DNA of 34,112 nucleotides, taken from positions 1-34,112 of the IMG/VR virus record IMGVR_UViG_3300012663_000275; one strand, 5' to 3'. The position numbers and the translations under genes are program-made. Shown here in pieces: positions 1-34,112 of this stretch (position 1 is the first letter of the stretch; every line of letters begins with the position of its first letter). A model generated the notes under the pieces. It saw only the letters and a list, made by a program, of their open reading frames with translations. It made no database searches and was not told the DNA's origin. The stretch comes from a virus. Its lineage: Duplodnaviria; Caudoviricetes.

Positions 1-232
1 CTTCTACTGAATTAGTAAGAGTACCGTTGCCTAGTTCTGTCTGACTGAAAGCGGCTTTACCTGAGTATTGCCAATTACCATCTTTGACTCCTAGCACAAC
101 TTCGGGAGCAATGCTGTCTGCGCCTGTTGCACGATTTTCTTGCCAGCTGGTTCCGACTTGAAAATATGGTTCGGCTGCTTGAGCCATGGTGACTGATGCA
201 GCCAGAACGGCTGCTAAAAATAGTTGTTTCAT
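1..232 (-). CDS. Secreted/outer-membrane beta-barrel (porin-like) protein, 3' end outside window
   Basis: Not in ORF track. ATG at 232 with SD AAGGA. MKQLFLAAVLAASVTMAQA-AEPYFQVGTSWQENR...WQYSGKAAFSQ is a Sec signal peptide (AQA cleavage site) followed by alternating amphipathic beta-strand pattern. Frame is open to the window edge. Confidence 0.65.
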   Translation of the reverse strand, partial: MKQLFLAAVLAASVTMAQAAEPYFQVGTSWQENRATGADSIAPEVVLGVKDGNWQYSGKAAFSQTELGNGTLTNSVE

Positions 233-283
233 TAATTTTCCTTTAGTTGTTTACTGTAACTTGGCCACCAAGCTACAACGTGC

Positions 284-313
284 ATTGTATAATAGCTCTA
301 TCGATAAAGTCAA
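284..313 (-). promoter_or_regulatory. sigma70-like promoter for the porin-like gene
   Basis: TTGACT-18 nt-TACAAT on the minus strand, just downstream of the tmRNA terminator. Confidence 0.5.
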
Positions 314-314
314 G

Positions 315-341
315 AAAAAAGGTTACCGAAGTAACCTTTTT
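315..341. terminator. Bidirectional intrinsic terminator closing the tmRNA transcript
   Basis: AAAAAA-GGTTAC-CGAA-GTAACC-TTTTT; UUCG tetraloop on the minus strand. Confidence 0.85.
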
Positions 342-344
342 GGT

Positions 345-680
345 TGTTTATTTTACAAGGTAAGTCCTACCCCGGACCTGCTGTTTTTTAGGCAGCTAGA
401 GCAACTTTGCTTTTGCCAGTAACAGAGTTACCAGTGAAGCTCATTGCGCTGAAGTCGAATGTATCTGCGTTTGCATTTACGAGTTTTGCTTGATTAACGG
501 TCATCGCCTACCGTGTTGCCGTCTCTATTATCTCACCCTGTCGAAACCATGGCAGGCCCATCAAAAACGCACTACAAGGTTGCCCATTATTAAGAGGGGT
601 GTAGTGCCCTTTTGGTGGACCTGGCGGGAGTCGAACCCGCGTCCAGAATGCCTTCACTTTGAAGGGATTACAACAATTCT
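345..680 (-). ncRNA. ssrA: Circularly permuted (two-piece) tmRNA
   Basis: Minus-strand order: acceptor piece (~680-613; T arm GCGGG-TTCGACT-CCCGC, then CAGGTCC-A-CCA), intervening hairpin (612-560; GCACTACA/TGTAGTGC), coding piece starting GGGCCTG-CCATGGTTTCGAC at 559. The 7-bp acceptor stem has the G3:U70 alanine identity pair. P2 pairing CAGGGTG/CATTCTG. Tag frame at 474-388. Downstream pseudoknot GTCC-GGGGTA-GGAC-TTACCTT. Outer ends are approximate. Confidence 0.95.
388..474 (-). other. tmRNA tag reading frame: (A)ANADTFDFSAMSFTGNSVTGKSKVALAA*
   Basis: Resume codon GCA after GTAAAT; 28 codons plus TAA; AN- start and LAA end typical of ssrA tags; stop codon lies in a CTGC...GCAG hairpin. 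Confidence 0.9.
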
Positions 681-749
681 TTAAAAAATGAAATGTATTA
701 CTAGAAATGTAATCAGTAATACTGTTACAATAAATTCATACGCTTTCAC
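681..749 (-). CDS. Possible 22-aa single-pass membrane peptide (MKAYEFIVTVLLITFLVIHFIF)
   Basis: GTG-start ORF filling the cspA-ssrA gap, almost entirely hydrophobic; no clear SD. Confidence 0.35.
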   Translation of the reverse strand: MKAYEFIVTVLLITFLVIHFIF

Positions 750-766
750 TTTTGTATTCTTACACG

Positions 767-970
767 TTAGGCAGCTTGAATATTACTGGCCTGGGCGCCT
801 TTAATACCTTGCGTGACTTCAAACGTTACCGATTGACCTTCTTGCAAGCTTTTGAAACCCTGTGATTGAATCTGTGTGAAGTGTGCAAATAAATCTGCGC
901 CACCGTTATCAGGAGTAATGAATCCAAAACCTTTGGCATCATTAAACCATTTTACTTTACCTGTTACCAT
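767..970 (-). CDS. cspA: Cold-shock protein (CSD RNA chaperone)
   Basis: [15 protein letters not shown] (RNP1) and LFAHF (RNP2); 67 aa. Confidence 0.97.
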
Positions 971-1023
971 TATTACTATTACCTTTTTAAAAAATTAATG
1001 TTTAGTCTGTGTGTAATTTTAAA

Positions 1024-1128
1024 TTACTTCTTGCGTTTCACCGCACGTTTAGCCATTGCATTTACTGTCTTTGGCTTCGGCGGCTTTTTGCCTTTAAGGA
1101 TCTGACTAACCCGACGTGGACTAGGCAT
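1024..1128 (-). CDS. Basic micropeptide 4, 34 aa (MPSPRRVSQILKGKKPPKPKTVNAMAKRAVKRKK)
   Basis: ATG 1 nt after the previous stop; SD-like GAGGA upstream; shares the C-terminal motif of the three neighbouring ORFs. Confidence 0.75.
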   Translation of the reverse strand: MPSPRRVSQILKGKKPPKPKTVNAMAKRAVKRKK

Positions 1129-1129
1129 T

Positions 1130-1204
1130 TTATTTCCTCTTCTTTAAACTGCGTCTTGCTGTGGCAGCAACTGAACGCTTGTGATGGGCTTTGAATTTAG
1201 CCAT
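1130..1204 (-). CDS. Basic micropeptide 3, 24 aa (MAKFKAHHKRSVAATARRSLKKRK)
   Basis: ATG 2 nt after the previous TAA; shared K/R-rich C-terminal motif. Confidence 0.72.
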   Translation of the reverse strand: MAKFKAHHKRSVAATARRSLKKRK

Positions 1205-1206
1205 GA

Positions 1207-1275
1207 TTACTTACGCTTCCGTAGTTGGCGGCGAACTGCTGCTTTTATACTACCGTTTTTTGCTCTGTATGCCAT
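1207..1275 (-). CDS. Basic micropeptide 2, 22 aa (MAYRAKNGSIKAAVRRQLRKRK)
   Basis: SD AAGGGG 10 nt upstream of ATG; shared motif. Confidence 0.75.
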   Translation of the reverse strand: MAYRAKNGSIKAAVRRQLRKRK

Positions 1276-1293
1276 TTTTAATTTCCCCTTAAA

Positions 1294-1359
1294 TTAACGT
1301 TTTTTTCTAGTTGCTCGTTTTGCAGCACTTTCCATTGGTGTTGGTTTTTTACGTGACAT
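1294..1359 (-). CDS. Basic micropeptide 1, 21 aa (MSRKKPTPMESAAKRATRKKR)
   Basis: SD GGAGA 7 nt upstream; an alternative in-frame ATG at 1380 lies just after TAAATA; shared motif. Confidence 0.75.
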   Translation of the reverse strand: MSRKKPTPMESAAKRATRKKR

Positions 1360-1384
1360 AGTTGTATCTCCGTTGTTCATAGTG

Positions 1385-1390
1385 TATTTA
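1385..1390 (-). promoter_or_regulatory. T4-like late promoter (TAAATA) for the micropeptide-cspA-ssrA unit
   Basis: Same hexamer recurs before about 19 genes in the window. Confidence 0.6.
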
Positions 1391-1645
1391 ACTATCTTTT
1401 TGCTGAGTTGTCAAGAGTTTTGTATTTAAAATCATGTTCTCTGTAACCAATTTAGTAATTGTAGCTAATAGTATTAGCTTGTCATCTTCTGTGATGACGT
1501 CTTTGTCGAATTGATCAAGTATGCTAGAACCAATCATGCCCATGGCTTGTTCTTTACCATTGGTAAAAACTCCCCAATCTATTGGGTCGCCTTCTTCGTG
1601 TGCAAATGCAACTTCGCACAGTTCTCGTAATGTTATTTTAGCCAT
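1388..1645 (-). CDS. Hypothetical protein, 85 aa
   Basis: ORF with SD GAGGA, overlapping the upstream stop. Confidence 0.75.
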   Translation of the reverse strand: MAKITLRELCEVAFAHEEGDPIDWGVFTNGKEQAMGMIGSSILDQFDKDVITEDDKLILLATITKLVTENMILNTKLLTTQQKDS

Positions 1646-2043
1646 CCAATCCTCTCATTGTTATCTTTTCGTCTTTGATGTTCTTCAAGGCTCCCAGGAA
1701 AACGCCAAGCCCAAATGGCAACAACGGCCATAAAAATTGCAGTACTAATAATACCAATTGTTTTTACTCCTGTAAAAAACATTATCAATAAACTAGTCGT
1801 CATCATGGCCAGCATGAAGAACTTCATCTTAGTTGGAAATACTCGCTTCTCGCCCCAATTGGTCAAGAACGGTCCAAACAGCTTATGATTATATATCCAG
1901 CGGTGCATACGTTCACTGCCCTTGCTGAAACAATATGCCGCAAAGACTACGAAAATACTGTAAGGCAGTCCGGGGGTAATGACTCCGAGATACGCCATGC
2001 CAAGGCTTATAAAGCCTAGTGTCGTCCATAAAAACTTTTTCAT
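1633..2043 (-). CDS. ybaN: YbaN/DUF454 family inner-membrane protein
   Basis: LG(x)ITPGLP..F..AAYCFSKGSERMHRW...HKLFGP signature; start revised to ATG at 2043. Confidence 0.85.
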   Translation of the reverse strand: MKKFLWTTLGFISLGMAYLGVITPGLPYSIFVVFAAYCFSKGSERMHRWIYNHKLFGPFLTNWGEKRVFPTKMKFFMLAMMTTSLLIMFFTGVKTIGIISTAIFMAVVAIWAWRFPGSLEEHQRRKDNNERIGWLK

Positions 2044-2044
2044 T

Positions 2045-3061
2045 TTATTTGGCTGCAAGGTCTTGCAGCCCCTGTGAGTAAGTAGCATTGTTTAACAGAG
2101 TTAACACTTGTTTTCTGTTACCGGCTTTGCTGAAGCTAACGTGTATCCAGGGCAGTCTAGTGCCTGTGGTTTTGTACTCAAGCAATAATTGATCATAGAT
2201 AATATTGTCTTTGATCCATAAGGCTATGTCGTAGTAGTCGGACTTCTGAACACCGCGGAACTGTAGATCTGCTGCCTGACCCAGTGGATGTTGGCTTCGA
2301 GGATTGCCAGACGGCGGGCGCCATGTATTGGTAATAAAGGAATTTGGATACTTAGCACGAATAGGTTCTAGACAGTTGATGGCTAGGAGTTTTAGATTAC
2401 AAACTGTTTCACCTAGTGACAATACTGATACTGCCGCGCTTAATGGATTGTCAAAAGATACGTGTGGCTTGCGTGTTAACTTGCCTACTGTATAATTTGT
2501 ACTTAATACAACTGCTTCTAATGCTGCACCAGAGAGTGGTGGCAAAGCGGGAGGTTGTACAATAAGTTCAACACCGCCGCAGGCTGTTGTTGGAGTACCT
2601 GTAAATTTACTAGGTGTCTTGTTGACATTTTTAGTAGCGGGTGGGTCAGCCACTGCTTGTTCTCTTTTACTGATAACTCCATTTTTCTTTAATGCCTCAA
2701 ATCGTTTCTTTCCTTCGCCGGGTGTGTATGTATCTTCTTCATCTGCTTCAACTACCTGTCTAATACTAGGAATATCTTGATCAATGTCGTCGCCAACAAA
2801 TACGTTGGCACTACCGCCTACACGCTGCGGACCACCTGCATCGTTGTTGCCTGTGTAGTTAAATGGCTGATTATGAACAAGTACTGCTCTACTCCCATTT
2901 GCTGTTTTATCGGTAGCAGAGAAAGGAACTAATACCCCAACGTCACTGGTATTAACGGATACCAATAGATTATTTGCATACACGGTTGTATTGCCATCAG
3001 TCTTGATGACAATCTTTCCCGCAGTGTTTGCATCTTTAAAACGTTGGGCGGGTTTTACCAT
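2045..3061 (-). CDS. PAAR-like spike-tip domain fused to a peptidase M15A (Zn-dependent, LAS-type) domain
   Basis: N-terminal GSRAVLVHNQP...GD-like...GGSANVFVGD PAAR-type repeats; C-terminal WR...SQHPLGQAAD...WIHVS metal-binding motifs. Confidence 0.75.
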   Translation of the reverse strand: MVKPAQRFKDANTAGKIVIKTDGNTTVYANNLLVSVNTSDVGVLVPFSATDKTANGSRAVLVHNQPFNYTGNNDAGGPQRVGGSANVFVGDDIDQDIPSIRQVVEADEEDTYTPGEGKKRFEALKKNGVISKREQAVADPPATKNVNKTPSKFTGTPTTACGGVELIVQPPALPPLSGAALEAVVLSTNYTVGKLTRKPHVSFDNPLSAAVSVLSLGETVCNLKLLAINCLEPIRAKYPNSFITNTWRPPSGNPRSQHPLGQAADLQFRGVQKSDYYDIALWIKDNIIYDQLLLEYKTTGTRLPWIHVSFSKAGNRKQVLTLLNNATYSQGLQDLAAK

Positions 3062-3351
3062 TAGCTTAATGCGATGCCTGTGGTAGACTCGATGAACTGT
3101 TTAGCAAAGACCTCATCAGTTGCTTCAGCTACAGTGACCGTGGTCTTTAATAGTTTGATGTCCTTGTTTGGACTTACCGTAAATAGATATGGCATTAGTC
3201 CTGGACCTTTTTGTCCCATACCAATAACCATCGGCTTTGATAATTTGTAATAAATTGGACCGTCTTCTACTAACTTAGCAACAATTTCTTCGCCGCTGGT
3301 TAGTTTAAGAGTGATGACTTCGCCTTCTGACACGCCTTTATTGATTAACAT
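3061..3351 (-). CDS. Hypothetical protein, Sm/LSm-like fold predicted
   Basis: VITLKLTSGEEIVAKL beta-hairpin pattern typical of Sm-like proteins of large phages. Confidence 0.6.
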   Translation of the reverse strand: MLINKGVSEGEVITLKLTSGEEIVAKLVEDGPIYYKLSKPMVIGMGQKGPGLMPYLFTVSPNKDIKLLKTTVTVAEATDEVFAKQFIESTTGIALS

Positions 3352-3364
3352 TTTAGTTTCCTTT

Positions 3365-3616
3365 TTAGTATCCGGAACCGTTGAATCCGGTTTCGTCGAT
3401 ATATTTTCTTAATTCTGTAAATCCGCCAATTACATTACCATTAATAATAATTTGCGGAACTGATCTTGCCGCTGGTACAGCTTCAAGCAATTGTTCTTTG
3501 GTAAATCCATCTCCAATCTTGCGTTCTTCAAACTTAACATCACGTTGTTTTAATAGTGCTTTTGCTTGATCGCAATAGGGGCAGTTATACTTGCTCCAAA
3601 TAATTACATTACTCAT
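3365..3616 (-). CDS. grx: Glutaredoxin
   Basis: CPYC active site, SVPQI, IGGF. Confidence 0.95.
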   Translation of the reverse strand: MSNVIIWSKYNCPYCDQAKALLKQRDVKFEERKIGDGFTKEQLLEAVPAARSVPQIIINGNVIGGFTELRKYIDETGFNGSGY

Positions 3617-3625
3617 TTTATTTCC

Positions 3626-3793
3626 TTAACTCGAATATACTATGCCACCGTTCTTGTCGGTGACTCTAACCATGACTGCGCCTTTTGCTTTCTTAGACAG
3701 AGCTGCTGAAATAGCAGATGCTTCAGTACCGAATGTACCTAGCGTAGTCCAAGACTCATAAGGGCTTCTAGATTTAAATTGTGCTTTGAACAT
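3626..3793 (-). CDS. Hypothetical protein, 55 aa (MFKAQFKSRSPYESWTTLG...)
   Basis: Below the ORF-track cutoff; exactly fills the nrdB-grx gap in the same orientation. Confidence 0.75.
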   Translation of the reverse strand: MFKAQFKSRSPYESWTTLGTFGTEASAISAALSKKAKGAVMVRVTDKNGGIVYSS

Positions 3794-3795
3794 AG

Positions 3796-4896
3796 TTAAA
3801 TGGCAGGCAATTCATCATAGTCTAGACTTTCGCTCATTACACCAATGACGTAGTTAGTAGACTCTGACTCTTGCAATGCTGTCTGTTTTTTACTGGTATC
3901 AGTATGCTTGTTGAACCAGGGGATAGGTGTAGACTTTGGAGCAGGGCTATTGTATTTGATGCCGATATCTTTAAGGGCACCTACTGCTGTGTAGTCTACA
4001 AAGTCACGAAGGATGTTTGCGTTAAGACCAATAACTGGGCCCATCTTAAACAAATAGGTTGCCCAATCTTTTTCTTCGCGAATAACATCCATGTACAATG
4101 CGTATACTTCTGCCTCGCACTCTGCTTTGGCTTCTAAGAATCTTGGATCGTCTTTGATTACTTGATTAATAATATAAGCAGTCCAACCTTTGTGTAACAG
4201 TTCGTCTTGTAGAATCAAACTAATAATGTTGCCGTTGCCAATAAAGATCTTATTCTCAACCATGGCCAAGCTTGTAGCGAATGATACCATAAAGCGGAAA
4301 GCCTCTAACGCATAGCTGGCATGTAGGGCCATCCAAATTGCTTTGATGTGTTCCTTCTCTGTAACTGCTTGGCCGAGTTCTTTACGACAGTTGATAACAT
4401 GTAGTTTGTCATAGTAGTTGCCTACACTTGCTGCCATGCCAACAATCTCTTCAGTGTCGTGAATTGTGTTAAACACATCCTTTGGCACGTTGTAGATATT
4501 ACGAATGATGTGACTGTAGCTCTTGCTGTGAATGTTAGTTTCAAAGAAGCCCCAATTATACATAAGTGCTTCAAGTTCAGGCAATGAACATACAGGAGTG
4601 AATACCTGTGTTGGACCACGACCTTGTAGACTATCTAATGCAGTTTGGCGTAGCAGATTACTAGTGAAGATATGTTTGATAGCATCACTGGCTTCTTTAA
4701 AGTCGTTACTGTCTTTGGTCAAGCTGACTTCTTCTGGTTGCCAAAAGAAACCTCGGGCAGTTGTATCGAAGTCTGCAATTTTTTTGTATTTGACTTCTTC
4801 AAAACGTTGGATAGTCACAGGACCGGCTGGGTCTAGAAACATCTTACGATTTAGATAGTCTGTCTTTGTTGTTAAATTATATTGTGCTTTACTCAT
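3796..4896 (-). CDS. nrdB: Ribonucleotide reductase class Ia beta subunit
   Basis: FFWQPEEV, LDSLQGR, ETNIHSKSY (radical Tyr), LEAFRF, DELLH, C-terminal NY; start at 4896 with SD AGGA. Confidence 0.96.
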   Translation of the reverse strand: MSKAQYNLTTKTDYLNRKMFLDPAGPVTIQRFEEVKYKKIADFDTTARGFFWQPEEVSLTKDSNDFKEASDAIKHIFTSNLLRQTALDSLQGRGPTQVFTPVCSLPELEALMYNWGFFETNIHSKSYSHIIRNIYNVPKDVFNTIHDTEEIVGMAASVGNYYDKLHVINCRKELGQAVTEKEHIKAIWMALHASYALEAFRFMVSFATSLAMVENKIFIGNGNIISLILQDELLHKGWTAYIINQVIKDDPRFLEAKAECEAEVYALYMDVIREEKDWATYLFKMGPVIGLNANILRDFVDYTAVGALKDIGIKYNSPAPKSTPIPWFNKHTDTSKKQTALQESESTNYVIGVMSESLDYDELPAI

Positions 4897-4897
4897 T

Positions 4898-5554
4898 TTA
4901 ATATTTTCCTGAAGCAAGTACTATCTTGCAAATGTGTTCTAATCTTTCTATGTGTTCGTATGCTCGCCACGGGGTGTTGCCAATAGCTACTACGCCGTGT
5001 CCTTTGATTCCTACTATATCAAACTTAATGTTGCCTTCTCGGTCAAGCCCCAAGTTACGATGACACGCTTCGCCTAATTCTTCACTGATAGGAGCAACAT
5101 CGCCTACGTTGGGTGCTACTTTAGTATATCGATTGAGTTCTGGAAAACTATCACTAATAGTTCCTAAGTCAATACCGGCATGCATGGCCGCAATACAGTA
5201 AGTGGGATGAACATGAACTACTACACGTACATCGTCCTTGTGTTGACCCATTTCTTTTTGTAAGCCAAAGTGTAGGGGCATTTCGCCTGTGGGTTCTAAA
5301 CTGCATGACAAGTCTGTTTGTTCAATAACTGCCCATGTGTGATTAAAAACACTAGTACCATTACCACTATTAATGCTTCTCCAGATTTTAATCTTCTTAA
5401 ACATCTCTGGTTGCATGTTCTGTTTACGCACACCACTAGGTGTTACATAAAAGTGATCGCGGTCATGATGTCGAATAGAAATGTTACCATCTCTACTGGT
5501 AATCCAATTGCGCTTGTAAGCGTCTACTAATATATCACAACAAGTTTCTAACAT
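4898..5554 (-). CDS. Class II aldolase/adducin family protein (FucA/MtnB-like)
   Basis: DGNISIR, VTPSG, PTGEMPLH, HVH and GHG Zn ligands. Confidence 0.88.
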   Translation of the reverse strand: MLETCCDILVDAYKRNWITSRDGNISIRHHDRDHFYVTPSGVRKQNMQPEMFKKIKIWRSINSGNGTSVFNHTWAVIEQTDLSCSLEPTGEMPLHFGLQKEMGQHKDDVRVVVHVHPTYCIAAMHAGIDLGTISDSFPELNRYTKVAPNVGDVAPISEELGEACHRNLGLDREGNIKFDIVGIKGHGVVAIGNTPWRAYEHIERLEHICKIVLASGKY

Positions 5555-5559
5555 TATCT

Positions 5560-5886
5560 TTATACCCTAAAACTTTCACCACATCCACAACGATCACGTT
5601 CGTTGGGATTATTAAATTCAAATCCTTCGTTAAGACCCTGACGTACATAGTCAATTTCCATATTGTCCATATAGACTAAGTCTTTACCATTCACATAAAC
5701 CATTGCACCATTACTCTCATACTTAAACCAATCACGAGTAACTGGCGGCACATCTATATATTCTAACACATACGCCATACCACTGCAACCGGTAGTTCTT
5801 ACACTGACCCGAATCCCAATGCCTTTGCCACGTTTTTCTAAGTTGGCAGAGATTTTCTTAGCGGCTATTTCTGTTACGGTAATCAT
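5560..5886 (-). CDS. iscA: Fe-S cluster assembly A-type carrier IscA
   Basis: GCSG and CGCGESF motifs. Confidence 0.95.
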   Translation of the reverse strand: MITVTEIAAKKISANLEKRGKGIGIRVSVRTTGCSGMAYVLEYIDVPPVTRDWFKYESNGAMVYVNGKDLVYMDNMEIDYVRQGLNEGFEFNNPNERDRCGCGESFRV

Positions 5887-6241
5887 CTATGGCGGCCTTA
5901 ATAGCATCTTCTGCTAGAATACTACAATGTATCTTAACTGGGGGTAGGGCTAGTTCTTCGGCGATTTGGCTGTTCTTAAGGTTAATAGCATCATCAATAT
6001 GCATACCCTTAACCCACTCTGTAACCAAACTCGAACTGGCGATTGCTGAACCGCAGCCATATGTCTTGAAACGAGCATCTCTAATAATACCATCTTCGTC
6101 TACCTTTATCTGTAGTTTCATTACATCGCCACAGGCAGGTGCACCGACCATGCCTGTGCCTACACCGTCTTCGTCTTTTCCAAACGAACCAACGTTGCGT
6201 GGATTTTCATAATGATCAATTACTTTGTCCGAGTACGCCAT
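5858..6241 (-). CDS. iscU: Fe-S cluster scaffold IscU
   Basis: MAYSDKVIDHYENPRNVG, GAPACGD, GCGSA, LPPVKIHC. Confidence 0.97.
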   Translation of the reverse strand: MAYSDKVIDHYENPRNVGSFGKDEDGVGTGMVGAPACGDVMKLQIKVDEDGIIRDARFKTYGCGSAIASSSLVTEWVKGMHIDDAINLKNSQIAEELALPPVKIHCSILAEDAIKAAIDDYRNRNSR

Positions 6242-6773
6242 TAATTATTCTCCAGTTTATTATCTTCCATATGTTTTTCAAGTATTTCTTTTTGTCTGCT
6301 TGATAGTCTAAAGCCCATGCATGTTCCCACCAATCAATTAACAGCACAATATCATTCTTGACTTCGTGATTCACGATGGTTTTGATCTTGCCATCACGAG
6401 CCAAGTATACCCAACCGCTGCCCTGTATTTTCATAGCCACAGTTTCAACTTGATCTTGAAATGCGTCATAGGTTTTATAATGCTGCTCAATAAATTCCAA
6501 ACTAGCATCGTAAGGTCTGTTGGCACCCTGTGGTGCATGTAGTTGACCAAAGTAAATATTGTGCAAAAAAGCGCCGGCTTCATTAAAGTCTGCATCTCCC
6601 TCACCCTTGTTGTATCTGTCTACGTAACCTTTATACAATGTGTCGTAGTGGTAGTCGAGAGTTTCTTTGCTTTTAACAGGGGATAAGTCGGTACGACTAT
6701 ATGGTAAAGACAAATGGAAAAGTTTGTCAGGCTTGCCTTCTAGTAGGACATTTCTAATGAAACTGTAACTCAT
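6216..6773 (-). CDS. sod: Fe/Mn superoxide dismutase (divergent)
   Basis: LPY...L.P, YHY, LHNIYF, GSGW, DWWEHAW..DY; all four metal ligands present; start at 6773 overlaps the nrdA stop. Confidence 0.9.
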   Translation of the reverse strand: MSYSFIRNVLLEGKPDKLFHLSLPYSRTDLSPVKSKETLDYHYDTLYKGYVDRYNKGEGDADFNEAGAFLHNIYFGQLHAPQGANRPYDASLEFIEQHYKTYDAFQDQVETVAMKIQGSGWVYLARDGKIKTIVNHEVKNDIVLLIDWWEHAWALDYQADKKKYLKNIWKIINWRIINGVLGQSN

Positions 6774-9091
6774 AATTTGCAACTCTCGCAGTCTTCTTCG
6801 TCATCAAAATTAATCGGTGCTAATCCCATTGGCGGAGTTTCTTCAGCAGCCATCTTGCTGCCGGCTTTGTTGATTAAACTGTAGTAGAATGTTTTAATAC
6901 CCCACATGTGAGCCTGCATTAAATTCTTGGCCACTAGAGTTGTAGGAACTTTACGATCCGGAAAGTGTGCTGGATTGTAAAATGTGTTAGTTGAAATACT
7001 TTGATCGATATAGGCAGCAATGACGGCGCTGGTCTTTAAGTAAGGCTCACAGTCTTTCTGTTCCCACATCAACTGATACTTGTTCTTTAATCTATGATAC
7101 TCTGGCACGACCTGTACAAACGATCCAGCTTTGCTTTCTTTAACACTGATCAAGCTCATTGGCATTTCAATACCGTTGGTTGAGTTAATAACAACACTGC
7201 TAGACTCAACTGGAGCAACTGCACCATTTGTGGCATTGCGTACTCCGTGAACTTTCATTTTTGCACGAAGTGTTTCCCAGTCTAGTTCTGGAGTAAAGTC
7301 TGCTAATTCGTTAACACCGGCGGCACGTAGTTCCCAAGGAAACTGCCCTTGCCCATATCGTGTTTGATCGCTGCCTAGACACTTACCGCGCTCTTCGGCA
7401 AGCTCAACGCTCATCTCAGTGAGATAATATGTTTGGTGCTCCATCCATGTCTTAACTTCAGTAAGAGCATCTTTCTCTCCATACTTAAGACTGCGCTTGG
7501 CGTGCCAGTATGCTAGGTTAGTAATGCCAATACCCAGTGGGCGAATCTCATCATTACTTAATTTACTCTGGATACTTAGAAAGTCTTGATAGTCAAGAAT
7601 ATTATTAAGGCTGCGATGCAGTATACGACAAGCACGGCGCATATCCTCAGGATTGCGGAAGGCACCCCAGTTAATGGACCCAAGGGTGCAAAGAGCAATT
7701 CTGCCCTCCGGATCGTCGAGTCTCTTAAATGATTTCGTAGGTAATAAGATCTCACAGCATAAATTTGACTGATATATAGTGTGGTATTCAGGATCAAACG
7801 GTCCTTGTTTCATTACATTGTCAATGAACACAAGATATATTCTGCCTGTATCAGTCCTCTCCTTTAGTATACCACTCTTGAATACTTCTTCAGCTGCCAT
7901 AGTCTTCTTACGAAGGCTTTTTTGTTTTTCATATTTTACATAGAGTTCTTCAAACAAGGCAGTGTTTGAATAGAACGCTTGATACAAATCAGGTACTTCG
8001 TTAGGATCAAAGAATGTTATGTTTTCTTTGTTTTTAAATCGTCTCCAGAAGAAAGCACTAAGCACAACCCCATAATCCATATGACGGACTCGGGTTTCTT
8101 CTGTTCCTTGGTTGTTCTTAAGGACAATAAGATCATCAAACTGATGATGCCAAATAGGATAGAATACAGTAGCACTAGCATTGCGGATACCTCCTTGTGA
8201 ACATGATCGCAAATCTCCAAACCATTTTTTCAGGAATGGTATCATACCTGTGTGCATAATCTCACCACCTCTGATGGGACTGCCCAAGGGACGCAGACGT
8301 CCAATCTCCAAACCAATGCCGGCTCGCTTGCTGGCATACTTGGCCATCATTTCTCCGCTAGCAAAGATACTATCAAGATCGTCATCGCTACGTATAAGGA
8401 CACAGCTACTAAACTGCTTGGTTGGTGTGCCAAGACCAGCAAGAACGGGAGTAGCGAGAGTAAACAAACCGTCACTGGCACAGTTATAATATTCTTTAAT
8501 AAAACGCATCCTTGCGCTATTCGGCTCTTCATTGTGGAATACGGTTGCTGCTGCAACCATATATCTAATCTGGGGAGTTTCATAAGTTTCCTTGGTCGCA
8601 CGATTGCGTACTAGGTACTTCTCAATCAACTGCTCAATGGCAGCATACGAATATTCTTCGTCTTTAGAATGATCGAGCATGTCGTTCATTCGGTTCCAAT
8701 CTTCTTCGGTATACCATTCTAATAGTTCGTTGGTATAAAGACCAGTGTCTATATTTTTCTTAACGATCTCATAGAGGTGGGGAACCTCGTATTCTCCATA
8801 TACATCTTTACGCAGCATAGATAATCGTTGCTTACCTGCTACATATTGATAGTTAGTATGACCTACATCAGGATTGTTTTCTACATCAATTAAATCAACA
8901 ATAGCTCTTAGGGTAATGTTATCAATTTCGTTAGTAGTGATGTTATCATAGAAATGCATCTGGGCTTTGATTTCTATCATCGATTGACTTACATCAGCTA
9001 TACCTTTGCATACTTTTGCTACTTGCGCTTGCCACTTTTCGATCATCAGTGGTTCTTTTTGTCCGTTTCTTTTTATTACTGTAATATTCAT
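6770..9091 (-). CDS. nrdA: Ribonucleotide reductase class Ia alpha subunit with N-terminal ATP cone
   Basis: VIKRNG ATP cone, FSSCVL, SNLCCEI, ALCTL, TFYY, C-terminal CESC. Confidence 0.97.
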   Translation of the reverse strand: MNITVIKRNGQKEPLMIEKWQAQVAKVCKGIADVSQSMIEIKAQMHFYDNITTNEIDNITLRAIVDLIDVENNPDVGHTNYQYVAGKQRLSMLRKDVYGEYEVPHLYEIVKKNIDTGLYTNELLEWYTEEDWNRMNDMLDHSKDEEYSYAAIEQLIEKYLVRNRATKETYETPQIRYMVAAATVFHNEEPNSARMRFIKEYYNCASDGLFTLATPVLAGLGTPTKQFSSCVLIRSDDDLDSIFASGEMMAKYASKRAGIGLEIGRLRPLGSPIRGGEIMHTGMIPFLKKWFGDLRSCSQGGIRNASATVFYPIWHHQFDDLIVLKNNQGTEETRVRHMDYGVVLSAFFWRRFKNKENITFFDPNEVPDLYQAFYSNTALFEELYVKYEKQKSLRKKTMAAEEVFKSGILKERTDTGRIYLVFIDNVMKQGPFDPEYHTIYQSNLCCEILLPTKSFKRLDDPEGRIALCTLGSINWGAFRNPEDMRRACRILHRSLNNILDYQDFLSIQSKLSNDEIRPLGIGITNLAYWHAKRSLKYGEKDALTEVKTWMEHQTYYLTEMSVELAEERGKCLGSDQTRYGQGQFPWELRAAGVNELADFTPELDWETLRAKMKVHGVRNATNGAVAPVESSSVVINSTNGIEMPMSLISVKESKAGSFVQVVPEYHRLKNKYQLMWEQKDCEPYLKTSAVIAAYIDQSISTNTFYNPAHFPDRKVPTTLVAKNLMQAHMWGIKTFYYSLINKAGSKMAAEETPPMGLAPINFDDEEDCESCKL

Positions 9092-9126
9092 GTACGCCTC
9101 GATATTATTCTTTTATGAGTAGATAT

Positions 9127-9552
9127 TTATGGCAGATTTTGTCCGTGCCATATGATGCTGGAGTCAAGATGTTCAATGTCATTTAATTTTATTCTTTTTC
9201 GATATTCGTAATTTAAAACGTCAGTATGCTCTACGACTAGGAAAAACACAGGTTGTTTTTCGTTAGTGGGCATAGACATATGTATCTCACAATGAGCATC
9301 CATAAACCGCTGTGTTAATTTAATAGTATACAGCATTCCTAGGGCAATTGCAAGATCGTCGTATTTGCCATCCAGGATTAATTTCCATGGGTCGGGCCAG
9401 TCTTTGGCATTGTTTGGGTTGAGATAGGAATTGACAAAAGGAGCTAAAGCCCAGAATTCAGCAACGTCTTGTAACGGATCGTTGCTGGTCTCTAGTTGTT
9501 CTCTATATTCCTTCCATGCTTTAATCCTATCAGAGTGATGGGAGTTAAACAC
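9127..9552 (-). CDS. Hypothetical protein, 141 aa
   Basis: Long ORF overlapping the upstream gene; WPDPW motif. Confidence 0.75.
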   Translation of the reverse strand: MFNSHHSDRIKAWKEYREQLETSNDPLQDVAEFWALAPFVNSYLNPNNAKDWPDPWKLILDGKYDDLAIALGMLYTIKLTQRFMDAHCEIHMSMPTNEKQPVFFLVVEHTDVLNYEYRKRIKLNDIEHLDSSIIWHGQNLP

Positions 9553-11083
9553 CGTATGTTACAAAATAAGTTATATTACCAATTAGTCCTGTAGCCAGGG
9601 GATTCTTATACCAAAGTTGAACAGTATCTAGACCAGAGTCACCGTCATTGTCAAGAATGTTTTGTCCAAACTCAAAGTTAGTCATTGCTGTTGCGCCAGC
9701 AGTATAGTTGTAGTCATCAGTGAACGACACTGTTGCTGGCGATTCGCTATTGTCAATGACAATGGCAAGTTTGCCTTTTCTAACATATGTACCTAGCGTC
9801 AATACGTAATCAATGTTAATGTAACGGTGCAAGCAAGAAAATACTGCAAGTGTTCGTTCACCGTCCGACTTAGCGATTCCAGATGTTACATTATTAACAA
9901 TTGAAGTCTTTGAACTTCTAAGAACTTCTGGTGTGCCCGGAGCCAACGCTGTAGTTGATACACCTGCAGCCTGCGGGCGATCAAAATAACAATCAAGTAC
10001 TGTGTTGTTGACGCCTTGGCCAAATTCAACAACAGGAAGGATTGGAGTAGCGGCATCATTAAGACCGTTGGCACACATTAAGAATGTACTGTCTGCAATG
10101 CTCATGCCATAGCCGCTGGTTGCGTGTACTGCTTGATTAAAAATTAATTCAAATCTTGATCCGTTAATTCTCCAACGATTGTCTTGTTCAGAAATACCTT
10201 GTAGATAAATGCCTTTACCGCATAGATAAAATTGACATTCAGTGAATTCGATTTCTGTGCGTAATGCTGTAGAGTAGATTGCACTAATACCAACATTACC
10301 TTTTACAAATTTACATTTAGAAAAATGTACATCAGTTACCTTAGTGCCTTCGATGTCATTGCTCCATGCTATTAAACTAGATGTTGCAGTGTCTCCTAAT
10401 GCGTATGCACCTTCAAAGACAACACTTTCAAATTTAGAATCTTTTAAGCCGGTAAGGTTAATAAATCCTGAAGTAAATTTAAATTTTAAATTTGATACAT
10501 TAATATTTTCAGGACGGTCTGTTGATGTAAAAGAAGTAAAAGCTGTACCGGCCAATGACTTCATGGTAATGTTATTTCCAACAAAGTTTAGCACAGTGTC
10601 AGTATTACTTTCACCGATCATTATAGCATTGGTAGGAATACGAATCGATGTCAAACACAGATAAGTTCCAGTTGGGAAAAACAACGCCTTTCGATAAACA
10701 GGATCTTCGTTTAAGAACAAGTCATCAAGTGCTGCTTGAATTGCTATTGAGTTGTTACTACTTCCGTCACCAGTTGCACCGTAATCTAAAATACTAACAT
10801 ACTCGTCTAGCTTAGATTGTAGACTGCGCGGTACGCTGGCAGTGATACTCGGCTCACCCTGGGCAAAGGTGTATGCTCTAGATAATTCTAATATATTATC
10901 ATACTCAGTGATAACTTTTGTATTACCTACAGCTGGACTTCCTTCAGTAACACTACCGTTACCAATATAAAGTTCTTGAGTATCGACGGCCCAGGCAAAT
11001 TCACCACCGCTTAGTTGCGGAATGCCCGTCTTTAGTTTTTGCCCTTTTCGGACTTGAATTTTTGAGATTTGGACCACTGCCAT
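9545..11083 (-). CDS. Tail/baseplate-associated protein with pectate-lyase-like beta-helix
   Basis: IQVRKG...PQLSGGEFAWAVDTQELYIGNG tail-fibre N-terminal motif; VSILDYGATGDG...AIQAA...FPTGTY glycanase/beta-helix start; late promoter at 11107-11112. Confidence 0.75.
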   Translation of the reverse strand: MAVVQISKIQVRKGQKLKTGIPQLSGGEFAWAVDTQELYIGNGSVTEGSPAVGNTKVITEYDNILELSRAYTFAQGEPSITASVPRSLQSKLDEYVSILDYGATGDGSSNNSIAIQAALDDLFLNEDPVYRKALFFPTGTYLCLTSIRIPTNAIMIGESNTDTVLNFVGNNITMKSLAGTAFTSFTSTDRPENINVSNLKFKFTSGFINLTGLKDSKFESVVFEGAYALGDTATSSLIAWSNDIEGTKVTDVHFSKCKFVKGNVGISAIYSTALRTEIEFTECQFYLCGKGIYLQGISEQDNRWRINGSRFELIFNQAVHATSGYGMSIADSTFLMCANGLNDAATPILPVVEFGQGVNNTVLDCYFDRPQAAGVSTTALAPGTPEVLRSSKTSIVNNVTSGIAKSDGERTLAVFSCLHRYINIDYVLTLGTYVRKGKLAIVIDNSESPATVSFTDDYNYTAGATAMTNFEFGQNILDNDGDSGLDTVQLWYKNPLATGLIGNITYFVTYGV

Positions 11084-11109
11084 AGATATGTTTCCCCGTT
11101 ATAGGGTAT

Positions 11110-11784
11110 TTATCTACTCAAATAGTATTGCTCCACTCGTTTTAACCACATATCGGACCATTTATTCCAAGTATCCGGAGTGACATCAAACTGCTGATAT
11201 TGCAGATCTCTACTGCACATTAAGATATGTGCGTGTTTAATGTCTGTGCCATGCATTTCGTTGTGTGCCATGGCATATGCAACCAGCTGTAGATAGTAGT
11301 CTTCAACCCATTCTTCTTTTTTGGGTTTATTGGTCTGTTTAAAGTCAATGATTGCAGGGTTGCCGTTGAACACTCCTACACCGTCAGTGGTACCAGCATA
11401 TAGCCCAGGATAACATAAGTTAACTTCCGAGCCCCACATTTCGCTGACATTGCTCATGCCCTTTTCAATAATGGTATTTGCCATGTGAAAACTTTGCTGG
11501 TGTACAAGGTTGCTTTTGGCTGCAATTGTTTTGCCTGCAATATAATCTTCAAGGTACTTGTGCATACTTGTACCTACACTAGCAGCTTCTGTGGTAATTT
11601 CCTGTGCGGCTTTTTCGCCTACACGTTTCCGCCAAGCAATCAAAAAGCTTTTGTCTTTGGTGGAGTCTAGAATTGTTGTAACGCTGGGAACTGGTAAACC
11701 GTCTCCTGCGTCATAATGTCGTTTACCATTAATGGTAGTACGTGTTGTTGATGGGTATTGGTATTTTTCAATTAGAAGAGTCAT
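11110..11784 (-). CDS. PD-(D/E)XK exonuclease (MGME1-like)
   Basis: PSVTTIL, GTSMH, E...AGTTD...IIDFK, QLVAY. Confidence 0.85.
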   Translation of the reverse strand: MTLLIEKYQYPSTTRTTINGKRHYDAGDGLPVPSVTTILDSTKDKSFLIAWRKRVGEKAAQEITTEAASVGTSMHKYLEDYIAGKTIAAKSNLVHQQSFHMANTIIEKGMSNVSEMWGSEVNLCYPGLYAGTTDGVGVFNGNPAIIDFKQTNKPKKEEWVEDYYLQLVAYAMAHNEMHGTDIKHAHILMCSRDLQYQQFDVTPDTWNKWSDMWLKRVEQYYLSR

Positions 11785-11789
11785 AAAGT

Positions 11790-11818
11790 ATTATATTATA
11801 ATACTCTATGTATGTCAA
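11790..11818 (-). promoter_or_regulatory. sigma70 consensus promoter (leaderless exonuclease mRNA)
   Basis: TTGACA-17-TATAAT-5 nt-ATG. Confidence 0.8.
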
Positions 11819-12216
11819 GCCGCAGGTACTGGAGGAGTTTGTGATTGTTGTGCTAACTGTGCAGGGGCTGCACTAGCTGCCATTTGATTGACAGCGTTTT
11901 GGCTGTCTTCACCTGGCTCAAGTTCTGGATTGTCGACTTCAACTCCCGGAACGTTTAATTGGATAGTATTAACATTAAAGTCTAAGATCAAGGCCTTCAT
12001 AGGCTCTGGCAACTTGTCATAGATCGATTTGAACACTTCGTAGTCAGCGGCCATTTCATAACCTTGACCACGCATCATTTCAGCAAAGCCCTGCCAATTG
12101 AATTGTGTTTCATCTTTATGAATAGCTGCCGTGCCGATATAATTCTTTAATGCTAGAATGAATTTATCAAGTGGTTGTGCGTCACCCTCTTTTAACTTTA
12201 TTTCGTAGAATCTCAT
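11815..12216 (-). CDS. Hypothetical, probable head-associated protein
   Basis: MRFYEIKLKE leader; ATGA overlap with the upstream gene. Confidence 0.7.
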   Translation of the reverse strand: MRFYEIKLKEGDAQPLDKFILALKNYIGTAAIHKDETQFNWQGFAEMMRGQGYEMAADYEVFKSIYDKLPEPMKALILDFNVNTIQLNVPGVEVDNPELEPGEDSQNAVNQMAASAAPAQLAQQSQTPPVPAA

Positions 12217-12578
12217 CCTAGACTCGATAGTTGTTTTTGCAAATCTGAAATCTCAGCTTGCTTTTGTTTGATAGCATCTTGGACCTGTTTCTTTTGTTCG
12301 TCGTGATCTTTCTTGGCTTGAGCAGCCTGTGCTGGATCCATTCCGCCGCCGGCTAGACCTGCGGCTCCTTGTTGGACACCAGTACCAACTGCCTGTACAC
12401 CCCGTTGAACCCCAGACGCTACTGCACGAGTAGCGGCACTACCAGCTGCCATTACTCCACGACCAACTGCCTGGGCAGCACCTGCGCCAACCCTAGCAAT
12501 CCCTGCGCCAATGGCGCCAATAACTGGAAGTATTTCATCCAGTTGTCGGTCATTTTCTTTTAGGTCTTGGAGTCTCAT
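12213..12578 (-). CDS. Hypothetical Ala/Gly-rich coiled-coil protein, probable internal head protein
   Basis: MRLQDLKE...LDE leader; C-terminal Q/K coiled coil. Confidence 0.7.
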   Translation of the reverse strand: MRLQDLKENDRQLDEILPVIGAIGAGIARVGAGAAQAVGRGVMAAGSAATRAVASGVQRGVQAVGTGVQQGAAGLAGGGMDPAQAAQAKKDHDEQKKQVQDAIKQKQAEISDLQKQLSSLG

Positions 12579-13777
12579 TAGCCTGCCAACACTTTCATTA
12601 AACGGCTTGAACGATCAATGCTTTCGCGTTGCTCACGTCCTGCTGTTTCAGCGCCGCCGATTGCTGGCTCAGCTGCTGCAAAGTCGTCTTCTGGTGCAGC
12701 AAACTCATCTGGAACTTCGCTGTCTGGATTCATTGTGTCGTCTGGTGCAGGCTCCATTTCTGGCTCCATGTCTGGTGCAGGTGCACCTAGCATTTCTTCT
12801 GGTTGTTCTTCGCCTGTTAGACCGCGAACACCCGATGCCATTGTTTCTCTAGTTTGTTTTAATGCATCTAGTGATTGTTGAATAGCCGGAGCAACAGAGC
12901 TTAAGAATGCCTTGGCAGACTCTTGGCCCATTTCGTCACGGATACTATCGCCCAATGTCAGCAATGTATCATTTTCCATGCCCGATAGTTCTTCAATCCA
13001 ACGGCCTACTTTGTCTACCATGCTCTTAGCAGATACAACAGCCGATGCTTTGTTTAATTCGCTTTCGTTAATTCTTGTCATGTTTGATCCTTTAGTTTGT
13101 TTGTTTTCCTGAACAGGCTGTCCTGTTTCAAAATCGTAGCTATCGTAGATACCATAGTCTTCGTCACTGCCATGTCCAGCTGATGCTAAAGCATCTGCAT
13201 CGTCACTGCTGTCGTATGAACCACTTGGTTCATTATCGTCATCCATTAAACCCATGTCTCTTAAGTCATCAGCAAACAACTGGCTAATTTCGCCATCGTC
13301 ATCTGAATCACGTTGGGCTTTACCGCTTAACTGATCATAGTAATAATGATGTAGATCAGTTTCTAGATCGTAGTCTAGGTCGCCACCAGCGGCAAAATCT
13401 TTGACTGCTTGTTGATTATTTGCAATAATTCTTTCTAGATGATCGCGACCTTCGTCAATCGAAACTTCTTCAGTTTCAATACCTTGGAACATGCTAGCAG
13501 GATCGCTTTCTTCCATGGCTACTTCTGTTCTATCGGAAATTTCTTGATTGATAATATCAAGCATCCATTGTGTTTTAACGTGTGCTTCGCTTTCAACGGT
13601 TTCGTTGAAGTTAGCATCGCTTTTCATTGTGTGTTGTTGAGTGCGTAGTCTATTTCTCGCATCTTCTAGTTGTGGCAGCGTAAAACTCTCAAGGTTCATC
13701 TTTTGGCCGTATGTCTTGCCAAAGCTTTCGTTGAGCTTTTTAGCTGTCGGTTTGTTAAACATGTCAATTGTTCGCAT
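12578..13777 (-). CDS. Acidic hypothetical protein, possible prohead core/scaffold
   Basis: 399 aa, very D/E-rich, multiple (L/I)xE sites, late promoter at 13801-13806. Confidence 0.7.
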   Translation of the reverse strand: MRTIDMFNKPTAKKLNESFGKTYGQKMNLESFTLPQLEDARNRLRTQQHTMKSDANFNETVESEAHVKTQWMLDIINQEISDRTEVAMEESDPASMFQGIETEEVSIDEGRDHLERIIANNQQAVKDFAAGGDLDYDLETDLHHYYYDQLSGKAQRDSDDDGEISQLFADDLRDMGLMDDDNEPSGSYDSSDDADALASAGHGSDEDYGIYDSYDFETGQPVQENKQTKGSNMTRINESELNKASAVVSAKSMVDKVGRWIEELSGMENDTLLTLGDSIRDEMGQESAKAFLSSVAPAIQQSLDALKQTRETMASGVRGLTGEEQPEEMLGAPAPDMEPEMEPAPDDTMNPDSEVPDEFAAPEDDFAAAEPAIGGAETAGREQRESIDRSSRLMKVLAG

Positions 13778-13807
13778 AATTAGAATCCAGATTTATCGTA
13801 TATTTAT

Positions 13808-14248
13808 TCAGATGACCAGCAAACCCAAAACATAAGAATGGTGGGTTTTTGCTTTATCTCTAGCTGTGCAATAGCGGGCTAGGTATATATCTGCTTTATC
13901 ATCATCGCCCTTTTTACGGGCACTTTGATACTTAGCTCTTAAAAATTGGCTCTCTTGTAGCCATTTACCATAATCGTGATCTGCACGATATATAGTGTCT
14001 GACCTATGCGTGACTCCGTGTTTAGCTAACAGATTAGCTAACGTAATAGTTACAGCGTTTAGACTTACATCTATATAAATTAATTCGTTGTGTAGATAAA
14101 GATCCTTGACAGCATCTCTAGTTGTAATCAAAACATTGCCTACCAGAATACCCCTGTCTGTTTTAACAGGCATGATTTGGTATTGTTCAAATAACCGCTT
14201 ATGGGTTTTCTCAACAACTTGCTGAAGTTGTGTGTTTACACGAGACAT
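13808..14248 (-). CDS. Hypothetical protein, 146 aa
   Basis: ORF in operon orientation. Confidence 0.75.
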   Translation of the reverse strand: MSRVNTQLQQVVEKTHKRLFEQYQIMPVKTDRGILVGNVLITTRDAVKDLYLHNELIYIDVSLNAVTITLANLLAKHGVTHRSDTIYRADHDYGKWLQESQFLRAKYQSARKKGDDDKADIYLARYCTARDKAKTHHSYVLGLLVI

Positions 14249-14270
14249 AAAAAAAGGACCTATGGTCCTT
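14249..14270 (-). terminator. Intrinsic terminator overlapping a TAAATA promoter
   Basis: AAGGACC-ATA-GGTCCTT-TTTTT on the minus strand; TAAATA at 14270-14275. Confidence 0.65.
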
Positions 14271-14287
14271 ATTTAACTGGGTACTTT

Positions 14288-14641
14288 TTATAGTCCCAGG
14301 AACTTGAGCAGGTATGGTAAATTTATTGTATGTCCACTTAACCATCCAGTGCCTGCGATAAATGCCATCCCAAGCATAGCATAGGTTGTGTATTTGTTTT
14401 TGACTTTTTCTAGATCACCAATCTTAGCTGCAAGTTCTGCATGTTGATGGTTTGATGCCTCGGACATTTCTTTTAGTTTCTCTGCTAGCAAGTCGCGAGT
14501 TTGATCTAGACAGTCGTGCATTTCTTTGACATCTGCTTTGATGTCAGTGAGTTTTTCGTTGATTGCTTCTACTTTGATTTCAACTACAGCTACCCGCTCA
14601 GGTAGTGCAGTTAGTTGTGCTACTGCGTCTTTCGTGGCCAT
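14288..14641 (-). CDS. Coiled-coil protein with C-terminal membrane anchor (holin/XhlA-like architecture)
   Basis: Heptad coiled coil then AMLGMAFIAGTGWL hydrophobic segment; SD AAGGA. Confidence 0.6.
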   Translation of the reverse strand: MATKDAVAQLTALPERVAVVEIKVEAINEKLTDIKADVKEMHDCLDQTRDLLAEKLKEMSEASNHQHAELAAKIGDLEKVKNKYTTYAMLGMAFIAGTGWLSGHTINLPYLLKFLGL

Positions 14642-14757
14642 TTTGGCTATTTTCCTTTTATGTTAAGTCAGGTGCTCGCTCCGAGCCATGTGCCTAAGTG
14701 TTCCGAATTGCCTAATGTATTTGCCTATGCTTTATTTACCATGACCATTGATAATTG

Positions 14758-15150
14758 TTAGTTAATTACTACTGAAGTGTTAATACCTTTGCCTTTGGTT
14801 TTGACTACCGCAGGATATATGTCCACACTGTTATTAAGTTGATCGATGATAGGTACACCGTGTAGATCATCTAATAATAATCCCACAGGATCAGTGCCTG
14901 TTAAAAAAGTATCGTCTCTTTCAGTGTCAAAGGTCCATACCCAGTGATTGGCTTTGCCTTCAAATGGATCTGGTAGTGTTCCAGTATACATCTTAGGATC
15001 TGTTTCCCAACTGATGTTTGAACGTAGGCCAATGGCTTGAAGCAAGGAATTAAAATTAGCCTGCTGACTAAGTTTTAACTTGTCTGTTTCAGAACGAGTC
15101 GGATTGGTTCGAGTAATGTCTACTAAAGTAGTGATCGTGTAGCGTGCCAT
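14758..15150 (-). CDS. Hypothetical late protein, 130 aa
   Basis: ORF preceded by TAAATA at 15161-15166. Confidence 0.75.
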   Translation of the reverse strand: MARYTITTLVDITRTNPTRSETDKLKLSQQANFNSLLQAIGLRSNISWETDPKMYTGTLPDPFEGKANHWVWTFDTERDDTFLTGTDPVGLLLDDLHGVPIIDQLNNSVDIYPAVVKTKGKGINTSVVIN

Positions 15151-15187
15151 AATATGCTACTATTTACGTCTAGAAACAAGAGCCAAC

Positions 15188-15210
15188 AAAAAAGCACCCG
15201 AAGGTGCTTT
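15188..15210 (-). terminator. Intrinsic terminator
   Basis: AAAGCACC-TTCG-GGTGCTTTTTT on the minus strand. Confidence 0.85.
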
Positions 15211-15231
15211 AGTGCTTCCCATCCCGGAGAA

Positions 15232-15594
15232 TTATAGTGCTACTGCTGTAACTGTTGATGATCCTGCTGTGCTTGCGTTGATAGCAGCTTCTAGCTTGCC
15301 ATAACCAGTACCACTGTCAACACCACCTGATGTGCTGTCAGCTGTAGTTACTGTGTCAACTGCGATAATGAACTGGCAGTTACCGCTAGTTGGAGTACCA
15401 ACTGCGTAAATTTCAGCCATTGCTTGAATACCGCGAATTGCTTTGCTTAGGTTGCTGTTAGCGATAGTAGGTGTTGTGTCAATACCTGACAATGCTACGT
15501 TGATGATTTGTACTTGGCGTGTACCAAATTGTGAAAATGGTGATGTTGCTACCAAATAGTTTGCTGCTACTGTTGTTCCGATTAATGAAGGCAT
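15232..15594 (-). CDS. Small Ser/Thr/Ala-rich virion structural protein (decoration-like)
   Basis: Own late promoter (15646-15651), strong SD AGGAGA, own terminator, composition typical of structural proteins. Confidence 0.65.
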   Translation of the reverse strand: MPSLIGTTVAANYLVATSPFSQFGTRQVQIINVALSGIDTTPTIANSNLSKAIRGIQAMAEIYAVGTPTSGNCQFIIAVDTVTTADSTSGGVDSGTGYGKLEAAINASTAGSSTVTAVAL

Positions 15595-15675
15595 GTTAGT
15601 TCTCCTATAGTTGCCATGTTCCCCGGCTCACGGGGCTCATACTTTTATTTAGTTTGGCTAGGAGAAATTAGGTGT

Positions 15676-15945
15676 TTACAGAGGTTTTTTGGTAGTTTTA
15701 CGGTCTTCAGCAATCTTACGAATGCCTCTGGTAAACTTCGCAGGGTCACTGCCGCGGATTGAATTTACTAGGCGGCGCTCTAACTCATCAGCTTCTTCAA
15801 CGCCGTAGTTCTTCTTAATTGACTCAATTAAGTTAATAGCTGAATTGATAATGTTGACTGCGCGGCTTTCGATGACTGCATCAGTATGGCGAACTTCTGC
15901 TATGGAGTTCAGTTCCTGCATTATCGAACGTGTTTTCAATTTCAT
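15676..15945 (-). CDS. Hypothetical protein, 89 aa
   Basis: TAAATA at 15967-15972; SD AGGGA. Confidence 0.75.
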   Translation of the reverse strand: MKLKTRSIMQELNSIAEVRHTDAVIESRAVNIINSAINLIESIKKNYGVEEADELERRLVNSIRGSDPAKFTRGIRKIAEDRKTTKKPL

Positions 15946-16075
15946 ATAATCCCTGTTCAGTAAGTGTATTTAATCAAAGTTACATAAACATAAAAAATTA
16001 TTTTTCTATGTGCAGGTGCAGCATAAATACTCAGTAGAAACCATGAGTTACTACACACATACAGAGGAAATTACA

Positions 16076-16252
16076 ATGAAATTCTTATCAAACAAGATGC
16101 TGGCCATCTTAGAACGTTTATCCGAAATGTTCCCAGGTAGCAGCTATCAATCAAGTCTAGATGCTTATCTAGCAGACAAAGGCATTACCGATGCCGCACA
16201 ATTAGAAAACTACATCCGCCAGTTTAACTATCGAAAGGAGCAATATCTATGA
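16076..16252 (+). CDS. Small protein, DUF3563-like (58 aa)
   Basis: SD GAGGA; DAYLA...DAAQLE resembles the DUF3563 AYLAxxxDxxDLE pattern. Confidence 0.55.
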   Translation: MKFLSNKMLAILERLSEMFPGSSYQSSLDAYLADKGITDAAQLENYIRQFNYRKEQYL

Positions 16253-16374
16253 AATCATTCTTCAAATCATTCTTTGAATTTTGCGAAGCGTTTGGCACAG
16301 CAAGAGCAGCCGCATACCTTGCTCGTCACGGTCGAATCACTGAAGCCAAGGCACTATACGAACCATTAAAATAA
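16249..16374 (+). CDS. Small hypothetical protein, 41 aa (MKSFFKSFFEFCEAFGTARAAAYLARHGRITEAKALYEPLK)
   Basis: Not in ORF track; SD AAGGAG; ATGA overlap with the previous stop. Confidence 0.75.
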   Translation: MKSFFKSFFEFCEAFGTARAAAYLARHGRITEAKALYEPLK

Positions 16375-16430
16375 CTCAACAATATTGCATTTTGCGATGC
16401 AATAAATAAACACACAGACAAGGACTAGCA

Positions 16431-16847
16431 ATGACTACAAAGTTTTCACACATCAAAGGATCAGAAGTAGAGTTTAAAGGTGGCGGACTACGCGACTTTT
16501 TCCTATACAAGGATCTTGGCGTAGCAGATGCGACTAACGGTCGCGTCCTAGCGCACATCACCAAGGCTAACTTGCCACCGGAAGGTTCGGGCGGTACAGG
16601 CTGGCACATTCACGTAGCTGAGTTCCAAATTGTTTACATGTTAAAGGGTTGGGCTAAGTTTATGTATGAAGACAAGATCCACTTAGTTGAAGCAGGCGAT
16701 TGTGTACAGCAACGTCCGGGCATTGTTCACTATTTGTATGACTACAGTCCAGACATGGAGTATTTAGAAATCATTACACCAGCTGACTACGGTACAGAAA
16801 TGACCGAAGGGCCTTGCGAAATACCAGCACCTACTCCTTGGGAGTAA
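16431..16847 (+). CDS. Cupin domain protein
   Basis: GWHIH...Q...G and GD....PGIVH cupin motifs. Confidence 0.9.
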   Translation: MTTKFSHIKGSEVEFKGGGLRDFFLYKDLGVADATNGRVLAHITKANLPPEGSGGTGWHIHVAEFQIVYMLKGWAKFMYEDKIHLVEAGDCVQQRPGIVHYLYDYSPDMEYLEIITPADYGTEMTEGPCEIPAPTPWE

Positions 16848-16850
16848 ACA

Positions 16851-17426
16851 TTGAGCCTAGTTTACATTCACGGTGCAAGTGCTACCAGCGAAAGCTTTAA
16901 TTATATTAGAAGCAAACTGGGCAAGGGCATAGACATCAACTACGATAGTCGCAATGGGTTTGAAAATAACCTTAAAGAAATGCAGGCGCAGCTAGCCGGA
17001 GTTGATAACATAGCATTCATAGCACACAGTCTAGGCGGAGTCTATTCGCTGCATTTAGCCAATGCTATTCCAGAGCAAGTTAAAGGTGCAGTTACCTTAA
17101 GCACACCCTATGGCGGTGCTGAAGTAGCAGAATTTGCCAAGTTCTTTTTGCCTTTTAGTCGGTTGATGCGAGACATCGGACCAAGTAGTTGGGCAATGAA
17201 ACAAGCAGGCAATATTAAGATCCAACATCCTTGGACTAATATTGTTACTGTAAAAGGGCAAAGTCCTTTTCTTTTAGAGCACAATGACGGCGTGGTTACC
17301 ATTGCCAGTCAGAAGCATCACAAGGAAATGGAGTTAGTAGAAGTGGATTACAACCACTATGAAGTAGTGCTCAGTGACGAAGTGGTAAAACTCATCAAAG
17401 AACGAGTTAAAAAGTTCAGAAAGTAA
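16851..17426 (+). CDS. Alpha/beta hydrolase (lipase/esterase-like)
   Basis: IHG oxyanion motif, AHSLGG nucleophile elbow, STPYGG, NDGVV, NH. Confidence 0.9.
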   Translation: MSLVYIHGASATSESFNYIRSKLGKGIDINYDSRNGFENNLKEMQAQLAGVDNIAFIAHSLGGVYSLHLANAIPEQVKGAVTLSTPYGGAEVAEFAKFFLPFSRLMRDIGPSSWAMKQAGNIKIQHPWTNIVTVKGQSPFLLEHNDGVVTIASQKHHKEMELVEVDYNHYEVVLSDEVVKLIKERVKKFRK

Positions 17427-17519
17427 GTTGCTTCTTTGCCTCTAGGCATATATACTAGACTAACAGCGAAAAAGAAGTAGTTGTTAGTAATACAGACATT
17501 AAACACACAGGAGATTATT

Positions 17520-17789
17520 ATGTCACAATTTGAAACCCCAAAATTACCAGAAGTAAAATTCAACAAGAACGGATACGAAATCCGCACAGACATTCTAGGC
17601 ATGGCAAAAAGTCTAGTACAAGACGACTTTCACGCTAAATTCCAAGGATGGGAAATGACAGCTACTCGTGATGAGAAGACTGGTCAGATCGTTAATACCG
17701 TACAGATGCCAGCATTTCCAGGACTAGATAAAGTTCTAGAGACAGCTGAAAAAATGTACGCATTTGTTAATGCTGGCGTTAAAAAATAA
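17520..17789 (+). CDS. Hypothetical phage protein (NGYEIR..IL.MAK type)
   Basis: SD AGGAG; start revised to ATG at 17520. Confidence 0.75.
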   Translation: MSQFETPKLPEVKFNKNGYEIRTDILGMAKSLVQDDFHAKFQGWEMTATRDEKTGQIVNTVQMPAFPGLDKVLETAEKMYAFVNAGVKK

Positions 17790-17860
17790 TATTATATTTT
17801 ATTCCCGAGAGGGATGAAGAAATTATATACCCGCATAGCGGCATATTATAGTAAGTAGGT

Positions 17861-17884
17861 AAAAAGGCTCTTCGGAGCCTTTTT
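17861..17884. terminator. Bidirectional intrinsic terminator
   Basis: AAAAAGGCTC-TTCG-GAGCCTTTTT. Confidence 0.9.
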
Positions 17885-17886
17885 AT

Positions 17887-17914
17887 TTGACAATAACAAT
17901 ATAGATGTTATAAT
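17887..17914 (+). promoter_or_regulatory. sigma70 promoter with extended -10
   Basis: TTGACA-16-TATAAT with upstream TG; ATG 6 nt downstream. Confidence 0.75.
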
Positions 17915-17920
17915 AGGAAT

Positions 17921-18133
17921 ATGTTAAACTTTATACTAAAATGGGCAGGTTGTGCTACTGTCTGCGCTGGTGCTCTAGCTACCAGCTTGCGAGTGGATCC
18001 TCTGAACATTTGGTTATTAAACGCCGGTGCGTTGATATACCTTATTTGGTCTATACGAATCAAAGAAGCTAATCTCATTGTAGTCAATGGCATCTTGTTA
18101 GCATTATACATCATAGGACTGTTTTACCAATGA
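17921..18133 (+). CDS. Small 3-TM membrane protein
   Basis: 70 aa with three hydrophobic segments. Confidence 0.7.
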   Translation: MLNFILKWAGCATVCAGALATSLRVDPLNIWLLNAGALIYLIWSIRIKEANLIVVNGILLALYIIGLFYQ

Positions 18134-18714
18134 ACGACAAACTTATACTCACAGATGCCGACGGAGTACTGCTTGACTGGGAGTGGGCATTCTCAGTTTG
18201 GATGAGAGAAAAAGGCTACACAATGACCGAAGGTGCAAAGCGTAGTTACTATCTGCACGAACACTATCATGAACTAGAAGAAAAAGATTCTAAAAAGATT
18301 GTCAAACAATTTAACGAGTCTGCTGCGATTGGATTCTTGCCAGCATTGCGTGATAGTGCTCACTATGTTAAACGCTTGCATGAGAAACACGGGTACACAT
18401 TCCGAGTTATCACTAGCTTGAGTCTAGATAAAAACGCAGGCAAGTTACGTGAAATGAACCTACACAAGATATTTGGTAATGCCATTGAGTCAGTTATTTG
18501 TTTAGACACAGGTGCAGACAAAGACGAAGCACTTGCTCCATACAAAGACAGCGGCATGTGGTGGATCGAAGATAAACCTGAAAATGCAGATGTTGGATAT
18601 AATTTAGGACTAAACAGTATCCTAATAGAACATGGTCATAACATGTACCATAAACCGTCCTACCCTGTTGTTAAGAATTGGCAAGAGATTTATAAACTTA
18701 TTACATCCAAATAA
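18130..18714 (+). CDS. HAD-superfamily phosphatase (5'(3')-deoxyribonucleotidase-like)
   Basis: LTDADGVL motif I, ITS motif II, K, IEDKPEN motif IV. Confidence 0.85.
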   Translation: MNDKLILTDADGVLLDWEWAFSVWMREKGYTMTEGAKRSYYLHEHYHELEEKDSKKIVKQFNESAAIGFLPALRDSAHYVKRLHEKHGYTFRVITSLSLDKNAGKLREMNLHKIFGNAIESVICLDTGADKDEALAPYKDSGMWWIEDKPENADVGYNLGLNSILIEHGHNMYHKPSYPVVKNWQEIYKLITSK

Positions 18715-18736
18715 AAAGCCCCGAAAGGGGCTTTTT
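18713..18736. terminator. Bidirectional intrinsic terminator between convergent units
   Basis: AAAAAGCCCC-GAAA-GGGGCTTTTT. Confidence 0.9.
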
Positions 18737-18743
18737 GTATTAA

Positions 18744-18840
18744 TGCTCACTTCCAGGATTCCCGGTAGCGAATCGGGCCGTCCCGCGCCAGCAGCCGGCG
18801 CACACTTGATAATAACCATAAGGTCCTAAGGTAGTGTGTT
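18744..18840 (-). ncRNA. Candidate structured RNA (multi-stem, possible pseudoknot), family unidentified
   Basis: GC-rich intergenic segment with stems CACACT/AGTGTG, GCGCCGG/CTGGCGC and CCCG/CGGG; loop TTCGCT is complementary to the 3' AGTGAG. Confidence 0.6.
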
Positions 18841-18841
18841 C

Positions 18842-19993
18842 TTATTGTTCTTCCTCTTGTTGGAGTTCGAACGTAAAGTCGTTGAGATCTAAATTAGGAT
18901 GACGTGCTAGAAGTTTTTCTTTTACATCGGCTTTGTTGTCACCTTGTATGCGAGCAACTCTACCAGACTCTGTATGAGTAACTACCCATGTGCCTGCTCC
19001 GTCAACTTCGTCAGTGGCTGTCGGTTCTGGAGCATCACTGTTTGCTGCCTGTGGATACTTGCTCTTGATCATATCGATCTCATGTGCAACATCGTATCCA
19101 ACACCGCCGGTAATTGACTTTGACTGTTCATTAATTTCAGCTGAGTTAGCTTGGATTGCGGCAATGATCTTTTTCATTAGTCCCGGAAACAGTTGTGCAA
19201 ACCGTTCGTCATTATAGGATCTATCGTGCCTGCGGTCTTGATCGCCTCGTACAATTTGATTAGTTGCTGCATGGAATTGCCATTTGCCGTCAACTGAATC
19301 AATGTTTGCTTTGTCTGTGATGTTAACGATCATGCCGTTTGGAGCATAGCGTTCAAACCAATCATGTCCACTTGACGAACTAGTACAGAAGTTAGGAATA
19401 TATCCTTCGCCTCTGTCATTTGAATAGCAAGAACCAAAGTTAAATGGAACCATTACTCGAAAACGTTCGTCGTCAATGACGTTAATTTGTTTTGCTTCGC
19501 GCTTTAATTTTTCAATCTTTTCAGCATCTTTGATACGAGATAGTTTATCTCGATAGTCTCTATCATTACGAATACGTTGTAGTTGTTTAATGCTTTTGAA
19601 CTTGTTGAAGTCTTGATCAGCTGGCTTTAATAAGCCGCGAGTGCTTAGTGCTTTCCATACGCCAAGTGCATCACCGCCTTCGCCGTTGATATCTTCGTAG
19701 TCAGCAACACCATTGATGTATTGACGTAGTAACCACTCATCAAACTTGCTGTCTGCGCTTAGGTCGCCGTAGTCGTTTTGACTTAGTGTGTCGTCAATCA
19801 ACTTGCCCCATAGTTTAACCACAGCTTCATCTTCTGGGTTTGGACCTAGTTGTGCAATTAAATGCCTTGGTATAGTACTGTCGTGTGTAAAAGCAATTCT
19901 AAGCTGTTTCATAGCCTTAGGATCTTTTACTCTAGCAGCAATATTTGATTCTCTGAGCTGCTTGATTGATGGGTCTAAATGATCTAGTTTCAT
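18842..19993 (-). CDS. Hypothetical protein, 383 aa, probable internal virion protein
   Basis: MKLDHL...LRE-S leader; NFCTSSSSG motif. Confidence 0.8.
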   Translation of the reverse strand: MKLDHLDPSIKQLRESNIAARVKDPKAMKQLRIAFTHDSTIPRHLIAQLGPNPEDEAVVKLWGKLIDDTLSQNDYGDLSADSKFDEWLLRQYINGVADYEDINGEGGDALGVWKALSTRGLLKPADQDFNKFKSIKQLQRIRNDRDYRDKLSRIKDAEKIEKLKREAKQINVIDDERFRVMVPFNFGSCYSNDRGEGYIPNFCTSSSSGHDWFERYAPNGMIVNITDKANIDSVDGKWQFHAATNQIVRGDQDRRHDRSYNDERFAQLFPGLMKKIIAAIQANSAEINEQSKSITGGVGYDVAHEIDMIKSKYPQAANSDAPEPTATDEVDGAGTWVVTHTESGRVARIQGDNKADVKEKLLARHPNLDLNDFTFELQQEEEQ

Positions 19994-20853
19994 CCTGAAA
20001 TCAAACTCCTCTTAAAGAATGCTAGGACTGTCCCTAGTTTTTTTGTATCACCGGTGGCAATATCGTTTAATAATTTTTTAGGACCAGCTTCGTTATTACT
20101 GCTATAATTTCTACCATAATTCTTTCTAATTTCGCCGGTGTCGTCTGGATAATAATGATGTGCTGCCATTAGAATACCAAGGTTTACTGAATTCTCAATA
20201 AAGTCTGGAGTGCCTGAACCTTGTTCAACTTGATCAATGCCGCTTTCTAATTGTTCTAACTGCGATAGTTTTTTCTTGGCTTTTTCAAATGCATCGTTCT
20301 TGATCATTGTAACAACAATGCCCTTGATATCAGCGTGTGCTGCGGTCATTGCTCTTAGCCACATTGGCTTAAACTTTTCCATTAGCGCATATTTGTCCAT
20401 GCCCTTGCCTTGTGCTACGGCATTTCTTTCTTTGCGATCGCCTTGTTTTGTTCTAACTGCGTTAGTAGCTGCACCTGCATAGAAGCTACGAAGTCCGCCA
20501 ATCTTACCTTTAAGAAAATCTAAGATGTTGCCACCTCGATCGTTGCTGAATTCTTCTACACCTTGACCTGTGCTGGCAAATGCCTTGTAAGCGCCGCTGG
20601 TTGCTTTGATTGCCCCAACGCCCTTGTCACCTTTGATAATAACCCACTTACCATAGGAGCTGTCTTTTAATTCACTCCAAGAAATCTTACCAATGTCTTG
20701 ATATGATTGATCGTGTTCTAAGCCAACGGTGTGTAATTTCTTTACTACTTCTTGTCCGCCCGGCACAGATCTAACCATGTCCATGGCAGTACTCGATTCA
20801 GCAATGATAGATTCACAAAGGGCTGCAAATTCTGTATATACTTGTTTTGTCAT
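19990..20853 (-). CDS. Hypothetical protein, 287 aa, probable internal virion protein
   Basis: TAAATA at 20860-20865; EFAALCESIIAE-S leader. Confidence 0.8.
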   Translation of the reverse strand: MTKQVYTEFAALCESIIAESSTAMDMVRSVPGGQEVVKKLHTVGLEHDQSYQDIGKISWSELKDSSYGKWVIIKGDKGVGAIKATSGAYKAFASTGQGVEEFSNDRGGNILDFLKGKIGGLRSFYAGAATNAVRTKQGDRKERNAVAQGKGMDKYALMEKFKPMWLRAMTAAHADIKGIVVTMIKNDAFEKAKKKLSQLEQLESGIDQVEQGSGTPDFIENSVNLGILMAAHHYYPDDTGEIRKNYGRNYSSNNEAGPKKLLNDIATGDTKKLGTVLAFFKRSLISG

Positions 20854-20862
20854 AATTGATAT

Positions 20863-21675
20863 TTATCGTTCAAGTCTACGCTGGTTGGCTGTCTGGATAC
20901 TATCCTGCTCTGGCCAGCTATAAATGTAGTTACCAAACTGATCACGAACTAATAACCAACGAATACCTGCTGCTGAGTATTGTTTAATGTCTGCTGTGTA
21001 ACCGGGAATACTGTTATCAAAGTCAATGTCGCCTGTGGCCACATCGTCTGCGTTGGCTCTTAGCCAACTTGCCACTGCATTAACTTCAGCTGTGGAGTTA
21101 GGACCTTGTCCGTTGACATTGCCAATCATTTGAATGTCATTGGTATTGGTGCTTGTGAAACTACGGAATAATTGTTTACCTAGTGTGCGAATAGCACGAC
21201 TCATGTTGCCAGGTAAGTTGCTGACCTTGTGCCAATCAGGATTACTTGTACCTGCTGCTTGAAGAGCCTGTCCTGCTACTGCTGGTAAATTGTCTGTGGT
21301 CACATCAGTGGTCAAGTCAGTGCCCATCTCTGGTTCTGGATAACCATCATCCTCATCATCAGTTTCGATATCGCGCATACGATTGAGCATGTTGCGCATG
21401 TCGTCACTGGGTGTAATTCTACCTGCGGCTCTTTGTGTGTCACCTTGACTGGCTGTACGGCCTCTCGGATCATCGCGTTGCGGTTCGTCACGTGGACGAT
21501 CTTGTTCTGGCTCTGGTCTAGTAGTTAATGGCTGATCAGCCTTAGGAGCAAATAGATCATCAAGACCGGACCAATCGTCCTCTTTGTCTTTGGTTGGTTT
21601 TGAACGCTTGGGCTCGTCATCCGCGGCCTGTTGCGGACGAGTTGCTTCTTTTAGATAATCTCTAAAGGATTTCAT
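20863..21675 (-). CDS. Hypothetical internal head protein with T4 capsid-targeting-like leader
   Basis: Start revised to 21675 (ATGA overlap); MKSFRDYLKE-A resembles the T4 IP leader MKTYQEFIAE. Confidence 0.8.
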   Translation of the reverse strand: MKSFRDYLKEATRPQQAADDEPKRSKPTKDKEDDWSGLDDLFAPKADQPLTTRPEPEQDRPRDEPQRDDPRGRTASQGDTQRAAGRITPSDDMRNMLNRMRDIETDDEDDGYPEPEMGTDLTTDVTTDNLPAVAGQALQAAGTSNPDWHKVSNLPGNMSRAIRTLGKQLFRSFTSTNTNDIQMIGNVNGQGPNSTAEVNAVASWLRANADDVATGDIDFDNSIPGYTADIKQYSAAGIRWLLVRDQFGNYIYSWPEQDSIQTANQRRLER

Positions 21676-22451
21676 TGTAGGCTGCTCCACAGTGTTAGAT
21701 CAACTGGATCTGTTTCAATGTGTTGTAACTGTGCTGGAAGCTGCGGGTGAAAGTTTAAACCTGTATACTTTTCGATAGTTGCAACATTGACTGCATACTT
21801 TGGTAAGTCTTTAACTGGTAGCGGAGCATTAGGAAACATAAATGCAATGGCCTTTGCTGACTTACGATCAACAATAACTTTCCACATGTGTGTCGGAATA
21901 CCTACACGACCCTGCCCAATTGTTTGATAGCCTTGGCTATAAACTGTGCCAGTAACAACATAAATGTCTTTGCCTTCTAGGACCCAGTTACGAACTGCTG
22001 TTTCTAGTTGTTTCCAAATACCACGATTGTGATTAGGAACTTGCGGAACCATGTTGCTTAAGAAAAAGCTTTCGCTCATTATGGCGTCGTTCTGAGTGTT
22101 GTCAGCGCCCGGACTAAGGTGTCCGCGGTCATATGGAAACCCAGCGTAATCTGCCAGTGTCGATTGATGTTGCTTTGGTATACTGGGATCAGGCCTAAAG
22201 TCATCTTTTCTTTTTGCTGGACCGGTAATACTTTCTCTTGTGATGTGTTCAAGTACATACTCTGCTGTCTTTGTATCATATCTGTAGTGGATGGCATAGT
22301 TTTGTTTACAAAGATACTGCGTGGTACCCGGCTGTAATTGACTTACAGGGGCGCCACGCAGGGCAAATTGCGGACATGCATCATCGATTGGATTTGCTAG
22401 TGCTAGTGTTGATACTAAGAGTGTTGCTATTACTACGTAAATTTTATTCAT
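21672..22451 (-). CDS. Secreted DNA/RNA non-specific endonuclease (NucA/EndoG family)
   Basis: DRGH active site, SNMVPQ...NRGIW..LE; signal peptide MNKIYVVIATLLVSTLALA. Confidence 0.93.
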   Translation of the reverse strand: MNKIYVVIATLLVSTLALANPIDDACPQFALRGAPVSQLQPGTTQYLCKQNYAIHYRYDTKTAEYVLEHITRESITGPAKRKDDFRPDPSIPKQHQSTLADYAGFPYDRGHLSPGADNTQNDAIMSESFFLSNMVPQVPNHNRGIWKQLETAVRNWVLEGKDIYVVTGTVYSQGYQTIGQGRVGIPTHMWKVIVDRKSAKAIAFMFPNAPLPVKDLPKYAVNVATIEKYTGLNFHPQLPAQLQHIETDPVDLTLWSSLQ

Positions 22452-22452
22452 A

Positions 22453-23091
22453 TTATTCCCATATAACCATTTTAAAGCGTTCTTTACTGATTCCAAAGTA
22501 GTTACACTTCCAATCGCTTTGTGCGAAGAAATCCAAGTGATGCCATTCGTGTTTGTATTTAAGCAAATATGCTGCCGCTTCGTTCCAATCGATCGCTGCT
22601 AGTATGGGCTCAATTGATTCTTTAACTGCGCATATTTCTTCGTAGTTAAATCCATCGTATTCCCAATGCAGGACTTCAAATGCGTTGCCCTTGCGATCTA
22701 CATAGTCCATGCTAAAGTCTAAACCCCACTTTGGACGCATTGCTATTAGTTTATGCATTAGTGGTAAAGATTTAGCCCAGTACTGCAATTGTTCTAGGGC
22801 AGCACCATTGTAGGCTTTACGTTCAAATAATAGACTGTGATTAAGAATAGCGCCTTCATTGGGCGGCTGTTTTTGTATAAACCAATCATACTTTAGGGCA
22901 TGAATGTGATCGCGATGTGATTTAGGTTTAGCAAAGTTGCTGTAGGCAAAATGCTTTTCTAATTGTGTTAGGTCGTAGCCGTTTTGATCAAATAACGTTA
23001 GGTCTTCGGCTGTGGGGATGTACAGTATCTTTTCTACGGGGTTAGACCAATAACCATTAGTGTCCAGCTGATTATTAGTCAGTGTGACCAT
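22453..23091 (-). CDS. Hypothetical protein, 212 aa
   Basis: Long ORF tightly packed in operon; aromatic-rich. Confidence 0.8.
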   Translation of the reverse strand: MVTLTNNQLDTNGYWSNPVEKILYIPTAEDLTLFDQNGYDLTQLEKHFAYSNFAKPKSHRDHIHALKYDWFIQKQPPNEGAILNHSLLFERKAYNGAALEQLQYWAKSLPLMHKLIAMRPKWGLDFSMDYVDRKGNAFEVLHWEYDGFNYEEICAVKESIEPILAAIDWNEAAAYLLKYKHEWHHLDFFAQSDWKCNYFGISKERFKMVIWE

Positions 23092-23092
23092 T

Positions 23093-23494
23093 TTATTTTA
23101 CAATAGGTCCACCAGTGATCCATAGTTGGCAACTACGTGTACCGGCGCATTTAAAATGCAACAAATTGCAGTAGCCTAGATCAGCAGCTTCACGAGTCTT
23201 TTCGGCTTCATAGGCTTCCTTACCCATGCCATCTTCCATGCACTTGTACATAGCATCTGTGATATTAAAAGCTGCACAGTTGGCACACTGCATGGTCTTA
23301 GCGGTCTTTTCGTCAATGCCCCATTGCTTGGCTGCGACTTTCCAATATGAGCCTGGCTCATCAGGATTGGCAGGACCGTAGTGATGCTTGTCTATGGCCG
23401 TTTGTCTATTTTTAACATTCACGTCTAAGTCGTGTGTGGCAATAGGACAGCCTTTGTTGGCTGCTTCTACGATGTTGATATATTTTCTGTACAT
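23093..23494 (-). CDS. Cys-rich protein with HiPIP-like CxxC...C...CxxW arrangement
   Basis: QCANCAAF...GYCNLLHFKCAGTRSCQLW; leader MYRKYINIVE-A. Confidence 0.6.
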   Translation of the reverse strand: MYRKYINIVEAANKGCPIATHDLDVNVKNRQTAIDKHHYGPANPDEPGSYWKVAAKQWGIDEKTAKTMQCANCAAFNITDAMYKCMEDGMGKEAYEAEKTREAADLGYCNLLHFKCAGTRSCQLWITGGPIVK

Positions 23495-23499
23495 GTTGT

Positions 23500-23712
23500 T
23501 TATGCAGACGTTGTCCAAGGACGGCCTTGTACTAGACCACCCGAGTTGGCATTATCAACTATGGTATTGTCATCGTATTGTGTAGGCAACTGTGTGATAT
23601 CGTAGGTTGCTCTAGCATTACCTACCGCAGCACGATTTGTAGCTGCTAGATCTAGTTTAGCCTTTTGTTTAAGTTCTTTTGTTGCCAGTGTTGATATTCC
23701 GTTTGCGGCCAT
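23500..23712 (-). CDS. Small late protein, 70 aa
   Basis: SD GGAGA; TAAATA at 23731-23736. Confidence 0.75.
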   Translation of the reverse strand: MAANGISTLATKELKQKAKLDLAATNRAAVGNARATYDITQLPTQYDDNTIVDNANSGGLVQGRPWTTSA

Positions 23713-23730
23713 TATTTGTCTCCGATATGA

Positions 23731-23744
23731 TATTTAGTTAAATA
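23731..23744. promoter_or_regulatory. Back-to-back TAAATA late promoters
   Basis: TATTTA-GT-TAAATA between divergent genes. Confidence 0.65.
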
Positions 23745-23751
23745 CTCGACT

Positions 23752-24945
23752 ATGATAAACAAAGAACCTTTTAAACATCTAATCAAAGATCTTAAAGACT
23801 CGGGCAAATATCGCGTTTTTAACGATATCATCCGTGAGCGCGGCGATTTTCCAAGAGCAATCTGGTACGGTCCTTATAATATTAAAACTATAACAAATTG
23901 GTGCAGCAACGACTACTTGGGCATGGGTCAGCACAAAGTTGTTCTAGATGCCATGCACACTGCCCTAGACATGACTGGTGCGGGTTCAGGTGGTACTCGC
24001 AACATTGCAGGCACTAGTCATTATCACGTAGCCCTGGAGCATGAGCTTGCCATGCTACACAGCAAACCAAAGGCATTGTTATTCAGTTCGGCTTATGTGG
24101 CCAACGAATGGACATTAATTGCATTATCTAAAATAATTCCTAACATACAGTTTATCTCAGACGAAAACAATCATAACAGTTTGATTGTAGGTATTAGCCA
24201 TAGTCGTGCGGCCAAGTCAATCTTTAAACACAACGACATGCAAGACCTAGAAGACAAGTTAAGCAATGCTCAACTTGTTGGACATACTCCTTGCATTGTC
24301 TTTGAAAGTGTTTACTCCATGGACGGCGACGTTGGTAAGATACGAGAGATTTGTGATCTAGCGGACAGATACGGTGCCATCACATACATCGACGAAGTAC
24401 ATGCGGTAGGACTTTATGGAACCCACGGTGGTGGGAAAGTTGAAGAGCTAGGGCTAGAATCTCGTATTGACATAGTCAATGGTACATTAGGGAAAGCCTA
24501 TGGAGTCCAAGGCGGCTATATTGCTGCTGATGCAGATGTAGTTGATGCCATTCGTTCTGTTGCCGCTGGATTTATATTCACCACGAGTATGAGTCCAGTG
24601 AGTTGTGCCGGTGCACTTGCTGCTGTTAAGTATCTCAAAGAACACAACGAACTTAGGGATCAACATCAAGAACGTTCTCGTAAGCTCAAACATCGTTTAA
24701 CCAAAGCAGGTATTCCTGTCATGGAATGTTCAACTACTCACATTGTTCCTGTGTTTGTAGGCAATGCCAAGAAAGCCAAGGCCATGAGTGACACTCTGTT
24801 AAACGAGCATAACATCTACGTACAGGCCATTAACTATCCTACGGTTGATGTGGGAACGGAGCGGTTACGTTTTGCACCTACTCCGTTTCATGACGATGGG
24901 ATGATCGAAAATCTAATCGTTGCGCTTAAGGCCGTTTATCAATAA
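23752..24945 (+). CDS. hemA: 5-aminolevulinate synthase (PLP-dependent, C4/Shemin pathway)
   Basis: [51 protein letters not shown] (PLP Lys), [22 protein letters not shown]. Confidence 0.93.
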
Positions 24946-25546
24946 TCTTATCAGCAAGGCCGTATTCAACGGCTTCTGCTGAACTTAAGAACGTATCAAA
25001 CTTCATAGTATCAAATAATTCTTCGTAGGTCTTGCCTGCTGTGTTATGACGCACATACAATTGTGTTAATCGTTCGTTGATGCGTTTGCTTTCTTCAAAG
25101 CTACGTTTAGCATCTTCAAACTGTAGATCTTGTACGTGAACACTTCCACTAGTACCACGTGTACCAGAACTAACACGATGGATCATTGTACGTGCTTCTG
25201 GCAACACAAAGCGTTTGCCCTTGGCTCCTGCTTGTGATAGAAACGAACCCATGCTACAGGCCTGTCCCATAACGTAAGTTGACACATCACATTTAATAAA
25301 TTGCATGGTATCGTAGATAGCTAGGCCAGATGTGACTGTGCCGCCTGGACTATTAATAAACAAACTAATGTCTTTGGTTGCGTCTTCCGACTCAAGGAAT
25401 AATAGTTGAGCAACAATAGTATTGGCCATCATATCTTCCACAGGACCATTTAGCATCACAATGCGCTCTTTCAACAAGCGACTGTAGATATCATAGGCAC
25501 GTTCGCCTTTACTTGTGGACTCAACCACCATTGGGATTAAACTCAT
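24926..25546 (-). CDS. clpP: ATP-dependent Clp protease proteolytic subunit
   Basis: [25 protein letters not shown] (Ser), MIH (His), D..LS..EA.EYGL.D. Confidence 0.95.
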
Positions 25547-26464
25547 TTACTTTCCTTTACTTTGATTAAAATTTGCAATTTGAGCAGTTGCCCACTCTAC
25601 CACATCTGTCTTAGGATCAAACCCTAATGCTCTTAGTTTAGATATATCCGCTAGTGTGGATTGTACCTGTCCTATTCTATCCGATACCTTAATCTGATTT
25701 AGACTGATAGCATCGGCTATCTGCTTTATACCAGTGGAGGTGCCTGAACCTAAATTATACACTCTATCACGCTCGCCGTGTTCTATTAATAATCCAATTC
25801 CTACTACTGCATCACTGGCACAGAGAAAGTCTCGTGTCTGCTCTCCGTTGCCGTGAAGTAACAACGGGTCGCCTTCAACATGGCACTTAAAGAATTTAGG
25901 TATCATCAATGCTTTGGCACTGTAGTCCATGTACTTGCCGTACATAGTAAATGGGCGGACAATGATTAGTTCTGTGATCCAAGCCTTTTGGCTTTGAACA
26001 CGGAGAGCCCATTCTGCGCCTAGCTTGCTGACTGCATAAGGACTGCTAGGAACTAGTGGACCGTCTTCTGTTTGTACGGTCTGGCCATTGTTGCCGTAGA
26101 CAGAGCTGCTGCTAATATAGATAAACTTCTTGACCTTCTTGGCCTGACACAGCTCAAAGAATCTGTGAGTGCTAGTTATGTTAGTAAGATAGTATTCCGA
26201 ATACGTTAACCAACTAGGATCAATACGAGCCTTGTTGGCACAATGTATTACAACATCAACTCCTTCTAGCAGATTACCTAGGACAGCATGATCGGTGTCA
26301 ATGTCTGCATACGTTATGTTGGCAGTGTTACGAGGCTCTAGTTGTTGATGTGTCCACTTATCGGGATGTTGATCTGTTAGGATCAGATCGCAGGTGTTTT
26401 GCAAATAGTCTGTTAAATTTCTACCCAAAAAGCCTGCTGCTCCGGTGATCAATATTTTGCTCAT
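25547..26464 (-). CDS. NAD-dependent epimerase/dehydratase (extended SDR)
   Basis: TGAAGFLG, SSSSVYG, YAVSK, G.GEQTRDF. Confidence 0.92.
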   Translation of the reverse strand: MSKILITGAAGFLGRNLTDYLQNTCDLILTDQHPDKWTHQQLEPRNTANITYADIDTDHAVLGNLLEGVDVVIHCANKARIDPSWLTYSEYYLTNITSTHRFFELCQAKKVKKFIYISSSSVYGNNGQTVQTEDGPLVPSSPYAVSKLGAEWALRVQSQKAWITELIIVRPFTMYGKYMDYSAKALMIPKFFKCHVEGDPLLLHGNGEQTRDFLCASDAVVGIGLLIEHGERDRVYNLGSGTSTGIKQIADAISLNQIKVSDRIGQVQSTLADISKLRALGFDPKTDVVEWATAQIANFNQSKGK

Positions 26465-26470
26465 ACGTGT

Positions 26471-26499
26471 ATTTTATACAGATAGAGCTTGCGTGTCAA
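26471..26499 (-). promoter_or_regulatory. sigma70 promoter (leaderless epimerase mRNA)
   Basis: TTGACA-17-TAAAAT-6 nt-ATG. Confidence 0.75.
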
Positions 26500-26554
26500 G
26501 TAAAAAGGCAGTATAGTAATCGCTTAAATAGTCTTTGTAACCAATAGAAACAAA

Positions 26555-27070
26555 ATGTCAGATACACTAATTTTAAACGCTGATGCTCAACCAGTGAGCC
26601 TACTACCATTATCCACGGTCAACTGGCAAGAAGCAATTCGATATATGGTCTTAGAGAAGGCTAGGGTCCTCGAGTGGCACGAAGACTGGATTGTCCATTC
26701 AGCAACTTGGGAAACGCGAGTTCCGGCTATTTTAATCCTAAATGATTACTATAAAAAGAAACCCATTGTTCGTTTAACAAAACGAAACGTGTTCTTGCGA
26801 GACCGGTACACCTGCCAATACTGCGGTGTCACTTGCAAAGACGACACAGCTACCCTTGATCACGTTCATCCTGTTAGTCAGGGTGGTAAGAGTTCATGGC
26901 TCAATTTAACTACCGCATGTAAACCCTGTAACTATAGGAAAGCAGCTACAACTAAGTTGAAGCCAAAAACCATTCCTTACAAGCCAGACTACTATGAACT
27001 TGCTGAGAAGCGCCGTGACAAGGGCTTCCACTTAGGTCATCCAAGTTGGGCTGATTATTTGGGCAAGTAA
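26555..27070 (+). CDS. HNH endonuclease (McrA/HNH_5-like)
   Basis: LNAD..P, RD.YTCQYCG, TLDHVHP..GG, N..TACKPCN..K; TAAATA at 26525-26530. Confidence 0.92.
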   Translation: MSDTLILNADAQPVSLLPLSTVNWQEAIRYMVLEKARVLEWHEDWIVHSATWETRVPAILILNDYYKKKPIVRLTKRNVFLRDRYTCQYCGVTCKDDTATLDHVHPVSQGGKSSWLNLTTACKPCNYRKAATTKLKPKTIPYKPDYYELAEKRRDKGFHLGHPSWADYLGK

Positions 27071-27076
27071 CCACGG

Positions 27077-27105
27077 TTGACTCCTGGACTGTTTGATCGT
27101 ATAAT
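27077..27105 (+). promoter_or_regulatory. sigma70 promoter for DNA ligase
   Basis: TTGACT-17-TATAAT. Confidence 0.8.
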
Positions 27106-27133
27106 ATAGATTAATCAACAGTTAGGAGTGACC

Positions 27134-28462
27134 GTGCGTACACAACCCGAAGCAATCATTGCTAAATTAGAAGCAGACAATAGTCGCTTAGCCAAAGAAC
27201 AAATCATTGCTGATGCTATGACCGAAGGACTAGATGAGTTCTTCGAAGGTCTACGCATGGCCACTGACAAACTATATACGTTTGGTGTCAAGCAGGTCCC
27301 TACTAAAGAAACATCAGACGGACAGGGACTTCCATGGGTTGGCTTCAAACAATTAGCTGAAAGCCTCTACCGTCGTCAACTAACTGGACACGCTGCTCGT
27401 GATGCTATTTTGTTAGCCATGAGCGTTGCTACCAAAGAACAATGGAACGGCTTCTATCGTCGTATCCTTATCAAAGACATGCGAGCAGGCTTTGGTGAAA
27501 GCACTATTAATACAGTTGCCAAGAAACTAAAGATGCCACAGTACTCTGTACCTGTGTTCGAATGTATGCTGGCACATGACGGTGCCAAGCACGAAAAGAA
27601 GATTGCGGGCAAGAAGATCCTGCAAAAGAAACTAGACGGTGTGCGTTGTTTGACTGTTGTGGACTTTGAATCACGTACAGTTGTCATGTACACACGCAAC
27701 GGCAAAGAGCTTGTTAACTTCCCGCACATCACTGCATATCTTGAAACACAGTTAGACAACTTTGCACGTAGCTATGTCATTGACGGTGAAATTATGAGCA
27801 ATAGCTTTCAAGAGCTAATGACTCAGGTACATCGCAAAGACAACGTAGAAGCCAGCGATGCTGTGCTTAACATCTTTGATATCATTCCACTTGCTGAGTT
27901 CAAAGAAGGTGTTAGCTCTATGGGCCAACGTCGACGTTTAAACTTTATCAAGACTAACTTCAATAACATCATCGAAGACAGCGGCTGTATGTTGCTGGTG
28001 CCGTGGATCGAAGTTGATCTTGAAACAATGGTTGGTAAAGTTGAATTTCAAGACTTCAACAAGCAAATGGTTGAAGCAGGCTACGAAGGCATTATGATCA
28101 AGGATGTTGATGCTCCTTATGAGTGCAAACGTTCATCGAGTTGGCTCAAACAAAAGCCGTTCATCGAAGTAAGTCTAGCAGTGGTAGCCATTGAAGAAGG
28201 CACAGGCAAGAACGTAGGCAAGTTGGGTGCATTTATCTGTGAGGGCGAAGACGATGGCAAGAAGATTCGTGTTAACGTAGGTTCTGGTTTTACGGATACG
28301 GATCGTGATGAGTTTTGGGCTTCAAAAGATCAAATCATTGGTCAAGTTGTAGAAGTCCGAGCAGATGCAACTACTCAGAGTCAAGACAGTGAAGAAGTAT
28401 GGTCGTTGCGTTTCCCTAGGTTCTTAAGATTTCGTGGATTTGCGAAAGGTGAAAAAATCTAA
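27134..28462 (+). CDS. lig: ATP-dependent DNA ligase
   Basis: KLDGVR (motif I), IDGE, EGIMIK, WLKQK, VGSGF, LRFPRF; GTG start after AGGAG. Confidence 0.95.
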   Translation: MRTQPEAIIAKLEADNSRLAKEQIIADAMTEGLDEFFEGLRMATDKLYTFGVKQVPTKETSDGQGLPWVGFKQLAESLYRRQLTGHAARDAILLAMSVATKEQWNGFYRRILIKDMRAGFGESTINTVAKKLKMPQYSVPVFECMLAHDGAKHEKKIAGKKILQKKLDGVRCLTVVDFESRTVVMYTRNGKELVNFPHITAYLETQLDNFARSYVIDGEIMSNSFQELMTQVHRKDNVEASDAVLNIFDIIPLAEFKEGVSSMGQRRRLNFIKTNFNNIIEDSGCMLLVPWIEVDLETMVGKVEFQDFNKQMVEAGYEGIMIKDVDAPYECKRSSSWLKQKPFIEVSLAVVAIEEGTGKNVGKLGAFICEGEDDGKKIRVNVGSGFTDTDRDEFWASKDQIIGQVVEVRADATTQSQDSEEVWSLRFPRFLRFRGFAKGEKI

Positions 28463-28463
28463 G

Positions 28464-28730
28464 ATGAAAGAAGTAATAAACTTTATTGTGTGGCAATGGA
28501 ACAAATGGGAGTTCTGGCAGAAATGCTTTATCTGCTCATGTTCATTTATTGGTGCTAGTATTGTTGCACCTCCACCCTATGCACAGTTTTTAGGCATGAT
28601 CCCTATGGGGGTAGTTTTTGTATTCACTTTTAAATGGTGGGTATGGGACGGTGCTAAAGAACAGTGGATCAAATATAAAACAGAAAAACAAAAACTGTTT
28701 ACAACTATCAAAGACAGCGAAAAGGTTTAA
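28464..28730 (+). CDS. Small 2-TM membrane protein
   Basis: Two hydrophobic, Trp-flanked segments; start revised to 28464. Confidence 0.65.
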   Translation: MKEVINFIVWQWNKWEFWQKCFICSCSFIGASIVAPPPYAQFLGMIPMGVVFVFTFKWWVWDGAKEQWIKYKTEKQKLFTTIKDSEKV

Positions 28731-29290
28731 AGCCAGTTCGCTACTGTTTGATCGGCTGCAAAGGTAATTGAATCCACCCAGAGGTCTTCTTCTTCGCGGT
28801 CAGCTAACCAATCTGGATCTGGCTTGTGTAGTAACAGCCAACTAGCATCATGATTCCAAGGATAGTCACCTTTGATTTCATTCTGTAGCTGATCCATGCC
28901 CCACGCTGCAAAACCGTAGAAGATTCTAAAGCGATCTGGAATATGTCCTAGCTTAATAGCTTCAAACATATTCTTATGGCTGGTCATTGCCCAATCTTGA
29001 TTGATAGGCATAGTTTGTTCAAGACCCCAACCAGAGTCATGAAGCATCCAAACTGTATTTGGATTAACAGGTCCGCCCCAGAATAACGGATAATCTACAT
29101 CAAGAGAATATCCAGTATCTTCGATTAAAGTATTAACACCGTGGTTGGTTCTTCTATTTAGAACAAACCCTTGGCTTCCGTGTTCATTGACTTTGGTCAT
29201 CAATATAACACACTTCTTAAATCTAGGGTCTTTCATGTTTGGGGGTGCAATAATAGCATCCCCGGAGTTTAATACTATTTTGATATCCAT
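28727..29290 (-). CDS. yqgE: YqgE/AlgH family protein
   Basis: A.P.M.DPRF, G.VLNR, GGPV, G.AAW...QL..EI....W. Confidence 0.9.
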   Translation of the reverse strand: MDIKIVLNSGDAIIAPPNMKDPRFKKCVILMTKVNEHGSQGFVLNRRTNHGVNTLIEDTGYSLDVDYPLFWGGPVNPNTVWMLHDSGWGLEQTMPINQDWAMTSHKNMFEAIKLGHIPDRFRIFYGFAAWGMDQLQNEIKGDYPWNHDASWLLLHKPDPDWLADREEEDLWVDSITFAADQTVANWL

Positions 29291-29302
29291 GTGTTTCGCT
29301 AA

Positions 29303-29554
29303 TTAGCCAGTACGTGTTGGGCTTATAGGTCCACCGTACTTGGTACTCTTAAGTTTGCTGCCACGTAGGCTTTTACGCTCGCGGCCGATGAGTTGACTTT
29401 TGCCTGTGTCTCTGGATCTGTAACCCTGTGCTTTACAGCTGGCAAGGTTGCTGGCGCCTAATGATGAGTCTGGACGGCCCGATGTGCATAGTTTGCGACT
29501 TGCTGGTGCTTCGTCAACTTCTATGTCTTGTTGTATGACTTCAGATATTTTCAT
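29303..29554 (-). CDS. Small basic protein, probable internal head protein
   Basis: MKISEV...VDE-A leader followed by a basic body; TAAATA at 29563-29568. Confidence 0.7.
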   Translation of the reverse strand: MKISEVIQQDIEVDEAPASRKLCTSGRPDSSLGASNLASCKAQGYRSRDTGKSQLIGRERKSLRGSKLKSTKYGGPISPTRTG

Positions 29555-29570
29555 AATGTTTTTATTTACT

Positions 29571-29762
29571 TTAAACTACGGCCAAGGCAAAATTTGCTGC
29601 TGCTACTACTAATCTAAATGTTTGTTCGTCATTGCTGCATTCTTGTGCTACACGGATATCACGTATTTCTTGTAATAGATAATTGCGTTCGTCGACGCTG
29701 ATGTTGCCTAGTTGACACTGTTCTACTATTGATTGTATCTCTACTTCTAATGGATGCATCAT
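29571..29762 (-). CDS. Hypothetical protein, 63 aa
   Basis: ATGA overlap with the lipoprotein gene. Confidence 0.65.
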   Translation of the reverse strand: MMHPLEVEIQSIVEQCQLGNISVDERNYLLQEIRDIRVAQECSNDEQTFRLVVAAANFALAVV

Positions 29763-30127
29763 CTACCCTCCCAGGCTGTTCTAGCCACTGCTAATCGTTG
29801 CGCTGCTGTTTTCTTGCCTAGCTCGCAGAACATCTTACTACCGCCCTGACTCATCTTCTTGGCATGATCTGCTAGCCCACGCATGTTCACTGCCTGCGGA
29901 TCCTTGCGGAACTCTGCTAGCTGTGCTAGGTGTTCGGTGGGCTTGACTGTGGTAATCCACCCACGGCCTGCATCTGTACAGTCTACATCAGTGACAGCCA
30001 TGTTGGCTTCTACCCAACGATCAACTAACACAGGATCATGTGCTCTGGGCCACATCTGTTTGACTTTGTCTACAGTGGCACAGCCTGTTAATGCTAGAAC
30101 TAAGAATAGGGCAGCAATTGTCTTCAT
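29759..30127 (-). CDS. Lipoprotein
   Basis: MKTIAALFLVLALTG-C lipobox; TAAATA at 30133-30138. Confidence 0.8.
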   Translation of the reverse strand: MKTIAALFLVLALTGCATVDKVKQMWPRAHDPVLVDRWVEANMAVTDVDCTDAGRGWITTVKPTEHLAQLAEFRKDPQAVNMRGLADHAKKMSQGGSKMFCELGKKTAAQRLAVARTAWEGR

Positions 30128-30135
30128 AGTAGTAT

Positions 30136-31683
30136 TTATGGATTTTCCAAATTACTCAGTCGTTGTTCAAGAGAGTCTAATCTATCACAGACTGTGTGTA
30201 GACTCTTAATCAAGGGGGCTATAAACTCTTCGTAGCGTAGATACTGACGACTGGCAGGATCATCTTTGTCGTCTAGGCCCCAGCCTGCCCAATCTGTGAT
30301 GCCTGCACGATCAAGGGCTGCTTTGACCTGTTGGGCCAGCAGGCCAGCGTGATCACGAACCCCTGCCACTGGTATGGCTCTTGGGCGTTGCATTAGTGGA
30401 TCACCCGGGCCCGGAACATAGTTGGGGTCAGGACTCCATGTAGGGTCTTCAATGTTAGCTGCTACCCGTAGTTTAAAGAACTTAGGGTCTAGGTCTAGAA
30501 TAAAGTCCAGGCCCAAGGGGCAGTCAACAATGTCTGTTTTACTGCGCTCGTCGGAGGTATTGATAGTAGCACTAGACGAGTATATCTGCCCCCATTTAAA
30601 GTTTGGGCTACCCAGGGTACGACTTACATCCACTGCGCAACGGAAGTCAGCAAGGTTAAATTCGTAGGCTGCAACACCCCCATTATTGGCTATGACAGTG
30701 CTGGCACCCACAGCAGCACCTATGGTTAATTTGGCACCCGAGGCCAGAGGAGTAACAATAATATTGCTGTTGCCCGAATCTTGTCTTATAGATGAACCCG
30801 CCACAAAGGTAAAGGTGTTACTGATAATACCCCCAGTGAATGTCTTCTCACCTGTCAGCGTCTGGGTGCCAGCTAGGGTAACATCACCTAGGGTAGTGGC
30901 CAGAGCGTCAGCAGCATTGACCCACTTACTGGTAGCAGTGTCATACTTTAACACCTGCCCATTGGTTGGCGTGGTAATAGCTACATCAGTTAGCCCAGTA
31001 ATGGCTGTGGCTGTGGCTGTGGCGTCTGTGCCATTGACCCACTTGCCTGTGGCTGAGTTGTATTTCAAGACCTGACCATTGGCCAGGGTACCTAGTTGAA
31101 TATCAGTTAGAGCACTTAATAAATTACTACCGCCCCCAACTCCTCCGGCGTCAGCGCCATTGGCCCAATTAGTGCCAGTGTACTTGAGTACCTGCCCTAC
31201 TGTGGGCGATGTAATGGCAACGTCAGCAAGATCATCTAAGAGGCTGACTGCTGTTTGGGTGTTGATAAAGGGCTGTATAAAGTCAGTGAAGATGCTGGCC
31301 TTGAGTGCTTCTACACTGTCCACTGCCAGGGTTATGGTAGGAGTAACTGCCGGAACATCTTGGTCGACCACAGTGGTATCTACTATGGTAACCAAGTCAT
31401 TGAGCACAGGTTCAGTGGTACTGGTGCTGACCTTGAGTGCTTCTACACTGTCCACTGCCAGGGTTATAGTGGGAGTGACTGCCGGAACATCTTCGTCAAC
31501 CGCAGCGGTATCTACTATGGTAACCAAGTCGTTGAGCACAGGTTCAGTGGTGCTGGCCGCATCTAGAACATCAGTGAGCCTACGAGCCACAGGGTTAACT
31601 GTGCTGCGACGGGCCACCGAGCCTGTGAGACTATCTGGGTTTTGACTTACATAAGTGGTGAATTGATCTAAAGGATTTGCCAT
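30136..31683 (-). CDS. Tail fibre protein with C-terminal intramolecular chaperone (peptidase S74) domain
   Basis: Three L.DV.I..P..GQVLKY....KWVN repeats; TSDERSKTDI, GLLAQQV, LRYEEFIAPLIK and terminal coiled coil. Confidence 0.85.
   Translation of the reverse strand: MANPLDQFTTYVSQNPDSLTGSVARRSTVNPVARRLTDVLDAASTTEPVLNDLVTIVDTAAVDEDVPAVTPTITLAVDSVEALKVSTSTTEPVLNDLVTIVDTTVVDQDVPAVTPTITLAVDSVEALKASIFTDFIQPFINTQTAVSLLDDLADVAITSPTVGQVLKYTGTNWANGADAGGVGGGSNLLSALTDIQLGTLANGQVLKYNSATGKWVNGTDATATATAITGLTDVAITTPTNGQVLKYDTATSKWVNAADALATTLGDVTLAGTQTLTGEKTFTGGIISNTFTFVAGSSIRQDSGNSNIIVTPLASGAKLTIGAAVGASTVIANNGGVAAYEFNLADFRCAVDVSRTLGSPNFKWGQIYSSSATINTSDERSKTDIVDCPLGLDFILDLDPKFFKLRVAANIEDPTWSPDPNYVPGPGDPLMQRPRAIPVAGVRDHAGLLAQQVKAALDRAGITDWAGWGLDDKDDPASRQYLRYEEFIAPLIKSLHTVCDRLDSLEQRLSNLENP
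31299..31556. repeat. Two-copy direct repeat (126 bp, period 132 bp) within the tail fibre gene
   Basis: 31299-31424 vs 31431-31556, encoding STTEPVLNDLVTIVDT..VD.DVPAVTPTITLAVDSVEALK twice. Confidence 0.95.
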
Positions 31684-31774
31684 ACACATATTTACTCACA
31701 TTTGCAGCCTGGGGTAATATTAGCAGATAATTATTTGTTTACATGGACGACTACAGTTAAGACACCGTAACCAT

Positions 31775-32380
31775 ATGACCTTTGAAAACCCTAAATTTAC
31801 GCCAACCTGCAATAAGTCAGGTGAAGTTCGCAAAGCCCACTACAAGAATCTAAACCTAGCTGTGTTACAGCATTGGTACATGGGCAATCCCCATACAGAA
31901 CTCCAGTGCCTACTAACAGCCAGCCCAGGTTGGGTCAATGTTCCCAACATAGTAACAGGGGACACCAGCCTAAGATTCCGCTTGGACTTTAATCACATAC
32001 GCCAACAGAACCGTTTCTTATTGGGCTTGACCAAGACCAAAAGTCCGGGCATGAGCGTGGATAAAACCCGTGATCCCTCAGCAATATTCCGCAGCACAGA
32101 TCTCAGCAAGGCTGATCGCCGAATGCAGCTCTTAGAGTTCATGTGCTGCATGCCTGTCAGCATGGAATATCACAAGTATGTCACACAGGATTCTAGCCTA
32201 CATCACGTCAGCCTAGCAGACTTCCCCGCAGAATCTTGGCCATGGGGCCTGCGGAGCCAAGCAAATTTTGACGATTTCCAGAACCATTATTGGGGAAGAG
32301 TGTTGGTCAACTACGCAGATTTTGTCACCATGTTGCATGATCCCTTGGCAGCACCCTTCTACACACAGTTCCAGATCTAA
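31775..32380 (+). CDS. Hypothetical protein, possibly a divergent HNH-like nuclease
   Basis: LDFNHI ... EFMCCMPVSMEYH resembles LDFHH...E..KC..LC..CH. Confidence 0.55.
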   Translation: MTFENPKFTPTCNKSGEVRKAHYKNLNLAVLQHWYMGNPHTELQCLLTASPGWVNVPNIVTGDTSLRFRLDFNHIRQQNRFLLGLTKTKSPGMSVDKTRDPSAIFRSTDLSKADRRMQLLEFMCCMPVSMEYHKYVTQDSSLHHVSLADFPAESWPWGLRSQANFDDFQNHYWGRVLVNYADFVTMLHDPLAAPFYTQFQI

Positions 32381-32411
32381 AAGCCGATAAATATCCCAAA
32401 GGGGATATACT

Positions 32412-32645
32412 ATGGCATCAACTGTGACTATCAAACAACGTGTGAGCTTGGAAAACAGAGGGCGTACTCTTAGAGTCTCACAGACGCAAAATGGCCAGAC
32501 ACGCAGCCAAGAGATCACTCTAAAAGAACCTGTGCGTAACCTCAAGCAACTGCATACCATCACTGACCTTGCAGGTAATTGGCCCAAGACAGAAATCTCA
32601 GCGCCAGCAGATGTTATTATTACCCGGGGTGAAGACGTTGAATAA
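32412..32645 (+). CDS. Hypothetical late protein, 77 aa
   Basis: TAAATA at 32388-32393; SD AAGGGG. Confidence 0.75.
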   Translation: MASTVTIKQRVSLENRGRTLRVSQTQNGQTRSQEITLKEPVRNLKQLHTITDLAGNWPKTEISAPADVIITRGEDVE

Positions 32646-32847
32646 AGCCTTTACAGAAACCAAATACACGACACCCGCAGTGGTTAATCTCACACGCCAG
32701 CAGATCCTAGCCATGTATGAAATGACTAAGAGCTTTGAAAACATCAACGACTTTGAACTGCATATCAGCCAAGAAGCTACTACACTTCGCTTTAGCTTGA
32801 ATCTAGATCACGCTACTAGAACACAAGTAGACACCAATATCACCTAA
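32638..32847 (+). CDS. Hypothetical protein (~69 aa, start uncertain)
   Basis: TTG start after GGGGTG, overlapping the previous stop. Confidence 0.55.
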   Translation: MNKAFTETKYTTPAVVNLTRQQILAMYEMTKSFENINDFELHISQEATTLRFSLNLDHATRTQVDTNIT

Positions 32848-32961
32848 ATGACCATAGAACAACTCCTAGAAGATGACTTATACTACATAGCCGCATTGAT
32901 AGTAGTGTGTGCTAATAGCTTTGGTCTAGGACTTGTTATAGGTTGGATTATCACTATATAA
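32848..32961 (+). CDS. 37-aa membrane peptide (MTIEQLLEDDLYYIAALIVVCANSFGLGLVIGWIITI)
   Basis: ATG immediately after the previous TAA; one hydrophobic helix. Confidence 0.55.
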   Translation: MTIEQLLEDDLYYIAALIVVCANSFGLGLVIGWIITI

Positions 32962-33130
32962 AACCCTAGTAGTACACAGACCCCTGTGTGCATAGCTAGT
33001 ATAGACTCATGCGCAGAGTCTACATTACACAACTACAACTACATGTACTCTCGACATAGTAGTAAGAATGCTATAGAGAGGGAGTCTACACACATATACA
33101 CATAGTATAAGAACACTGTGGGGGTAGACA

Positions 33131-33734
33131 ATAGACCCCGCTGTTAGTGATATGAATATACACATAGTAGTGAGTTTTTCATATCAGTGTAAAGAACCAT
33201 TTTAGTAGTGCCTCTCATTCCACCGTGAACGACACAGTAATATACCCTGTTTTTACAAATCCCTGGCCTTGATTATGACTCGTTTGATGGCATTTCCCAC
33301 CGTTGTAGAGGCCTAGCGCCTATGGTTTTCCCCATGGTTTCTCAGGTATAAACAGTTTACCTACAGTGATCACAGTGGGGGAGATTCGTTTCCATAGCAG
33401 CGATCTAAGACTATGCTTCTAGAATAGACCCCGCTGCTAGGGTTGTAGTAGTGTGTGTATACACTATATGACTACTATGTGCGTATGTGTGTGTTGTATG
33501 CGTACTACAGTAGATTCATGACTATGTGTGTATTGGTTGACAGCGTGTAAATATCAGTTTATACTACTATTATGCCTAGGCCTTACATGAAGATCATTGT
33601 CATCTCCCTGCTCTTTGTGGGGTCGAACTACCTTAGCTATGATCTAGGCTATGTAGACGGGGTTCGTGACATCATACACAACATCAGAGAGCTGCAAGAA
33701 GAGATACAACACCAGCGCAGCATAGACCCCGCTG
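33131..33734 (+). repeat. 13-bp direct repeat ATAGACCCCGCTG, three copies
   Basis: Copies at 33131-33143, 33424-33436 and 33722-33734 (spacing 293 and 298 bp). Confidence 0.85.
33537..33565 (+). promoter_or_regulatory. sigma70 promoter with embedded TAAATA
   Basis: TTGACA-17-TATACT-6 nt-ATG. Confidence 0.75.
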
Positions 33735-33754
33735 TTAAGAGGAATATCATATGA
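33572..33754 (+). CDS. Small membrane-anchored hypothetical protein, 60 aa
   Basis: N-terminal hydrophobic helix then coiled coil; promoter upstream. Confidence 0.6.
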   Translation: MPRPYMKIIVISLLFVGSNYLSYDLGYVDGVRDIIHNIRELQEEIQHQRSIDPAVKRNII

Positions 33755-34011
33755 CCCTTCCTGACGAAAGATATCGTGCAGTGCGTGAAACTAGGCGGTT
33801 CCTACAAAGCTTGTGCAGCAGTAGTGCAACGCCCGGGATACCCAAAGTCATACGTAGTCAAGCTTTAGGGCTGCTGCGTCACTATCCCGCTGACTGGGAT
33901 CTAGAACTCTTAGCTGCTGCTGCACCTGAGATACTTGCGCAGCGATTGGATCCCGTCACAGAGTTTGTGGTCAGCAAGAGCCGAGCAGAAGAACAGACTA
34001 AGCCAAAATAG
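33751..34011 (+). CDS. BPSL0761-like family protein
   Basis: MTLPDERYRAV...FL...A..LLRHYP pattern; SD GAGG. Confidence 0.7.
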   Translation: MTLPDERYRAVRETRRFLQSLCSSSATPGIPKVIRSQALGLLRHYPADWDLELLAAAAPEILAQRLDPVTEFVVSKSRAEEQTKPK

Positions 34012-34040
34012 TTGCAGCCCTAGAGAAAAGGTGTTATACT
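34012..34040 (+). promoter_or_regulatory. sigma70-like promoter for the tRNA
   Basis: TTGCAG-17-TATACT with extended TG. Confidence 0.55.
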
Positions 34041-34050
34041 ATGCGTAGTC

Positions 34051-34112
34051 GGGCTTGTAGCTTAATGGTAAAGCAGTCGACTCATAATCGATTGAGTGGG
34101 AGTTCAATTCTC
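34051..34112 (+). tRNA. tRNA with CAT anticodon (probably Ile2/lysidine type; Met not excluded), truncated by window end
   Basis: GGGCTTG-TA-GCTT-AATGGTA-AAGC-A-GTCGA-CTCATAA-TCGAT-TGAGT-GGGAG-TTCAATT-CTC; the CGA-CTCATAA-TCG arm resembles bacterial tRNA-Ile2. Confidence 0.9.

Follow-up and report, generated by a model that had tools for sequence, protein, structure and literature searches.

PhiX174 J, baculovirus P6.9 and adenovirus mu are protamine-like viral peptides that condense DNA. Peptides of this kind, as presented in PMC6163548, are very small, virus-encoded, rich in lysine and arginine and nearly free of acidic residues. The peptides reported here share these properties and may also be expressed late, but differ in that up to four unrelated-looking paralogues stand in one array, in being accessory, strongly conserved and mostly located outside structural modules, and in having no sequence match to the former. 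The T4 internal proteins known as IPI, IPII and IPIII, also basic and from a gp23-type phage, measure 8–20 kDa, have a capsid-targeting propeptide of 10 residues, bind to DNA when salt is low and are poorly conserved across relatives according to PMC9026906, whereas the peptides here measure 2.5–4.5 kDa and have no propeptide. Among ribosomal proteins, bS22/mS38, eL41 and bL37 are comparable in length (21–40 aa), in their richness in lysine and arginine and in being likely helical; however, profiles of bS22/mS38 and eL41 found no match in five records, and the peptides are confined to phages, where they lie in shuffled arrays. Large freshwater phages are also described in PMC9723584 as encoding bS21, another small basic product with expression linked to late infection. 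That gene is a captured host ribosomal gene, whereas the peptides have no detected cellular homologue in GTDB and among protein representatives, both searched with family D only.

The DNA analysed, hereafter the window, is the whole stretch of 34,112 nucleotides of IMG/VR virus record IMGVR_UViG_3300012663_000275 (Duplodnaviria; Caudoviricetes). An earlier note, made from its letters, had read four tiny minus-strand ORFs in an apparently intergenic stretch as phage micropeptides that bind ribosomes or nucleic acid. The features concerned are collected in Table 1.

Table 1. Coordinates of the micropeptide array and associated features in the window.
Feature	Position	Strand	Details
Terminator-like hairpin after the tmRNA	341-316
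Permuted two-piece tmRNA, betaproteobacterial type	388..725	minus	RF04321 388-675, 145.7 bits; RF01850 420-725, 139.2 bits; ARAGORN
Cold-shock domain protein (cspA-like)	767..970	minus	PF00313, E 3e-29
Peptide family D	1024..1128	minus	34 aa; decamer at the N-terminus invariant, then a Lys/Pro linker and a basic C-terminal helix
Peptide family C	1130..1204	minus	24 aa; no SD; start 2 nt past the stop of B
Peptide family B	1207..1275	minus	22 aa; SD-like site upstream
Peptide family A	1294..1359	minus	21 aa; SD GGAGA at 1371-1367
TAAATA, predicted phage late promoter	1390-1385	minus	Overlaps the sigma70-like pair; the ORF upstream has its stop codon in it
Predicted sigma70-like pair, TTGACA - 17 nt - TTAAAT	1414-1409 and 1391-1386	minus	Absent from the earlier note
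Conserved ORF of no known family, upstream anchor	1388..1645	minus	85 aa; 104 IMG/VR relatives, best 80 kept
Endolysin-like gene, upstream of the array	2045-3061		phrog_894
Member of the predicted winged-helix family	11815..12216	minus	Virion module; family profile E 8.6e-6, two-sequence search

An array of four micropeptide genes

All four ORFs and their lengths are as the earlier note had read them, and so are the gaps of 18, 2 and 1 nt between them, the TAA stop that each of them has, and the three SD-like sequences, which precede the first, second and fourth. The four peptides contain a single acidic residue among them and have net charges of +8, +9, +10 and +13, while the DNA of their genes is as dissimilar as claimed, with best pairwise local alignments scoring only 7–10. 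With an in-frame ATG at 1380 the family A peptide would have 28 aa; the start at 1359 is preferred on account of the GGAGA site and of every relative. Translation of family C is probably coupled to that of B. Four such ORFs lie within positions 1001–1400, whereas among 2000 mononucleotide shuffles 1954 contained none, 46 contained one and none contained more; the remaining 33.7 kb of the window holds one comparable ORF. A non-coding array, or one of chance ORFs, is ruled out by these shuffles together with the dN/dS values given below.

Contigs from seven of the eight RNA runs examined, out of 24 listed, cover part of the array, the runs having been picked with the region and the contigs carrying neither strand, level nor timing; run X7 had no contig over the peptide genes, a gap that carries no weight. 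The contigs weakly suggest that the array is transcribed. The RNA runs also contain a strain variant at 1039 that is a synonymous change within peptide D, and at 1007, between D and cspA, they have an insertion of 2 nt.

Peptide families and arrays across relatives

We examined 259 phage and metagenome loci, 130 of them with peptides, after excluding 11 bacterial or cultured-phage loci; the loci were selected by the searches and the families delineated by hand-made patterns, so that the numbers are counts of finds and not frequencies. Five families (A–E) were distinguished, comprising 137 distinct genes and 106 proteins of 21–40 aa with 41% K+R; family E is absent from the window. The genes form 75 distinct arrays of one to four genes in 22 gene orders (26 single, 37 double, 9 triple and 3 quadruple), and in each of six long records (905 kb) family peptides occur at a single place. 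Only 13 of the 2849 residues of the family proteins are acidic, and at least two K/R stand among the last four residues in 104 of the 106. A stop codon TAA ends 89 of 95 genes, and an SD-like word precedes 74 of 95. Families B and C have a conserved aromatic residue, the aromatic content of the families being 0–4%.

Sampling is uneven, with 5 genes and 4 proteins in family A and 39 genes and 32 proteins in family C. Pattern scans returned the expected peptide in 15/15 IMG/VR matches for C, and in 27/27 IMG/VR and 35/44 metagenome matches for B, and the family D N-terminus was present in 39/39 IMG/VR pattern matches. Three D variants (L112:2501-2620, L125:2501-2599, L097:2572-2649) keep at least the first 12 residues and then continue into a Ser/Lys-rich tail or end early; swapped or missing tails of this kind indicate that the N-terminal decamer can occur apart from the C-terminal helix.

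Frame conservation and dN/dS in relatives had been proposed as a check, and frames proved to be conserved, with pooled pairwise dN/dS of 0.09 (A), 0.12 (B), 0.19 (C) and 0.07 (D), hence 0.07–0.19 for the four families of the window, and 0.48 for E; the pairs are non-independent, and the set omits one N-containing B gene and three D genes that are aberrant. Without the pattern-constrained N-terminal columns the values were 0.12 for B and 0.10 for D. In family B, 11 distinct alleles of 78–98% nucleotide identity encode one identical 21-mer. The view of a diversified, conserved family of phage micro-genes, with a shared basic C-terminal helix and a copy number varying from 1 to 4, is borne out. 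The genes are real and subject to purifying selection; they can replace one another in number and order, and they move from one genome neighbourhood to another.

The common C-terminal signature described for the four peptides stands as a shared basic helix but is looser than claimed: profile comparisons link B with C, C with D and D with E above all 40 column shuffles, whereas A and B are at chance, 17 of 40 shuffles scoring as high.

Genomic neighbourhood and promoters

The array had been described as heading a cspA–tmRNA unit. This description holds only in part. Of 49 arrays, 31 have a tmRNA downstream at a distance of up to 1.2 kb (up to 350 nt in 26) and 18 have none there, and cspA comes as near as 500 nt in only five. 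The 85-aa anchor led to 40 distinct loci, of which 30 have a tmRNA and 4 have peptides, and 26 of the 30 tmRNA-bearing loci carry no peptides there. The peptides are accessory, occurring at 4/40 anchor loci, and cspA is a frequent cargo of the same slot and no obligatory partner. The slot between the 85-aa ORF and the tmRNA (window 700–1390; L001–L080) is a cargo hotspot, which may hold cspA, small membrane proteins, a conserved ORF of ~100 aa, a His-rich secreted-looking protein or nothing. A DUF454 gene also lies upstream of the array in the window. Other arrays stand before iscU, beside a DNA ligase gene or within the virion module (neighbours named by eye).

Several observations concern the tmRNA itself. 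The tag peptide of the window tmRNA (388–474, minus strand) is unusually long, at 28 aa, with a 45-nt insertion relative to RF04321, and related long tags occur in L014, L016, L029 and L058. Partial permuted-tmRNA matches were seen at L171:6001-6183 and L269:5001-5068, in the cultured Xanthomonas phages BUDD, X1 and XacN1, where they are unannotated or lie under ‘hypothetical protein’. About 1.6 kb past the array of L088, ARAGORN calls a tRNA-Pyl with an amber anticodon, possibly a suppressor tRNA.

The TAAATA that the earlier note had taken for a promoter is present upstream of the array. It is a probable late promoter, because it also stands upstream of the virion and tail genes of the window, at 13777 and 11083, and because the T4 late promoter resembles it. 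TAAATA lies within 70 nt upstream of 25/49 arrays against 55/265 ORFs of one long record, and the sigma70-like pair upstream of 23/49 arrays against 27/265, a loose comparison since the background of 265 ORFs includes operon-internal genes. Translation would proceed from a dual early/late promoter.

The carrier phages

The carriers are uncultured freshwater phages of the gp23 type and of ~350 kb, a genome size that derives from the completeness estimates of four long records; of five related long records, one holds gp23 itself. The nearest cultured NrdA shows 60% identity, and the virion module of the window shares synteny with its counterpart in Salmonella phage PHA46. Judged by the tmRNA alone, the host would be betaproteobacterial; a phage tmRNA may derive from another lineage, as argued in PMC9004378. 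A search for cultured carriers in INPHARED gave no match for the DNA of D, for the whole array or for a B peptide, apart from one rejected D match (E 7) antisense to annotated genes, and the stretches of BUDD, XacN1 and PHA46 that were examined contain no family peptide.

Searches for known families

Pfam, PHROGs, NCBIfam (0/19 peptides) and PDB profiles returned nothing significant, in searches whose HMMER filters drop weak matches of 20-mers. Pfam scans of the peptides found no Hc1 domain (PF07432). Broader searches were made with family D only. Its profile found eight matches among 1.84 billion representatives, all of them D-like or miscalled D and none a cellular homologue, the longer ones appearing to be miscalled starts or frameshifts, and 0/7 matches of the D pattern in GTDB were genuine. 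A fusion to a large protein was also rejected: the 468–470-aa members of D's protein-collection cluster are membrane proteins without the peptide (three inspected), a clustering artefact. Weak leads comprise a match of D to Pfam HTH_3 (E 0.01) and, in the ESM Atlas, clusters that are either helix-turn-helix or without a name, none above 0.84, which are a lead at most. The C profile resembles Dap1b at E 0.89, and one C member (L147:2425-2496), chosen after the profile match, resembles the N-terminal part of Dap1b at E 0.067; these E values are not significant and the similarity is probably due to chance, with no match to the DAP family in Pfam scans of 18 C members.

A predicted winged-helix protein of the virion module with the same helix

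The one specific likeness to a longer protein leads to the virion module. Of the 120 homologues of a ~112-aa phage family listed among 126 matches, 117 end in the motif V-x-x-[AM]-A-x-[RKS]-A, and this phrog_15050-like predicted winged-helix protein, from Rak2-like and uncultured freshwater jumbo phages, has the helix V-x-x-[AM]-A-K-R-A-x-K in common with families D and A and partly with C. It differs from the peptides in its winged-helix domain of ~85 residues, which is absent from peptides spanning 21–40 aa, and in its N-terminal Glu motif, present in 116 of the 120 homologues listed and in no peptide as a propeptide; Glu occurs within the first 12 residues of only 4/80 peptides (family A), at position 10, just before the helix. 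In one near-identical pair of loci (L123/L140), D directly follows a 114-aa gene (L123:2148-2489) that ends in the same helix.

A matrix of the terminal helix scored above the peptides' own shuffles at p<0.01 in 27/31 D and 4/4 A peptides and at p<0.05 in 11/22 C peptides, but mostly missed B (1/15) and E (2/8). The matrix rarely scored elsewhere: at least 12 bits were reached by 3 of 1281 ORF C-termini, all of them members of the winged-helix family, and by 4 of 1437 natural K/R/A-rich 12-mers, none of which reached 20 bits, as against 24/31 and 18/31 D peptides. Profile comparisons of D or A with the terminal helix also exceeded all 40 column shuffles. A common ancestry of the peptide families and this helix is likely, going by the profiles, but not proven, because column shuffles remove helical periodicity, which flatters helix–helix matches.

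An AlphaFold model of a family protein (pLDDT 72) has winged-helix topology and places the terminal helix on a low-confidence linker. The top rows of a structural search were mostly winged-helix domains, the best Z of 7.3 falling below the tool's mark of 8, and close structural relatives occur solely in uncultured phages. We predict that this virion-module family of ~110–130 aa combines a winged-helix domain and a terminal helix that is free. It is probably related to the phrog_15050 ‘virion structural protein’, with which it aligns modestly (hhalign E 8e-5, probability 61) and which has the syntenic position in PHA46. The window's own member, for which a search for further homologues gave one locus, has a non-basic terminal helix with the small-residue pattern; such an uncharged helix is also found in PHA46, in G005 and in a weak candidate of G001. 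A predicted complex in which D was joined to the winged-helix core and to the virion protein beside it scored 0.00, which is no verdict and counts neither way.

A second putative DNA-binding domain lies near some arrays. The chlamydial Hc1 protein has a Lys-rich tail; the phage version, of 64 aa, is tail-less. Its linkage to arrays is rare: the Hc1-domain gene (PF07432, E 6e-18; L118:2570-2761) directly precedes 2/49 arrays, and Hc1 occurs in two of five long records, at distances of about 2.3 kb and 25 kb to the array. Carriers of the gene are L118, L174 and L175.

What the peptides may do

The reading that we put first, tentatively and at somewhat less than even confidence, is that the peptides are DNA-binding helices standing on their own, by which phage DNA would be neutralised or compacted. 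The cationic peptides of 21–40 residues would act as independent nucleic-acid-binding helices, and the ~350-kb phage DNA would be bound, neutralised or compacted late in infection, as by the tail of a linker histone or a protamine. In trans, they may lend a basic tail to DNA-binding domains without one, namely the winged-helix protein and the Hc1 domain. The ligand would be a polyanion, and that polyanion may be DNA. The earlier note had kept protamine-like DNA condensation as its main alternative. We moved it to first place, since DNA-binding or virion proteins are what the single specific homology and the rare protein neighbours indicate; the sole specific sequence link, to a virion-module protein, does not show a function. 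Against this reading, the virion module contains only a minority of the arrays, 31/49 stand just upstream of a tmRNA, and about half also have sigma70-like promoters. The strict conservation (one 21-mer from 11 alleles, the invariant D decamer) suggests a specific partner and not bulk charge, the lack of a Glu-containing propeptide makes head targeting of the T4 style unlikely, and the presence of peptides in so few anchor loci implies a dispensable role.

Binding to ribosomes or tmRNA is, with its variants combined, a close rival and quite possible. The ribosome and tmRNA/tRNA readings come next in rank because of the adjacency to tmRNA and the strict conservation, with protein docking and host inhibition ranked lowest. 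In the ribosomal variant, which by itself seems unlikely, the peptides would be accessory ribosomal proteins of phage make, which occupy pockets or bridges of the rRNA in the way of bS22/mS38, eL41 or bL37, without homology to them, and tune or stabilise host ribosomes while infection lasts. Their size and charge fit the K/R-rich ribosomal peptides of 24–33 aa reported in 10.1101/2023.03.31.535098 and PMC12123416, and their conservation and the aromatic residue of B and C fit a structured RNA site. The frequent tmRNA downstream of the arrays, the 2–30 tRNAs and one tmRNA in each of the six long records, and the translation genes reported for huge phages in PMC7162821 are in line with such a role. 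However, the slot before the tmRNA is a general cargo site, from which the peptides are missing at most tmRNA loci, and the PDB, Pfam and NCBIfam searches and the search for cellular D homologues argue against it. Sequence kinship with eL41, bS22/mS38 or other ribosomal or rescue-factor families, which the earlier note had invoked, found no support, in tests that are insensitive for divergent 20-mers. At E<=10 the COX24_C profile (PF08213) for bS22/mS38 and the Ribosomal_L41 profile (PF05162) for eL41 matched 0/5 array-bearing records, as against 4/14 and 8/14 control genomes, none of the latter over the cut-off. The COX24_C profile also missed its Bacteroides control, so that divergent members can escape and its negative weighs little; the Bacteroidota bS22 sequence is described as different from the mycobacterial one (PMC12123416). 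Pfam, NCBIfam (19 peptides) and PDB profiles, which are insensitive for 20-mers, likewise matched none of bTHX, SRA/S22, bL34, bL35, ArfA, ArfB and the SmpB tails.

The shared helix could instead be a protein-docking motif, with which the peptides would mimic or compete with the winged-helix tail in head assembly or decoy a host defence sensor, an idea that we consider improbable. The small-residue face of the helix is kept without charges in PHA46 and the window homologue, a conservation that may mark a protein-docking helix; the model has the helix on a flexible linker, and an arms race would account for fast shuffling and a patchy occurrence. The near-total lack of acidic residues and the poly-K/R ends of almost all proteins nevertheless point to a polyanion, and no partner was identified.

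It is highly doubtful that the peptides are cationic RNA chaperones that fold or anneal the two-piece tmRNA or tRNAs, or stand in partially for SmpB. The closeness of 26/49 arrays to a tmRNA and the presence of cspA in the same slot speak for this role, as does the fact that SmpB was not found in five of five long records (four 32–72% complete, one listed as 100% with only 128 kb). Host SmpB is available, however, 18/49 arrays have no tmRNA close downstream, and most tmRNA-bearing relatives have no adjacent peptides. Membrane-active or host-inhibitory cationic peptides, serving as a lysis aid or for host shut-off (e.g. by exit-tunnel plugging like that of Dap1b), would fit cationic helices with an Ala-rich face and the endolysin-like gene upstream, but are very improbable given the low hydrophobic content and a Dap1b match that is non-significant and was picked post hoc.

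To return to DNA binding as the preferred role, a bolder and rather unlikely proposal of ‘tails in trans’ would have the helices split off from the virion winged-helix protein and form five interchangeable families. They would then make up, with the tail-less winged-helix and Hc1 domains, a phage chromatin of the linker-histone type, or else be phage-invented ribosomal proteins without a cellular ancestor.

Novelty and implications

These phage micropeptide families, with their unusual shuffled-array design, are apparently undescribed; in their putative function they would be kin to the small basic viral nucleic-acid binders. A search of the main texts of papers found none containing any of four peptide strings and no description of these arrays; the tables of a 2022 survey of small phage gene families may already list these families, without function. 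Genes this short are often missed: peptide A of the window is absent from a collection of 15 billion proteins, in which B and C are single-member clusters. The peptides are nonetheless under clear purifying selection in an uncultured clade, over dozens of its genomes; more than 4000 homologues exist of this clade's neighbouring virion protein, and a previously unannotated virion-module family gains a predicted fold. Because the peptides are short enough for synthesis, both the neutralisation or organisation of jumbo-phage genomes and the existence of ribosome-binding peptides of the phages' own become directly testable.
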